Shown: piece after piece, positions 1 through 50,412 of the stretch
Numbering within the stretch: position 1 is the stretch's first letter
Layout: each line of letters begins with the position of its first letter
Program-made: the position numbers and the translations under genes
Notes under the pieces: model-generated
Seen by the model: the letters and a program-made list of their open reading frames with translations, nothing else
Databases searched by the model: none
What the model was told of the DNA's origin: nothing
From: a virus
Lineage: Duplodnaviria > Caudoviricetes
Length of the DNA stretch: 50,412 bases
IMG/VR virus record: IMGVR_UViG_3300049203_000028
Coordinates: 1-50,412 of that record
Strand: one strand, 5' to 3'

Positions 1-2
1 GT

Positions 3-395
3 TCGCAAGGCGGCGGTGGCGGCGGCATTGTAGGTCCAGGCGCTGTCGGTGGTGGGTCGCCTTTTGGCCCCGCTTCAAGTCAGGGTGCGCCGAACATTTT
101 AGGTCTCATTGGCGGAACGATCAATCCGACAAATTCCCCAGTTCGATTCCCGTTCGACGGCTTTGTCGGCGGCGGCGGCAATCCCATCAGCCCACCGGGA
201 GGGATCGGCGGTGGCGGTGGCGGTGGAAATAGCGTGGGCGGCACCGTGACCGCTGCGGGGGTCGGTGGCGGTGGTGGCGCGGCGTCTGCCTCGACAGCCA
301 CGGACGGCGGTATCGGCGGCGGTGGCGGTGCGTGCTGCGCCGGAAGTAGCAAGACAGGCGCAGGCGGGAACGGTGTCGTCGTAATCGAATACTAA
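3..395 (+). CDS. C-terminal part of glycine-rich tail fibre tip/adhesin-like protein (continues from 49903-50412)
   Basis: Frame 3 is open from 3 to TAA 393-395, Gly-rich (SQGGGGGGIVGPG...) and ends in GGNGVVVIEY, typical of Gly-rich phage fibre proteins; not in the ORF track because it lacks a start. Confidence 0.75.
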   Translation, partial: SQGGGGGGIVGPGAVGGGSPFGPASSQGAPNILGLIGGTINPTNSPVRFPFDGFVGGGGNPISPPGGIGGGGGGGNSVGGTVTAAGVGGGGGAASASTATDGGIGGGGGACCAGSSKTGAGGNGVVVIEY

Positions 396-404
396 GGAAA
401 ACCC

Positions 405-851
405 ATGACCACTTATGCACGCATCGTCGACGGTTGTGCAGTCGATATCACGACCGAAGACCCCAAAACGATTTTTCACGAAGACGTTGCCGTCGAATTC
501 GTGACCGTTCCCGACGATACCTCGCACGGGGACCGCGTCGACGCGGACGGCGCCTGGACGAAAGCTCCGCAGGCTGTCGATATCGTTCCGCGGCATGTCC
601 CGCCAACCGTCACGCCTGCTCAGTTTAAAATGTTGATGCTCGCCGAGTTGCCGGAAATCCTTCCGCTCAAATCGAGCGACGAGACGGTGTCGGCATTTTT
701 CAGCGTGGTTGACGACCCGCGCCTTACTGAAGTCGACTTGTCGCTGACCTCCGTTCAAAATGGGATAAAGTATTGCTTGACGAAAATCGGTCGTACCGAA
801 GCCCAACTTGCGCAACGTATGTCTGAAATTCTTAGCGGAGTCTTAACCTAA
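405..851 (+). CDS. tail fibre-associated protein (assembly/chaperone-like)
   Basis: AAGGA RBS before ATG; MTTYARIVDG N-terminus typical of proteins that follow Gly-rich fibre genes. Confidence 0.6.
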   Translation: MTTYARIVDGCAVDITTEDPKTIFHEDVAVEFVTVPDDTSHGDRVDADGAWTKAPQAVDIVPRHVPPTVTPAQFKMLMLAELPEILPLKSSDETVSAFFSVVDDPRLTEVDLSLTSVQNGIKYCLTKIGRTEAQLAQRMSEILSGVLT

Positions 852-868
852 TCATGCGAGCCCTGACC

Positions 869-1042
869 ATGCCCAATATCGACCCGGACGCACAAAAGCG
901 TGCCATCAAGGAAGCCATCAACGAATGGCTTAACGAAAAATTCGCCGAGTTCGGCCGCTGGACCTTCTACGGGTTGGCCGCAGCAGCATTCGCGGGCGCG
1001 ATCTATCTCGCGCTTCGTGGGCAGGGTTGGAGCAAGGTATGA
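869..1042 (+). CDS. small single-TM protein, putative holin/antiholin (alternative start 854)
   Basis: One hydrophobic segment (TFYGLAAAAFAGAIYLAL); ATGA overlap with the endolysin. Confidence 0.55.
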   Translation: MPNIDPDAQKRAIKEAINEWLNEKFAEFGRWTFYGLAAAAFAGAIYLALRGQGWSKV

Positions 1043-1509
1043 CGCCGCAAGCGTTTCTTGACGCGCTCTTGCCGGGCGCGCTCGCGATCCAGCATAAATA
1101 CGGAATCCCCGCCTCGTTCACGCTGGCGCAGGCCGCGAGCGAATCGAGGTGGGGGGATTCCGACCTCGCGAAACGGGCATTCAACCTGTTTGGCATCAAG
1201 GCTGACAAGTCGTGGAAAGGCCCGGTGTTCAACCTGCAGACAGGCGAAGTCCTGAACGGGAAAGAGGTCGTCGTTCCGGCGTCGTGGCGCAAATACGGGT
1301 CGTGGGCGGAATGCCTGGAAGACCGCGTCAAGTTCTTCAAGGACAACCGCCGTTACGCATCGTGCTGGCAGCAGACGACGGGCAATGGATGGGCGCTCGC
1401 CGTTGCTGCGGCCGGCTACGCGACGGACCCGAACTACGCCAAAAAGCTGATTGCCGTCATGGACGGTCGCAACCTGCAACGCTTCGACACGAAAGGAATC
1501 GCGAAATGA
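1039..1509 (+). CDS. endolysin, glucosaminidase/FlgJ-like muramidase (GH73)
   Basis: Motifs LAQAASESRWG, NLFGIKA and AGYATDPNYAKKL are characteristic of GH73. Confidence 0.92.
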   Translation: MTPQAFLDALLPGALAIQHKYGIPASFTLAQAASESRWGDSDLAKRAFNLFGIKADKSWKGPVFNLQTGEVLNGKEVVVPASWRKYGSWAECLEDRVKFFKDNRRYASCWQQTTGNGWALAVAAAGYATDPNYAKKLIAVMDGRNLQRFDTKGIAK

Positions 1510-2003
1510 AATACGTCATGATCAAGCTGTTTATCGGCCTCGTACTGTTCGGGACATTGGTCGCCCTGACCTTCAACAATATCCCGAATTCCGGTCGCCT
1601 GCTGGACTTCTGTTACGGCGCCCTTATGGGCCTGGGCGTCATGCACCTGGGCAGCGGCCCGCAAGACGTCGTCGCGGACAAGCAGGGCGGATTCGCGTCA
1701 CCGTTCATGTTGCTGTTCATGGCGGCCCTATCGCTATCGATCACAGCGTGCACGACCGTGTCGACACAAAACGCGAAGGTGACGTACACGCAATCGTGCG
1801 CGGCGTACGGCGGCGCGTTCGACGTGATGATCGCCTTGCGCAAGGGCGGCAAGCTGAACCAAGCCCAAATCGATCAGGTGACGTTGATCGACAGTCAGGT
1901 CACGCCGCTATGCACCGGACCCTTGCCGCAAGACCTGGACGCTGCGACAGCCCAAATCACAGGCGCCGTGACCGCATTAACCATTCTGGAGGCAGTCAAA
2001 TGA
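1506..2003 (+). CDS. lysis-cassette membrane protein with two N-terminal TM segments and an internal lipobox
   Basis: AAAGGA RBS, ATGA overlap; MKYVMIKLFIGLVLFG...; LSLSITAC lipobox-like, Cys82. Confidence 0.7.
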   Translation: MKYVMIKLFIGLVLFGTLVALTFNNIPNSGRLLDFCYGALMGLGVMHLGSGPQDVVADKQGGFASPFMLLFMAALSLSITACTTVSTQNAKVTYTQSCAAYGGAFDVMIALRKGGKLNQAQIDQVTLIDSQVTPLCTGPLPQDLDAATAQITGAVTALTILEAVK

Positions 2004-2233
2004 CGACCGCACAGGCAATCCTTATCACGGCCGCGCAGACCGCCGCAGCGCTCGCGGCAACCGACCCGAAAGCTGCGGCGGTCTGCGCGCTCGCCCCGGT
2101 CATCGTCCAACTGCTGCAGACCGTCGAACAGATGCAAGCTGCCGGATCGCTGACACCCGAGAAGTTGCAAGCGCTTTACGACACCGTGTCGGCCAACGTC
2201 CAGCGCGCGCACGATGAATGGGCGGCGATGTGA
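2000..2233 (+). CDS. hypothetical Ala-rich helical protein in lysis cassette
   Basis: GGAGG RBS; ATGA overlap upstream and GTGA overlap downstream; MTTAQAILITAAQ... Confidence 0.7.
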   Translation: MTTAQAILITAAQTAAALAATDPKAAAVCALAPVIVQLLQTVEQMQAAGSLTPEKLQALYDTVSANVQRAHDEWAAM

Positions 2234-2604
2234 CCGCGCGATTTCTCGACGACCTGGAGATTTGCGAGGCGGACGAGAACGTTGACGATAGTACGTGGCG
2301 ACTGCGCAAACCACTGTCGTACTCGTCGGTCGTCGCAAATCGGGTGATAACGGTCCCGGCAGGGTTCAGGACTGATCTCGCCAGCGTGCCGCGTCTGCCG
2401 ATCGTCTATTGGCTTTGCGGCGGTCGGGCCAACAAACCTGCCGTCGTGCATGACTTCCTGTACACCGAAGGCCCGCTCGCACGTGAGGTCGCCGACGCGG
2501 TGTTCCTGGAGGCTATGGAAGTCGTCGGCGTTCCTGTCGTCTATCGTCGGCTGATGTGGGCCGGCGTGCGCCTGGGCGGCGCATCGCATTACGTCAAGCG
2601 GTAG
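2230..2604 (+). CDS. DUF1353 family protein
   Basis: VPAGFRTDLASVPR, AVVHDFLY, ADAVFLEAM and VRLGG motifs; GTGA overlap. Confidence 0.85.
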   Translation: MTARFLDDLEICEADENVDDSTWRLRKPLSYSSVVANRVITVPAGFRTDLASVPRLPIVYWLCGGRANKPAVVHDFLYTEGPLAREVADAVFLEAMEVVGVPVVYRRLMWAGVRLGGASHYVKR

Positions 2605-2782
2605 CAGTATTCGCGCGGACGATGTGCTTAATGTCCGCGTGTTCCCCTTCCTTCAGATTCAACGCATCAATCGCCCCCTGCATCGCCTCGATACGATCCG
2701 CCAGCGTGGCCGGTTGATCAAAAGGCAATTTCGATTCGTACACGATCAGCAACCGCGTCGCAAATCCATAGCCATCGTCCAT
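2594..2782 (-). CDS. hypothetical protein (62 aa, MDDGYGFATR...)
   Basis: GGGAGG RBS and a dedicated sigma70-like promoter directly upstream. Confidence 0.7.
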   Translation of the reverse strand: MDDGYGFATRLLIVYESKLPFDQPATLADRIEAMQGAIDALNLKEGEHADIKHIVRANTATA

Positions 2783-2804
2783 AGTACCTCCCCGTAAAAG
2801 GTCG

Positions 2805-2833
2805 ATACTATGGACTACTAACTGAATTGTCAA
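2805..2833 (-). promoter_or_regulatory. sigma70-like promoter with operator motif
   Basis: TTGACA-17 bp-TAGTAT; spacer contains GTTAGTA. Confidence 0.8.
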
Positions 2834-4860
2834 CAACTTATTCCGAGATCGGCAAGCATACTGCGCGCTTCGTCGACGTACCATTTGTAATCGATGTCGG
2901 GCGGCAGAACGTCGGGAAGGTCCATACACGGTTTGCATCCTTCCGATTTCGACACGAGGTTGCCATTGCCTTCGTAAGCGATGTGCCCGGTCTGCCCGAC
3001 ACCGTAATACCATCGTACGGCCTTCCCGAGGTATTCACGCGGGATGGCGTTGCGTTCGATCTTGATCGCATCGTCTGTCGAGCACCCCTCGACCTCGCCG
3101 CGATACCACGTCTTGCCTTTCGCGTTCCCTTCATATGCATTCCAGCCCCGAGCGACGAGCGCTTCCCGCTTCTGCGCCATCGTGTCCGCAACGATCGTAT
3201 CCTTGACCCACTCCCCGCCGCCCTGGACCGCGCGCACGGTGACGAACTTTCGGATATCGTCGCACCGTCGAATGGTCTGTTCAAGCGGCGTACCGTTGAT
3301 GATGTATTCCTTAACGGCGTCGACGCAAATCTGATTGGTCGGGTTTTTCGCCAACCGGCTGATAGGGTCGTCCGCGTACCATCCTTTCGCCTTGACCGAG
3401 ATCGGATGATGAACGCCTTTCTTGTCGGTGTATGCGGGTTTGAATGCAAGGTAGTTGTTGACGTTCGCCGAGAACAGGCCGATATACTCGTTGGCTTCCG
3501 TTTCGAACCCCGTGATCGATTCCCATTGCTTGACGATACGGTCCCGCAAGTCGACTTGCTCGTCGCGGCATTTGATCACGACGCCGTCCGTGTTGGCCGA
3601 CACGACGGGGATTCCCTGCAGATGCAGCATCTCGATCAGCATTAGCAACGAGAATTGCCCGGTGAGCGTCGTGCGCAACATCAGGTCCGGCGCGAACAGG
3701 ATGCTATGCCGACTGCCCGTCTTACCGTACGTTCCATTGATCTTAATTTTGAACGTTGCGGCTTTCTTCTTGTTACCGGCCGTCTTGTAAGAGATACGGA
3801 CCTCGATCCAGCCGTCGAAAATCTTGAGGAACACCGGCCCCAGTTGACGCGGGAACATTCTCAATATTGAGATGATTTTGGGGTAGTAGGACACGACGTC
3901 CACGTCGACGAGTTTCCAGCCGTTGCCGGCGCGGTGAGCGGCGCTTTTCTCCGTCGAATGCAGTCCGCCGATACCGAGCGTGTACGCCCCTTCGCCGATG
4001 CGGATTTTGTAGTCCTTGAACGATTCGGGCATTTGCGGCTTGCCGCCCTTGTCCAGGATATACGACGTATCCATGACCATCTTGTAGGCGGCCTGCAGTT
4101 CTGGCGTCTGGAAGGACAGGAACGGGGCGCCCACGTAGCGGATAGCGTGCCCTGGGGGAAGTTGGGCTTGATCGACGATCGTCCGCGCGGCGCGGCCGTC
4201 CAGCCCGAGCAATTTACGGAACGCCGCTTCGGCGATCTGAGCGTCGGACTTCGATCGGACGTCGATGCCGTATTGCTCGCCGAGTTCAACGCGCGTTGCG
4301 AGGTCTTCCGCGACAGCTTCGTAAAGACCCTCCGTCGTGATCAAGTCGTTGCCGCAATAGCGTTCAACCTCGATCATCTCGGCACGGGTAAGGATGCGGT
4401 CGGGCTTGTAGGGCAAGTCCTGTATCTTCTTGCAGTGCAACCGGCCGCCGTAAATCTTCAAGCTGGCTTGACCCGGTGCGACGTTCATCAGGTCGATGTG
4501 ATCAATGTCGAGCAGTTCGAAGCCCCAGTCACGCGCGACCATCCACGGTTGCGGCGACGGCTTCGTCGTGATGATGTAGTCGCTCAGATTCTTGAGCATG
4601 TCGTTGGTGAACCGGCCCGTTGCTGCGGCCGAGATCACCACAAGGTCGTAATTAAGACCGTTGAACGTGATGTTCGTCCCTGAGCGCAGGAACAGCAACA
4701 TTGCCGCGACGTTTAGCGGTTTGCCTTCGTAGAACTCCAGGGAGAAAAATTGCTTGGTGTGGACGTCGTAGAACTTTACGAGGAAGTAATTGCGGTACGT
4801 CTCGACGTCGACCGCGCGGACGGGCTTTGCCACTGTCGGCGGGGGTGGGGCGATTTGCAT
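2830..4860 (-). CDS. family B DNA polymerase with 3'-5' exonuclease domain
   Basis: Exo motifs DVETY, FNGLNYD, YCGND; polymerase motifs DVVSYYP, KIKINGTYGK, NTDG. Confidence 0.9.
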   Translation of the reverse strand: MQIAPPPPTVAKPVRAVDVETYRNYFLVKFYDVHTKQFFSLEFYEGKPLNVAAMLLFLRSGTNITFNGLNYDLVVISAAATGRFTNDMLKNLSDYIITTKPSPQPWMVARDWGFELLDIDHIDLMNVAPGQASLKIYGGRLHCKKIQDLPYKPDRILTRAEMIEVERYCGNDLITTEGLYEAVAEDLATRVELGEQYGIDVRSKSDAQIAEAAFRKLLGLDGRAARTIVDQAQLPPGHAIRYVGAPFLSFQTPELQAAYKMVMDTSYILDKGGKPQMPESFKDYKIRIGEGAYTLGIGGLHSTEKSAAHRAGNGWKLVDVDVVSYYPKIISILRMFPRQLGPVFLKIFDGWIEVRISYKTAGNKKKAATFKIKINGTYGKTGSRHSILFAPDLMLRTTLTGQFSLLMLIEMLHLQGIPVVSANTDGVVIKCRDEQVDLRDRIVKQWESITGFETEANEYIGLFSANVNNYLAFKPAYTDKKGVHHPISVKAKGWYADDPISRLAKNPTNQICVDAVKEYIINGTPLEQTIRRCDDIRKFVTVRAVQGGGEWVKDTIVADTMAQKREALVARGWNAYEGNAKGKTWYRGEVEGCSTDDAIKIERNAIPREYLGKAVRWYYGVGQTGHIAYEGNGNLVSKSEGCKPCMDLPDVLPPDIDYKWYVDEARSMLADLGISC

Positions 4861-4893
4861 AGTTGATCCTTTATCGCAAGGTGAGCGGATATT

Positions 4894-4915
4894 AAAAACC
4901 CCGCGCGAGGCGGGG
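4894..4915 (-). terminator. Rho-independent terminator
   Basis: CCCCGC-ctcgc-GCGGGG followed by TTTTT on the minus strand. Confidence 0.7.
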
Positions 4916-4921
4916 CGGTTG

Positions 4922-5082
4922 TTACTGCCCGAGGGCTGCTACGGCTTCGTGCAATCGTTCGTCGATCGTTTCGTGGCGTTGCCAGTCGGGAGAACCCGGA
5001 GCGCACTTACGCTGCAGTTCCGCGTTCTCGCGTTTCGCCCATTCCAGTTTGCGAACGACAGTTTCGATCTGCGTCATGACGT

Positions 5083-5086
<4 letters not shown>
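4922..5086 (-). CDS. hypothetical protein (54 aa, MNVMTQIETVVRKLEW...)
   Basis: Translated by hand; ATGA overlap with upstream gene; ends just before the terminator. Confidence 0.65.
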
Positions 5087-6150
<1,064 letters not shown>

Positions 6151-6153
6151 GAT

Positions 6154-7287
6154 TCAGTCCTTGTTAAAAATTTGTTCGGCGGCGGTGCCGTCGTCTTCTA
6201 CGAGTTCAGCCGCGCCGCCTGGGGCGTGACTGTACATGCTTACTACTTCTTCCGGTATCCCGGCTTTGATCGCCTGCAGCGGCGTGAGCGACAGTTTCGG
6301 AGTCGAGATCGGCACACTGTACGCGCTGGCGATGTCCTGCATATCTTTCACCGCGTCGTCTTTCCAGACGGTACGGCCCTTCTTGTGCTGAATGCTGAAA
6401 TACGGCACGATGCCGCCACGCTGAATGGTCGACATCAAACTTTGTTCGATGCCTTCCCTGCGCAACTTGATCACCTTTTCCGCATCGATCAATCGGCGGC
6501 GTTCCTTTCGCAGCGCGGCCGGTGACATCACGAGCGGGGCGGAACTGTACGCCAGATCGATCGCCGGACCTTCCAGCATCAATACCGCTTCGCATTCGTG
6601 ACGACCCTTACAATCCTTGCACGCATCCAGGTCACGCGCCATTACCGGGGCGTCGGGGTCGTCCGCCATACGGTACGCGAGCGACAGTTCCGAGATCGGA
6701 TGACGCAACTCACCGAGCGTCGTCGTCCATGACCGTATCGGGCCGCGCCGATGGTAATTGCGCGGTTGATGAATGGTCATCGTAACTTTCAACGAGTCGT
6801 CGTTGTACACCCCGAACGCAAACGCCGCCAACGCCACGTAGTTGATCAACTGGTAGTTGAGAATCTCGCCCACGAAGCCGTGTCCGAACTTTTCATCGTC
6901 GACGAATATATGGTGCGACCAATGGTCGTACATCGTGTAGTCGGGCGTCCCGTAGTTATCCGCGTGGATTGGACCTTCGGTAAACGTATGTTCAACTCGA
7001 TAGACCGCACCAGCCGTCCACGCGGCGAAATCCCGCTTGATGATGTGATCCGCGTACATGTCTGCCGCTTCGATCATCTCAACATTGAGAACAACACCGT
7101 TCGGCGCGACGTCGCCAACCTGGGGGTGAATCCCGCTCAGTTTTTCGGAACAGACCCAATGCACCGCGTCGCCCTGTTGCTTCTCGATCGTATCTTCGTC
7201 CGGATAGCGCGCTTCAACGTTCGCCGACCCCCAGCACGCGACGATGCGGGCGGCAGACGATGGCGCGTATTTGGCGTGCGTGGACAT
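6154..7287 (-). CDS. DUF2800/Cas4-like PD-(D/E)XK exonuclease
   Basis: HAKYAPSSA, YGTPD, DEKFG, NYQLINY, IHQPR and CKDC...C motifs. Confidence 0.85.
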   Translation of the reverse strand: MSTHAKYAPSSAARIVACWGSANVEARYPDEDTIEKQQGDAVHWVCSEKLSGIHPQVGDVAPNGVVLNVEMIEAADMYADHIIKRDFAAWTAGAVYRVEHTFTEGPIHADNYGTPDYTMYDHWSHHIFVDDEKFGHGFVGEILNYQLINYVALAAFAFGVYNDDSLKVTMTIHQPRNYHRRGPIRSWTTTLGELRHPISELSLAYRMADDPDAPVMARDLDACKDCKGRHECEAVLMLEGPAIDLAYSSAPLVMSPAALRKERRRLIDAEKVIKLRREGIEQSLMSTIQRGGIVPYFSIQHKKGRTVWKDDAVKDMQDIASAYSVPISTPKLSLTPLQAIKAGIPEEVVSMYSHAPGGAAELVEDDGTAAEQIFNKD

Positions 7288-7290
7288 GGT

Positions 7291-8319
7291 TTAGGCCGCG
7301 ATCATCTTTTCGTACACGAGGGGGATCAGGCCCGCGTTAGCCGGCTGCGCGAGTTGTCCAGCAGCTTCGATGCCGAATTCCTTCGCGAACACGAGCATGT
7401 CGGCCATCGTCTTACCTTGCGCCGTGACCCACTTGCACAGTTCTGCGAAGTTGGTCGGCGCGGCTGCCGGTGCTGCCGGTGCTGCCGGTGCTGCCGGTGC
7501 TGCCGGTGCTGCCGGTGCTGCCGGTGCTGCCGGTGCTGCCTGGGCGGTCAACGGCTGGAAGGTCTGCGCGGCGGTGGGTTGCTGCTGACGCAGTTCGGCG
7601 ACGACCTGATTCATGTAGACTTCGCCGACGCCCTTTTTCTTCTTCCACGAGCCGTCCGCGTTCACGCTGCGGGAACCCGAGTGAATGCGGGCGTCCCACG
7701 GCAGGCCGGTTTTATCCGTGGCCGGGGGCGTCGCACCGCCAGTTTGCGCCGGCACATCCGTACTTGCAGGCGCGGCTTGCGCTGCAGGCAGAGTAGATGC
7801 GGTTGGTGGGGCGGAAATGGCCGGGGACGAACCAGACGCACCGGCCGACGGGACGTTTGGGGAATTGTCCAGTACCGGATGTTCGACGGTCATACGGCCG
7901 TCTTCGATCAGGTTGTCGTCGGTCCAGCCCTGGACGTGGTACTGCTCGCGGGTGAAGCCGTCAGCTTTGGTGGTCATCGTGTAGACCGGAGCGACGACGA
8001 CCGGAACGTTGGTCACCTGGGATACCGGCAACGGGGCCGATTGTGCGACATTGCCGCCCGAAGTCTGCACCGTGACGACGACCATGTCTTCTTTCGGCGC
8101 GGTGAATTGCGTCGCTTCGCCGAACACCTGGGCGGCGGTGTTGGTCGTCACGATGGGCGTTTCCTTGCCGACGTCCGGCGCGTCGTCGCCGATCTTGTCC
8201 AGGTATTCGCGGGCCGTCATTTCCAGACGGTCGGCGCCTTCTTCGGTCATTTCGGCCAGCGTGGCGAACGCGTTTGCGAGAACGCGGAATACGGTACGAA
8301 TTTGTTTGGAGTACATCAT
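7291..8319 (-). CDS. conserved phage replication-region protein with GWTD module and PWDARIH domain
   Basis: GAAGGA RBS; DKTGLPWDARIHSGSRSVNADGSWKKKKGV; first gene after the leftward promoter. Confidence 0.75.
   Translation of the reverse strand: MMYSKQIRTVFRVLANAFATLAEMTEEGADRLEMTAREYLDKIGDDAPDVGKETPIVTTNTAAQVFGEATQFTAPKEDMVVVTVQTSGGNVAQSAPLPVSQVTNVPVVVAPVYTMTTKADGFTREQYHVQGWTDDNLIEDGRMTVEHPVLDNSPNVPSAGASGSSPAISAPPTASTLPAAQAAPASTDVPAQTGGATPPATDKTGLPWDARIHSGSRSVNADGSWKKKKGVGEVYMNQVVAELRQQQPTAAQTFQPLTAQAAPAAPAAPAAPAAPAAPAAPAAPAAAPTNFAELCKWVTAQGKTMADMLVFAKEFGIEAAGQLAQPANAGLIPLVYEKMIAA
7463..7540. repeat. perfect 9-bp tandem repeat (GCTGCCGGT x8.7) encoding an APA linker
   Basis: Read directly from sequence. 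Confidence 0.95.
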
Positions 8320-8349
8320 TTATCCTTCGTTTTGGGTTGCGGAGATTGA

Positions 8350-8379
8350 ACAATAGCGGCATACTAACCGGACTGTCAA
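8350..8379 (-). promoter_or_regulatory. sigma70-like promoter of leftward replication operon, with operator motif
   Basis: TTGACA-18 bp-TATTGT; spacer contains GTTAGTA. Confidence 0.7.
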
Positions 8380-8411
8380 CAAGAATTTTTCCTGAGATGA
8401 ACATTAAATCG

Positions 8412-10064
8412 ATGACCGTTGAACTGCGACCGTATCAGCAACAACTGAGGGGCGACATCGTCAACGACTGGTTGAAGGGATACCGTTTCGTGCTCGCAGT
8501 GTCGGCCACGGGTTCCGGCAAGACGGTCTTGTTCTCGTCGATCATCGCGGAAGAACCCGGCCCCGTGTGCGCCATTGCTCACCGTCACGAACTCGTCGCG
8601 CAAATGTCGATGGCGTTGGCGCGCAATGGTATCAGACATCGCGTTATTGGTTCTGACGCCCTGGCACGAGAATGCGTCGCGTCCCACATCGACGAACTGG
8701 GTCTGAGCTACATTGACCCGAACAGCCGCGTCGCAGTCGCCAGCGTCGATACGTTGATTCTGCGCGACGACCCGCAGTTCCACGCGTGGCGCATGAGCGT
8801 CAAATTGTGGGTCATCGACGAAGCGCACCATATCCTGAAGCACAACAAGTGGGGCAAGGCGGTCCAGTTGTTCCCGAACGCTCGCGGCCTGGGTGTGACG
8901 GCCGAGACCGAACGTGCGGACGGCTACGGCCTGGGCGATCAGAATGACGGCGTGTTCCATTCGATCGTCATCGCGCCGACCATGCGCGACATCATCAACA
9001 TGGGGTTCCTGACGGATTACCGCGTGTTTGCGCCGCCGTCCGACCTGAACTTGAAGGACATACCGCTAGGCGCTGACGGCGACTTCAGCCCGAAGAAGTT
9101 GGCCAAAGCGACGAAGGCGTCGCACATCACAGGGGACGTGGTTAAGCACTATCTCAAGCTGGCGAAAGGCAAGCTTGGCATCACGTTCGCCGTCGACATC
9201 GAAGCGGCCGAAGAGATCGCCGCAGGATACCGCGCAGCCGGCGTGCCCGCCGAGATCGTAACCGGCAAGACGAACAGCGCCGTCCGCCGCAACATCCTCA
9301 AACGATTTCGCAACCGCGAGATTCTGCAACTGGTGAACGTCGACCTGTTCGGCGAAGGCTTCGACCTCCCCGCAATTGAAGTCGTCAGCATGGCCCGCGC
9401 GACGAACTCGTTCAACCTGTTCAAACAGCAGGCCGGCCGCGCGTTACGCCTGATGCCTGGGAAAGATTGGGCGATCATCATTGACCACGTTGGTAACTTC
9501 CTGCGCCACGGTCCACCGGATCAACCTCGCGAATTCACGCTAGGGCGCCCCGTGCCGAAGTCCAAGCGCGAACCCGACGAAAACATCATTCCGCAGCGCG
9601 TATGCGTTGAATGTACGGTTCCCTACGAACGCATCTACGCGGCGTGCCCGGCATGCGGTCACGCGCCGACGCCGCCTCAGCGCAACGCACCCGAATTCGT
9701 TGATGGCGACCTCGTCGAACTGACGCAGGAAGTCTTGCGCAAGATGCGCGGAGAAGCCGCAGCAGCGGTTAATACAAGTTTCGTCCCGACTCCGATGAAT
9801 GCGAGCCCTGTCGTCGTGGCATCTATTCGCAAAAATCATTTCGCCCGCGCAGCCGCGCAAGGACCGTTGCGTGACACGCTGGCGTTGTGGGCTGGATGGC
9901 AAAAGAATTTGAAGGGTCGCACCGACAGCGAAATCTACAGGCTGTTTTTCCTCACTTACGGCATGGACATGCTAACCGCGCAAACCCTGGGCGCAGCAGA
10001 CGCCGACGCTCTGCGTATGAAGTTGCAAGCGAAACTCGATAAGCACGGGATTGTGCCCCATTGA
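8412..10064 (+). CDS. SF2 DEAD/DEAH-box DNA helicase with C-terminal Zn finger (alternative start 8397)
   Basis: LRPYQ, ATGSGKT, DEAHH, EGFDLP, QQAGRALR, IIDHVGN; CVEC...CPACG. Confidence 0.92.
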   Translation: MTVELRPYQQQLRGDIVNDWLKGYRFVLAVSATGSGKTVLFSSIIAEEPGPVCAIAHRHELVAQMSMALARNGIRHRVIGSDALARECVASHIDELGLSYIDPNSRVAVASVDTLILRDDPQFHAWRMSVKLWVIDEAHHILKHNKWGKAVQLFPNARGLGVTAETERADGYGLGDQNDGVFHSIVIAPTMRDIINMGFLTDYRVFAPPSDLNLKDIPLGADGDFSPKKLAKATKASHITGDVVKHYLKLAKGKLGITFAVDIEAAEEIAAGYRAAGVPAEIVTGKTNSAVRRNILKRFRNREILQLVNVDLFGEGFDLPAIEVVSMARATNSFNLFKQQAGRALRLMPGKDWAIIIDHVGNFLRHGPPDQPREFTLGRPVPKSKREPDENIIPQRVCVECTVPYERIYAACPACGHAPTPPQRNAPEFVDGDLVELTQEVLRKMRGEAAAAVNTSFVPTPMNASPVVVASIRKNHFARAAAQGPLRDTLALWAGWQKNLKGRTDSEIYRLFFLTYGMDMLTAQTLGAADADALRMKLQAKLDKHGIVPH

Positions 10065-10073
10065 CATTCGCTG

Positions 10074-10102
10074 TTGACAATTCAGTTAGTAGCATGCAAA
10101 AT
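10074..10102 (+). promoter_or_regulatory. sigma70-like promoter with operator motif
   Basis: TTGACA-17 bp-CAAAAT; shares 21 identical bp (TGTTGACAATTCAGTTAGTAG) with the promoter at 2805-2833. Confidence 0.75.
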
Positions 10103-10132
10103 GGCTCCAATTACTCACCCACGGAGCCTAAA

Positions 10133-10771
10133 ATGCATCTCACGCTTGATACATGCACGTCCGCACTGACCGCCGCTGCGATCAATCACAAGGCCGCCAT
10201 TCAACTGGAACTAGCTGTGGGGCTGGCGGTGTTCCACCTGTACAAAGGCACGAACAAGGACGCCCGAAAGATGCTCGCCCAGGCGTACTCTTTAGCCGGC
10301 TGGCAGTGCCAGAAGTTTGCCGACCCGGACTACAAGACGGTGAACCGCCGAATCAACGCAACGGCGTCCTTGTACGAAAAGGTTCCCGTTGCAAAGTGGA
10401 TCGGTCGCCTGGAAGAAATGGACATCATCCAGGCGATTTGCGAAGGTCTGGAACCGTACCAACTTTACACGATTCAGGACGTTCTACGATACGCCGCACC
10501 GCATCGCGTACAGGACAAGAAGTTCGCCGTCGCGCCCGCTCACGATCTGCTGTCGGGTCCGGCCGCCAACAACCACACGGGGCAGGACCGTATCATGCAG
10601 CAGTTCCGCCGAGCGTCGGACCATATCGACGAAGGTTCCCGCGTGCTCGCAACGGACCATATTTCGGTCGTCATTCCGAAGGAAACGACGCGCGCCGAAG
10701 TGTTGGAACTCGCCCGTCAACTGCTGGTGTTGGCTGATGAGAACAAAGAGGAAAAGTTGTTGACAGTCTAG
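10133..10771 (+). CDS. hypothetical protein (212 aa)
   Basis: GGAG RBS at 10123 before ATG 10133; normal codon usage; no recognised motif. Confidence 0.75.
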   Translation: MHLTLDTCTSALTAAAINHKAAIQLELAVGLAVFHLYKGTNKDARKMLAQAYSLAGWQCQKFADPDYKTVNRRINATASLYEKVPVAKWIGRLEEMDIIQAICEGLEPYQLYTIQDVLRYAAPHRVQDKKFAVAPAHDLLSGPAANNHTGQDRIMQQFRRASDHIDEGSRVLATDHISVVIPKETTRAEVLELARQLLVLADENKEEKLLTV

Positions 10772-10788
10772 TTAGTAAGACATATCCT
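10760..10788 (+). promoter_or_regulatory. sigma70-like promoter with operator motif
   Basis: TTGACA-17 bp-TATCCT; spacer contains GTTAGTA. Confidence 0.75.
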
Positions 10789-10822
10789 ACAGGGACCGTC
10801 TTTTCCTGTGGGATATTAAAAA

Positions 10823-11143
10823 ATGTCAACAACTCTGATTGAGGCAAGGACAGCGTTGCTCAAGCTGTCCAGCCAATTCCCCGCACCTTCAACGTATGCC
10901 GATTTGCTGGCGACCATTTCGGACTACTTCGACAACCAAGTACCTCTGAGTGTCGAAAACCGCAACCTTACGCAACGCGTAGCGGTTCTTGAAGCGACAA
11001 TCGAGCAGGTCCGCAAGACCCTCCCGGAAGACCCCGCACCCGCTACACCGAAGACCGGTATGCGTCGCGGGATCGACTGTACCGCCTGGATGGGTGTCGG
11101 TCGGTGCTCATGCCCAGCGTGCAAGGTAGAACAGCATGCATAG
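10823..11143 (+). CDS. hypothetical protein with coiled coil and C-terminal Cys cluster
   Basis: ORF after promoter; C...CSCPAC. Confidence 0.7.
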   Translation: MSTTLIEARTALLKLSSQFPAPSTYADLLATISDYFDNQVPLSVENRNLTQRVAVLEATIEQVRKTLPEDPAPATPKTGMRRGIDCTAWMGVGRCSCPACKVEQHA

Positions 11144-11615
11144 CATCGTCCACCAATGGGCGACCGACTGGGGTGTCCCTCAACACGCGGCAGTAGACCT
11201 GATGTGTCGTCTCGGCATGGGGTTCGAGCCCACTATGTTTGTCGAGTTGGAAGGATGGTCCGAAAGCGCGATCCAATCCAAGGTTAGACTCGACGCCGCC
11301 AAAGCTGGCATTCTCCCGTGGCGAAACAACGTCGGCGCGCTCCGGGACGACACCGGCCGCGTGGTCCGTTACGGCCTGTGCAACGACACGGAGCAGTTGA
11401 ACGAAAGCGTCAAGTCGTCGGACCTTATCGGCATCAATCCCGTGTTGATCAAACCGGAACACGTGGGGACGATCATCGGGCAGTTTTGGGCGCGCGAGGT
11501 CAAGGAATATGGCTGGAAGTACACCGGAACCGTACGCGAGGTTGCGCAAGCGAAGTTCGGTCAAATAGTGCTGTCCAAGGGCGGCGACTTCAAATTTACG
11601 ACAGGGGAAATTTAA
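11136..11615 (+). CDS. VRR-NUC domain nuclease
   Basis: SESAIQ, WRNNVG, SSDLIGI and EVK motifs. Confidence 0.85.
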   Translation: MHSIVHQWATDWGVPQHAAVDLMCRLGMGFEPTMFVELEGWSESAIQSKVRLDAAKAGILPWRNNVGALRDDTGRVVRYGLCNDTEQLNESVKSSDLIGINPVLIKPEHVGTIIGQFWAREVKEYGWKYTGTVREVAQAKFGQIVLSKGGDFKFTTGEI

Positions 11616-12205
11616 TGGAAGTGGCAAAAATCAATTTCATGGCGGTTGAAACGGAAATACCACATACGGTCGGACCACTCGGTCTGGAAGTGGGTCAGAC
11701 ATGGCGCATGTATAGCGGCGACCTCGTGACGATCAGTCGGTACAGCAAATCGGAAAATCGTTTCTACCTCGTATTTGCAGAGACCGAAGGTGTTCCGTTC
11801 CGTGCCAGCGTTGATCCTGACGGTCGCACCAAGCTTACGTCGTGCCGCGATTACGACCTTAAAGAGCGCGTACAGCGCCTGTACATTGCGGGTCCGATGA
11901 CCGGGCACGAAGACCTGAACTTCCCGGCGTTCAACTCTGCGGCGGCCGAGTACCGCAGGCGAGGCGCGTTCGTGATCAATCCTGCCGAGATGAACGGCGG
12001 GAACGCTGAAATCGCATTGACTGCCAAACTAACCGCCGATGAGTATCACGCGCATTGGGTCCGCTGCATGAAGAAGGACATCAACGCCCTGATGACGTGC
12101 GACGGCATGGTCATGCTGCCCGGCTGGCAGAAGTCGCGCGGCGCGAAGCTGGAACACCATATTGCCCGCAACTTGGGTCTGACCATCACCTATTTGGAGG
12201 CGTGA
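11615..12205 (+). CDS. DUF4406 / nucleoside 2-deoxyribosyltransferase-like protein with N-terminal extension
   Basis: LYIAGPMTG...NFPAF, INPAE, MLPGWQKSRGAKLE; TAATG coupling to upstream gene. Confidence 0.8.
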   Translation: MEVAKINFMAVETEIPHTVGPLGLEVGQTWRMYSGDLVTISRYSKSENRFYLVFAETEGVPFRASVDPDGRTKLTSCRDYDLKERVQRLYIAGPMTGHEDLNFPAFNSAAAEYRRRGAFVINPAEMNGGNAEIALTAKLTADEYHAHWVRCMKKDINALMTCDGMVMLPGWQKSRGAKLEHHIARNLGLTITYLEA

Positions 12206-12207
12206 TC

Positions 12208-12570
12208 ATGACTCGCAAATCCATTGTCGAGTATTGGAGAATCCCCCTAGACCGCGTAAAGCTGATCCGCGCCGAATCATTCACGCATTCGGGTGGCACT
12301 CGAATCCATTTCCGGGAATACCCAATCCTAAAGTACACCGCATGCGGTGCATGGGTAAGCGATTACGGCTTCGAACGATTTGTAAATTTGCGCGCTGTAA
12401 AACAATTCGCATCGACGACCAAAGGCGAAGCGCTCGACCAACTGAAGCATCGGAAGCGTAGGCAAATACAAATCATCAGGCATCAACTGGAAAACGCAGA
12501 AAAAACACTCACCCTTATCGACAACGGTTTGACCGAATCGACAACTTATTCAGACGTGGAGTTTTATTAA
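12208..12570 (+). CDS. hypothetical phage protein
   Basis: GGAGG RBS; YPILKYTACGAWV motif; operon context. Confidence 0.7.
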   Translation: MTRKSIVEYWRIPLDRVKLIRAESFTHSGGTRIHFREYPILKYTACGAWVSDYGFERFVNLRAVKQFASTTKGEALDQLKHRKRRQIQIIRHQLENAEKTLTLIDNGLTESTTYSDVEFY

Positions 12571-12571
12571 A

Positions 12572-13792
12572 ATGTACCCATCCATCAAAGCTGCTGCCGA
12601 GGATAAAGCGAACGACGCCGTCAGCAAATCTACGCCGACGTTCCTGATCGATCCTCGCGCCGTCAAGGTCCAGGACGGATTCAACGCCCGCCCGATCGAC
12701 CCCGATCATGTGGCGTACCTAAAGCGCCTGAAAAAGTCCGGCGTCGACACGGGGGAGTACACCGTGCAGATGATCGACGGTGAGATTTACCTGCGTGACG
12801 GCCATCACCGTCACGCTGCCGACATGCAACTCATTGCCGAGGGTGAACCGATCCTTCGCGTCAAGGCGAAAGAGTTCAAAGGTGACGAGAAGGCCGCAAT
12901 CTTCTACATGCTCGGAACGCAGTCGGGAAAGGGTTACACTCCGCTCCAGGTGGGCGAACAGTACGTCAAGTTGGTGAACCTCTTTGGCATGTCGTACGAA
13001 GAGATCGCCGAGCAACGCGGTATGAGCGCGCAGCACGTCAAGGACGCTATCCGCCTGACCGAACAGCCCGTCGAACTGAAGACCGCCATCAACGAAGGCG
13101 TCATCACGTCATCGACGGCACTCAAGCTGGTCAAGAAGGTGGGTTCGACGGAAGCCGTCAAGACTATCAAACAGGCCGCCGCGCAACCCGGCGTCAAGGT
13201 TGGCAAACCCATTACGCAGAAGGTTATCGACAAGCTCGGAGACAGCTACATCGACGAGTCGAAGAAGAAGAAATCCGAATGTTCATTGCACCTGTCGGCC
13301 ATGTTGGAGTCGCCCGCATTCGACGCTGGAACAAAAGCCGCAATACGCCGAGTTCTCGACCTCGTCGACGGAAAGACGCTCGCCATCCCGCGCGACAAGG
13401 CTGCGGACAAGGCTGCGGTTGAAGCGTTCATCGAAGAACAGAAGGGTCACAAGAACAACGGCGTCAGCGTGGCCGCGCACCTGTTGTCCGATGTTCTCGC
13501 AAAGCGCCCCTTGCCGGAAGACGGAAGTCCCGGCGCGCGCTCGTACGGGCATCACGTGTGGTTGCAGGAAATGGCCGCCAGCAGCCAAAAGCCGACCTTC
13601 CGCGCTGCCGCGCACTGGTTCCTTGCGGTACTCAACGCCGATCGTAGCGGGGCAGAAGTTGCGGCCGCACCATCCGTGCTGGGTCCGGTCGCGGCGCTGC
13701 AGGCCGAGCGCGAAAGCGGCGGTCACGTGCTGGCTGAAACGCTGTGCCCGGAGCATGCGTCGCTGATCGCCTGGGCGCGGGGTCGGGCGTGA
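12572..13792 (+). CDS. ParB/Srx N-terminal domain protein with HTH and C-terminal extension
   Basis: GFNAR, LRDGHHRHAA (ParB GxxR motif), GMSYEEIAEQRGMSAQHV HTH. Confidence 0.82.
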   Translation: MYPSIKAAAEDKANDAVSKSTPTFLIDPRAVKVQDGFNARPIDPDHVAYLKRLKKSGVDTGEYTVQMIDGEIYLRDGHHRHAADMQLIAEGEPILRVKAKEFKGDEKAAIFYMLGTQSGKGYTPLQVGEQYVKLVNLFGMSYEEIAEQRGMSAQHVKDAIRLTEQPVELKTAINEGVITSSTALKLVKKVGSTEAVKTIKQAAAQPGVKVGKPITQKVIDKLGDSYIDESKKKKSECSLHLSAMLESPAFDAGTKAAIRRVLDLVDGKTLAIPRDKAADKAAVEAFIEEQKGHKNNGVSVAAHLLSDVLAKRPLPEDGSPGARSYGHHVWLQEMAASSQKPTFRAAAHWFLAVLNADRSGAEVAAAPSVLGPVAALQAERESGGHVLAETLCPEHASLIAWARGRA

Positions 13793-14619
13793 TCGCGTAT
13801 TACAACGAGTTCGACCCGTACGCCGCAGCTTGGATACGCAACCTCATTAACGCCGGCCTGATCGCGCCCGGCATCGTAGACGAAAGGAGTATCGAAGATG
13901 TCCGCCCCGATGACCTTGACGGCTTTACCCAATGCCATTTCTTCGCAGGACTCGGAGGATGGTCTTATGCTCTTCGCGCTGCCGGATGGCCAGATCATCG
14001 ACGCGTATGGACGGCTTCATGCCCGTGCCAGCCTTACAGCGCGGCAGGTGAAGGCGGCGGGTTTGCTGACGAGCGGCACCTATGGCCCCATTTCTTCCAC
14101 ATCTTGCGCGAGCAAAAGCGCAGACCTGAATCAATCTTTGGTGAGCAGGTTGCAAGCAAATTTGCGGAACCTTGGGTCGACCTTGTACACGCTGACGTGG
14201 AAGCCTTGGGTTACGCCTTCGGGTGTATCCCGTTCCCGTCTGCGAGCATCGGCGCCCCGCACATCCGGGACCGCCTGTACTGGCTGGCCGACGCCGATGG
14301 CACACGAAGCGCGGCTGGGCTACCAGCGCAGGGACACGGGCAAGAAGGGAACGCAGGAATCGCTAACCACGGTGGTGATCAATTCGGTGGGCCAGCGCGA
14401 GCACCTGCCAGCGCACCAGCCGGCCCGACTAACGGTTTCTGGCGTGCTGCTGACTGGCTCGCGTGCCGGGATGGAAAGTGGCGGCCGGTTGAACCCGGCA
14501 CATTCCCGTTGGTTAATAGGGCTCCCGCCAGAATGGGACGCCTGCGCGCCTACGGCAACGCGATCAACGTCGAGCAAGCGCGCATCTTCATCCAAACCGC
14601 AATGAGCGTGCTAGACTAA
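13789..14619 (+). CDS. C5 cytosine DNA methyltransferase, alpha polypeptide (EcoHK31I/EaeI-like)
   Basis: GTGA overlap; FFAGLGG (I), SCPCQPYS (IV), GEQV (VI), PHIRDRLY (VIII), YGNAI (X); no motif IX in this frame. Confidence 0.88.
13898..14605 (+). CDS. nested out-of-frame beta polypeptide of the methyltransferase
   Basis: AAGGAG 8 nt before ATG; WPTP and motif IX-like [17 protein letters not shown]. Confidence 0.72.
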
Positions 14620-14647
14620 CAGAACAGTTACTACAGGAAATACCCAA

Positions 14648-14953
14648 ATGGCACGAATGACCCCGACCGACCGCAAGGCGGCAATCCTCGACGCGGCTGT
14701 TGCCGCAGCCAAGAAGCACGGCTTTGCGCGCTTGCGCCTCGTCCACATTGCGGAGCAAGCCCAGTGCAGTAACGCCCTGGTCGTGTCCCATTACGGGACC
14801 ATGGCGCAGATGCGCCGCGCCGTTATGCGCGCGGCCGTCAAACAAGAAATCCTGCCCATCATCGCCGAGGGGATCGCCACGCGCGACCCTGTGGCGTGCA
14901 AGGCTTCCGCCGACCTGCAGCGCAAAGCCCTCGCCACGCTCGCGGCGGGGTGA
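14648..14953 (+). CDS. TetR-family-like HTH transcriptional regulator
   Basis: RKAAILDAA...HG...IAEQAQCSNALVVSHYGT matches the TetR N-terminal HTH pattern. Confidence 0.8.
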   Translation: MARMTPTDRKAAILDAAVAAAKKHGFARLRLVHIAEQAQCSNALVVSHYGTMAQMRRAVMRAAVKQEILPIIAEGIATRDPVACKASADLQRKALATLAAG

Positions 14954-14956
14954 CGC

Positions 14957-17431
14957 ATGTATATCCTTCCGGGGGCTCTCGCACCTCTCGGACAGTATCG
15001 CCAGTTCATCCTAGTCCGTCTCAAACCGGCTACAGATCATCTTGGCAAAACTGTCCCTGGGAAGCTCGCCAAATATCCAGCGTGGCCACACGACCATCCT
15101 ACGACGCACACGAAGGGCGACGGAACCGTAGTCCAAGTCGGCAAATGGGGTATGGTCAGCGCACACCGCCCAGATGCATGGCTTGACTGGCAGACGGCCG
15201 CAGCACTCGCCGCAATCGGCCCTATCGGCGGCGACACCGTCGCATGGACTGTCGGCTTTGTCGTTACGGAGAATGACCCGTTCGGCGTGTACGACCTGGA
15301 CGAATGCGCCACGCTCGCGGGAACGTGGAATGATCAAGCACAAGAGATAATGCGCCGCATGCCGGCCGCCGTCGAACTATCGCTATCGGGGCGAGGTCTT
15401 CACGGTTGGTTCACGTATCAGGGGAAGGCGCCCCCACACGGTAAGCGCAATCAGCATCTCAATATTGAGATGTACACCGAGGGTCGATTCATCGCCCTGG
15501 GAACCGCCGCATCCGGCCAGATGTACGACCTCACCGCACAACTGCCGCAGTTCATCGCCGATTACTTCCCGTACGTGGAAGAGGTCGAATGCGGCGAATG
15601 GACTGACGCCCCTGTGCCCGAGCACACGCCGTTGTCGGACGAAGACTTGTTGCGCATGGCGATGGCCAGTCAACGCAAAAAAGACGCGGAGAGCGTGTTT
15701 GCTGGCGGCCCGATGATGGCGAACTTCGCCGACCTGTGGAACGCTAACGTTTCGGTTCTGGCGCGCTGCTACCCGCCGCTGTCGGCCGGGAAGCCGTTCG
15801 GACAGACTGAAGCCGACCTTGCGCTAGCAAAGGAACTCGCGTACTGGACAGGCAAGGACTGCGAGCGCATCGCGCGCTTGATGCACATGAGCGGTCTGAA
15901 GCGCGACAAATGGTCGCCCGCTGTCCACAAGACCTATTTCCGAGACACGGTGCTCAAGGGTGTTGCTTTCTGCAACGCTGTCTATAAGGCTAAATCGGTT
16001 TTGCCCCCCGCGCCGACGAGTGGTGGCAAGCTGGAACCCGTGGCGATCACGCACGGGACGTTCGTCGGCCGGGAAAACCTCGCCGCCATCTTCAAGGACT
16101 GCGTGTACGTCCAGGACAACAATGAGGTGTTGCTTCCAAACGGGGACATGGTCGACCAATCGCGATTCAACGCGAAGTACGCCGGCTACACCTTCATCCT
16201 CGACAATGAGGGGCAGAAGACGACCAAATCGGCATGGGAAGCGTTTCTCGGCAACCAGTTAATCATGTTCCCCCGTGTAGAAGGGACTGAATTTAATCCG
16301 CGCCTGGACTTCCAATACGTGGTCGAGCGCGCCGGGCGACGCTGGGTCAACATCTACAAGGCGCCCGTCGTCGAGCGCAGGCCGGGCGACGTCAAGCCGT
16401 TCATGGACTTGCTACACAAGCTGTTGCCGAACGGTGATGATGCGTTGATCCTGCTGTCGTATATGGCGGCCGTCGTGCAGTACCCCGGCGTAAAATTCCG
16501 CTGGGCGCCTTTCGTCCAGGGCACGCAGGGTAACGGCAAGTCGACCCTTGTCGAATGCCTTAAATATGCTCTGGGTCACAAATACATCTTCGCGGTGAAA
16601 ACCGGAATGATCGAAAACGGTTTTAATGCGTGGCTTGAACGGAACCTTCTTTACGTTGCGGACGACATCTACAGTGCAAAAGACCGTACCGATATGATGG
16701 AAGCACTCAAGAGCCTGATCACCGAACGCGATCAGGCGATCACGCTAAAGGGTATCGATTCGCTGCAAAAGCGAATCTGCGGCAACTTCATGTTCACGGA
16801 CAACCACAAGGACGCGATGAAGAAACAAGACGACACGCGTCGTATCTGTACCCTTTATTGCGCGCAGCAATCGAAGTGGGACCGTCAACGCGATGGCCTG
16901 ACCAAAGAGTATTTCGGTGGCTTCCTTTACCCGTGGTTGGAAAGCGGCGGATACGCCCACGTGGCACACATGCTGGCGACGATGCCGATCGACCCTCGAT
17001 ACAACCCTGCCGGCGAGTGCCAAGAAGCGCCCGAGACGAGCGTGACGCGCGAAGCTGTCATCGACGGCCGCGACGCCCTGGAACACGAGATTGCGGAATG
17101 GATCGTCCTACGCGAGCCCGGCTTTGCTGGCGACTTCGTGTCGCACCATATGCTGAAGGCGCGCATGGCGCAGAACCCACAGTTCGCGAAGATGACGAAC
17201 CCGCTCAAGATCAAAGAGAAAATGCTGCGCCTGGGGTACGAACCGCACAGAGCGTTGCCGGAAGGTCGCACGACCGTGTACGTCCAGCCGGACAACACCA
17301 TGGCTATCCTCTACGTTAAGCGCGATAGTGCGGCCGCCGAAATGAAAGACCCGCACGAGGTTGCGGCGTTGTACCAGCAGTTGCAGCAGGAAGCGCAGAC
17401 CGAACAAACAGCACGGAGGTTCGCACAATGA
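14957..17431 (+). CDS. primase-polymerase/helicase (NrS-1-like prim-pol, helical bundle, SF3/DUF5906 helicase)
   Basis: YDLD, ELSLSGRGLH, IEMY...RF, EADLALAKELAYWTG...RDKW, Walker A GTQGNGKS. Confidence 0.88.
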   Translation: MYILPGALAPLGQYRQFILVRLKPATDHLGKTVPGKLAKYPAWPHDHPTTHTKGDGTVVQVGKWGMVSAHRPDAWLDWQTAAALAAIGPIGGDTVAWTVGFVVTENDPFGVYDLDECATLAGTWNDQAQEIMRRMPAAVELSLSGRGLHGWFTYQGKAPPHGKRNQHLNIEMYTEGRFIALGTAASGQMYDLTAQLPQFIADYFPYVEEVECGEWTDAPVPEHTPLSDEDLLRMAMASQRKKDAESVFAGGPMMANFADLWNANVSVLARCYPPLSAGKPFGQTEADLALAKELAYWTGKDCERIARLMHMSGLKRDKWSPAVHKTYFRDTVLKGVAFCNAVYKAKSVLPPAPTSGGKLEPVAITHGTFVGRENLAAIFKDCVYVQDNNEVLLPNGDMVDQSRFNAKYAGYTFILDNEGQKTTKSAWEAFLGNQLIMFPRVEGTEFNPRLDFQYVVERAGRRWVNIYKAPVVERRPGDVKPFMDLLHKLLPNGDDALILLSYMAAVVQYPGVKFRWAPFVQGTQGNGKSTLVECLKYALGHKYIFAVKTGMIENGFNAWLERNLLYVADDIYSAKDRTDMMEALKSLITERDQAITLKGIDSLQKRICGNFMFTDNHKDAMKKQDDTRRICTLYCAQQSKWDRQRDGLTKEYFGGFLYPWLESGGYAHVAHMLATMPIDPRYNPAGECQEAPETSVTREAVIDGRDALEHEIAEWIVLREPGFAGDFVSHHMLKARMAQNPQFAKMTNPLKIKEKMLRLGYEPHRALPEGRTTVYVQPDNTMAILYVKRDSAAAEMKDPHEVAALYQQLQQEAQTEQTARRFAQ

Positions 17432-17643
17432 GCAGCAAAAAACGAAGAATCAAACGGAAGATCAAATTGGCATCGAAGGCATATGCTTTCGCATTCTTCG
17501 CGGCCGACGACCAAACGTCTAACTGGACGAACCTCGCCGTCGACTGGAAGGTTCGCAACCTCGCGTTGAAGCGGAAAGGGATTCGTATGTCGTTCGCCAT
17601 TCACGAGGCGGGGGGAATTATATTTAATCGGGTCTATGTATGA
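17428..17643 (+). CDS. small basic hypothetical protein
   Basis: GGAGG RBS; ATGA overlaps at both ends. Confidence 0.6.
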   Translation: MSSKKRRIKRKIKLASKAYAFAFFAADDQTSNWTNLAVDWKVRNLALKRKGIRMSFAIHEAGGIIFNRVYV

Positions 17644-17834
17644 GCACCATTTATACGGTCGGGGACGGCAAGCGCACACAGTTCGCGCAGCGTGAAGACG
17701 GCGTGTGGTTCATCCGTCACAAGTGGAACGGTAGATGGGGCAAATGGTTGGAACACGGTCGCCGCTGCCCTTACGAGTTCAGCAAATACCGGGCGCCCGG
17801 AGCGGGCAATGCGAGGTTGCCCGATGTCCGGTAA
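17640..17834 (+). CDS. hypothetical protein
   Basis: ATGA overlap; FAQREDGVWFIR...WGKW. Confidence 0.65.
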   Translation: MSTIYTVGDGKRTQFAQREDGVWFIRHKWNGRWGKWLEHGRRCPYEFSKYRAPGAGNARLPDVR

Positions 17835-18012
17835 GTATTGCACCCCGGCGATGCTGTCCGCGTTGACCGAACTCAAGAAGGGAACACCGTGTCCAGCACC
17901 GCTACGCGAGACGTTGCGTTCGCGCGGCTGGGTGAACAAAGACGGGACCATATCGCAAAAGGGTCTTGTGTACCTTGCGGATAAACGGTACCCTAACGGT
18001 TCCAATTTCTAA
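17824..18012 (+). CDS. hypothetical protein (62 aa)
   Basis: GAGG before ATG 17824; fills the operon. Confidence 0.55.
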   Translation: MSGKYCTPAMLSALTELKKGTPCPAPLRETLRSRGWVNKDGTISQKGLVYLADKRYPNGSNF

Positions 18013-18023
18013 AGGAGGTCATC

Positions 18024-18188
18024 ATGCGTAAAGGTGCAAAAGTAACGGTTCGTATGCCGAAGGGTCCGAACCGCGAGGGCAAGTTCGTGGGAGAGGAAAC
18101 CAATCGCGGCCTGTGGTATATCATCCAGCCGCACGAGAAGGGCGCACAACCGTTCAAGGTCCGACCCGCTACCGTGACGCCGCTCTAA
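18024..18188 (+). CDS. hypothetical protein (54 aa, MRKGAKVTVRMPKG...)
   Basis: Strong AAGGAGGT RBS; translated by hand; ends at terminator. Confidence 0.75.
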   Translation: MRKGAKVTVRMPKGPNREGKFVGEETNRGLWYIIQPHEKGAQPFKVRPATVTPL

Positions 18189-18217
18189 AAAGAATCCCCG
18201 CCGAAGCGGGGTTTTTT
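18187..18217. terminator. bidirectional Rho-independent terminator
   Basis: A-run, CCCCGC-cgaa-GCGGGG, T-run, between convergent operons. Confidence 0.85.
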
Positions 18218-18617
18218 ATTTCCTGAACATCCAACTCAATAGTTCGTCTGGCTTTGGTGGAACCCTGCGCAGTGCGCGTTGGCCCTTTAGATGTCGCTCG
18301 TACTTTTCCGGGTCTTGCTTCATCTTCTGGTACGCGTCCCGCCTGATCTGCGACCGTGTCTTTGCTGCAGGCTTCGGGACGCTCTTGCCCTTCCCCAGGC
18401 GCAGCACTGGGACGAACGGCCCGTTATTGCTGCGACGCGACCATCCGACCACGTGGGCAAGCTCGCGCTCCAGGAAGTGATTTACGTAATCTGCAACGCT
18501 CGCATGATGGCCGATGACGAGACGGTCGGCCAGTTCCCACTGTGCCATGTCTTTTTCTTTAAGGGCTGACATGATCTGCTCAATGCGCCGTCTGCTGCGA
18601 GAATCGCCCGGATTCAT
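18216..18617 (-). CDS. putative winged-HTH DNA-binding protein
   Basis: HTH-like MAQWELADRL and HVVGW; paralog of the adjacent gene. Confidence 0.7.
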   Translation of the reverse strand: MNPGDSRSRRRIEQIMSALKEKDMAQWELADRLVIGHHASVADYVNHFLERELAHVVGWSRRSNNGPFVPVLRLGKGKSVPKPAAKTRSQIRRDAYQKMKQDPEKYERHLKGQRALRRVPPKPDELLSWMFRK

Positions 18618-18916
18618 TTCTTACGCCTCCAATATTCGCGCATTACCTGCGCATGAGTTTTGACAGGTGGGCGCGGGGCATTCTTGCCGAAGCCCCATCG
18701 ATATATCGCCCAACGCACACCATTCGCCGAAGGTTCCGTCCATCCACGCACATGCAGCTTGCGCGTCCATTTGAGATTATCCAGGTAGGCGCGCAGGGAC
18801 TGTTGCCGGCTGACGTGCATCTTTTCGGCCAGTTGCGGGCGCGTCAAATCCTCGTCTAACAGGAAGTCGAGAATCTGACGCATACGGTACACGCTGCGCG
18901 AGTCCTTAGCGTTCAT
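18614..18916 (-). CDS. putative winged-HTH DNA-binding protein (paralog)
   Basis: MNAKDSRS...LTRPQLAEKM...HVRGW; start inferred from alignment with the paralog. Confidence 0.7.
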   Translation of the reverse strand: MNAKDSRSVYRMRQILDFLLDEDLTRPQLAEKMHVSRQQSLRAYLDNLKWTRKLHVRGWTEPSANGVRWAIYRWGFGKNAPRPPVKTHAQVMREYWRRKK

Positions 18917-19166
18917 ACGTATTGTTGACGCCGGTAGCCAGGTAGTTGATGAGGTGTTGGATGCCGCGCCCACGCTCGACGACGTTGCCCAGGCGGACGC
19001 CCCAAGCACCCGTGCTGGGGTGGATGTAGACTTCCCGCTTACCGTGTTTGAAATTGGCGCTGCCGCCTGGGTGCAAGGCGAAGTCATACCCCATCTTGCG
19101 CAACATATTGAGCGTGAACTCGCGGTTACGCGCCTTCTTTTCCCGACGCTCTTGGTTCAGATTCAT
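18906..19166 (-). CDS. hypothetical protein
   Basis: AAGGA RBS; MNLNQERREKK...IHPSTGAW. Confidence 0.65.
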   Translation of the reverse strand: MNLNQERREKKARNREFTLNMLRKMGYDFALHPGGSANFKHGKREVYIHPSTGAWGVRLGNVVERGRGIQHLINYLATGVNNTYER

Positions 19167-19272
19167 GGCAATGTCTTCCTTGGTTGCAGTTGTGATCGTC
19201 GCACGAGCTAGGCGGCGTCCAGCGCTGGACCGTGTACCATACGATGAGTACCACGACAAGCGCGATCATCAT
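19126..19272 (-). CDS. small membrane protein with Cys motif
   Basis: MMIALVVVLIVWY then CDDHNCNQGRHC; ATGA overlap. Confidence 0.5.
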   Translation of the reverse strand: MMIALVVVLIVWYTVQRWTPPSSCDDHNCNQGRHCHESEPRASGKEGA

Positions 19273-19664
19273 TTGCGGACTTCGCGCACGGTTACGACAT
19301 CGCGGTGATTCCCCATGGCGAGCGGTTCGCACGGGGCTTGCTCGATCGTGATGACGAAGCCCATGCGGCGCGCTTCTGCGCACCAACGTTCGATCACGGT
19401 GCGGAACGCTTCGACCTTGTCGGCTGCGGGGTACACGGACGGCGCTACGCTGGCGCGCTCCGCGTACCCACGAGCAACCATTTGCTCATTTGTCCAGCCC
19501 TTGGAACGGAATGTCGAGTACGTTCCGTAAGATAGTCCGAGGTCGGTCATTTTCAGATCGGCGGGTTGAGGGTAAGTAAGGACTGGCGGAACCCAATACG
19601 TCCGTACTGTCGCGCGGCCGGCTTCGCGCTCCATTGCGCGTTCTTCGTCTTTGTCGTTCATCAT
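19269..19664 (-). CDS. hypothetical protein with GWTD-like module
   Basis: AAGGAG RBS; KMTDLGLSYGTYSTFRSKGWTNEQMVARGY; C-terminal PLAMGN. Confidence 0.7.
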   Translation of the reverse strand: MMNDKDEERAMEREAGRATVRTYWVPPVLTYPQPADLKMTDLGLSYGTYSTFRSKGWTNEQMVARGYAERASVAPSVYPAADKVEAFRTVIERWCAEARRMGFVITIEQAPCEPLAMGNHRDVVTVREVRK

Positions 19665-19945
19665 ATTTGAATCTCCTTTGTGAATATGGCCCGTCCGCCG
19701 CCCCATACGGTGATTTGCGGGCCGTTGAATGTAACGTCGCCGGGCGGCAGAGTGCCGAGTTGTTGCACGAGGATGGACGCTATTTCCATTGCGCCGGCAA
19801 CCGTCGCGTAGTCGCTGTCTGTTTGGCACGCGGTCAAGGCTAGCGGGCCGTTACGGTGGATCGTATGCCACGCGCTGCGGGCGTTGTCGTCGCACACGTT
19901 CGTGCGATACCAGTCGAGCAGCGCGCGGGCGAGTGGCGTGGTCAT
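19661..19945 (-). CDS. hypothetical protein
   Basis: ATGA-coupled ORF in early operon. Confidence 0.65.
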   Translation of the reverse strand: MTTPLARALLDWYRTNVCDDNARSAWHTIHRNGPLALTACQTDSDYATVAGAMEIASILVQQLGTLPPGDVTFNGPQITVWGGGRAIFTKEIQI

Positions 19946-20157
19946 TTTATGTATTTCTCAACGTTGGACATCGCTTCGCCCCGCGTGGCGAACGATTCCC
20001 CCGTATCGCGGTCAACCCACTTGCCGCCAGATGCCGGACCAACACTGCCGATGATCATCATGTCGTGGCTGCGCTCCAAAAGCATCACGCGGCGCAGATG
20101 GGGGAGGGTAGAAGGCCGCCAGATGAAGCCCGGCGGCGCTTTGCGCGCCGTTGCCAT
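19942..20157 (-). CDS. hypothetical protein
   Basis: TAATG/ATGA-coupled ORF. Confidence 0.65.
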   Translation of the reverse strand: MATARKAPPGFIWRPSTLPHLRRVMLLERSHDMMIIGSVGPASGGKWVDRDTGESFATRGEAMSNVEKYIK

Positions 20158-20333
20158 TACAGCGCGACCAGGGAGTCGAGGGGGAGGAACATTTCTCCCG
20201 GAGCGGTCTCGGCGTGGTTGTTCGGGTTGACCGCTTTGACCTGGGCGCCCCGCTCACCGCCAACGGTGCGGAACCCGAGGATGACGAAGGTTCCGGCGCG
20301 CTTACCCTTGACGATCTGATTGACGTTGAACAT
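20157..20333 (-). CDS. hypothetical protein (58 aa, MFNVNQIVKGKRAG...)
   Basis: GGGAG RBS; first gene after the repeated early promoter; translated by hand. Confidence 0.7.
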   Translation of the reverse strand: MFNVNQIVKGKRAGTFVILGFRTVGGERGAQVKAVNPNNHAETAPGEMFLPLDSLVAL

Positions 20334-20343
20334 TTTGATTTCT

Positions 20344-20414
20344 CCCGTTTGCGCTTCGCACCGTGCGTCGCGTCCATGTAGAGAACTATACGCCGTTTAT
20401 TCGTATTGGTCAAC
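20344..20414 (-). promoter_or_regulatory. early promoter plus stem-loop leader, repeat copy 1
   Basis: TTGACC-17 bp-TATAGT (20385-20413); 66/71 identical to 23301-23371. Confidence 0.88.
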
Positions 20415-20456
20415 GATCTTTTGCAGATGGTTACGGATAGCTGCAGCGTTCGACGC

Positions 20457-20573
20457 TCATACGGACCTCCCAATCTCGACAGGCGGTGTCATGTCGTCCA
20501 GCCATCCGAAAGCCTGGGCCAGCAGAACCGCGACGACCAGGACGATATACATCGTGACGATACGGCGGGTCAT
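20457..20573 (-). CDS. small membrane protein (38 aa)
   Basis: AAGGAG RBS; IVTMYIVLVVAVLLAQAFGW. Confidence 0.6.
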   Translation of the reverse strand: MTRRIVTMYIVLVVAVLLAQAFGWLDDMTPPVEIGRSV

Positions 20574-20764
20574 ATCGTCTCCTTGGTGATGCGCTCGGCT
20601 TCGAAGCGGTATTCGGTTCCCCCACCGTGCCGGGTCGGGTAATAGCCTCGCAGGCAGACCTCTACGCCGCGCCGCTCCAGTTCCGCGGCAATGGGGTTGA
20701 TCTGCGCCATCAGCATACGGCCGGCGTCGGCGAGCTCCTTGTCGGATTGATCCTTGATGCTCAT
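20570..20764 (-). CDS. hypothetical protein
   Basis: ATGA-coupled ORF. Confidence 0.65.
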   Translation of the reverse strand: MSIKDQSDKELADAGRMLMAQINPIAAELERRGVEVCLRGYYPTRHGGGTEYRFEAERITKETI

Positions 20765-20973
20765 TTAACAGCACCCCCATAACGTACGCGACGGAACGCC
20801 ACGTTGACCGCGAACTCTCGCCGCAACTTCCCCTTCTTCCTGGGCAGAGGGTCGAGCGCTGGAAAGTAATCGTTGCTCTCGGTCGGCAAGCCTGTGCGGC
20901 AATGACCGCTTAGAGCCAGAAGGCGACGCCAACCGGCGTAATAGCCTTCGCGTTGATTGCGAGACTTGTTCAT
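20761..20973 (-). CDS. hypothetical basic protein
   Basis: AAGGAG RBS; ATGA-coupled. Confidence 0.6.
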   Translation of the reverse strand: MNKSRNQREGYYAGWRRLLALSGHCRTGLPTESNDYFPALDPLPRKKGKLRREFAVNVAFRRVRYGGAVK

Positions 20974-21155
20974 TGACGTTTCTCCTTGAGTTTGATGGTG
21001 AACAGTTCCCAGCACGCGGGGTCTATCTGGCTTTCGTCGTTCTCCCATTTCTGCCACGTGCGCAGGTTGCGATGGACCATTTCGGCCGCCTGGGTTTGCG
21101 TCAGTCCGGCGTTGTTGCGCGTGCGGGCGATCTGCTGCGGGGTTGGGGTCTTCAT
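20970..21155 (-). CDS. XRE/Cro-like HTH protein
   Basis: RNNAGLTQTQAAEMVHRNLRTWQKWE; GGAG RBS. Confidence 0.85.
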   Translation of the reverse strand: MKTPTPQQIARTRNNAGLTQTQAAEMVHRNLRTWQKWENDESQIDPACWELFTIKLKEKRQ

Positions 21156-21325
21156 AGTCCGCTCCGAGGTTGACCGACTCGCATTGCGCCACATTCGCAA
21201 GTGTAGATTCCGCGACGGCTCAAGGTCTGCGTGCGGCCGCGAGGGGTCGTCTTTATCGATACGTCCGTGACATCGCGTTGCCACGTGTACGTGTGTTTCG
21301 GGCCGAGCGGGCAGCGGGCTTTCAT
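21152..21325 (-). CDS. small Zn-ribbon-like hypothetical protein
   Basis: CPLGPKH...YTCECGA; ATGA-coupled. Confidence 0.6.
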   Translation of the reverse strand: MKARCPLGPKHTYTWQRDVTDVSIKTTPRGRTQTLSRRGIYTCECGAMRVGQPRSGL

Positions 21326-21807
21326 TTCAGCACCCCGGCGTTGCGCGCACGGTTGATCAGGTCCAGGCCGCGCGACAAACTCTTCGGGTGATCGGTGCTG
21401 CCTGGGGCGGACGAACCTGTCAAATCCCGCACCGCGTCGAGCAATTCTTCGTACGTGGGCGGATTGGGTGGGGACAGCTTGTTGACGATCTCTTGTGCAG
21501 CGTTGCGCGCCGTGATAGTCGGAGGCTCGCCTTTGATCCAGTTGCGGGCGATCAGGATCAGGCTTTCCAGTTCGTATGCAGATACGCGGGGCTCGACGTC
21601 GACAAGGGTGTCGGGACGTGCCTTGATCGCTTGGGGTTGCGTATCGAAACTCCACGGTTGATCCATGCGCAACCCTAAAGCGACGGTATGGAATACGTAC
21701 TCGACACCCTCAACGGGCGCAATCATCAGCACGACGCGGACGGGTTCGCCTGGGGCGGTTGCCGGCAGAATGTCGCCGGGCTGCAGGTCTTTGATTGCTT
21801 TCTTCAT
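21322..21807 (-). CDS. hypothetical protein (paralog of 21804-22322)
   Basis: LQPGDIL...PPNPPTYEELL...RARNAG. Confidence 0.75.
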   Translation of the reverse strand: MKKAIKDLQPGDILPATAPGEPVRVVLMIAPVEGVEYVFHTVALGLRMDQPWSFDTQPQAIKARPDTLVDVEPRVSAYELESLILIARNWIKGEPPTITARNAAQEIVNKLSPPNPPTYEELLDAVRDLTGSSAPGSTDHPKSLSRGLDLINRARNAGVLK

Positions 21808-22322
21808 TTGATCATCCCCGCTTTGCGTGCGCGCGTGAGCAGGGCACCGAGATTCTTTTCGGATTCGTCGCATGCGGACTTATCGTCTAGGTCGAGTCGG
21901 TCGACATTGATATTCGCCCATTTGGCGGCATCCTTCAACGCTGTGAGCAGTTCTTCAATCGTGGGCGGATTGGGCGGGTCGATCTCGTCCAGCAGATCGC
22001 GGGCATTGCCAACCCATGTTGGCAGTTTTGCGCCTGCAGGGGCGTACGCCATTTGTGATTTGACTCCGTCGCGCAGCACTTCGACGAGCAGGTCGGCGCG
22101 TTCCTGTGCGGGGGTGAGGTCAAGCGCCTCGACGTTGAACTCGCGGTCGTTAACGAGGGTCGCGGACTCGACCTCCGTGTGATGCAGGTTGATCCCTGCA
22201 AACGTGACCCTGACGCCATTGCCGATATCCCGAGCCTTCAGAATTACGTTGCGACGATTTGTGCCCTCGACCGCGAGGATGTCGCCGGGCTTGAGTTCGT
22301 CGGCGCGTTTGGTGATGATCAT
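21804..22322 (-). CDS. hypothetical protein (paralog of 21322-21807)
   Basis: AAGGAG RBS; LKPGDIL...PPNPPTIEELL...RARKAG. Confidence 0.75.
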   Translation of the reverse strand: MIITKRADELKPGDILAVEGTNRRNVILKARDIGNGVRVTFAGINLHHTEVESATLVNDREFNVEALDLTPAQERADLLVEVLRDGVKSQMAYAPAGAKLPTWVGNARDLLDEIDPPNPPTIEELLTALKDAAKWANINVDRLDLDDKSACDESEKNLGALLTRARKAGMIK

Positions 22323-22338
22323 TTCTTGTGCTCCTTGG

Positions 22339-22425
22339 TTAGATGCCGAGACCCCATGCAACTAGCAGTCCCAGCGTTACGAGTCCGGCGACCGTGGCGA
22401 GGTCGACGGCAATTTCATCGTCCAT
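22339..22425 (-). CDS. micro membrane peptide (28 aa)
   Basis: MDDEIAVDLATVAGLVTLGLLVAWGLGI; fills the gap in the operon. Confidence 0.4.
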   Translation of the reverse strand: MDDEIAVDLATVAGLVTLGLLVAWGLGI

Positions 22426-22621
22426 CCTTGCACCCCATGTGCGAGTGGCCGTCTGCGGCGATGCGCGGCGTCAGGCTTTTCGTTTCCCCCGTGCTCAGGT
22501 AGTTGCAGCCGGTGACGCGGTCAACGTAGAGCACGGGGTCGATGAAGTCAGGGTTGACATCTCCCGTGCGGGGGCTGCAGGCGGACAGCAGGACTGCGAG
22601 AGTGATGGCGAGATACTTCAT
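22415..22621 (-). CDS. small lipoprotein
   Basis: GGGAG RBS; signal peptide II MKYLAITLAVLLSAC; YVDRVTGCNYL. Confidence 0.8.
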   Translation of the reverse strand: MKYLAITLAVLLSACSPRTGDVNPDFIDPVLYVDRVTGCNYLSTGETKSLTPRIAADGHSHMGCKDGR

Positions 22622-22830
22622 TTTTCGGTCTCCCATGCTGCGTCGATCAGGCGTTGCGCCAGCTTGCGCGCCTCGTCGGGCGTCATGCCGATTGCGATAC
22701 CGTCAGCGGCGTTGGATGCTTTGAAGCGGACCTTGATGCCGAGCGCGTGACCGCCGCCGATCGTGATGATCGGTTCGTCGACCTCGATTTGCTTCGCGCT
22801 GGTCATGTTGAACTGTCGTTCGATACGCAT
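22618..22830 (-). CDS. hypothetical protein
   Basis: GGAG RBS; C-terminal MTPDEARKLAQRLIDAA, common in small phage proteins. Confidence 0.7.
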   Translation of the reverse strand: MRIERQFNMTSAKQIEVDEPIITIGGGHALGIKVRFKASNAADGIAIGMTPDEARKLAQRLIDAAWETEK

Positions 22831-22851
22831 GGTTGATGTCTCCAGGTGGGG

Positions 22852-23058
22852 TTAAGCGGCAGGTTTGCGAATCAAGAATTCCAGCAGGGCTAGTGCGTTG
22901 GCTGTACATTCCGCCTTTGTTTCACCGCACACGGGGCTGCTGAACGCGGTGACACCTAAGTTGGGGTGATCCATCGACTGCCGTGTGTACACCTCTCGCC
23001 CTTCGGAATCTAAAAGCCGCCAGGGGTGGCGGCTGTAGTTTAGCTTTTCGATTTTCAT
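22852..23058 (-). CDS. hypothetical protein
   Basis: ATGA overlap; MKIEKLNYSRHPWRL... Confidence 0.65.
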   Translation of the reverse strand: MKIEKLNYSRHPWRLLDSEGREVYTRQSMDHPNLGVTAFSSPVCGETKAECTANALALLEFLIRKPAA

Positions 23059-23291
23059 TGGAAGTACATCGAATTGTGGAAACGGAACGTCGCTTCGTCG
23101 TCGCCCGTCAGGGTCAGTACTTCGTAGCTGCCGTCGCAGGCGTTCAGGCAAACGATGGTGTCGTCCGGGTAGACGTAGAACGACTGGCGGACGGTCAGGC
23201 CGCGCACTTCGCTGTAGAAGTGGCACTTTGCCGACTCGACTTCAACCAAGCAGCCGGTTTCGATATCAGCGAAGAGTTGCGAAGCGTTCAT
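23055..23291 (-). CDS. hypothetical protein
   Basis: GGGGGA RBS; first gene after the repeated early promoter. Confidence 0.7.
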   Translation of the reverse strand: MNASQLFADIETGCLVEVESAKCHFYSEVRGLTVRQSFYVYPDDTIVCLNACDGSYEVLTLTGDDEATFRFHNSMYFQ

Positions 23292-23300
23292 TTTTGTTCC

Positions 23301-23371
23301 CCCGTTTGCGCTTCGCACATTGCGTCGCGTCCATGTGTTGAACTATACGCCGTTTATTCGTATTGGTCAAC
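23301..23371 (-). promoter_or_regulatory. early promoter plus stem-loop leader, repeat copy 2
   Basis: TTGACC-17 bp-TATAGT (23342-23370). Confidence 0.88.
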
Positions 23372-23383
23372 AACAAAAAGCGG

Positions 23384-23587
23384 TCATTCGGCAGGTTCGT
23401 ACGATGGGCAGTTCTCGCCCATGTCAGGCCAGATGCCTACGCGGGACCAGTACGGCCGGATGATGCATGCCGGTAGCGGTGGCGGGACGAAGTCGACCTT
23501 GCATTTACCGTGGCGGGTGCGCTTGATGCGGCCGGTCGGCGTGCGCGGGAACTCGGCGTATTTACAGGTTTTGCAGGATTGGCTCAT
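23384..23587 (-). CDS. small Cys-rich hypothetical protein
   Basis: CKTCKY...GKC...CPSY; ATGA overlap. Confidence 0.65.
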   Translation of the reverse strand: MSQSCKTCKYAEFPRTPTGRIKRTRHGKCKVDFVPPPLPACIIRPYWSRVGIWPDMGENCPSYEPAE

Positions 23588-23847
23588 TTGCGGCCCCGTT
23601 CCTCGTCGCAGACTTCCATGGCGAAGCGGACAGCCATCGCCGCGACCTGGATCGCCTCTTTGCGCATTGCTGCCAGATCGCGGTTTTTCTGTTTGGTCCA
23701 CACGTGGGCTTTCAGTTCGTCGACTTCTTCCAGCAGGACGGCGAACCCCTCGTGTGCGCTGTTGAACGCCGGCCAGTTCTCGCGGGCTAGACTGATTTCC
23801 TTGTAGACATCGTGCAAAGTCTTGTTTGTGGCATTCGGTTTGAACAT
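23584..23847 (-). CDS. MazG-like all-alpha NTP pyrophosphohydrolase-fold protein
   Basis: AAGGAG RBS; LLEEVDEL...RKEAIQVAAMA. Confidence 0.6.
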   Translation of the reverse strand: MFKPNATNKTLHDVYKEISLARENWPAFNSAHEGFAVLLEEVDELKAHVWTKQKNRDLAAMRKEAIQVAAMAVRFAMEVCDEERGRK

Positions 23848-23860
23848 TGCAATTTCTCCT

Positions 23861-24403
23861 TTAGATGGGCGTGACGATCAGTCGTTTGTTGGTGAGGACT
23901 TCTTCTACTTTGGACAACAGGTATTTGTGCCCGTTGTGGTTCAGGTACATCGTGCCGGTTTCCCGGTCCTGCTCGATGACGTTGTAAAGCTCAAGGTGCG
24001 CGAAGTTGAATTCCGGCGTTCCGTACTTCGTGATGCGCACGAGGTCCAACTTGTTGAGTGCTTTGGGTGATGGCACCTGATCATGAAAAGTCTCAACGAT
24101 GGACTGAAGTTGGACGTACACGTGGTCGCCGCCGTACTGCAGCGCTTCGCAAAATTTCTGGACAAGCGGTCGATGTTCGTCACGCACGAGGAAAGTTCGT
24201 TCGTGGAAGTTGTTCACCATCGCGTTGATGAACTTGCGGCGACCGACCTGGACTTCCTGCCGGCGTGCTTCCTGGTCTTCCATCAGGCAGGCAATGCAAC
24301 TGCCGTTGCTGACGTAGCGGTCGGAGTTGTGGCCGCGTCGACATGGCTTTCCGGTGTTGAAGACCTTCAAACCGGCAGCGGCGGCGTCTGTGCGATTTTG
24401 CAT
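23861..24403 (-). CDS. hypothetical protein with N-terminal C-H-C-C Zn-binding motif
   Basis: TGKPCRRGHNSDRYVSNGSCIAC. Confidence 0.75.
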   Translation of the reverse strand: MQNRTDAAAAGLKVFNTGKPCRRGHNSDRYVSNGSCIACLMEDQEARRQEVQVGRRKFINAMVNNFHERTFLVRDEHRPLVQKFCEALQYGGDHVYVQLQSIVETFHDQVPSPKALNKLDLVRITKYGTPEFNFAHLELYNVIEQDRETGTMYLNHNGHKYLLSKVEEVLTNKRLIVTPI

Positions 24404-24418
24404 TTTTGGGATTTCCTG

Positions 24419-24543
24419 CTGTTTGTGTGTATTGTACTGTGATTACATCTTAATTTTCTAAGTCTCTCACATTACAATACACACAATCAAGGGTTTTAGA
24501 GAAAACACCAAAACTAAAATCCAATCACAATACACACAAACAG
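24419..24543. repeat. AT-rich intergenic region with 17-bp inverted repeat and a third partial copy
   Basis: CTGTTTGTGTGTATTGT (24419-24435) is the reverse complement of 24527-24543; ACAATACACACAA also at 24474-24486. Confidence 0.9.
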
Positions 24544-24600
24544 GCGTTTCTGGCGTTTGGTGTAAAATTGACGGACCACAACTGACGAACGCGTGACGAT

Positions 24601-25302
24601 ATGAGCAATGACGAACCAACACTGAACGATTGGCTGTTCATCGGTGAGTACGTAAAAGATTGGAAGCCATCGGCGGCGATGCGGCGGGCTGGGTTCTATC
24701 ATGGTGACTTCGCGGGACAGGAAGCGTACCGCCGTCTAAAGAAGCCAGCCGTCAAACGAGAGATCGAAAAAATCAGGGAAGCGGCGAAGCAAAAAGTACA
24801 ATTATCAAATTCAATCATAGTAGACGACATCCTCAACGTGCTGACGGCGGACCCCCGCGACCTCATCGAGATCGTGACCGAATCGTGCCGTTACTGCCAT
24901 GGTGAAGGCCATCGCTACCAGTTCACGCTGAATGAATGGACGCGATTGCAGACCGCCCATCGATGGGAGAACAAACCGGAACCCGACATCCTGGGCGGCC
25001 TGGGCTTCAATCCCAACCGCGATCCACATCCAGGTTGCCCAGAGTGCTTCGGCAACGGCGTGGTCGTCGAGAAGTTGAAGGACGTGCGCGACCTGTCGCC
25101 GGCCGCCGCTGCTCTATATATAGGGGCCGAGCGCACGAAGCACGGCATCAAGATCAACATGCGCAGCAAGGACGCCGCGAGGGAAGCTGCAGCCCGCATC
25201 CTGGGCATGAACAAAGAAACGCACATCCTGAAGGACGGCGGCAAATCGCTGGCCGACATGACGGACGAACAGTTGGAAGCATTGGCGAGGGGTGAGGGGT
25301 GA
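24601..25302 (+). CDS. terS: terminase small subunit with Zn-binding insertion
   Basis: FIGEYVKD...AAMRRAG...RLKKPAVK N-terminus; CRYCHG...CPECFG; directly upstream of terL. Confidence 0.85.
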   Translation: MSNDEPTLNDWLFIGEYVKDWKPSAAMRRAGFYHGDFAGQEAYRRLKKPAVKREIEKIREAAKQKVQLSNSIIVDDILNVLTADPRDLIEIVTESCRYCHGEGHRYQFTLNEWTRLQTAHRWENKPEPDILGGLGFNPNRDPHPGCPECFGNGVVVEKLKDVRDLSPAAAALYIGAERTKHGIKINMRSKDAAREAAARILGMNKETHILKDGGKSLADMTDEQLEALARGEG

Positions 25303-26801
25303 GCATCTTCCAGCGTCAGGCCGCCGCCGAACTGTTGCGCCGTCGTCGCGCCCGTGTCGACCCGATCCATTACGCCGAGTACATCGACGTCCCTGGGCGG
25401 CCGGTCGAAGAGGAGGCGGAGGAAGGCGAGGTCGTCATTGACGCGCCGGAAACGCTGCTCGCGGCGCATCACAAAATGATTTTGCGCGAGGTCGAAGAGT
25501 GCTTCTTGAAGGACACGGGGCGCTTGATGATCTTCATGCCCCCTGGATCGGCCAAGTCGACGTATGGATCGGTCGTCGCGCCGTCGTACCTCATGGGCAA
25601 GTACAAGAAGACGCGCATTGGCCTCGCCAGCTACGCAGATTCCCTGGCGCTCAAGATGGGCCGCCGCACGCGCTCGATCATCAACCAGAAGCGCTACAAA
25701 CAGACGTTCGATTGCGAACTGTCCAATGAGTCGGCCGCCGCGAACAATTTCAAGCTGACGAACGACAGCGAATACATGGCGACCGGCATCCTGGGCGCGT
25801 TCACCGGCAATCGCTTCGAAATGTTGATGATTGACGATCCGGTCAAGGGCCGCGAACAGGCCGACTCCGAGACGATCCGCAATAAGACGTGGGATGCGTT
25901 TCACGATGATCTGTTGACGCGCCTCGTACCGGGTGGGTCCATAGTTGTCATAATGACAAGATGGCACGAAGACGACCTCGCCGGCCGCATCCTGCCGGAA
26001 GACTGGAACGGGGAGTCGGGCGACATCCAAGGGCGCGACGGTAATACGTGGCGCGTCCTGTGTCTCCAGGCGGAATGTGACAGCGAAACGGACCCGCTCG
26101 GCCGCGCGAAAGGTGAGATGCTGTGGAAAGAGTGGTTCACGGAGAAGCACTGGGCGCAGTTCCGGGGCGAGGCTCGCACCTGGGGCGCACTCTTCCAGCA
26201 GATACCGAAGCCGAAAGACGGCCTGATGTTCAAGCCGGACAAGATCGAGATTGTCGACACGCTGCCGGCCGGGCGCATCACCTGGGTTCGCGGGTGGGAC
26301 TTGGCAGCAACGGAAGGCGGCGGCGCGTACACGGTGGGCGGCCTGCTGGGCATCCATCAACCGACGCAACGCCCGATCATTGCGGACATTGCGCGGTTCC
26401 AGAAGGCGCCGGGCTCGCGGGACGACTCGATACGCAACGTCGCGGTGATGGACGGCCGCACGGTCAAACAGGACATCCCTGACGATCCAGGCGCAGGCGG
26501 CACGGCGCAGACGGAATACCTCGTCAAGAAGCTGAAGGGATGCCCCGTCGTGTTCGGCCCCGAATCGGGCGACAAGGAAACGCGTGCCATCCCGCTCGCG
26601 TCGGAAGTCAACATCGGCAACGTGATGATGCTGCGCGGTGACTGGAATCGGCCGCTGCTGGAAGAGATGCGCGCGTTTCCGAACGGGACGTACAAAGACC
26701 AAGTCGACGCCCTGTCGCGGGCCTATTCTCGCCTCGTTCCCCTTCCCGGTAGAATGCAGATCAATAAAACCCTCCTCAACAAAGTCAAGGCGCGATCATG
26801 A
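25299..26801 (+). CDS. terL: terminase large subunit
   Basis: MPPGSAKST, MIDDPVK, MTRWHEDD, RGWDLA and DQVDA motifs. Confidence 0.95.
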   Translation: MSIFQRQAAAELLRRRRARVDPIHYAEYIDVPGRPVEEEAEEGEVVIDAPETLLAAHHKMILREVEECFLKDTGRLMIFMPPGSAKSTYGSVVAPSYLMGKYKKTRIGLASYADSLALKMGRRTRSIINQKRYKQTFDCELSNESAAANNFKLTNDSEYMATGILGAFTGNRFEMLMIDDPVKGREQADSETIRNKTWDAFHDDLLTRLVPGGSIVVIMTRWHEDDLAGRILPEDWNGESGDIQGRDGNTWRVLCLQAECDSETDPLGRAKGEMLWKEWFTEKHWAQFRGEARTWGALFQQIPKPKDGLMFKPDKIEIVDTLPAGRITWVRGWDLAATEGGGAYTVGGLLGIHQPTQRPIIADIARFQKAPGSRDDSIRNVAVMDGRTVKQDIPDDPGAGGTAQTEYLVKKLKGCPVVFGPESGDKETRAIPLASEVNIGNVMMLRGDWNRPLLEEMRAFPNGTYKDQVDALSRAYSRLVPLPGRMQINKTLLNKVKARS

Positions 26802-26998
26802 CCATCCACGCATACACCGAAACGACCGACTACCGGAACTATCCGGCATACATCAACGTCAGCGAGAACCGCTTCGTGCCGGGTCAAGTGCTCGTCAGCG
26901 TTCGGAACCGCGAGTTCACGACCCCGAGCGTTATCGGCCTGGATCACGAGCAACTGCAGGCGCTGGCCGACGCGCTCAACGCATACCTGAAGGGCTGA
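26798..26998 (+). CDS. hypothetical protein
   Basis: ATGA overlap; fills the gap between terL and portal. Confidence 0.6.
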   Translation: MTIHAYTETTDYRNYPAYINVSENRFVPGQVLVSVRNREFTTPSVIGLDHEQLQALADALNAYLKG

Positions 26999-27000
26999 TC

Positions 27001-28419
27001 ATGAAATTCCACATTGGCGAGCGTATGCGCGCCTGGGCGCGAGGGCTGAAAGAGTCGGACGTCGGCGCGGCGCAACCGCAGTTCGGGCCGCCGGCCATGC
27101 TGCCGGGCGTGATCCCCGATGGCGTCAAACTCGCGATGGACAACGAGATGCAGGGCGTCTACGGCTACGCGAACGCGATGTACGGTTGTCAGCAGACGTT
27201 CCCCGGATACCCCGTGCTCGCACAACTGACGCAGGTTGCGGAATACCGGATGTTGTCGGAGAAGACCGCGCAGGCGATGACCCGCAAATGGATCAAGGTG
27301 CATTCAAAGGGCGACGACGACAAGTCCGAACGTATCTCGCAAATCGAAGACGCGCTCACGCGGTTTAAGGTGCGGGAACTGTTCACCGAGGCGGCCATTC
27401 ACGACGGGTTCTTCGGTCGCGCGCAACTGTTCGTCGACCTGGGCGAGCAAGACGGCGACGGGCTGGCAATCCCGCTGTTCGAAGACTCGACGATCATGAA
27501 AGGCAAGCTGCGCAAATTCAAGTTGGTCGAAGCGATGTTCACCTATCCGAACTCGTACAGCGCGTCGAACCCGCTGCGTGACGACTACTTTAACCCGTCG
27601 TCGTGGTTCGTGATGGGGCAGAAGGTGCATTCGACCCGGCTGTTGACGTTCGTCGGCCGCCCGCTGCCGGACATCCTCAAACCGGCGTACAACTTCGGCG
27701 GCATGAGCATGTCGCAACTGGCAATGCCGTACGTGAACAACTGGCTCAAGACCCGCGAAAGCGTCAACCGTCTGATCTCCAACTATTCGACGTCGGGCGT
27801 CTCGACGAATATGAATAACGTCCTGATGGGTGACAGCGGCGACGATCTGATGGCCCGCGCGCAGTTGTTCGCCGAGATGCGCGACAACCAAGGGCTGATG
27901 TTGCTCGACAAGGACACGGAAGAGTTCTTCCAGTTCAACACGCCGTTGTCCACGCTCGACCAACTCCAGGCGCAGGCACAAGAGCATATGGCGTCCGTCG
28001 CGTCGATGCCGCTGCCGATCCTGTTGGGCATCACGCCGTCCGGCCTGAATGCCAGCGCCGAGGGCGATATTGAAATCTTCTACGACCATGTGCGCGACAT
28101 GCAAGAGCGTCTGTTTCGCGACAATCTGACGAAGGTCGTCAAGTTGATCCAACTATCCGAGTTCGGCGACGTCGACGACGACATCGTGTTCGACTTCGTG
28201 TCGCTCTGGCAGCAGACCGAATCGGAACTCGCAGCGAACCGCAAGAGCGACGCCGAAGCGGCTGCGGTCCTCGTCGAGATCGGCGCGGTGACACCGGAAG
28301 AGGTTCGCCAGAAGTTGGCCGACGACGAGTACAGCGGATTCAACGGCCTGGACATGGGTGTCAAGATCACGCCGCCGGCTGAAGAGGAAGCCGACCCGCT
28401 GCCGGGGGATGACGAATGA
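27001..28419 (+). CDS. portal protein (DUF1073-like)
   Basis: FPGYPVLAQL, VHSTRLL, YNFGGMS, LLGITPSGLNAS; position after terL. Confidence 0.9.
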   Translation: MKFHIGERMRAWARGLKESDVGAAQPQFGPPAMLPGVIPDGVKLAMDNEMQGVYGYANAMYGCQQTFPGYPVLAQLTQVAEYRMLSEKTAQAMTRKWIKVHSKGDDDKSERISQIEDALTRFKVRELFTEAAIHDGFFGRAQLFVDLGEQDGDGLAIPLFEDSTIMKGKLRKFKLVEAMFTYPNSYSASNPLRDDYFNPSSWFVMGQKVHSTRLLTFVGRPLPDILKPAYNFGGMSMSQLAMPYVNNWLKTRESVNRLISNYSTSGVSTNMNNVLMGDSGDDLMARAQLFAEMRDNQGLMLLDKDTEEFFQFNTPLSTLDQLQAQAQEHMASVASMPLPILLGITPSGLNASAEGDIEIFYDHVRDMQERLFRDNLTKVVKLIQLSEFGDVDDDIVFDFVSLWQQTESELAANRKSDAEAAAVLVEIGAVTPEEVRQKLADDEYSGFNGLDMGVKITPPAEEEADPLPGDDE

Positions 28420-29216
28420 CCGAATTGCGCGCACCTGGGAAGGCCGTCACGCTCAAGCCAGTGCGGCCGAACGTGGGCGTCGAAGTCGCCTATCAACGGG
28501 CGCTGACGGACCTCGTCGACGACATGACCAAATCGATTTTGTACTGGATCAGCGCCGCGTATCGAGCCAACCCGCCAGCTATGGCGATGGACGCGACGCC
28601 GTCCGAAGAACTGCGAAAGGTCATGCGCAAGTTGGCGCGGCGCTGGATTCGATTGTTCGACGAGGCGTCAGTCAAGATCGCGGATGCTTTCGCCACGCAG
28701 GCGCAGGCGCAGGCCGAACGCACCATGGCGAAGGTTCTGAAAGACGCGGGGTTCTCCGTACCGTTCAAGCCAACCCCCGTGATGAAAGACGCGTTCGACT
28801 CCGTGCTCGTTGAGAACGTTGCGTTGATCAAATCGATCCCGTCGCAGCAGTTCACCGCGATCGAGGGCGCCGTCATGCGTAGCGTGCAGGCCGGGCGCGA
28901 CCTCAAGACGTTGCGGGAAGAATTGCTCGCCCTGGGCGCGAAGTCCAAGAATCGTGCGGCGTTGATCGCTCGGGACCAGAACAACAAAGCGACGGCTGTC
29001 GTCACGAAGGCGCGGCGCTTGTCGCTGGGGCTGACCAAGGCGAAATGGCGTCACAGTCGCGGCGGCGTTCACCCGCGAAAATCTCATGTAGAGGCGGACG
29101 GAACGATATATGATGTCAACGTTGGATGCCTGATCGACGGCGAGTACATCATGCCCGGCGAGAAGATCAATTGCCGCTGTACGTCATCGGTCGTCATCCC
29201 TGGAATCGACGACTAA
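28416..29216 (+). CDS. minor head/head morphogenesis protein (MuF/SPP1 gp7-like)
   Basis: RAALIARDQNNK, W.HS...PRKSH, PGEKINCRC. Confidence 0.9.
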   Translation: MTELRAPGKAVTLKPVRPNVGVEVAYQRALTDLVDDMTKSILYWISAAYRANPPAMAMDATPSEELRKVMRKLARRWIRLFDEASVKIADAFATQAQAQAERTMAKVLKDAGFSVPFKPTPVMKDAFDSVLVENVALIKSIPSQQFTAIEGAVMRSVQAGRDLKTLREELLALGAKSKNRAALIARDQNNKATAVVTKARRLSLGLTKAKWRHSRGGVHPRKSHVEADGTIYDVNVGCLIDGEYIMPGEKINCRCTSSVVIPGIDD

Positions 29217-29232
29217 CCACATGGAGAAGAAA

Positions 29233-29328
29233 ATGGCACTCATGATCATTGGCTATCTGTTGTTCGCTGTCGCCCTGGGTGCGCTCGGCGGCATCGTGTC
29301 CGAACATCTCAAGGTTGAGAAAAAATGA
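29233..29328 (+). CDS. micro membrane protein (31 aa)
   Basis: GGAG RBS; MALMIIGYLLFAVALGALGGIVSEHLKVEKK. Confidence 0.55.
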   Translation: MALMIIGYLLFAVALGALGGIVSEHLKVEKK

Positions 29329-29447
29329 ACGTCGACACCCTGTTGGCAATTATCGTTGCCCTGCTGGCCGTAGCGACTTGCGCGTCATCGTTCATCGCGT
29401 ACCGTGAAATCAAGCGGCATCACGACTATCTGAAAGAGATCAAATGA
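29325..29447 (+). CDS. micro membrane protein (40 aa)
   Basis: ATGA overlaps at both ends; LLAIIVALLAVATCASSFIAY. Confidence 0.55.
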   Translation: MNVDTLLAIIVALLAVATCASSFIAYREIKRHHDYLKEIK

Positions 29448-30697
29448 CAGGGATCATCCTTGCAATGGACAAGAGCGCGCGTACGGTCGACAAGTTCGGC
29501 CGGATGTACATCGCCATGTCCAACATTTCGAAGGCGACCGTCAACCCGTATCGCGGGTCGGAGATTCCCGGTTGCGATGCGTTGGGTCTGGACCCTGACC
29601 GCGTCTATATGCTGTTGCGCGACCCCGAGGAACTGAAGAAGGCGGCCGACACGTTCAACAATATCCCGCTGCTCGACCGCCACATCCCCGTGACCGCGCA
29701 GGCGCCGTCGCAAGAGTTCGTCGTGGGTAGCACGGGTACTGATGCGCGGTTTGACGACCCGTTCTTGCGAAATTCGCTGGTCGTCTGGACCGCAACGGCG
29801 ATCGCCGGTATCAACACGAACCAGCAGCGCGAATTGTCGTGCGCGTACAGCTACGATCCGGACATGACGCCCGGCGTCTACGAAGGGAAACCATACGATG
29901 GTATTATGCGCAATATCAGGGGCAACCACGTTGCTCTTGTTGAAGTAGGTCGCGCCGGCCCCGATGTCGTGGTCGGTGATTCTAAACTTTCGGAGAAACC
30001 GAGAATGAAACGAAAACTGTCGACGAACGCCCGCGTCGCCGTCGCTGCCCTGATGGGTGCGATCCGGCCGGTGCTGGCTCAAGACGCGCAAATCGGGGAC
30101 TTGACCGCCATCGTCGGCAGTGTCAAGTCCCTGAAGCCCGCGAAAGTTCAACAATCCATCGTGGCTGCTGTCACCAAGGAATACGGCGACAAGCTGGCGC
30201 AAGACGCCACGCTCGACCACGTCGCCCCGCTGCTGCTGCAACTGGCGCAGGACGAGGAAGACGACGAACCGCCGAAGAAGGAAGTCACCGACGCCAACGA
30301 CGAAGACGATGACGAAGACGATGACGAGAAGAAGGACAAGCCCGTCGCCATGGATGCCGCGATCAACGCAGCCGTCGCAAAGGCGCAAGCCGAGACCGTC
30401 GCCCGTATGCAGGCCATCCACCAAGCCGAACGCGACGTCGAACCGTACGTCGGCCGCCTCGCAGTGGCGATGGACAGCGCCGAATCGGTCTACAAAGTGG
30501 CGCTCGACGCCGCGAAAGTGGACCTGACCGACGTCCATCCGTCCGCATATAAGGCCATGGTCCGCATGCTGCCGAAACCGGGCAGCGAAGTCTCGTCGAC
30601 CCAAACCCGCACGGGTATTGCCCAAGATGCAGCCATGGGCGCCGCGTCGTTCAACGCGCTGTTTGCCGGCGCTTCGAAAATGAAAGGTGGTGTGTGA
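29444..30697 (+). CDS. DUF2213 prohead protease/scaffold protein
   Basis: [31 protein letters not shown]; acidic scaffold-like C-terminal half. Confidence 0.88.
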
Positions 30698-31422
30698 TGC
30701 CCTTCCAAAAACAAGTCAATCTGCAGCCCGCACCGGGCGTCGAAGGCGCTATCGCGAGCGGCAACCCGCCCGTCACCTACGTGACCGGCCCTGGCGGTCT
30801 GATCAGCGGCGCGAACGGCGTCATTGTCGGCCGATTCGGTTACGCGTCGTACCAATCGGACGGCAGCGAACGCGTCGACAACTCGTCGTACCTCGTCGCG
30901 AACGGCGTCGACCGCACGTCGGCCATGGGCTTCATCGCCAACATGCAGCAGGCGCTCAACACGGTGTACCTGTCCGAAGCCGGCATGTCGATGCTGCCAT
31001 GGCAATCGATGGAACTGTTCACCCGTGGCGACTTCTGGGCGAAGATGGGTTCGACCGCGACCCGTGGCCAAAAGGTCTTCGCGTCCCTGATCGACGGCAG
31101 CATCCAGGCCGCAGCGCCGGGCGCAACGGTCGCCGCGTTCGTGGGTACGGCATCGTTCGCAACGAACGTCATGACCGTAACCGCCGTGACTTCCGGTACG
31201 GTCAAGGTCGGGCAGCAGGTGACGGGCGCGGGTATCCCGGCTAACACCTACGTTACCGCCCTGGGCACCGGCACGGGTGGTGCTGGCACGTACACGCTGT
31301 CGACATCGCCGGGCACCATCTCGGCCCAGGCGACCACGACTGCCGAGTACGTCGAAACCAAGTTCCGCGTCCTGTCGACTGCGGCGTCCGGCGAGATCGC
31401 CAAAATCGGCTTCGGAGACTAA
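30697..31422 (+). CDS. head decoration/cement protein with inserted beta-rich domain
   Basis: [20 protein letters not shown]; lies between protease and capsid genes. Confidence 0.75.
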
Positions 31423-31425
31423 ACC

Positions 31426-32511
31426 ATGCCCCTCAACATCGAACAACTCAACGCTCTGAGCCCGGCGCAACAACTGGCCGTCATCGGTCAAGCTGCGCGC
31501 ACGTACGGCATCCACTTCCACCAAGCGGGCGCCGTGCAGGGCTTCATTCCGTCGCATCTGGCGATGGACGCAGACCTCGCGATGGACGCCCTGCCGCAAC
31601 TGGTCACGACCACGTCGAGCGGCGTCCCTGCATTCCTGACGAACTACGTCGACCCGAAGCTGATCGAAATTCTGGTCTCGCCGAACAAGGCCGCTCAAAT
31701 CCTGGGCGAGAACCAAAAAGGCGACTGGACGACCCCGACCGCGTTCTTCCCGGTCGTGGAATCGGCCGGTGAAGTCTCGTCGTACGGCGACTACAGCACG
31801 AACGGCGAAGTGACCGCAAACACCAACTGGCCGCAACGCCAGTCGTACCACTATCAGACCGTCACGCAGTGGGGCGAGCGCGAACTGGACCAGATGGGCA
31901 AAGGTCGCATCGACTGGGCATCGCGCCTGAACATCGCGTCGGCGATGATCATGAACAAGTTCCAGAACAAGACGTACTTCTACGGCGTCGCCGGCCTGCA
32001 AAACTACGGCATCCTGAACGACCCGTCGCTCGTCGCTCCGATCAGCCCGATCGCTAAGACTGGCGGTGGCTTCCTGTGGACCAGCGTCTCGGCCAATCTG
32101 GCGAACGAAATCTACCAGGACATCGAAAACCTGTTCCTGCAACTGGTCAGCCAGTCGAACGGCGTGATCGAGATGGACATTTCGTGCAAACTGGTCATGT
32201 CGCCGAAGCGTCAAGTTGCGCTGACCACGACCAACCAGTACAACGTGAACGTGCTCGACCTGCTGAAGAAGAACTTCCCGAACATGTCGATCGAGACCGC
32301 CCCGGAATATTCGACCGCTTCGGGCGAACTGGTGCAACTGATCGTCGAATCGGTCGAAGGCCAAGACACCGGCTACTGCGCGTTCACCGAGAAGATGCGC
32401 GCGCACGCGGTCGAGCGCAAGACCTCGTCGTTCCTGCAGAAGAAGTCGGGCGGCACCTGGGGCGCAATCATTCTCCAACCGTTCGCAATCGCCCAACTCC
32501 TGGGCGTGTAA
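31426..32511 (+). CDS. major capsid protein (DUF2184-like)
   Basis: [19 protein letters not shown]...[14 protein letters not shown]; followed by terminator. Confidence 0.9.
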
Positions 32512-32519
32512 GCGACGAC

Positions 32520-32547
32520 CGCCCCGGCTTGCGCAGCGGGGCGTTTT
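32520..32547 (+). terminator. Rho-independent terminator after capsid gene
   Basis: CGCCCC/GGGGCG stem followed by TTTT. Confidence 0.7.
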
Positions 32548-32571
32548 CACCCTCCCACAAGGAAAATAATC

Positions 32572-32997
32572 ATGGCAACTGTTCTGATTGGCTGCAAACT
32601 CCCGCACGGTGTCGTCCTCAAGGGTTCGGCCGGACAAGACATCAAGCTCAACGGCGTGAACACGGCGCTTGTTGCTGGCGGCTTCGGTATCACCCACGTG
32701 GAAGAAAACGAAGCGGCGTATCTGTTCGCCGTGTACGAAGAGTTCGCACCGTTCAAATCGAACGCAGTGTTCACGTACAACACGTCCAAGGTTTCCGACC
32801 TGAAGTCGATCGCCGCTGAACTGTCGGACGTCCCGACCGGCTTCGAAGGCGTCGACCCGCAGAACCCGGCGCAAGGTCTGAAACCGGACGCCAGCGTCGA
32901 CAAGCAACTCGCGGCGGCCGAACAGCAGCAACGCCCGAGCAAAGCGCCGGCCGCACCGGCTGACAAGGCCGCAGCAAACGAACTGGCGGGCGCGTAA
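32572..32997 (+). CDS. conserved virion-associated protein
   Basis: AAGGA RBS; VLIGCKLPHG...GFGIT...TGFEG. Confidence 0.75.
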   Translation: MATVLIGCKLPHGVVLKGSAGQDIKLNGVNTALVAGGFGITHVEENEAAYLFAVYEEFAPFKSNAVFTYNTSKVSDLKSIAAELSDVPTGFEGVDPQNPAQGLKPDASVDKQLAAAEQQQRPSKAPAAPADKAAANELAGA

Positions 32998-33413
32998 TGA
33001 GCGCGGGCGCCGTCGTCTTCGATCCCGTCGCGTTCGCCGCGCGGTATCCCCAATTCGCCAACGTGAGCACGCAATTGCTGCAGGCGTTCTTTGACGAAGC
33101 GGCGGCGCTCTACCTGAACAACAGCGCGCGCAGCATCGTACGAGACCTGTCCGAGCGGGCTATTCTGCTGAACATGGTCGTCGCGCACCTGGGCACGCTG
33201 TCGGGCGTTCTGACCCCCGCCGGGCAGGGCTCGACAGCAACGCAAGTCGGCCGCGTGTCGAGCGCGTCAGAGGGCAGCGTGTCCGCATCAATGGACATGG
33301 GTCAGCAGTCCAAGAACGCCGCGTTCTGGCTGCAAACTCAATACGGTGCGACGTTCTGGCAGGCGACGGCGAAATACCGCACCATGCGGTACGTTCTCCC
33401 GCGCAGGTGCTGA
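32997..33413 (+). CDS. head-tail adaptor (DUF4054-like)
   Basis: FAARYPQF, GRVSSASEGSVS, QTQYGATFW. Confidence 0.85.
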   Translation: MSAGAVVFDPVAFAARYPQFANVSTQLLQAFFDEAAALYLNNSARSIVRDLSERAILLNMVVAHLGTLSGVLTPAGQGSTATQVGRVSSASEGSVSASMDMGQQSKNAAFWLQTQYGATFWQATAKYRTMRYVLPRRC

Positions 33414-33414
33414 C

Positions 33415-33957
33415 GTGGCGGCCGGTCTGAGCGGGGGCGACAAGCTGCGCGCCAAACTGGCCGAGATCGCGAAACAGATCGAAGGCAAGCATGAACTGCG
33501 CGTCGGGTTCCTTGAGGGCGCGACGTATCCAGACGAGGCGGGCACGCCGGTTGCGACCGTCGCATGGTGGCTGAACTACGGCACCAAGACCGCCCCGCCC
33601 CGCCCGTTCTTTACGAACATGGTCAAGACCAAGTCGGACAAATGGGGCGACGAACTGGCGGTCATCCTTCAACAAAACGATTTTGACGTCGACGCGGCGC
33701 TGCGGATCATGGGTGAGCGCATCAGCGGCCAGCTACGCGACGCCATCGTCGAACTTGACGCCCCGGCGCTGTCGCCAATCACCCTCATGCTGCGCAAGAT
33801 GCGCCACGACGACCCGCATTTGATCGTCACGGGTGCGACGGTCGGCGAGGCTGCGCGCCGCGTGGCGGCCGGCGAAAGTACGTCCCCGGCGTCGACGAAG
33901 GTCGGCGTTTTTACCGGGCACATGCTCAACAGCATTGATTACGAGGTCAAACCGTGA
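33415..33957 (+). CDS. neck/tail completion protein
   Basis: LRVGFLEGATYPD, YGT...PPRPFF, TGHMLNSI; GTG start inferred. Confidence 0.8.
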   Translation: MAAGLSGGDKLRAKLAEIAKQIEGKHELRVGFLEGATYPDEAGTPVATVAWWLNYGTKTAPPRPFFTNMVKTKSDKWGDELAVILQQNDFDVDAALRIMGERISGQLRDAIVELDAPALSPITLMLRKMRHDDPHLIVTGATVGEAARRVAAGESTSPASTKVGVFTGHMLNSIDYEVKP

Positions 33958-34325
33958 ACTTACATCAACTCGTCCGGGGCGTCGTTGGCGCAGTCAACCC
34001 GGACATCCCCGTGACGATCAAACCGAGCGCGGGCGCTGCGGAAGACGACACCGGGCGCGCGGTTCCGGCGTACGGGCCGACCATCCAGACGAGCGGGCAG
34101 AAACAGCCGATCACCGGTCGCGATATCGAGCGATTCCAGCAGCAAAATATTCAGGGCGTGACGTGTAAAATGCATCTGAACGGCAATTTCGAAGGACTGT
34201 TCCGCGTGCTCGGCAAAGGCGGCGATCTGCTGCAGTTTGAAGGGCGAACGTTTCTCGTCGCGAGCGTCATGGAACGGTGGCCGGACTGGTGCTGCGTCGC
34301 CCTCACTATGCAACTTGATCAATAG
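33954..34325 (+). CDS. head closure/head-tail joining protein
   Basis: MNLHQLVRG...VNP, KGGDLL, ERWPDWC. Confidence 0.8.
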   Translation: MNLHQLVRGVVGAVNPDIPVTIKPSAGAAEDDTGRAVPAYGPTIQTSGQKQPITGRDIERFQQQNIQGVTCKMHLNGNFEGLFRVLGKGGDLLQFEGRTFLVASVMERWPDWCCVALTMQLDQ

Positions 34326-34333
34326 GACCAATC

Positions 34334-34732
34334 ATGGCAATCACCCAAGCATTCCCGAACGCTTCCAAGCTCGAAGCCCTGCAGGCGTTGTGCCCGTCCG
34401 GCAGCACGTACAAGCTCGCCCTGTACACGTCGGCCGCCACGCTGGATAAGACGGCGACGACCTACTCGACGACGAACGAGGTCAGCGGCACCGGCTACAC
34501 CGCCGGCGGCGCGACCCTGACCGGATACAGCGCAGCCATGAGCGGCGACGCCGCGCAACTGACGTTCGCGTCGCCGTCCTGGGCGAACTCGACGATCACG
34601 GCGGCCGGTGCGGTCATTTACGATTCCGGCAGCGGCAAGATTCGCGGCGTGTTCAGCTTCGGCGGCAACATCACGTCGACGAACGGCACGTTCACCGCGA
34701 CGATTCCGGCCAACGTTATTTCGATCACCTGA
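34334..34732 (+). CDS. small beta-rich virion protein (candidate fibre bead subunit)
   Basis: AGGA RBS; YKLALYTS...NEVSGTGYTAGG...GAVIY...NGTFT. Confidence 0.7.
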   Translation: MAITQAFPNASKLEALQALCPSGSTYKLALYTSAATLDKTATTYSTTNEVSGTGYTAGGATLTGYSAAMSGDAAQLTFASPSWANSTITAAGAVIYDSGSGKIRGVFSFGGNITSTNGTFTATIPANVISIT

Positions 34733-34734
34733 CC

Positions 34735-35190
34735 ATGACGCCCGCCGAACTGGCGGTTCTGGCCGCCGAAATCAACGAAGACCCGCTCACCCTGGGATAC
34801 GCCTCGCACCTGCCGGGCGATCCGCAACGCGTTGTCGACCTGCTGACGGAACAGAAATACAGCATGGTCAAATCGCGATACGTGACCGCGCGTACGATCA
34901 TGGCGGAATGCGAAGACGGCGCGGCGATCCTGGACGCCCTGCAGACGCTTTCCGGTACGATCAGCGCCGTCAAATGGATGATGACGTTCTTGCAGCAAAA
35001 TTCCGGCATTGACGCGGGCCATCCAAAGACGCAAAAAAACATCGACGATCTCGCGGCGACCGGTAAGCTGAACGGGGCGTACGCTAACGAATTGAAGCAA
35101 ATCGCGGTGCAACCTGCCGCGCGCTTCGAAGTTATCGGCACCCCTGAACCTACCGCGCGCGACATCGTCCTCGCAACGGAGATTCAATAA
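34735..35190 (+). CDS. hypothetical protein in neck fibre cassette
   Basis: Coupled ORF; LAAEINEDPLTLGY. Confidence 0.7.
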   Translation: MTPAELAVLAAEINEDPLTLGYASHLPGDPQRVVDLLTEQKYSMVKSRYVTARTIMAECEDGAAILDALQTLSGTISAVKWMMTFLQQNSGIDAGHPKTQKNIDDLAATGKLNGAYANELKQIAVQPAARFEVIGTPEPTARDIVLATEIQ

Positions 35191-35675
35191 TGGCAGGCTC
35201 TATCCGTCTTCAAGAAGGCGCAATCCAAACGATCACGAGTACCGGCGCTGCGGCTACGTCCGGTTCTGCGATCCTGGCCGGAACGCTCGACACGCGCAGC
35301 GTCGCGGCGGCTGCAACGGCTGATATGTTCGCCGCGATGTTCAGTCTTACGGCGCAATGGGCAACCATCACCGGCATTGCGGCGAACACGACCATTGCTG
35401 ACCTGTACCTCGTGCCCGCGATTGATGGTACGAACTTCCCAGACGTGGACCTGACGAGCGGTGCTAGTTTCATCGCGTATCCGTACCGCGTGGGGTCGTT
35501 CGTGGCGTCCAAAGCTCCGACTGCAAATACGAACATGTTGTTCGGCACGGCGAGTATGGTTCCGGTAGAACTGTTCCCGTCCCTCTACAACGTCTACATC
35601 CTGAACAGGTCCAGCCAATCGATTTCCGCAAACTGGACCCTTAAAGCTCAAGCTGCCGGCGCGCAGTACACGTAA
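35190..35675 (+). CDS. beta-rich virion protein in neck fibre cassette
   Basis: GGAG RBS, TAATG coupling; LYLVPAIDGTNF. Confidence 0.7.
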   Translation: MAGSIRLQEGAIQTITSTGAAATSGSAILAGTLDTRSVAAAATADMFAAMFSLTAQWATITGIAANTTIADLYLVPAIDGTNFPDVDLTSGASFIAYPYRVGSFVASKAPTANTNMLFGTASMVPVELFPSLYNVYILNRSSQSISANWTLKAQAAGAQYT

Positions 35676-37603
35676 TGGCTGCGCTCGTCGCAAAGCGTGT
35701 GCGAACCACGCAGCCGCAGCCAGGGGAAGCGGCCCTAATTGATTGGAACAATCCGATCACGCGGGACATGACCGTTTGCTTAACGCATGCGGATCAAGCG
35801 TACGGGTATGCCTATTCGCTGTCGGGCGGCGCCCCTAGCGTTTTGAACAACGTGCCGTTCAACGCAGCAGGGTCGCAAGCGAACACGAGTCAAGGCACGG
35901 GTGCAAAGTCGTCGGGCACATCCTCGCTATACAGCCTGAACTCAATCGGTTCAATTAACTCGCCGAACTACAGTCTGTTTGCCTTTGCGTCATGTGGGTC
36001 CGCCAGCGTGACGCAAAGCGCGTTGGACATGGACAACAGTTCTGAGCGGTATTTCCAGTTCCGCATCGTCAACGGCAAGGTCGACTTCATCCCGTTTAAC
36101 TCGGCCATGAATGCCGCAACAGGTGAGGCGATTGCGCCTGTTGCAATGACCGTCGCGGAGATGTCGCGCGGCTTCACGATGGGCGCAACGGCCAGCCCGA
36201 CGCGCACCGCGTGCTTCCAAAACGGTAGCATCACCGTGGGCGCACCGTCTGCAATGAAGACGCCGAACACGTTGATCCCGATCGCTGTCGGCTCACGTTC
36301 AACCGGCACGCAGGTATGGTCAAACGGCTCGCTGATGCTGATCGTCGCCTGGACGCGCACGCTCGCTGATGCCGAAATGCAGTCGCTCGCGGACAACCCG
36401 TGGCAACTGTTCAAGCCGAAGCAACGCCACCTTTACATGGTGTCGCCTGCCGCCTCTGGCGACGGGACGGCCCCCGTAACCGGCGTATCGGCGACATCCG
36501 GCGTCGCCAGCGTGAGCGCATCGGGCGACGCGTCAGTTGGTGTTACTGGCGTCCAGGCGGCGACCGGTGCTGCAACCATCGCGGCGACCGGTGGCGCAGG
36601 CGTGAGTGTCACGGGGGTCTCTGTCGGATCGACCGTCGCCAGCGTACCTGCAACCGGTGGCGCGTCAACGACCATGGCCGGCGTATCGGCTGCATCCGGG
36701 GTCGGCACCGTGGCGGCCACTGGCGGCGCGAATACAGCCCTTACAGGCGTTTCGGCGGCGTCGGCAGTGGGAACCATCGCCGCGTCGGCTGGCGGCAGCG
36801 CCACGGCCCCAATAAGCGGCGTATCGGCCGCATCCGGGGTCGCCAGCGTGGCCGCCAGTGGCGGCGCTACGGTGTCCCTGGGCACGACGTACAGTCAAGG
36901 CAAGGTCGACGTCGTCGACGCGGGCGGCGGCGCAACGAGCGTTACGATCGCGGTGAGCGCTGCGGCGTCTGTCGGCACGATTACCGCATCGGGTACGACC
37001 GGAAGCGCTACCGCGAACTTGCAGGGCGTCACAGCGACGGCAGCAGTCGGCACGGTCTCGGCGACTGGAACGCGGACGGCAATCGAAGTGAACGTCACCG
37101 AAGACATGATCTGTCGCGCGGTGCGGGCGTACATCAAGAGCATTGCACCGACGTTGTCCGTCCAGCGTACCCCCGTGAACCGCGCGTCGATGCCGAACGG
37201 CGCGTATGTGTCGTTCACGCCCGGATTGCGCCGCGCGCTGTCGACGAATCGTGCGTTCAACGACGCCAACTCGCGCACCGTCGACCGGCCCGAGCAAATG
37301 TCGTTTCAGATCGATTGCTATGGTGCGGGCTCGGCGGAACTGGCCGAAACACTCAACGTGCTGTACCGCGACGTGTACGCGTGCGACCTGTTCGCAGGGC
37401 TCGGATTCGACGGCGCACCGCTGTACGCTGGCGACATCCAACAGGCGCCGTATGTGAACGATGCAGACCAGTATGAGGACCGGTACACGTTCGAAATTGA
37501 ATTGCAGATCAACTCACGCGTAATCGTACCGCTTCAATCCTGTAATATCTTGGGTATCAATCTGGTATCGGTTGACGCAAACTTCCCACCAACAGAGGAA
37601 TAA
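35675..37603 (+). CDS. fusion of LamG/ConA-like domain, 22-aa repeat stalk and tail terminator
   Basis: IDWNNP...WTRTLADAEMQSLADNPWQ; GVSA repeats; C-terminal QIDCYG, PLYA and QYEDRY just upstream of the sheath gene. Confidence 0.8.
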   Translation: MAALVAKRVRTTQPQPGEAALIDWNNPITRDMTVCLTHADQAYGYAYSLSGGAPSVLNNVPFNAAGSQANTSQGTGAKSSGTSSLYSLNSIGSINSPNYSLFAFASCGSASVTQSALDMDNSSERYFQFRIVNGKVDFIPFNSAMNAATGEAIAPVAMTVAEMSRGFTMGATASPTRTACFQNGSITVGAPSAMKTPNTLIPIAVGSRSTGTQVWSNGSLMLIVAWTRTLADAEMQSLADNPWQLFKPKQRHLYMVSPAASGDGTAPVTGVSATSGVASVSASGDASVGVTGVQAATGAATIAATGGAGVSVTGVSVGSTVASVPATGGASTTMAGVSAASGVGTVAATGGANTALTGVSAASAVGTIAASAGGSATAPISGVSAASGVASVAASGGATVSLGTTYSQGKVDVVDAGGGATSVTIAVSAAASVGTITASGTTGSATANLQGVTATAAVGTVSATGTRTAIEVNVTEDMICRAVRAYIKSIAPTLSVQRTPVNRASMPNGAYVSFTPGLRRALSTNRAFNDANSRTVDRPEQMSFQIDCYGAGSAELAETLNVLYRDVYACDLFAGLGFDGAPLYAGDIQQAPYVNDADQYEDRYTFEIELQINSRVIVPLQSCNILGINLVSVDANFPPTEE

Positions 37604-37606
37604 ACC

Positions 37607-39130
37607 ATGTCCATTCCGGCAAAAAAACTTGTCAACGTTATCCCCGGCGTAATCGCGGCGGGCGGTGCGGCGCTGGCCCTGTCAGGTTTGATCCTGACCG
37701 CGAACACCGCCGTCCCCATCGGCGCGGTACAGCAGTTCTCGACCTCCGACGCGGTGTCGGCGTTCTTTGGCCCGAACAGTACCGAGGCGTCGCTTGCGGC
37801 CGTCTACTTCGCGGGCTTCGACAACTCGACTGCCAAACCGGCAAACCTGCTGTTCTGGCAGTACCCCACCGCCCCCGTGGCCGCATACCTGCGCGGCGGT
37901 TCGGTCGCGACAATGACCCTCACCCAACTGCAGGCGATCCCGTCCGGTACGATGTCCGTCACCGTTGACGGCGTCGTCAAAACATCGTCGTCGATCGCCC
38001 TCGCGACGGCTACCAGCTTCAGCGACGCGGCGAGCAAGATCACTGCGGCGTTCACGGGTGGTCCGACCGTAACGTACGATGCGCAGCGCGCGGCGTTCGT
38101 CGTAACGTCCGGTACGACCGGCGCGACGTCGACGATCACTTTCGCGACCGGCGCGATCGCAACGGCGCTGAACCTGACCCAAGCGTTGGGCGCCGTCACG
38201 TCGCAAGGCGCCATCGCCAGCACGCCGGCCGCCGCGATGACCGCTATCGTCGGTAAGGCGCTGAACTGGGCGGGCTTCATGACCGTGTTCGAACCCGTCA
38301 TCGCCGACAAGATCGCCTTTGCGACCTGGGCGTCGCAACAGGGCGACCGCTTCGCATACGCATGCTGGGATACGGACGTCAACGCGACCGCGCAGGGCAA
38401 CACGACGTGTTTCGGCGCGCAGGCTAAGGCACTGGGCCTGTCCGGCAGTATCGCCCTCACCGCCGATACGAACGTCGCCGCCGACCTGGGCGTCACGATG
38501 CAGTCGATCGCGCAGCCGCTCGCCGCATTCACGCTGGGCTATCTGGCATCGATCGACTTCACGCGTACGAATGGCCGCGTGACGGCCGCGTATCGCAGTC
38601 AAGGCGGTATCGTGCCGGGCGTGACCGACGCAACGGTCGGCGATACGCTGATCGCGAACGGGTACAACTTCTACGGCAATTACGCCACGTCGCAACAGTC
38701 GTTCACCTTCCTGCAACCGGGTCAAATCTCGGGCCGTTTCGACTGGATCGACAGCTTCGCCAATGAAGTGTGGCTCAACGCCAATTTCCAACAAACGCTC
38801 ATGGCGTTCATGGCGGCATCCGGCTCGATCCCGTACAATGCTGCCGGCTACGCGGCAATCGAAACGGTACTCCAAGACCCGATCAATCAAGCGCTCGACT
38901 TCGGCGCGATCCGTGGCGGCGTCTCGCTGTCGGGCTCGCAAATCGTGTCCGTCAACGCGACCGCCGGCCAAAGCATCGATCCCGTGCTGTCGACGCGCGG
39001 TTGGTATCTGAGCATCAAAGACCCCGGCGCATCGGTGCGCGCTGCCCGTGGCACGCCGCAGATGACGTTCTTTTACTGCGATGGCGGTTCGGTCCAACAA
39101 ATGACGCTCGCGTCCCTGATGGTTCAATAA
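37607..39130 (+). CDS. tail sheath protein (DUF3383-like)
   Basis: MSIPAKKLVNVIPGV, YFAGFDNS, NGYNFYG, IPYN, FFYCDGGSVQ. Confidence 0.92.
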   Translation: MSIPAKKLVNVIPGVIAAGGAALALSGLILTANTAVPIGAVQQFSTSDAVSAFFGPNSTEASLAAVYFAGFDNSTAKPANLLFWQYPTAPVAAYLRGGSVATMTLTQLQAIPSGTMSVTVDGVVKTSSSIALATATSFSDAASKITAAFTGGPTVTYDAQRAAFVVTSGTTGATSTITFATGAIATALNLTQALGAVTSQGAIASTPAAAMTAIVGKALNWAGFMTVFEPVIADKIAFATWASQQGDRFAYACWDTDVNATAQGNTTCFGAQAKALGLSGSIALTADTNVAADLGVTMQSIAQPLAAFTLGYLASIDFTRTNGRVTAAYRSQGGIVPGVTDATVGDTLIANGYNFYGNYATSQQSFTFLQPGQISGRFDWIDSFANEVWLNANFQQTLMAFMAASGSIPYNAAGYAAIETVLQDPINQALDFGAIRGGVSLSGSQIVSVNATAGQSIDPVLSTRGWYLSIKDPGASVRAARGTPQMTFFYCDGGSVQQMTLASLMVQ

Positions 39131-39143
39131 GGAGAAATAGACT

Positions 39144-39575
39144 ATGGCAACCCTGACCACTGCAAACAGCGCCGTATCGCTCGCCGTGCGCGGCCTGTTC
39201 CCGGTCCCGCATCACCTGCAGGGCTACGCGGCCGACGATTCGTTCGCGGCCGAGGACGTCAGCCCGACTGAGGTCCAAATGGGTGTTGACGGGCAACTGT
39301 CGGGCGGCTTCGTGCCGTATCCGACCGCGATATCGTTCACGCTGCAGGCGGATAGCCCGAGCCTCGACATGTTCGACTCCGTGCTCGCAGCACAGAACGC
39401 CAACAAGGAAAGTTTCATCTTCGACGGTACGATCATCATCCAGGGCACCGGGGCGAAATACGCCTGCACTAAAGGTTTCCTGACGACCGCGTCGCCGATG
39501 TCGACCGCAAAGAAGACTCTGCAGCCGCGTAAGTTCACGCTGACGTTCCAAAACGTTACGAAGGCTCCGGTGTAA
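39144..39575 (+). CDS. tail tube protein (DUF3277-like)
   Basis: AAGGAG RBS; MGVDGQLSGG, TLQADSPS. Confidence 0.88.
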   Translation: MATLTTANSAVSLAVRGLFPVPHHLQGYAADDSFAAEDVSPTEVQMGVDGQLSGGFVPYPTAISFTLQADSPSLDMFDSVLAAQNANKESFIFDGTIIIQGTGAKYACTKGFLTTASPMSTAKKTLQPRKFTLTFQNVTKAPV

Positions 39576-39577
39576 TC

Positions 39578-40006
39578 ATGGCGCGCAAAGAGATCATCTG
39601 GACTGCCACGGTCGGCCGCGACAAGGGCAAAAAGTTCCAACTCACGGAGATGTCCGCGCGCGCCGGCCATGCCTGGGCAACCCGGCTGCTACTGGCCCTG
39701 ATGGGCTCGGGCGTGGAGATCGACGAGGACGTCGCCGAACGCGGTCTCGCAGGGCTGGCAACGGTCGCCCTGACGGCTGTCGGCAAGGTCCAATCGGCGG
39801 TCGCGCTGCCTCTGCTCGACGAACTGCTCGGGTGCGTGATGTCCGTCCAGGAAAAGGGCGTGCGCAAATGGATCGACGATGACTTCGAAGAGGTCGCCAC
39901 GATCTTCCAGTTGCAAAAGGCCGTCTTCGATCTGCACGTCGAGCCTTTTACTTCCGGCGGCCTGTTGACTTCGGCGTCCACGAAGGAACCAGCAACCGCC
40001 GACTGA
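39578..40006 (+). CDS. tail assembly chaperone (gpG-like)
   Basis: GRDKGKKFQLTEMSA; lies between tube and tape measure genes. Confidence 0.8.
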   Translation: MARKEIIWTATVGRDKGKKFQLTEMSARAGHAWATRLLLALMGSGVEIDEDVAERGLAGLATVALTAVGKVQSAVALPLLDELLGCVMSVQEKGVRKWIDDDFEEVATIFQLQKAVFDLHVEPFTSGGLLTSASTKEPATAD

Positions 40007-40179
40007 TCAACTACGAAAATGTGCCGGCGACAATCGGCACGGTCGTATCGAGAGGTCTTGCGACTCTACACGAATTGGACACCGTGTACGGGACGCAAGA
40101 CCTTTACGACATGTTGGAAATCATCGCCGTTGACGCGCATAACGAGCGTGTGTCGCGGCAGGCACAAGGCGCAAAATGA
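40000..40179 (+). CDS. tail assembly chaperone extension (gpT-like; -1 frame, or GTG start at 40021)
   Basis: RLINYENVPATIGTVVSRGLATLHELDTVYGTQDLYDMLEII...; ATGA overlap with tape measure gene. Confidence 0.7.
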   Translation, partial: RLINYENVPATIGTVVSRGLATLHELDTVYGTQDLYDMLEIIAVDAHNERVSRQAQGAK

Positions 40180-42137
40180 GCACAACAGTTATCGACGCAT
40201 TCGTGACGACGCTCGGCCTGGACGGAACGCTGTTCCGAAAGGGCATGAAGGACGCGGAGAACGCACAAGACAAGCTCGACAAGAACACGAAGCGCATCAA
40301 CCGCGATCGCGAGAAGTCCGAGCAGGAAGCCGCAAAGGCGCGCGAGAAGCGCCAAAAGCAAATCGACGAGCAGGGCAAACGTAGCGTCGAGGGCTACAAG
40401 AAGGTCCGCAACGAACTCCTTGCGATCGGCGCTATTTTTACGGCCGGCGTCGGCATCAAAGACTTCCTGACGAACACGATCAACACCGCCGCGAACCTGG
40501 GCTACCTGTCGCAAAACCTGCGCATGTCGACCGAGGACTTGACGTCGTGGCAGCGCGCCAGTGAGCGTGCAGGCGGCAGCGCGGAAGGCATCATCGGCCA
40601 GTTGAAGGAGTCGGCCGAGACGCTCGCGGCGTTCAAGTCAGGCATGGGTCCGAACGAGGGTTTGCAATCGTTCTTCCGGTGGGGCGGCAAACCCGAAGAC
40701 CTGAAGGACGGCAATACTTACCTGCTCGCGCGCTCGCGCATCATCTCGGAAATGTTCAAGCGCGACCCGGCGCAAGCATCCGTGATCGCGAAACAGATGG
40801 GCGTCGCAGAAGATCAATTCAACTTCCTGAAGCAAGGTCCGGACGCGGTGATGGACCTCGTGCGCGCGCAGGAAAAGAACGCCGCCATCACCGCGAAGGA
40901 CGCCGCCGAAGCGCTCAAACTAAAGAACCGATTGCTTGACCTGCGCGACAGCTTGACGTCCACGGGGACGCGCATCGCCGTCCAGTTAATCCCGCTTATC
41001 GACATGATGGTCGAAAGGCTGACCAAATTGTCGCAATGGGCGATCGACCACAAGGACGATATTGCGCGCTGGGTCGACAACATGACCGTGTGGATCAAGG
41101 ACTTCGTGAAGACGGCCGACAGCGCAGCGGAGGCGGTCGGGGGCTGGAAGAACGTCTTGATCGGGCTAGCTGCGTTCAAGGCGTTGTCGATGGCTGCCAG
41201 CTTCGTGACGCTCGCCGGGTCGCTCGTGCAACTTGCTGGCGGACTGTCCGCCGTTGCTGCAGGTGGGGGCGCGTTGAGCGTGCTCGCAGGGCTTGCCGCT
41301 GCCGGCCTGGGCGGCGCGCTGGGTTACGGCGTCGGTACGGTCATCAGTAAAAACCTAAGCGACGAGACCAACAACAGCATCGGGCGCGGCATCGCGAAGG
41401 TTCTCGCGAAACTGGGCGTAAAGAGCGCACAAGAAGCGCTCGACAACGAGGCGGCCGCCAGCGTGGCGCAACGATCGGCGTCGGGAAAGATCAAACCCAT
41501 GCCGAAGAAGTCATCCGACCCGAAGCCCGTCGTCGATAAGTTGGTGGGCATGGGCTGGACGTCCGAGCAGGCCGCAGGGATCGCTGCAAGCTTCATGCAA
41601 GAAAGCAACCTCGACCCAACCGCGCGCAACTCCACATCGGGTGCTTACGGCATCGGGCAATGGCTCGGCTCGCGCGTGGCCGACTTTAAAGAGTTCACCG
41701 GGCGCGATCTCGTCGGATCGTCGTTGGAGGACCAACTGAGGTTCTTCCAGCACGAGGTTACCAATGGCAAGGAGAAGCGCGCGGGGAACATGCTACGGGC
41801 CGCCAAAACGGCCGAGGACGCCGCGCGCATCCATTCCGAGGCGTATGAGCGTCCAGGCGCTGAAGAAGCCAACATCGACCGTCGTAAGCGCCTTGCCGCG
41901 CAACTGGCGGCGAGCGGCCGCGCAGCCAACGCCGCGACGGTGGGGTCGATCCCTGCAGGTGCGGCCGCCAGCGTGCCGAACAGCGTGACATCGACCAGCA
42001 CGTCGAAAAGCGAAGTCACCATCGGCAACATCAACATCCAGACGCAAGCCACGGACGCGCAGGGCGTCGCGACCGCGATCCGGCCCGCCGTGGAGAAATA
42101 CACGTTCGCGTCGCAGGCAAACACGGGGGTCCGGTAA
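40176..42137 (+). CDS. tape measure protein with C-terminal tail lysozyme domain
   Basis: Helical Ala/Gly-rich body; AAGIAASFMQESNLDP...AYGIGQWLGSR...YERP. Confidence 0.9.
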   Translation: MSTTVIDAFVTTLGLDGTLFRKGMKDAENAQDKLDKNTKRINRDREKSEQEAAKAREKRQKQIDEQGKRSVEGYKKVRNELLAIGAIFTAGVGIKDFLTNTINTAANLGYLSQNLRMSTEDLTSWQRASERAGGSAEGIIGQLKESAETLAAFKSGMGPNEGLQSFFRWGGKPEDLKDGNTYLLARSRIISEMFKRDPAQASVIAKQMGVAEDQFNFLKQGPDAVMDLVRAQEKNAAITAKDAAEALKLKNRLLDLRDSLTSTGTRIAVQLIPLIDMMVERLTKLSQWAIDHKDDIARWVDNMTVWIKDFVKTADSAAEAVGGWKNVLIGLAAFKALSMAASFVTLAGSLVQLAGGLSAVAAGGGALSVLAGLAAAGLGGALGYGVGTVISKNLSDETNNSIGRGIAKVLAKLGVKSAQEALDNEAAASVAQRSASGKIKPMPKKSSDPKPVVDKLVGMGWTSEQAAGIAASFMQESNLDPTARNSTSGAYGIGQWLGSRVADFKEFTGRDLVGSSLEDQLRFFQHEVTNGKEKRAGNMLRAAKTAEDAARIHSEAYERPGAEEANIDRRKRLAAQLAASGRAANAATVGSIPAGAAASVPNSVTSTSTSKSEVTIGNINIQTQATDAQGVATAIRPAVEKYTFASQANTGVR

Positions 42138-42776
42138 ATGGCAATCGACATCATCCCAAAATCACTTTATCCCGTTGTGCCGCAGGCGCTCGGCGTGCCG
42201 GCATTGCTGCGCGGCGGGGCGCAAATCCTGGACACGATCACGCTCGGGCAATTCGGCATCAGTGATGCCCTGTCCAGCGCGATCGGCGTGGACGTGACGA
42301 AATGGGGCGTGTTCGACTCGGGCGGGAACTCGATCGGCGATTACGATTCCATGTTCGCGGTGAACTACCGCAACGAGTCGCGTATCTCAGATTACCCCGT
42401 TGAGGGCGGGTCGTTCGCGGCATACAACAAGGTCGACAATCCGTTCGACGTGATGGTGACGCTCAATTGCGGCGGCGACGAGGCACGGCGCGCGAACTTC
42501 CTCGCGGCAGTAGAAGCGGCGCGGGGGTCGCTCGACCTGTACACCGTGATCACGCCCGAATACACGTTCAAGAACGTCAATTTCGTCGGCGTCGATTATT
42601 CGCGCAGCGTGCGCGACGGCGCGTACATGTTGAGCGTCCAGATGTACGGGCGCGAGGTTCGCGAAATCTCGGCGTCGTATTCATCACCGAAAGATTCGGA
42701 GGTTTCCGACATGCTGAACCAAGGCATGATCCAGACCGTCGACGATCCGAGCATCGATACATCGGGGGTTGCATGA
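42138..42776 (+). CDS. baseplate tube-initiator/Dit-like protein
   Basis: ISDYPVEGGSFAAYNKVDNP, VITPEYTF. Confidence 0.8.
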   Translation: MAIDIIPKSLYPVVPQALGVPALLRGGAQILDTITLGQFGISDALSSAIGVDVTKWGVFDSGGNSIGDYDSMFAVNYRNESRISDYPVEGGSFAAYNKVDNPFDVMVTLNCGGDEARRANFLAAVEAARGSLDLYTVITPEYTFKNVNFVGVDYSRSVRDGAYMLSVQMYGREVREISASYSSPKDSEVSDMLNQGMIQTVDDPSIDTSGVA

Positions 42777-43063
42777 CGATTCGCATTCCAACCGTTGCCA
42801 CGGCAAACCAGACCCTTACGGTCACGCTCGGCGGGCAACTGTGCAAGATCACCATCATTCAGCGTAACGGGCTCGTTTATCTATCGCTTACCGCGAACAA
42901 CGTCCCCGTGATAGACACGCGCATGTGCCGCGACCGTACAAAACTCGTGCGGGGCGCTCACCTGGGCTTTAGCGGCGACCTTGCGTTCGTCGACACGCAG
43001 GGGGCGAGCGACCCGGATTACACGGGCTTCGGAACGCGCTATCAACTGGTCTACCTGCCATGA
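42773..43063 (+). CDS. small baseplate protein
   Basis: ATGA overlaps; FSGDLAFVDTQGASDPDYTGFGTRYQLVY. Confidence 0.8.
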   Translation: MTIRIPTVATANQTLTVTLGGQLCKITIIQRNGLVYLSLTANNVPVIDTRMCRDRTKLVRGAHLGFSGDLAFVDTQGASDPDYTGFGTRYQLVYLP

Positions 43064-43914
43064 CGACACGCAAAGCAATCGAACTTACGATCACGCTCGG
43101 CACGGGGACGTTCGGCGAGGACGTTGGCGACACGGTCACGCTGTCGGGCTTTCGCGTGACCGTCGATGTCTCGCAACCTGGGGGCGACTCGATGGGCATG
43201 TGTCAGGTCCGCGTGTACGGCCTGCGCGCTGACATGATGAACCGGCTAACGACGATCGGCCCCGTCAATACCGCGATCAAGGCGAAGAACTCGATTCTGA
43301 TCGCGGCGGGCGACGAGGGCGGCGCAATGAACGTCGTGTTCAGCGGGACCATATTCGACGCCTGGGCGGACTACAACAACGCGCCCGACGTGCCCTTCAA
43401 CATCCTTGGGTATGCGGGCCTGGACTCGGCAGTCAAGCCCGTCAACGCGACCAGCTACAAAGGTTCTGTCGACGTCGCAACCATCCTGCAAGAAATCGCA
43501 ACCGGCGACATGGGTTTGACGTTCGAAAACAACGGCGTCAGCGTCCAACTCACCAACCCTTATTTCTCGGGCTCGTCGCTCGACAAGGTGCGCGCCATAA
43601 CGGCAGCGGGCGGCATCAACTGGGCGATAGATCGCGGCGTGCTGGCGATCTGGCCGGACGAAACCGCGCGACAGGGCGACACCCCTAACATCTCCCCGGA
43701 AACCGGCATGGTGGGATATCCAGCCCTGTCGAGTAAAGGCATGACTGTTAGAATGCTTTTCAATCCGCGCGTGACGATCGGGCGTGACGTCCAGGTGCAA
43801 AGCGCAATCCCGATGGCGTGCGGAAAATGGCGGGTCTTCAGCGTGGCGCACAACCTTTCTTGCGTCGCCCCCGGTGGCCCATGGTTCACTATCGCGGACG
43901 TCTACAATGCCTGA
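43060..43914 (+). CDS. baseplate hub protein
   Basis: VYGL, IAAGD, ISPETGMVGYP. Confidence 0.82.
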   Translation: MTTRKAIELTITLGTGTFGEDVGDTVTLSGFRVTVDVSQPGGDSMGMCQVRVYGLRADMMNRLTTIGPVNTAIKAKNSILIAAGDEGGAMNVVFSGTIFDAWADYNNAPDVPFNILGYAGLDSAVKPVNATSYKGSVDVATILQEIATGDMGLTFENNGVSVQLTNPYFSGSSLDKVRAITAAGGINWAIDRGVLAIWPDETARQGDTPNISPETGMVGYPALSSKGMTVRMLFNPRVTIGRDVQVQSAIPMACGKWRVFSVAHNLSCVAPGGPWFTIADVYNA

Positions 43915-44671
43915 CATCGACGGTTATTACGGTACGCAGAAGCCGACAGCGGGATCGAGCGAATACAACGCGATGATGTTCGTTGTGCGGTCCCTTATGG
44001 AGCAGAACAACCACGTCGCATTGGTCAAGGTGGTCAACGTCGACGCGCCGGGCGGGCTCGCATTGGCGGGCACGGTGGATGTGCAACCGCTCGTCAACCA
44101 GATCGACGGGCAGGGGCGGCCGGTTCCGCACGCCGTCGTAAACGGTATCCCATATCATCGGCTGCAGGGCGGCAAGAACGGCGTGATCATCGACCCGCAA
44201 GTCAACGATATCGGCCTGTGCGTGTTCGCGGATCGCGACACGTCGTCGGCCATGGTGAACAAGGATCAAGCCAACCCCGGCAGCTTGCGGCGCAACAGCA
44301 TGTCGGATGGCTTCTACTTCGGCGGCGTGTTGAACGCGATCCCCGAACAGTACGTCATGTTCCTTGAAACCGGCATCACGATCGTATCGCCGCACAAGAT
44401 CACCATGCAAGCGCCTGAGATCGACCTTGTAGCCCCCGTGATCAGCATGCAGGCCGACACGTCGATTACGGCCACGACGCCGATATTCACCATTAACGGC
44501 GATCTGCACGCGACGGGCAAATCCGACCTCGACGGCGACGTGACGTCGCAAGGGCTCGTCAAAGCGCCGAACGTTCAAGGTACGGTCGACGTTACGTTCG
44601 GCGGTAAATCTGGCATCGGACACATCCACACGGGTGGCACGATCAGCGGCAAAACGGGAACACCTGTATGA
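43907..44671 (+). CDS. baseplate central spike (gpV/gp138-like)
   Basis: VDVQPLV, DPQVNDIG...ADRD; C-terminal HxH (HIH) metal-binding tip. Confidence 0.88.
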   Translation: MPDIDGYYGTQKPTAGSSEYNAMMFVVRSLMEQNNHVALVKVVNVDAPGGLALAGTVDVQPLVNQIDGQGRPVPHAVVNGIPYHRLQGGKNGVIIDPQVNDIGLCVFADRDTSSAMVNKDQANPGSLRRNSMSDGFYFGGVLNAIPEQYVMFLETGITIVSPHKITMQAPEIDLVAPVISMQADTSITATTPIFTINGDLHATGKSDLDGDVTSQGLVKAPNVQGTVDVTFGGKSGIGHIHTGGTISGKTGTPV

Positions 44672-45018
44672 AAACTCTTCTACTCGATACCGATGCTTGG
44701 GACTTGGTGCTCGACATCGGCGGGAACATCGCAGTTGCGAGCGAACCTTACGCACTGGCGCAGGACGTGGCAAGCGCTGTCCGCGTCAACCTGGGCGAAC
44801 TGTGGTACGACACGACGCAAGGCGTAGCGTACACTGGGCAGATTTTGGGTAAGGTGCCGAACTTGCAGTTCATCAAGTCGCAGGTCGAAACGGCCGCACT
44901 GTCCGTCCCCGGCATCGTCAAGGCTAAATGCAGTTTCGCGCAGTTCAGCAACAACGTCTTGACGGGGCAAGTCCTCGTGACCGATGCGAACGGTATCGCA
45001 AATAACGTCTCTTTTTAA
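44668..45018 (+). CDS. baseplate wedge/sheath initiator protein
   Basis: WDLVLD...GELWYDTTQG. Confidence 0.8.
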   Translation: MKTLLLDTDAWDLVLDIGGNIAVASEPYALAQDVASAVRVNLGELWYDTTQGVAYTGQILGKVPNLQFIKSQVETAALSVPGIVKAKCSFAQFSNNVLTGQVLVTDANGIANNVSF

Positions 45019-45027
45019 GGAAAAACC

Positions 45028-46251
45028 ATGAGCGGAGAAACCAGCGTCCCGCCGATCAAATTTACGTCGACGGGGCTCGTCCTGCCGGACGACGCTACGA
45101 TCCGCGCGGGCATCATGGCGGACATGAACGCCGCGTTCGGCGGCAACTTGAATCCGTCGTTGTCGACGCCTCAAGGGCAACTCATGAGCAGCTACGCGGC
45201 GATCCTGTCGCAGAAGAACGCGGACTTCGCCTACTTCGTGAATCAGATCGACCCTGCGAACGCGGACGGCCCAATGCAAGACGCGCTCGGGCGCATCTAT
45301 TTCATGACCCGCAACCCGGCAACGTCGACCGTCGTCCAGGTGTCTTGCCTGGGCAAACAGGGTGTCGTAATCCCGGTCGGTGCGCTCGTGCAAGATGTCA
45401 ACGGCAACGTGTACGCATGCACGAGCGCCGGAACCATCCCGTCGTCGGGAACGATCACGTTGCCGTTTGCAGCGCTCCAGACCGGCCCGATTGCATGCCC
45501 CGCTAATGCGATCGCGGGGTCGCCGTACCGCTCTATTCCGGGGTGGGACCGGGCCGTCAACAATACGGACGGCGTGCCGGGAACGCTCGTCGAGAACCGC
45601 GCGGACTTCGAATACCGCCGACAGCAGTCCGTCGCCGTCAATGCTCGCGGTTCGCTGCCAGCCATCTACGCCAATGTCTTTTCAGTGGCAGGCGTTACGG
45701 ACGCGTACGTGACCGAGAACGTCACCGACGACCTGATCACGGTCGGCGCGACGAGCTACGACCTTTTGCCACATTCGATCTATGTCGCAGTCGTGGGCGG
45801 TAGCGATGCGAACGTTGCCACAGCCATTTGGCAGCGCAAGGACGGCGGGTCCAACTACAACGGCAACACGACCGTTTCCGTTCAAGACCCGTCCGGCTAT
45901 AGCAACCCCGTGCCGACCTACAACGTAACCTTTCAGCGCCCGACGAACACTCACGTCTACTTCACGATCAACGTCCAGAACCTGGGCGGCCAGAACAATG
46001 CAACGATCCAAGCGGCGATCCAATCGGCGGTCATCAGCGCGTTCAATGGTGGCGACGGTGGCCAGCGTGCGCGCATCGGTTCGACGATCTTCGCAAGTCG
46101 ATTCTTTGCCGCGATTGCGGGCGTCGGCCCGATTGCGATTCTCGGGGTTACTATTGGCAAAAGCGCATCGCCGGTTGGCGCATCAGTGACGATGGGTATC
46201 GACGAGGCGCCGACTATCGCTTCGCAAAACATCGTTGTAATTTTCTCGTAA
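45028..46251 (+). CDS. baseplate J-like wedge protein
   Basis: TPQGQL, QDALGRIYF, PHSIYVAVVGG. Confidence 0.9.
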   Translation: MSGETSVPPIKFTSTGLVLPDDATIRAGIMADMNAAFGGNLNPSLSTPQGQLMSSYAAILSQKNADFAYFVNQIDPANADGPMQDALGRIYFMTRNPATSTVVQVSCLGKQGVVIPVGALVQDVNGNVYACTSAGTIPSSGTITLPFAALQTGPIACPANAIAGSPYRSIPGWDRAVNNTDGVPGTLVENRADFEYRRQQSVAVNARGSLPAIYANVFSVAGVTDAYVTENVTDDLITVGATSYDLLPHSIYVAVVGGSDANVATAIWQRKDGGSNYNGNTTVSVQDPSGYSNPVPTYNVTFQRPTNTHVYFTINVQNLGGQNNATIQAAIQSAVISAFNGGDGGQRARIGSTIFASRFFAAIAGVGPIAILGVTIGKSASPVGASVTMGIDEAPTIASQNIVVIFS

Positions 46252-46263
46252 AGGTAAGTCCAA

Positions 46264-48060
46264 ATGGTTAGCATCGACACTCGTCAACTGCAATTGGTTC
46301 CCCTGACACACGCGCAGGTCGACCAAAACTTTATCAACCTGAAGGATGCCGTTGAAGCCCTTCAATCGTCGGCCCAAGACTTTTCGACGCTGCTGTCGTC
46401 GGGTTCTGGTTCCACCGTAATCGGCGACATTCAGGACGGAGTCGGCGCGGTCCCCCGAACCGTACACGATGAATTGCGGTCGTACGTCCGCCCTGAACAG
46501 TTCGGAGCGGACCCTGCGTCGTCTAACAATTTGGCTGCGATACAGGCCGCCATCAACGAAGTTTATGCGCGCGGCGGCGGTCAAGTTATTTTCGGCCCTA
46601 ATAAATACCAAGTATCGGGCGCGATAGTGCTGTACAGCAAAGTCGAGATGGTTGGCGAAGGGTCGGCCGCTACGATAATTCAGCAGAACGATCTCGCGTC
46701 GCCCCTGGTTAAATCTTATGGTTTCGACGGTTTTACCGGAACGAATAATTCTGGCGGTATTCGCAGGTCAGCGTTACGAGGCTTGACGTTGCAGGGTACG
46801 CTGTCGGGATCGGTTCCGGCCGGCGAAACCACGCAACACGGCGTATCTATCTATGGTTACGGCTGCTGTTTCGAAGACGTTCACGCGCGATATTTCGGCG
46901 GCCTCGGGTTTTACACGGAATGGGCCAACCCTGGGACCGCGCCTGATTCCGGCTATTACGACGGCTTTGTCGAAAACCATTACTTATTTCTGAAGTCCTA
47001 TATGAACGGCCTTTCGGGAATCAAGTGCGCCGGCCCAAATGACGGCCAGTGGGTTTGCCCCATCGCCTACGACAACAACCTGAACGATACCGGCGCGGAT
47101 AAGCCCAACGTGCATGTGACGACCAAAGGTAACCCGCAACACTTCGACCAACTTCACGCTTGGGGCAATTCCTCTGGCGTGGCGTTGCTGGCGGAAGGTA
47201 GCGTTCATTGTTCGAATTGCGCATTGGAAGGCGCTGGCGCGGTGCAACTCAAGATCAAGACGGGGGAAGTCACCTACGAAGGTGGGATGATCTTCGCCGC
47301 AGGTGCATCGTCATCGATCGGCATGCAGTTTGTGGGCGGCCCCGGCGTGTGCATCGGATACACCATCAACACGACGATCGAGGGTTGCAACGGTGGCTCG
47401 GTCGACTTCGGAACCGGGATTGACGCGCACAAGATCAGCCTGCGCGCATACCAGACATCCGGTACGGTTCAACTCGGCACGGTTCCGACGGCCGGTGCTG
47501 GCAAGTCGTATTCGATCGATATGAGCGGTGGCGCGAACAATCGTGGGTCGACTCAGCGGTCGTATAGCTCCGTGGCGACAAACTTTTCGGTTACGGGTAC
47601 TGGCGACGTCGGGTTCGAATACGCAGACCACGGGGGCGAGGGGATGATTGCAATGCCTCAACGGAAGACCGAGCCTGCAGCGAATTACGTCCCGCCTAGC
47701 GGCCTCGTCGGGTGTGCCCGCGTAAATGCCGCTAAGTACTGGCAGTCCAGCGGAAACGTTGGGGCTGTCATGGGTGAACCTCAAACCCCAGTCACGCCGG
47801 CCGACAACCTGGACTTTTCCAACTACCAGACGGTGACGCTCGCGGCGGCGGCATCTCCCGTCACGATCAACAACTTCGCAAACGGCTTGAACGGTTCGCC
47901 GATGTTCCTCGGGATGCCCACCGGGGGCGCAGAAATCACGCTCACGACGACCGGGAACATCCGGTCGAAGTCCGGGGCCAACATCACGCGATCGGGTCTC
48001 GGGTCGGCTATCACGCTCTGTTTCATCAAGCGGCGTGACGGTAATTATTACCAAGTCTGA
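46264..48060 (+). CDS. tailspike/polysaccharide depolymerase-like beta-helix protein
   Basis: VRPEQFGA...AAIQAAIN...GGGQVIFG..Y (pectate lyase 3-like start); N-terminal PLTHAQVDQNFINL. Confidence 0.75.
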   Translation: MVSIDTRQLQLVPLTHAQVDQNFINLKDAVEALQSSAQDFSTLLSSGSGSTVIGDIQDGVGAVPRTVHDELRSYVRPEQFGADPASSNNLAAIQAAINEVYARGGGQVIFGPNKYQVSGAIVLYSKVEMVGEGSAATIIQQNDLASPLVKSYGFDGFTGTNNSGGIRRSALRGLTLQGTLSGSVPAGETTQHGVSIYGYGCCFEDVHARYFGGLGFYTEWANPGTAPDSGYYDGFVENHYLFLKSYMNGLSGIKCAGPNDGQWVCPIAYDNNLNDTGADKPNVHVTTKGNPQHFDQLHAWGNSSGVALLAEGSVHCSNCALEGAGAVQLKIKTGEVTYEGGMIFAAGASSSIGMQFVGGPGVCIGYTINTTIEGCNGGSVDFGTGIDAHKISLRAYQTSGTVQLGTVPTAGAGKSYSIDMSGGANNRGSTQRSYSSVATNFSVTGTGDVGFEYADHGGEGMIAMPQRKTEPAANYVPPSGLVGCARVNAAKYWQSSGNVGAVMGEPQTPVTPADNLDFSNYQTVTLAAAASPVTINNFANGLNGSPMFLGMPTGGAEITLTTTGNIRSKSGANITRSGLGSAITLCFIKRRDGNYYQV

Positions 48061-48077
48061 TAAACCTACCCTACACC

Positions 48078-48725
48078 ATGACAACCCCCACCGCATACGC
48101 CGATCCGGATTACTGGCAACCCGGATACGGCGAGGGGGAAAGCGGCGACCCGCCGTTCTCCCCGCTCGACACCGTCGCCAGCCAATACCGCAACAGTCCA
48201 ACGTTGCTGCAACTGGTCGCGAACTTTAAACAGTACGTCGACCCGTCGTTGAACTTCCAGAAGTTTTACGAATACGTATGGGATATTCGGTCGGCGCAGG
48301 GGTTCGGGCTCGACATCCTGGGGCGCATCGTCGGGACGTCGCGGCAAGTCACCGTGCCCGCAATCTACCCTGTGACCGTCGCCCCCGGCGTGCGCAATCT
48401 CACCGACGATCAGTTCCGCCCCGTCGCGCTCGCGAAGGCATTGTCGAACATCGTCGGCACGTCGTCGGCAGAAATCAACGGCGTGTTGCGCGCGCTGTTC
48501 GCCGACCGGGGGAACGCCTACGTCCAAGACCTGGGCGGCATGCGGATCAAGTACACTTTTCTATTTGAGTTGCAGCCTACTGAGTTTGCTATCATTCTCC
48601 AAAGCGGCGCGCTTTCGCATCCTGCCGGCGTGCAGACTGCGATATTAAGCGTGCAACCTTATTTCGGGTTCACTGAGGCGGACTCGTGGTCAACCTTCGG
48701 CGAAAACGTCTTCGCGGCGTACTGA
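48078..48725 (+). CDS. DUF2612 baseplate protein with N-terminal YxDxDYW extension
   Basis: SQYRNSP, AQGFGLDILGRIVG, LSHPAGV. Confidence 0.85.
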   Translation: MTTPTAYADPDYWQPGYGEGESGDPPFSPLDTVASQYRNSPTLLQLVANFKQYVDPSLNFQKFYEYVWDIRSAQGFGLDILGRIVGTSRQVTVPAIYPVTVAPGVRNLTDDQFRPVALAKALSNIVGTSSAEINGVLRALFADRGNAYVQDLGGMRIKYTFLFELQPTEFAIILQSGALSHPAGVQTAILSVQPYFGFTEADSWSTFGENVFAAY

Positions 48726-48726
48726 C

Positions 48727-49902
48727 ATGACGACACCACTCGTAAAGCCAACAACCATCGTCGAACCGTTTGCAAACAGCGGTTCGAAAAACACGATCCC
48801 CGTGACCGCGTCGCCGACTCCAGGTCGCGCGTCACTCGACACGGGGTTTCCGCCGCTGACCATGACGCCGGTTGCGCAAGGCGGCGTGCCTCCGTCCGGC
48901 CTGGACTTTAACGGCATCCTGAACTGGATCACGCAGCATACGACGTGGCTTAACGGTGGCGGGCAATACACGTTCGACGCATCGCTCGCCGCGTTCATTG
49001 GCGGGTATCCCGTTGGTATGGTCCTGCAGTCGAACGACGGCCTGTCGAGCTACGTCAACGTCCAGGCTGCGAACTCGACCGACTTCAACACGACGCCGTC
49101 ATCGATCGGCGTGTCGTGGTTGCCGTACGGCGGCGCGGCCGTTTCGTCCGACAGCATCGTCACCGTGAACACAACGGGCGGTACGACGACCCTGACCGGG
49201 GATCAAGCGTCAAAGCGAATCATCAAGGTCACGGGCGTGCTGACGAGCAATGCAAACATTATCGTGCCCAACACGTATTCGAAAAGCTGGATCGTACAGA
49301 ACGCAACGACCGGAGCATTTACGGTCAATGTCGCTCCGAGCGGCGGGACCAGCGTGCCCGTAAGTCAAGGTGGCGTCGATACGGTATTCAGCAACGGTAC
49401 GGCCATGTCGTATGGTCAGCTTGACGTCGTGACCCAAAGCCCCGGCAACAACACGACGAAGGCGTCGAGTACCGCGTTTGTTACTGCGGCAATTGCCGCC
49501 GCATTGGTCAACACCGCCCTGACCGGCGTCCCGACCGCACCGACCGCACCACAGAACACGAACAACACGCAGATCGCCACGACGGAATACGCCGACCGTT
49601 CCGCCGCTGCGATCGGTGCGGGAACGACCGCCCAATACAAAAACGCAGCGTTCACTGCGGGTCCGACCGGCGATTACTGGGTCGACACGTCGGCCGGCGC
49701 GTTCACCATGACGTTGCCCGACCCGCCGCTTACTCAAAACTGCATCCGTATTCAGGACATATACGGAACGTTTTCGGTGAACCCCCTGACTATCAACCCT
49801 GGGACTAAAACGGTCCTGGGAACATCGGGCAATCTGATTGCCGATATCGCCGGCCAGTCTTTTGAGATGTGGTACGACGGTTCTACGTGGAGGCTTGTAT
49901 AA
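48727..49902 (+). CDS. tail fibre protein
   Basis: PFANSGSKNTIP...GFPPLTMTP...GGVPP, IGGYP; LTGVPTAPTA fibre repeat; VDTSAGAFTMTLP. Confidence 0.88.
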   Translation: MTTPLVKPTTIVEPFANSGSKNTIPVTASPTPGRASLDTGFPPLTMTPVAQGGVPPSGLDFNGILNWITQHTTWLNGGGQYTFDASLAAFIGGYPVGMVLQSNDGLSSYVNVQAANSTDFNTTPSSIGVSWLPYGGAAVSSDSIVTVNTTGGTTTLTGDQASKRIIKVTGVLTSNANIIVPNTYSKSWIVQNATTGAFTVNVAPSGGTSVPVSQGGVDTVFSNGTAMSYGQLDVVTQSPGNNTTKASSTAFVTAAIAAALVNTALTGVPTAPTAPQNTNNTQIATTEYADRSAAAIGAGTTAQYKNAAFTAGPTGDYWVDTSAGAFTMTLPDPPLTQNCIRIQDIYGTFSVNPLTINPGTKTVLGTSGNLIADIAGQSFEMWYDGSTWRLV

Positions 49903-50412
49903 ATGAACATCAGTGACATCGTCGGGCGTACAGCCCTTAACAACGTTATCAACAACAACCCGCCAGCGGGTTTCCTGGGCTATTACGGAAAGGGTGGATA
50001 CCAAACGTTCGGCACGCCGGGCACGTCCACTTTCACCGTTCCGACCAACGTCACGCGAATTCGCGCACGTGTGGTCGGCGCTGGCGGTTCAGGGGGCTTC
50101 GGTAACAGCGGTGGTGGTGGCGGTGGTGGTGGCTTTGCCATGGGCGAATTTACCGTCACGCCGGGCCAAACGCTATCCGTAACCGTGGGTGCGGGCGGCG
50201 CAGGCGTGACGACCGGGAATGGCGCGGCGGGTGGCAGTTCGTCCCTAGCGGCATTGCTGTCCGCAACTGGCGGTGCTGGCGGCACTACGACGACGGGCGG
50301 TTCTGGCGGTACGGGCACGGGGGGCAACTGGCAGGCGGCAGGCGGGGCTGGAGGTTCGACCTTGGGCGGCGGCGGCGGTGCCGGTTCGCAACTCGGGCCG
50401 GGGGGTGCGGGT
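49903..50412 (+). CDS. glycine-rich tail fibre tip/adhesin-like protein, N-terminal part (runs off window end)
   Basis: ATG directly after the fibre stop; open to the end; FTVPTNVTRIRARVVGAGG...GGGGGGF...VTPGQTLSVTVGAGG. Confidence 0.85.
   Translation, partial: MNISDIVGRTALNNVINNNPPAGFLGYYGKGGYQTFGTPGTSTFTVPTNVTRIRARVVGAGGSGGFGNSGGGGGGGGFAMGEFTVTPGQTLSVTVGAGGAGVTTGNGAAGGSSSLAALLSATGGAGGTTTTGGSGGTGTGGNWQAAGGAGGSTLGGGGGAGSQLGPGGAG

Follow-up and report, generated by a model that had tools for sequence, protein, structure and literature searches.

The window, by which we mean the whole 50,412-nucleotide stretch of viral DNA analyzed here (about 60% G+C), carries in its phage replication module a locus at which two reading frames on the same strand are written one inside the other (Table 1). 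The outer frame, alpha, is open from 13744 to 14619, and its start was placed at the GTG at 13789 because homologues begin at M-x-AYYNE. The inner frame, beta, is read in +1, extends beyond the alpha gene at neither end and covers 85% of it (708 of 831 nt). An earlier, sequence-only reading of this DNA had described here a 235-aa +1-frame ORF carrying WPTP and a motif IX-like segment, and the coordinates of this ORF, the position of GWPTP (residues 129-133) and that of the segment (residues 197-213) were all confirmed. The flanking genes that were scanned (ParB-like, TetR-like, primase-helicase) include no restriction enzyme, and the methyltransferase is apparently an orphan. The annotation of the window is hereby corrected: this part of the replication module holds two genes, not one.

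Table 1. Features of the nested alpha/beta locus (positions in the window)
Feature	Position	Strand	Description
Alpha gene	13789..14619	+	831 bases, 276 aa, GTG start; proposed catalytic (large-domain) chain of a C5 cytosine methyltransferase
GTGA overlap	13789..13792	+	alpha GTG shares bases with the TGA stop of the upstream ParB-like gene (12572-13792)
Shine-Dalgarno AAGGAG	13884..13889	+	8 nt before the beta ATG; within alpha codons GAA-AGG-AGT (E32-R33-S34)
Beta gene	13898..14605	+	235 aa, ATG start, +1-frame nested ORF; proposed small-domain (recognition) chain
Beta residues 1-44	13898..14029	+	weakly constrained N-terminal tail, outside the predicted interface
Beta residues 45-128	14030..14281	+	conserved core: SLTARQ, GLLTSGT, helix 69-92, hairpin (10-residue segment) through LRAS; overlaps alpha motifs IV-VIII
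Beta residues 129-174	14282..14419	+	single GWPTP cassette (TRD-like module)
Alpha codons 169-216	14293..14436	+	low-complexity linker, neutral while the beta frame is selected
Beta residues 175-218	14420..14551	+	PARLTVSG through the motif IX-like segment
Alpha residues 217-276	14437..14616	+	21-residue segment through RLRAYGNAI (motif X), then C-terminal helix

By sequence and by fold, alpha is the core of a C5-methyltransferase. The motifs attributed to it from the letters alone can all be read in the protein: FFAGLGG at residues 51-57 (motif I), CPCQ at 78-81 (IV), GEQV at 118-121 (VI), HIRDR at 158-162 (VIII) and YGNAI at 255-259 (X). The Pfam family PF00145 matches residues 75-167 only (E 1.6e-9, 38.1 bits against a cut-off of 22), profile positions 73-173 align with residues 72-176 of M.HhaI (E 1.4e-15), phrog_363 matches the window alpha with an E of 1.1e-80, and the best fold matches are M.HhaI (E 1.9e-7), DNMT2 and M.HaeIII. 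Between motifs VIII and X, alpha holds on its own chain neither a motif IX nor a target-recognition domain (TRD), in agreement with the earlier reading as regards motif IX; the linker that occupies this place has a pLDDT below 50, and its amino acid identity across homologues is 0.15-0.33. Conservation is found again in the C-terminal part of the chain, where W218, D228, R232, Y255, G256, N257 and I259 are invariant and dN/dS is 0.31 over codons 217-255. Motif I directly precedes motif IV, and residues 1-39 (NE-x-D-x-YA, then I-E-D-V / I-x-DV) come before motif I, so that the order of the motifs appears permuted, with motif I moved behind motifs II/III in this lineage. II/III-like segments ahead of motif I had been proposed previously; the position of residues 1-39 fits this proposal, but the alignment of alpha profile positions 40-69 with the motif I region of M.HhaI (residues 4-33) is weak (i-E 2.2e3), and we retain that part of the reading with reserve.

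The start signals of beta are embedded in alpha codons that are rare in this genome, as had been noted for the AAGGAG site. In a reference set of 16 ORFs from the window, 8049 codons in all, AGG makes up 2.5% of the Arg codons and AGT 5.7% of the Ser codons; GAT, which gives the AT of the beta ATG, accounts for 19.6% of the Asp codons. Across the 83 loci compared, 70 have the beta ATG at the identical offset, 57 of these 70 with a Shine-Dalgarno-like site ahead of it, and the remaining 13 have an in-frame ATG 12-24 nt off. These 83 loci comprise 80 IMG/VR loci, two phage records and the window, and the 80 are the closest of 595 confirmed matches and not a random sample.

Beta begins with a tail that is loosely held both in evolution and in structure prediction: over the corresponding alpha codons 38-78, dNN/dNS is 0.73 [0.52-0.98], synonymous codon identity stays at the baseline of 0.37-0.49, and pLDDT is below 50. 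In the conserved core that follows, G93, S94, L96, W101, R116 and S118 are invariant, dNN/dNS is 0.38 (alpha codons 80-168), and the helix and the hairpin are predicted with confidence. The GWPTP cassette is shared with other beta chains: the 46-aa module recurs at varied positions in 33 of 312 beta proteins (at least 35 aa covered, 64-91% identity), and one close relative (L011) has three different modules in its place. Counted with the strict pattern GWxT[PAST], two or three copies are present in 51 of the 83 beta ORFs, one copy in 23 and none in nine, and the window beta is the minimal form with a single cassette. Within the motif IX-like segment, L198, P200, R204, W205, L206, P210 and W213 are invariant. 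The window beta possesses all 17 invariant beta columns and departs from the family at two positions with a conservation of 90% or more, having R197 for Q and I207 for M; moreover, it is missing the second GWPTP repeat, the Trp of which at least 90% of the 54 beta chains in the alignment retain. On account of these departures, the beta chain of this particular phage could be weakened.

The openness of the nested frame was assessed across all 83 loci, which span 53-66% G+C and include Escherichia coli phage K1H. The sequence-only reading had named stop codons interrupting the nested ORF in close homologues as the observation that would speak against it. None of the loci has such stops: the +1 frame stays open in all 83, with a median of 276 codons (range 221-325) or 0.88 of the alpha length, as against medians of 51-145 codons for the other four alternative frames. 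Among 16,600 synonymous shuffles, 159 reached the observed +1 length, as did 94 of 16,600 codon permutations; for the window's own copy, the counts are one of 200 and none of 200, respectively. Similarity between the loci in the +1 frame was dropped as evidence: tblastn with the +1 protein matches 241 phage records, but a control with any of the six frames matches 82 of 82 loci, with median scores of 166 bits for +1, 118 for +2 (a frame with 15 stops) and 199 for -1.

Selection can be read from both frames. Among 64 of the 83 sequences, kept at less than 85% identity, the frequency with which alpha uses the same codon for the same amino acid is 0.44 over codons 1-30, ahead of beta, vs. 0.64 over codons 38-272, and the constraint peaks at 0.80-0.83 exactly over beta GLLTSGT, GSTLYxLTWK and the 13-residue segment. 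Using a purpose-written script styled on the OLGenie method and 27 disjoint pairs of sequences, which share ancestry, we obtained a dNN/dNS of 0.51 [0.44-0.59] for beta; the controls gave 1.23 [1.06-1.47] for the +2 frame and 1.10 [0.80-1.47] for the part of the +1 frame that precedes beta. Across the variable middle (alpha codons 169-216), beta dNN/dNS is 0.48 [0.38-0.61] and alpha dNN/dSN is 1.04 [0.82-1.32]: here selection acts on beta only, and alpha is neutral. Where this region has insertions, neither frame is interrupted, and the beta frame acquires further GWPTP repeats. Alpha and beta alike are conserved and subject to purifying selection. Judged by these patterns, the nested frame is a real gene and not a product of composition, and beta is in all probability translated.

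A close physical association of the two chains is predicted. Folded alone, beta is modeled poorly (AF2 pLDDT 58.1), whereas three predictions of the alpha-beta complex scored ipSAE values of 0.91, 0.91 and 0.90, the best of three controls being 0.00. The models have 409-429 contacts and a partner pLDDT of 76-77, and the runs share at least 83% of their contacts. The predicted interface is extensive; it begins at beta residue 45, about 410 contacts involve beta residues 45-220, and residues 175-218 densely contact alpha residues 208-262. The score has a pass mark that 58 of 80 solved complexes attain, as do two of 110 mismatched pairs, counts that hold roughly here since we supplied our own alignments, outside the calibration, and the score speaks to likeness and confidence rather than to binding.

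Searches with beta returned no Pfam family at E up to 1, no NCBIfam family (NCBIfam has no beta model) and no PDB profile hit at E up to 10. A link to a single-chain methyltransferase is given by the sequence WLMGLPxGW, which stands in frame between motifs VIII and X of gp43 of Mycobacterium phage Magnar; the hhalign match of the beta motif IX-like segment to this protein spans no more than 18 columns (probability 37%, E 3.7e-4). Magnar gp43 shares the catalytic core of the window alpha (34.7% identity over alpha residues 73-167), has its WLMGLPxGW before GNGVVP, and is a single chain in a single frame, with no nested ORF longer than 104 aa inside its gene. Beta looks like a whole small (recognition) domain rather than a carrier of motif IX only, because it also holds the helix-hairpin core with GSTLYxLTWK and LRAS and the variable WPTP cassette. 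In this respect the earlier proposal of a two-polypeptide methyltransferase with a nested second chain needs to be widened; its main idea is supported by the openness of the frame, the synonymous constraint, the dN/dS values, the ATG with its Shine-Dalgarno site and the complex model.

The family is large and already in part annotated. A beta profile finds 18,812 cluster representatives, and the window beta matches phrog_31772 (E 1.7e-27) and phrog_1008 (E 3.2e-27), both of which are labeled DNA methyltransferase, a label and not a test. With alpha matching phrog_363, the window locus belongs by its sequence to a phage family of nested alpha/beta genes (phrog_363 together with phrog_1008 or phrog_31772). 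Both nested CDSs, on the same strand, are annotated in K1H (ORF29/ORF28, NC_027994) and in Xanthomonas phage PhiXhv-18, and both are likewise annotated in Paenibacillus phage Pagassa (gp59/gp60, NC_048690), whose gp60 matches the beta profile with a probability of 97.8% (E 1e-12, 190 columns). The Pagassa alpha differs from that of the window in having motif I at its N-terminus in canonical order, and only motifs IV-VIII align between the two. The expectation that standard gene callers would miss beta is contradicted by the number of clusters, the two PHROGs and these three phage records. It survives in so far as an NCBIfam model is lacking and as 12 of the 30 plasmid records listed (the best 30 of 49 matched) carry a single "DNA cytosine methyltransferase" alone. 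The name M.EcoHK31I does not occur among these best 30. Our searches of open-access papers and bioRxiv found no description of a widespread nested phage C5 methyltransferase; the part of a paper on P. larvae phages that deals with these genes reports two DNA-cytosine methyltransferase genes side by side and does not remark there on nesting. Stenotrophomonas phage SBP4phi2, which has a 199-aa nested +1 ORF within a distant alpha-like gene, was not counted as a member in view of its weak match to the beta profile (24.6% probability, E 8e-4).

Taken together, sequence comparisons and structure models make it highly probable, in our judgment, that the locus is one dual-coding gene for a heterodimeric, apparently orphan phage DNA (cytosine-5) methyltransferase. 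Alpha would start at the GTG that overlaps the stop of the upstream ParB-like gene, probably by translational coupling, and would contribute the large domain for SAM binding and catalysis, in which motifs I, IV, VI, VIII and X are found. In the +1 frame, ribosomes would have a second, independent start site at AAGGAG-N8-ATG (13898), thereby producing a beta chain made of a loose tail of about 44 residues, the helix-hairpin core (45-128), an exchangeable GWPTP cassette (129-174) and the motif IX-like part (175-218). Beta would then pack on alpha, including its C-terminal 60 residues, so that the small domain is rebuilt. This is the domain with which single-chain enzymes read the major groove and select their target. 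By analogy with M.EcoHK31I, both chains would be needed for activity; the cassette would set the specificity, and the enzyme presumably protects the phage DNA from host restriction.

Three other explanations have to be weighed against this model. That beta is real and conserved but serves another purpose (DNA binding, anti-defence or regulation, for example), with alpha active alone, we hold to be improbable. It would be in keeping with the failure of beta to match any Pfam, NCBIfam or PDB sequence, with the retention of motifs I, IV, VI, VIII and X by alpha, and with the statement, in the relevant part of PMC8227390, that overprinted viral genes are usually functionally unrelated. Yet beta ends in LNPxxxxWLMGLPxxW, a segment found before motif X in single-chain relatives, and alpha has no such segment and evolves neutrally in its VIII-X stretch; furthermore, the complex model scores 0.91 vs. 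0.00 for the best of the three controls, with about 410 contacts, and the PHROG families matched by beta bear the label, if only the label, of DNA methyltransferases. Still less likely, and in our view rather remote, is programmed ribosomal frameshifting, in which ribosomes that have read alpha motifs I-VIII would slip into the +1 frame (WPTP, motif IX), perhaps returning for motif X, so that a single polypeptide and no separate beta would be made. Such a path from 0 to +1 to 0 does restore the canonical order VIII-TRD-IX-X, and a 507-aa protein (P0229) reads as the alpha N-terminus followed by the beta C-terminus after "...CRDG". This protein came from a search for fused or free-standing beta chains, in which four of 109 longer proteins had a Pfam domain (two HNH, PF01844 and PF13392; one PF00476; and, in P0229 only, PF00145). 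However, it is a single sequence on two short contigs that may reflect a sequencing error, and we rejected it as a natural single-chain ancestor and regard it as an alpha-to-beta frame-switch chimera. Frameshifting also leaves unexplained why beta residues 45-128, which lie upstream of any useful shift site, are still selected (0.38) and constrain alpha synonymous sites, it would need two compensating shifts to reach motif X, and it runs counter to the conserved ATG, the mark of independent initiation, which is present in 70 of the 83 loci (with a Shine-Dalgarno-like site in 57) and has a nearby ATG as its counterpart in the other 13.

The remaining explanation, that the nested ORF is untranslated and is open merely through GC-rich composition, codon bias or nucleotide-level constraint (e.g., RNA structure), is disfavored and in our opinion scarcely credible. 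The genome has about 60% G+C and GC-rich genes often have long alternative ORFs, the antisense -0 frame attains 300 codons in one locus, and tblastn similarity extends to all six frames. Against this stand the open +1 frame in every locus from 53 to 66% G+C, the dNN/dNS of 0.51 in +1 vs. 1.23 in +2 and 1.10 upstream of the ATG, the insertions in the variable region, which interrupt neither frame and supply beta with further GWPTP repeats, and the conserved start signals.

Returning to the dual-coding heterodimer, a bolder version of this model can be formulated, on which we are evenly divided. In it, beta would be an entire recognition domain built of GWPTP cassettes of about 46 aa and written where alpha is a neutral linker, so that phages could swap or stack specificities by cassette exchange and leave the catalytic chain untouched. 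The family amounts to some 10^4 clusters in phages of Proteobacteria and Firmicutes; it would be the largest conserved overprinted pair in bacterial viruses, with alpha, in the lineage of the window, apparently carrying motif I behind motifs II/III. No account of the family as an overprinted gene pair was found in open-access papers and bioRxiv. Should activity require both chains, the annotation of thousands of phage and prophage genes as "DNA cytosine methyltransferase" covers half of an enzyme, and a specificity predicted from alpha alone is predicted from the wrong polypeptide. Moreover, the locus is an unusually clean case of dual coding: 85% of the gene is read twice, some segments are constrained in both frames, and one segment has all selection on a single frame, which shows how two proteins share sequence space. 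Heterodimeric methyltransferase scaffolds have been sought for targeted methylation, as the relevant part of PMC2836561 describes, and a heterodimer with a small, cassette-built recognition chain would be a scaffold of this kind.

The layout of a methyltransferase written in two frames has been proven once before, for M.EcoHK31I, and is common in phages; the window beta resembles that precedent in lying wholly within the alpha gene in another frame, a likeness of layout. M.EcoHK31I belongs to a restriction-modification system, whereas no restriction enzyme is present among the flanking genes scanned in the window. According to the passages on this enzyme in PMC2836561 and PMC3404938, M.EcoHK31I (E. 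coli HK31, YGGCCR) is an alpha/beta C5 methyltransferase (Lee, Kam and Shaw 1995) whose beta is encoded inside alpha in another frame, both chains being needed; this beta tolerates the loss of its first ~42 residues in vitro and can be started at internal Met codons. These ~42 residues have their counterpart in the ~44 weakly constrained residues of the window beta that lie outside the predicted interface. As far as the corresponding section of PMC3404938 goes, the TRD of M.EcoHK31I is assigned to its alpha and only motif IX to its beta. The window locus differs from this assignment in that its variable cassette is selected in the beta frame (0.48) and neutral in alpha (1.04). In M.AquI, the two genes are consecutive rather than nested. 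This two-subunit C5 methyltransferase (CYCGRG) has a smaller subunit that consists, in the description given by the relevant part of PMC3404938, of part of the variable region and motifs IX-X. The window enzyme would be like M.AquI, as so described, in being split within the variable region with a motif IX-like segment on the second chain, and is unlike it in that motif X stays on alpha. Finally, the tandem exchangeable modules of the beta chains recall multispecific enzymes such as those of the Bacillus phages SPR and phi3T, which have tandem TRDs.

An alternative reading frame predicted to encode a protein of its own (beta) is nested within the gene of the main-frame product (alpha). The predicted two-polypeptide methyltransferase formed by alpha and beta is well supported computationally, and we regard it as highly probable. 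In its simplest reading, alpha provides the large domain of the enzyme and beta the small domain. The host record is a complete IMG/VR virus of 50,412 nt with about 60% G+C; no close relative was present among 50,697 phage records, in which a 24-kb query yielded 9 matches, each covering at most 1% of its length. When ORF calls and the position of the AAGGAG sequence were re-read, all coordinates proposed in the sequence-only reading proved correct.

Features of the nested methyltransferase locus and its neighbours, with selection by segment (intervals in brackets)
Feature	Position	Size	Remarks
ResIII/DEAD-box helicase	8274-10064	596 aa	upstream, same module
DUF4406 protein	11318-12205	295 aa	upstream, same module; overlaps the 171-aa ORF
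ORF without Pfam match	12055-12570	171 aa	
ParB HTH domain gene	12572-13792	406 aa	upstream; PF17762, E 3.1e-8
alpha	13789-14619 (+)	276 aa	start GTG 13789, set by homologues beginning M-x-AYYNE
AAGGAG	13884-13889		8 nt 5' of the beta ATG; composed of alpha codons GAA-AGG-AGT
beta	13898-14605 (+)	235 aa	start ATG 13898; +1 frame, inside alpha
TetR_N helix-turn-helix ORF	14648-14953	101 aa	directly downstream of the methyltransferase; PF00440, E 1.2e-5
Replication protein	14957-17431	824 aa	NrS-1 polymerase HBD (PF22763) and DUF5906/VapE-like domains
beta N-terminus	beta residues 1-44		beta dNN/dNS 0.73 (0.52-0.98), alpha dN/dS 0.08; weak constraint; pLDDT <50; outside the predicted interface
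Overlap with alpha motifs IV-VIII	beta residues 45-128		beta 0.38, alpha 0.16; both frames constrained
Variable middle	alpha codons 169-216		beta 0.48, alpha 1.04 (0.82-1.32); selection on beta only
C-terminal block	alpha codons 217-255		beta 0.37, alpha 0.31; constraint resumes in both frames

Alpha is a C5-METHYLTRANSFERASE core. Its residues 75-167 are covered by PF00145 (Pfam; E 1.6e-9), its residues 1-274 by phrog_363, 'DNA methyltransferase' (E 1.1e-80), and positions 73-173 of a profile of 54 alpha sequences align with M.HhaI 72-176 (E 1.4e-15). A fold search with the AF2 model of alpha (pLDDT 71.7) had M.HhaI, DNMT2 and M.HaeIII as its top matches (E 1.9e-7 and weaker). Motif I (FFAGLGG) directly adjoins motif IV, and residues 1-39 contain two stretches similar to motifs II and III, NE-x-D-x-YA and I-x-DV. 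The motif order within residues 1-57 (13789-13960) thus looks permuted, with II/III-like segments placed before motif I, an unexplained oddity for which one weak HMMER stretch is the only alignment support. About 48 low-complexity residues separate motif VIII from a C-terminal block that includes RLRAYGNAI.

An open frame within a GC-rich gene might be a product of chance, and sequence similarity does not help in judging this. Although tblastn with the +1 protein found matches in 241 phage records, all six frames matched 82/82 loci in a control because the DNA itself is conserved; +1 similarity was therefore discarded as evidence for beta. Four tests nevertheless hold, namely openness, synonymous constraint, dN/dS and start signals, and they confirm the nested frame noticed in the sequence-only reading as more than chance. 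Openness was assessed in 83 loci (the 80 top-ranking among 595 confirmed IMG/VR loci, two phage records and the window; G+C 53-66%). The +1 frame is open over 221-325 codons in every one of them, with a median of 276 (0.88 of the alpha length), against medians of 51-145 codons for the other frames; out of 16,600 randomizations of each kind, 159 synonymous shuffles and 94 codon permutations reached the observed length. Where alpha amino acids match, the same codon is used in 44% of cases in codons 1-30, before beta, vs 64% in codons 38-272, with peaks of 80-83% over GLLTSGT, GSTLYxLTWK and a third, 13-residue segment of beta. Our own dN/dS script follows the style of OLGenie; applied to 27 disjoint pairs (72-96% nucleotide identity), it gave a beta dNN/dNS of 0.51 (0.44-0.59), and its controls gave 1.23 (1.06-1.47) in the +2 frame and 1.10 (0.80-1.47) in the part of the +1 frame that precedes beta. 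As for the start signals, the beta ATG has an identical offset in 70 of the 83 loci, 57 of which have an SD-like site, and in the remaining 13 an in-frame ATG lies close to that position. Codon usage over 16 reference ORFs from this genome (8049 codons) puts AGG at 2.5% of Arg codons, AGT at 5.7% of Ser codons, and GAT, source of the AT in the beta ATG, at 19.6% of Asp codons.

Complex modeling supports binding between alpha and beta, as far as prediction can. Modeled from the two alignments, the complex reached scores of 0.91, 0.91 and 0.90 (best of 3 controls, 0.00), with 409-429 contacts, a partner pLDDT of 76-77 and at least 83% contact agreement between runs. The pass mark, reached by 58/80 solved complexes and 2/110 mismatched pairs, is only a rough guide with our own alignments. 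The predicted interface joins beta 45-220 to alpha 11-42, 99-170 and 208-274.

Beta has no sequence-family match in Pfam, NCBIfam or PDB. Its C-terminal segment matches EFYEWLMGLPRGW of the single-chain Mycobacterium phage Magnar gp43, which stands there directly before LLGNGVVPQQA (motif X); by hhalign this match extends over only 18 columns (probability 37%, E 3.7e-4). The Magnar gp43 gene has no nested ORF >104 aa. Beta comprises more than this motif IX-like segment. A helix and a hairpin are confidently predicted for residues 45-128, and GWPTP modules make up the middle. Among 83 beta ORFs, strict GWxT[PAST] occurs in 2-3 copies in 51 and once in 23, the window included; the 9 without it use variants such as SWPTP. 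The single 46-aa module of the window (residues 129-174) recurs at differing positions in 33 of the 312 beta proteins surveyed, and the window carries the nested pair in a minimal one-cassette form. The close IMG/VR relative L011 (L011:2501-3535) has alpha and beta flanks 95% and 82% identical to those of the window, with three different GWPTP-type modules in place of the one; by sequence comparison, a cassette exchange seems to have taken place recently. The window beta deviates at two near-invariant residues, R197 and I207.

The nested two-chain layout itself is already known, and the window adds a new member. The principle was shown with M.EcoHK31I, whose beta chain is described as having 42 dispensable first residues (PMC2836561, PMC3404938); the weakly constrained residues 1-44 of the window beta echo this. 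In contrast, the putative recognition cassette lies on beta in the window, not on alpha as those papers write of M.EcoHK31I.

Among 1.84 billion proteins, the beta profile matched 18,812 cluster representatives at E <=0.001 and 7,799 at E <=1e-30. A word-based search returned 4,484 proteins, and the 120 of them listed carried no Pfam domain or name beyond 'hypothetical protein'; two PHROG families matching beta are labelled DNA methyltransferase. The expectation that gene callers miss beta holds only in part, as the records of phage K1H, Xanthomonas phage PhiXhv-18 and Paenibacillus phage Pagassa list both CDSs. Against the beta profile, the nested Pagassa gp60 aligns along 190 columns (E 1e-12, probability 97.8%); in the Pagassa alpha (L086:961-2031) motif I comes first, and only motifs IV-VIII align with the window alpha. 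No account of the phage family as an enzyme of two nested chains turned up in the main text of open-access literature.

Stenotrophomonas phage SBP4phi2 has a distant alpha-like gene (L085:1237-2046; 35.8% identity over alpha residues 73-167), annotated as one CDS only, with a 199-aa nested +1 ORF that ends LNPCFGDWVMGWVTGW and matches the beta profile weakly (probability 24.6%). The database protein P0229 (507 aa) joins an alpha N-terminus to a beta C-terminus after '...ADWLACRDG', with an insert of about 250 aa between motifs VI and VIII; either a frameshift in sequencing or a natural fusion could account for it. The beta chains P0151 (469 aa) and P0194 have an HNH endonuclease domain (PF01844, PF13392) inserted, in frame with beta, close to the C-terminus.

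The TGA of the ParB-HTH gene and the GTG of alpha overlap as GTGA, which suggests that the two genes may be translationally coupled. The downstream TetR_N ORF is much shorter than a full TetR regulator, and the replication protein that follows it is probably a primase-polymerase/helicase.

Follow-up and report, generated by a model that had tools for sequence, protein, structure and literature searches.

A candidate bead-on-rope neck fiber anchored on the tail terminator of an uncultured soil myophage

The tail terminator is usually seen as a minimal cap, but in the locus described here such a protein is encoded at the end of a 642-aa ORF that follows three additional genes. The window, by which we mean the whole 50.4-kb stretch of DNA analyzed, is the record of an uncultured soil phage with a contractile tail; it is complete as judged by CheckV and has a genome of the PE067/PA-1 type. 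In Pantoea phage PA-1 and Burkholderia phage PE067, a homolog of phrog_1912 is followed by a terminator gene of 180 to 183 aa and then by the sheath gene. In the window, the phrog_1912 "head protein" gene (33954–34325, on the plus strand like all features below) is the last canonical neck/head gene, and it is followed by gene A (34334–34732, 132 aa), the proposed bead, which is assigned to phrog_644; by gene B (34735–35190, 151 aa) and gene C (35190–35675, 161 aa), neither of which belongs to a Pfam or PHROG family; and by the 642-aa ORF (35675–37603), whose start shares one base with the stop of gene C. The position of the terminator is fixed because the tail sheath gene, which encodes a DUF3383 protein (37607–39130), lies directly downstream. 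Judged by the gene order of PA-1 and PE067, A, B, C, and approximately the first 470 codons of the 642-aa ORF are therefore extra here. This synteny bears out the first-pass annotation, made from the DNA letters, in its claim that three extra genes (starting at 34334, 34735, and 35190) stand before the sheath gene.

The 642-aa protein consists of three parts, namely, a ConA/LamG-like head domain (residues 1–262, 35675–36460) assigned from its fold by Foldseek and ending in the joint DNPWQLFKP..R.L, a rope of nine 22- to 24-aa units (residues 269–471, 36479–37087) delimited by period analysis, and a tail (neck) terminator domain (residues 470–642, 37082–37603) assigned by PF23961 and phrog_1876. 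The PF23961 "phage neck terminator" model matched residues 481 to 628 (E = 6.9e-21, 75 bits against a curated cut-off of 27 bits), and phrog_1876 matched residues 470 to 634 (E = 2.5e-38), in agreement with the intact terminator domain that had been placed from approximately position 37082. This is the only PF23961 match in the whole record, and it lies directly upstream of the sheath gene; a fusion with the terminator in its C-terminal part does stand in place of the short gene, as had been claimed. The rope runs unbroken into the PF23961 domain, as in rope fibers attached to a ring protein. The stand-alone terminators of PE067, PA-1, Bcep1, and the Xanthomonas OP2-like phages belong to the same family as the C-terminal 173 residues and occupy the same gene position, before the DUF3383 sheath gene and an E217-gp32-type tube gene, but they are approximately 180 aa long and lack an N-terminal extension, compared with 642 aa here. 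The E217 gateway protein gp29, which we group with them, is likewise a protein of approximately 180 aa with no N-terminal extension. It is hexameric (PMC10329688), and as a member of the family, the terminator domain of the window would form a hexameric ring capping the tube and sheath. Each of the 30 phage matches listed is confined to residues 470 to 641 of the 642-aa query, and 80% coverage is reached in none of the 77 matching phage records.

The same fusion was found in ten other proteins of 591 to 705 aa, and it is shared by five viral contigs (L003–L007) and further proteins from other sources. The ten fused homologs have 65 to 88% identity to the window protein in the terminator, 36 to 65% in the rope, and 24 to 69% in the head, and the junction motif GTRTxIxVxVTEDM is kept in all ten, down to 36% rope identity. 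A profile search of GTDB genome contigs with the fused alignment detected no fused form, the only match being the stand-alone terminator of a Gluconobacter MAG, and a phmmer search of the PDB sequences with the whole 642-aa fusion gave no match at E ≤ 1. The window derives from a metagenome assembly, and the protein database version of the ORF has only 524 aa, starting at M119; both facts could speak for an assembly or annotation artifact that joins two genes. We consider such an artifact highly improbable. The fusion occurs in the contigs and proteins from other sources mentioned above, and the first 118 residues are conserved among the homologs, which supports the longer start. Furthermore, contigs of four sequencing runs showed no insertion or deletion relative to the window, and a contig from a different study spans 36913–37555, across the junction, without a difference; all of these are assembled contigs rather than raw reads, in which minor variants at the junction would not show.

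The rope was delimited by autocorrelation of the protein sequence, which peaked at a lag of 22 (score 1.59, 37% identity), whereas 1000 composition-preserving shuffles gave no value above 0.87 at any lag from 5 to 59. The units are of the type TGVSAxSxVGTVxAxGGAxxxL, with a degenerate seventh unit (residues 403–426). About nine 22-aa repeats had been noted at 36455–37065; their presence and number hold, and only the coordinates shift, to the register given above. Tandem Repeats Finder detected no repeats in the DNA, so that the repeats are visible at the protein level only, and the rope copies are therefore old and diverged. A period of 22 was found in all ten fused homologs in which it could be measured, and the stretch from head to terminator in fused homologs is 182, 204, 205, 227, 231, or 311 aa long. 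These lengths differ by steps of about 22 aa, which is what the earlier proposal of the repeat number as a length ruler predicts, and fiber length would accordingly vary with the number of units encoded.

Gene A matched phrog_644 with an E-value of 4e-13; its viral family is very large, with 1983 cluster representatives at E ≤ 1e-3. Its AF2 model (pLDDT 97.3) has an N-terminal helix at residues 9 to 19 followed by a β-sandwich. The beads of known rope fibers are small proteins of about 105 to 170 aa, in which an N-terminal helix is combined with an incomplete β-sandwich. The top Foldseek matches of the A model were four chains of the Bas63 connector entry (L, M, K, and I) and one chain of the Sf14 neck entry (K), not necessarily those of the whisker protein. 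The first of them, a Bas63 connector chain of approximately 100 residues, had a probability of 0.91 and TM scores of 0.48/0.56; among the top matches, TM scores ranged from 0.37 to 0.56, and the best E-value was 0.16, with none at or below 0.001. The GP4 entry 8JOU was absent among the matches listed. A profile of 61 A-family members found only two chance-level rows (E about 1) among the PDB sequences, and PF23140 (Gp80) matched none of the 61 at E ≤ 0.01. In the nearest named Atlas cluster to A, 23% of the members carry PF23140 (score 0.90), which we take as a lead only.

Four copies of A were modeled together with rope residues 330 to 381, which comprise two repeats. The complex gave ipSAE values of 0.77, 0.75, and 0.73, compared with 0.00 for the best of three controls, with a partner pLDDT of at least 72 and a contact agreement of at least 92%. 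All four copies contacted the rope through the same surface, at residues 330–349 and 352–375, and the closest contacts were between rope residues 363–370 and A residues 90–93, 105–109, and 120–129. In calibration, 58 of 80 solved complexes and 2 of 110 mismatched pairs passed this mark, although the A-rope job departs from that calibration in its four copies and custom alignments; the score may also partly reflect the memory that the model has of solved rope fibers. Four A molecules on two 22-aa units of an extended rope correspond, in silico, to β-sheet augmentation with approximately 20 to 22 residues per dimer, and amount to one dimer per repeat, as in solved rope fibers. The first-pass annotation had proposed that one copy of A threads on each repeat and had set a predicted bead-repeat interface beforehand as a check. 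The interface is present (ipSAE 0.75 against 0.00 for the best control), and the threading is thus favored by the predicted complex, whereas one copy per repeat is replaced by two. Binding of A to the rope with two copies per unit is supported by this model.

The support for A-rope binding is computational and comes from modeling and from gene linkage. The linkage set comprised 69 evaluable viral loci picked by homology to A alone, independently of the head domain, and a locus was scored as positive in the spaced-motif test if a same-strand downstream ORF contained at least four TGVxAT-type motifs 20 to 24 aa apart. Such a rope-type ORF was found in 27 of the 69 loci, and 20 of the 27 begin within 120 nt of the A stop; elsewhere in these loci, only 5 were detected among 1939 six-frame ORFs. 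The remaining 42 A-family loci had no such rope downstream in this test, and the linkage is not universal. The test is a conservative one because the rope of the window itself scores only 3 against the threshold of 4. Periodicity with z ≥ 6 was seen in 22 of 37 A-homology loci having at least 2.5 kb downstream, and an HMM of the 22-aa unit with strict domain filters gave no match on the A-selected loci. Among the loci retrieved with the head domain as query, a change of rope repeat type is accompanied by a change of the small gene at the A position: the partner is a 137-aa protein in all five loci with RRL-type ropes and a 127-aa protein in both loci with WTEADD-type ropes. B, C, and the head are conserved across these loci. 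BLAST single linkage through L022 and L025 joins A with the 137-aa protein of locus L008, and hhalign of the A profile against the latter gave a probability of 6%.

The head (residues 1–262) matched no Pfam family, even at an E-value of 10, but its homologs P0009, P0035, and P0038–P0041 carry PF13385 (Laminin_G_3). A Foldseek search of the PDB with the AF2 model of the head, whose core has a pLDDT of 74 to 88, returned 188 matches at E ≤ 0.001, with ConA-like lectin domains first; the top matches were the lectin-like domain of trypanosomal sialidases, the pentraxin domain of PTX3, and CBM40. The model has the jelly-roll β-sandwich fold of the ConA/LamG superfamily, and the LamG/ConA-like N-terminal domain that had been suspected at residues 1 to 260 is thereby recovered. 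Given this modeled fold, the head probably binds a glycan on the host surface. One unfused head-domain homolog is annotated as coming from Massilia sp., and the hosts are probably Burkholderiales of soil. Genes B and C each occur in 13 of 18 unfused head-domain loci; none of B, C, and the head domain had a tblastn match in a set of 50,697 phage records. C is β-rich and jelly-roll-like, and the Atlas offered leads only, to a Bbp16-like cluster and to CBM, PCMD, and F5/8-type-C-like folds with TM scores of about 0.5. We suggest that B may be an assembly factor or a tip component and that C may be the tip partner of the head domain, although C might also be a second bead. It is only through their co-occurrence with the head domain that B and C appear as candidates for a tip formed with the lectin-like head, as the earlier reading had it.

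Taken together, we consider it probable that the locus encodes a bead-on-rope fiber anchored on the terminator. A four-gene fiber cassette (A, B, C, and the head-rope gene) would have been inserted before the terminator gene of a PE067/PA-1-type myophage, its last gene being fused in frame to the terminator. The terminator domains would assemble as the usual hexameric ring atop the tube and sheath, and a rope of approximately 200 residues with nine 22-residue units would extend from each of the six N-termini. Each unit would supply β-strands that complete the open β-sandwiches of an A dimer, so that a rope could hold about nine dimers, corresponding to approximately 18 copies of A per chain and 108 per virion. 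The lectin-like head would sit at the free N-terminal end, probably together with C and possibly also B. The virion would then bear six bead-chain neck fibers, approximately 25 nm long when scaled from A1002 (about 300 Å for 11 dimers); their length would depend on the repeat number, and their distal end probably makes the first, reversible contact by binding a host-surface glycan. What the sequence itself shows is the order of the genes, the fusion, the presence of repeats and of a terminator domain, and the variation in length by whole units; we infer the hexameric display, the copy numbers, how long the fibers are, that they bind a glycan, and what B and C do.

Two other explanations have to be weighed against the terminator-anchored fiber. 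The repeats might fold on their own, or pair with their own copies, into an autonomous β-rich shaft such as a β-helix or a trimeric fiber, with A being an unrelated virion protein, for example, a decoration protein or a separate fiber. Repeats rich in Ala, Gly, Thr, Val, and Ser are common in fiber shafts, the full-length AF2 monomer model draws short β-hairpins along the rope, and A has no significant match to a solved bead protein. However, the hairpins have a pLDDT of only 35 to 58 in the rope alone, whereas the segment folded with A has a pLDDT of 73 to 82 and the interface scores given above; this type of repeat is far more common after A-family genes than in other ORFs, and a six-fold ring offers no obvious trimer. 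We therefore regard a self-folding shaft as unlikely.

Alternatively, the terminator ring of the mature virion might be bare, an internal start (codon 472–478) or a proteolytic cut having freed the terminator, with the head-rope part working elsewhere or being discarded. An in-frame GTG (37088) and an in-frame ATG (37106) lie at the domain border, the former with a weak GGACGG 8 to 13 nt upstream, and related cassettes bear other C-terminal anchors, which implies that the rope does not need a terminator. On the other hand, no strong Shine-Dalgarno sequence precedes either codon, consistent with the earlier remark that there is no obvious internal ribosome-binding site, and the genome contains no second terminator gene. 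The fused frame and its junction are kept in the ten homologs, and the solved rope fibers also use fused anchors (the collar of Bas63 and a nozzle part of A1002). A bare ring thus seems improbable to us, and we retain the reading of a fiber displayed by the terminator.

Rope fibers have, to our knowledge, been recognized only between 2023 and 2026 and in a handful of cryo-EM structures. The features for which we found no earlier description are the terminator as anchor, the lectin-like head, genes B and C, and a putatively portable cassette with matched types of bead and rope. Whether the locus is one instance of a self-contained fiber kit that can be plugged onto any virion ring protein is a broader proposal, which we advance tentatively and rate at slightly less than an even chance. 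Such a kit would be made up of genes for a bead, for B and C, and for a head-rope-anchor protein, and each type of bead would pair with one type of rope repeat to the exclusion of the others. At least five families of rope repeats, all with a period of 20 to 24 residues, are each accompanied by a small protein of their own. The number of repeats would serve as a ruler for fiber length that shifts by one unit at a time; different heads would be exchanged through the conserved DNPWQLFKP joint; and new anchors would come from gene fusion, as with the terminator in the window and with a downstream protein of 111 aa in other contigs. If this is true, rope fibers would be a modular system widespread in soil and aquatic viromes, beyond the few phages in which they are known. 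The tail terminator would be a new type of anchor for rope fibers, and 22-residue docking repeats beside a small bead gene would be a signature by which such fibers can be recognized from sequence alone. The fused homologs, with about 8 to 14 units, would provide natural length variants with which the repeat ruler can be tested; a modular cassette in which beads and ropes come in matching types and lectin-like heads can be exchanged would be of interest for phage host range and for the construction of defined protein chains. The very large phrog_644 family of hypothetical viral proteins would also gain a working annotation.

We found no description of a terminator-anchored rope fiber in the open literature, but related fibers are on record in both myophages and podophages. 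In felixounavirus Bas63, the whisker dimers wrap the collar rope "like beads on a string," and Sf14 has the same arrangement (PMC12609058; PDB 9mt4, 9c39). These neck whiskers answer the earlier remark that no description of this architecture for a myovirus was known to its author. Bas63 and Sf14 resemble the window in being myophages, in the neck site, and in the threading of small-protein dimers on the N-terminal extension of a ring protein, as we propose here. In these two phages, however, the anchor is an Ig-like collar protein with 12-fold symmetry, each rope holds two dimers, and, as far as described, there is no distal head, whereas the window would have a 6-fold terminator anchor, nine docking units, a ConA/LamG-like head, and genes B and C; the collar-whisker proteins also have no detectable sequence similarity to those of the window. 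Among the podophages with related rope fibers (GP4, VP1, and A1002), Fiber I of Ralstonia phage GP4 (PDB 8JOU; PF23140) likewise consists of bead dimers (gp80) on a rope, but the GP4 rope, which holds five dimers, is a separate protein locked into an Ig-like collar, whereas the rope is fused here, and PF23140 has no match in A and its 60 relatives. The same domain logic as in the window is found in Pseudomonas phage A1002, with its nozzle-rope protein gp39 and fiber dimers of gp40 and gp41: 11 dimers sit on a fiber-dock segment, mainly of 226 residues, in a protein with an Ig-like end domain and a fused nozzle part (PMC13730344). A1002 and the window thus share a β-sandwich domain at the free end, a long rope, and a C-terminal integral ring protein, and A1002 has six fibers per virion, approximately 20 to 22 rope residues per dimer, and beads of 147 to 171 aa. 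A1002 differs in being a podophage with a split nozzle half as anchor, two bead proteins, and fibers that wrap the tail tube; in the window, by contrast, one bead gene is recognized, and the anchor would be the terminator atop a contractile tail.

The window, a complete virus record of 50,412 bases by the CheckV estimate, carries a structural module of the Burkholderia phage PE067, Pantoea phage PA-1, and Bcep1 type, with a DUF4054 adaptor, Neck1, phrog_1912, DUF3383 sheath, E217-gp32-type tube, chaperone, and tape measure. In PA-1 and PE067, a single terminator gene (180–183 aa) lies directly between the phrog_1912 and sheath genes, whereas four genes occupy this slot in the window, namely, A (34334–34732, 132 aa), B (34735–35190, 151 aa), C (35190–35675, 161 aa), and a fusion ORF (35675–37603, 642 aa) that joins a head, a repeat-containing rope, and a terminator. 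The whole gene order recurs in five viral contigs (L003–L007). Identity of the window tape measure (40176–42137) to those of these contigs is 99%, compared with approximately 83% for the major capsid protein and 92% for the sheath, which suggests that the tape-measure region was either exchanged recently or is unusually strongly constrained. L005 and L007 have approximately 700 additional bases between the chaperone and tape-measure genes (~10330–11216) relative to L003 and L004.

Sequence comparison indicates that the head–rope–terminator fusion is real. The same order is common to ten other proteins of 591 to 705 aa from several sources, and the junction GTRTxIxVxVTEDM is kept in ten fused homologues. 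No insertions or deletions were found in the assembled contigs (not reads) of four soil or rhizosphere runs, and a contig (likewise not reads) from another study, distinct from the likely source, covers 36913–37555 without difference. The protein database form (P0001) has 524 aa and begins at M119 (region concerned, 35675–36031). Fusion residues 1–118 are conserved in homologues and ATG 35675 overlaps the stop codon of C, which supports the 642-aa start.

The final 173 residues (aa 470–642) matched PF23961 (75 bits; cut-off, 27 bits), the only such match in the window genome, and phrog_1876 (E 2.5e-38). The fusion ORF matched 77 GenBank phage records, none with at least 80% coverage, and each of the 30 matches listed was restricted to residues 470–641. 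The start of the stand-alone terminator homologue of PA-1 coincides with the end of the rope. The head (aa 1–262) has a ConA-like fold by structure comparison: the AlphaFold2 model of the full-length fusion (mean pLDDT 57.6; head core 74–88) gave 188 Foldseek PDB matches at E ≤ 0.001, headed by ConA-like lectin domains, with the trypanosomal sialidase lectin domain, the PTX3 pentraxin domain, and CBM40 as the top lectin matches. The window's own head sequence had no Pfam match; PF13385 is present in remoter homologues.

The rope (aa 269–471) consists of nine units of 22 to 24 residues with the consensus TGVSAxSxVGTVxAxGGAxxxL. Its lag-22 autocorrelation (1.59) exceeded all 1000 shuffles over lags 5 to 59 (maximum 0.87), and no tandem repeat was found at the DNA level of the rope. 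Excluding P0014, a homologue without the head-end motif, 22 was the best period in all ten fused proteins measured, and the distance from the head-end motif to the terminator was 182, 204, 205, 227, 231, or 311 aa in fused homologues, the 227-aa stretch being found in four homologues and the window. Unit 7 (aa 403–426, nt 36881–36952; GTTYSQGKVDVVDA...) is degenerate; it is kept in the closest homologues, is missing from the homologues P0006 and P0009, and may act as a hinge or bind a further partner.

The model of A (pLDDT 97.3) comprises an N-terminal helix and a β-sandwich. Its best Foldseek PDB matches were ~100-residue chains of the Bas63 connector entry, with 9mt4_L (E 0.16, probability 0.91, TM 0.48/0.56) ranking ahead of chains M, K, and I, and the list also included one chain of the Sf14 neck entry; GP4 8JOU was absent among the matches listed. 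An Atlas search with A gave a weak lead to 'podophage GP4 fiber I protein gp80', a cluster (score 0.90) with PF23140 in 23% of its members. Because no Foldseek match reached E 0.001 and sequence profiles of A revealed no link to solved bead proteins, the fold kinship of A with known beads is at most suggestive.

The first-pass annotation had proposed that A threads on the repeats, one copy on each. A predicted complex of four A copies with fusion residues 330–381 (two units) supports the threading, with ipSAE values of 0.77, 0.75, and 0.73 versus 0.00 for the best of three controls, partner pLDDT of at least 72, and contact agreement of at least 92%. The calibration of this threshold had 58 of 80 solved complexes passing, along with 2 of 110 mismatched pairs; a pass can arise because the predictor was trained on similar solved structures, and this job differs from the calibration. 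The four copies contact the rope through a common surface and jointly cover residues 330–349 and 352–375, so that the model places two copies, rather than the proposed one, on each unit. The tightest predicted contacts are between the conserved rope strand xVGTIxA (363–370) and A residues 90–93, 105–109, and 120–129. Some A-family members of 206 to 315 aa (P0045, P0052, P0107, P0121, and P0122) matched the query in two stretches and, judged from these matches, would be tandem-duplicated beads, i.e., covalent dimers.

The A family is very large, comprising 1983 cluster representatives at E ≤ 1e-3. Eighty viral loci were chosen from 590 confirmed candidates by A homology alone, and 69 of those fetched had at least 900 nt downstream of A and were evaluable. 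In 27 of the 69 loci, an ORF on the strand of A begins within 2.6 kb downstream and carries at least four TGVxAT-type motifs at 20- to 24-residue spacing, in 20 cases starting no more than 120 nt after the stop of A; elsewhere, just 5 of 1939 six-frame ORFs (≥80 aa) were positive. This test is conservative, since the window's own rope scores 3 against the threshold of 4. Periodicity alone was positive in 22 of the 37 A loci for which 2.5 kb or more of downstream sequence was available, and the sequences inspected downstream of A homologues carry the repeat type of the window. Several loci (L057, L067, L075, L082, L091, L105, L109, and others) have stand-alone GVSA-type ropes directly downstream of an A homologue without a lectin-like head; these have a Trp/Gly-rich start (GWGxGxWGxGxWG), and QxPxW repeats (...NVWGxIDxxQxPxWxEIAA) are frequent at their C-terminal ends. 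Two cultured phages with an A homologue could serve as experimental models: Pelagibacter phage HTVC027P (L035; gp67, gp68), in which gp68, immediately after the A homologue, contains xLGSVT repeats at irregular spacing or form, and Microcystis phage MJing1 (L036), in which the following gene encodes three copies of a 22-aa repeat, HxHxISDVTGLQxALDGKA, and bears the annotation 'tail repeat like protein'.

An additional 18 viral loci (L008–L025) encode the head domain in unfused form; none of them has capsid or tail genes in common with the window at E ≤ 1e-4. B and C are each present in 13 of the 18. The ropes that follow these heads belong to repeat families other than that of the window: RRL-type and WTEADD-type, with periods of 22 and 21, respectively; SQ/NQ-type and Ser/Thr/Ala-rich, with periods of 24 and 20; and the L025 type. 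An ORF of 113 to 217 aa ends just upstream of B in 14 of 15 loci examined; in the exception, L010, the candidate small ORF ends farther upstream, yet matches the A profile. A 137-aa small protein accompanies RRL ropes (5/5 loci) and a 127-aa one WTEADD ropes (2/2). Thus, the small protein varies with the rope type, while B, C, and the head remain recognizable. Neither B nor C had a Pfam or PHROG family, and tblastn of each against 50,697 phage records found nothing. For C, the jelly-roll-like Atlas model, its CBM, PCMD, and F5/8-type-C-like neighbors (TM ~0.5), and its nearest named cluster (Bbp16 in 21% of members) are leads only. B and C may act together with the head, as their co-occurrence suggests.

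In the fused group, identity to the window is 65 to 88% for the terminator, 36 to 65% for the rope, and 24 to 69% for the head. Because head identity can be low where rope and terminator identities are higher, as in P0009 (head 25%, rope 57%, terminator 73%), heads appear to have been exchanged at the conserved DNPWQLFKP..R.L joint. In L018, L020, L021, and L023, an RRL-type head–rope ORF continues in frame into a homologue of the 111-aa gene (7521–7856) that lies separately after this ORF in L008, a second instance in which fusion has given a rope a C-terminal partner. The head–rope proteins of P0012, P0039, L014, and L019 share a conserved basic C-terminal tail (RAPxGxGYxP...RP...QRNxR) across different rope types, which may be a common anchor peptide.

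We consider the most likely mechanism, and a reasonably probable one, to be six terminator-anchored beaded neck fibers with approximately nine A dimers per rope and a lectin-like head at the tip. Six terminator subunits would cap the tail, and the N-terminus of each would extend outward as a rope carrying the dimers to a tip formed by the head, C, and perhaps B. Scaled from A1002 (~300 Å for 11 dimers), each of the six fibers would be approximately 25 nm long. They would probably serve in first, reversible binding of surface glycans or in bracing the head–tail joint, the role proposed for Bas63.

A rope that folds by itself into a shaft is improbable in our judgment; modeled without A, the rope was poorly defined (pLDDT 35–58). 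We give a similarly low chance to a terminator freed by internal initiation or by cleavage, and no strong ribosome-binding site was found upstream of the in-frame GTG 37088 or ATG 37106. That the fusion ORF is an artefact is very unlikely, given its recurrence in the ten other proteins and L003–L007 and the junction-spanning contig from another study.

The general kind of structure proposed here, a rope fiber, is already known, the myophage neck included, from the precedents of Bas63 and A1002. In the open literature library searched, we found no terminator-anchored rope fiber, lectin-headed rope, or bead–B–C–head–rope cassette. Bas63 has two whisker dimers per collar protein, the rope completes incomplete β-sandwiches of the whisker monomers, and the authors regard this arrangement as homologous to Fiber-1 of GP4, where the rope is a separate protein (PMC12609058). 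In the podophage A1002, eleven dimers of gp40 and gp41 (proteins of 147–171 aa) are bound via β-sheet augmentation to the gp39 fiber-dock domain (mainly residues 243–468, with an Ig-like domain at the end), and the C-terminus of gp39 forms part of the hexameric nozzle (PMC13730344). Each A1002 dimer thus takes up approximately 20 to 22 rope residues, and the order of parts is alike in A1002 and the window: a free-end β-sandwich, then the rope, and then a ring protein.
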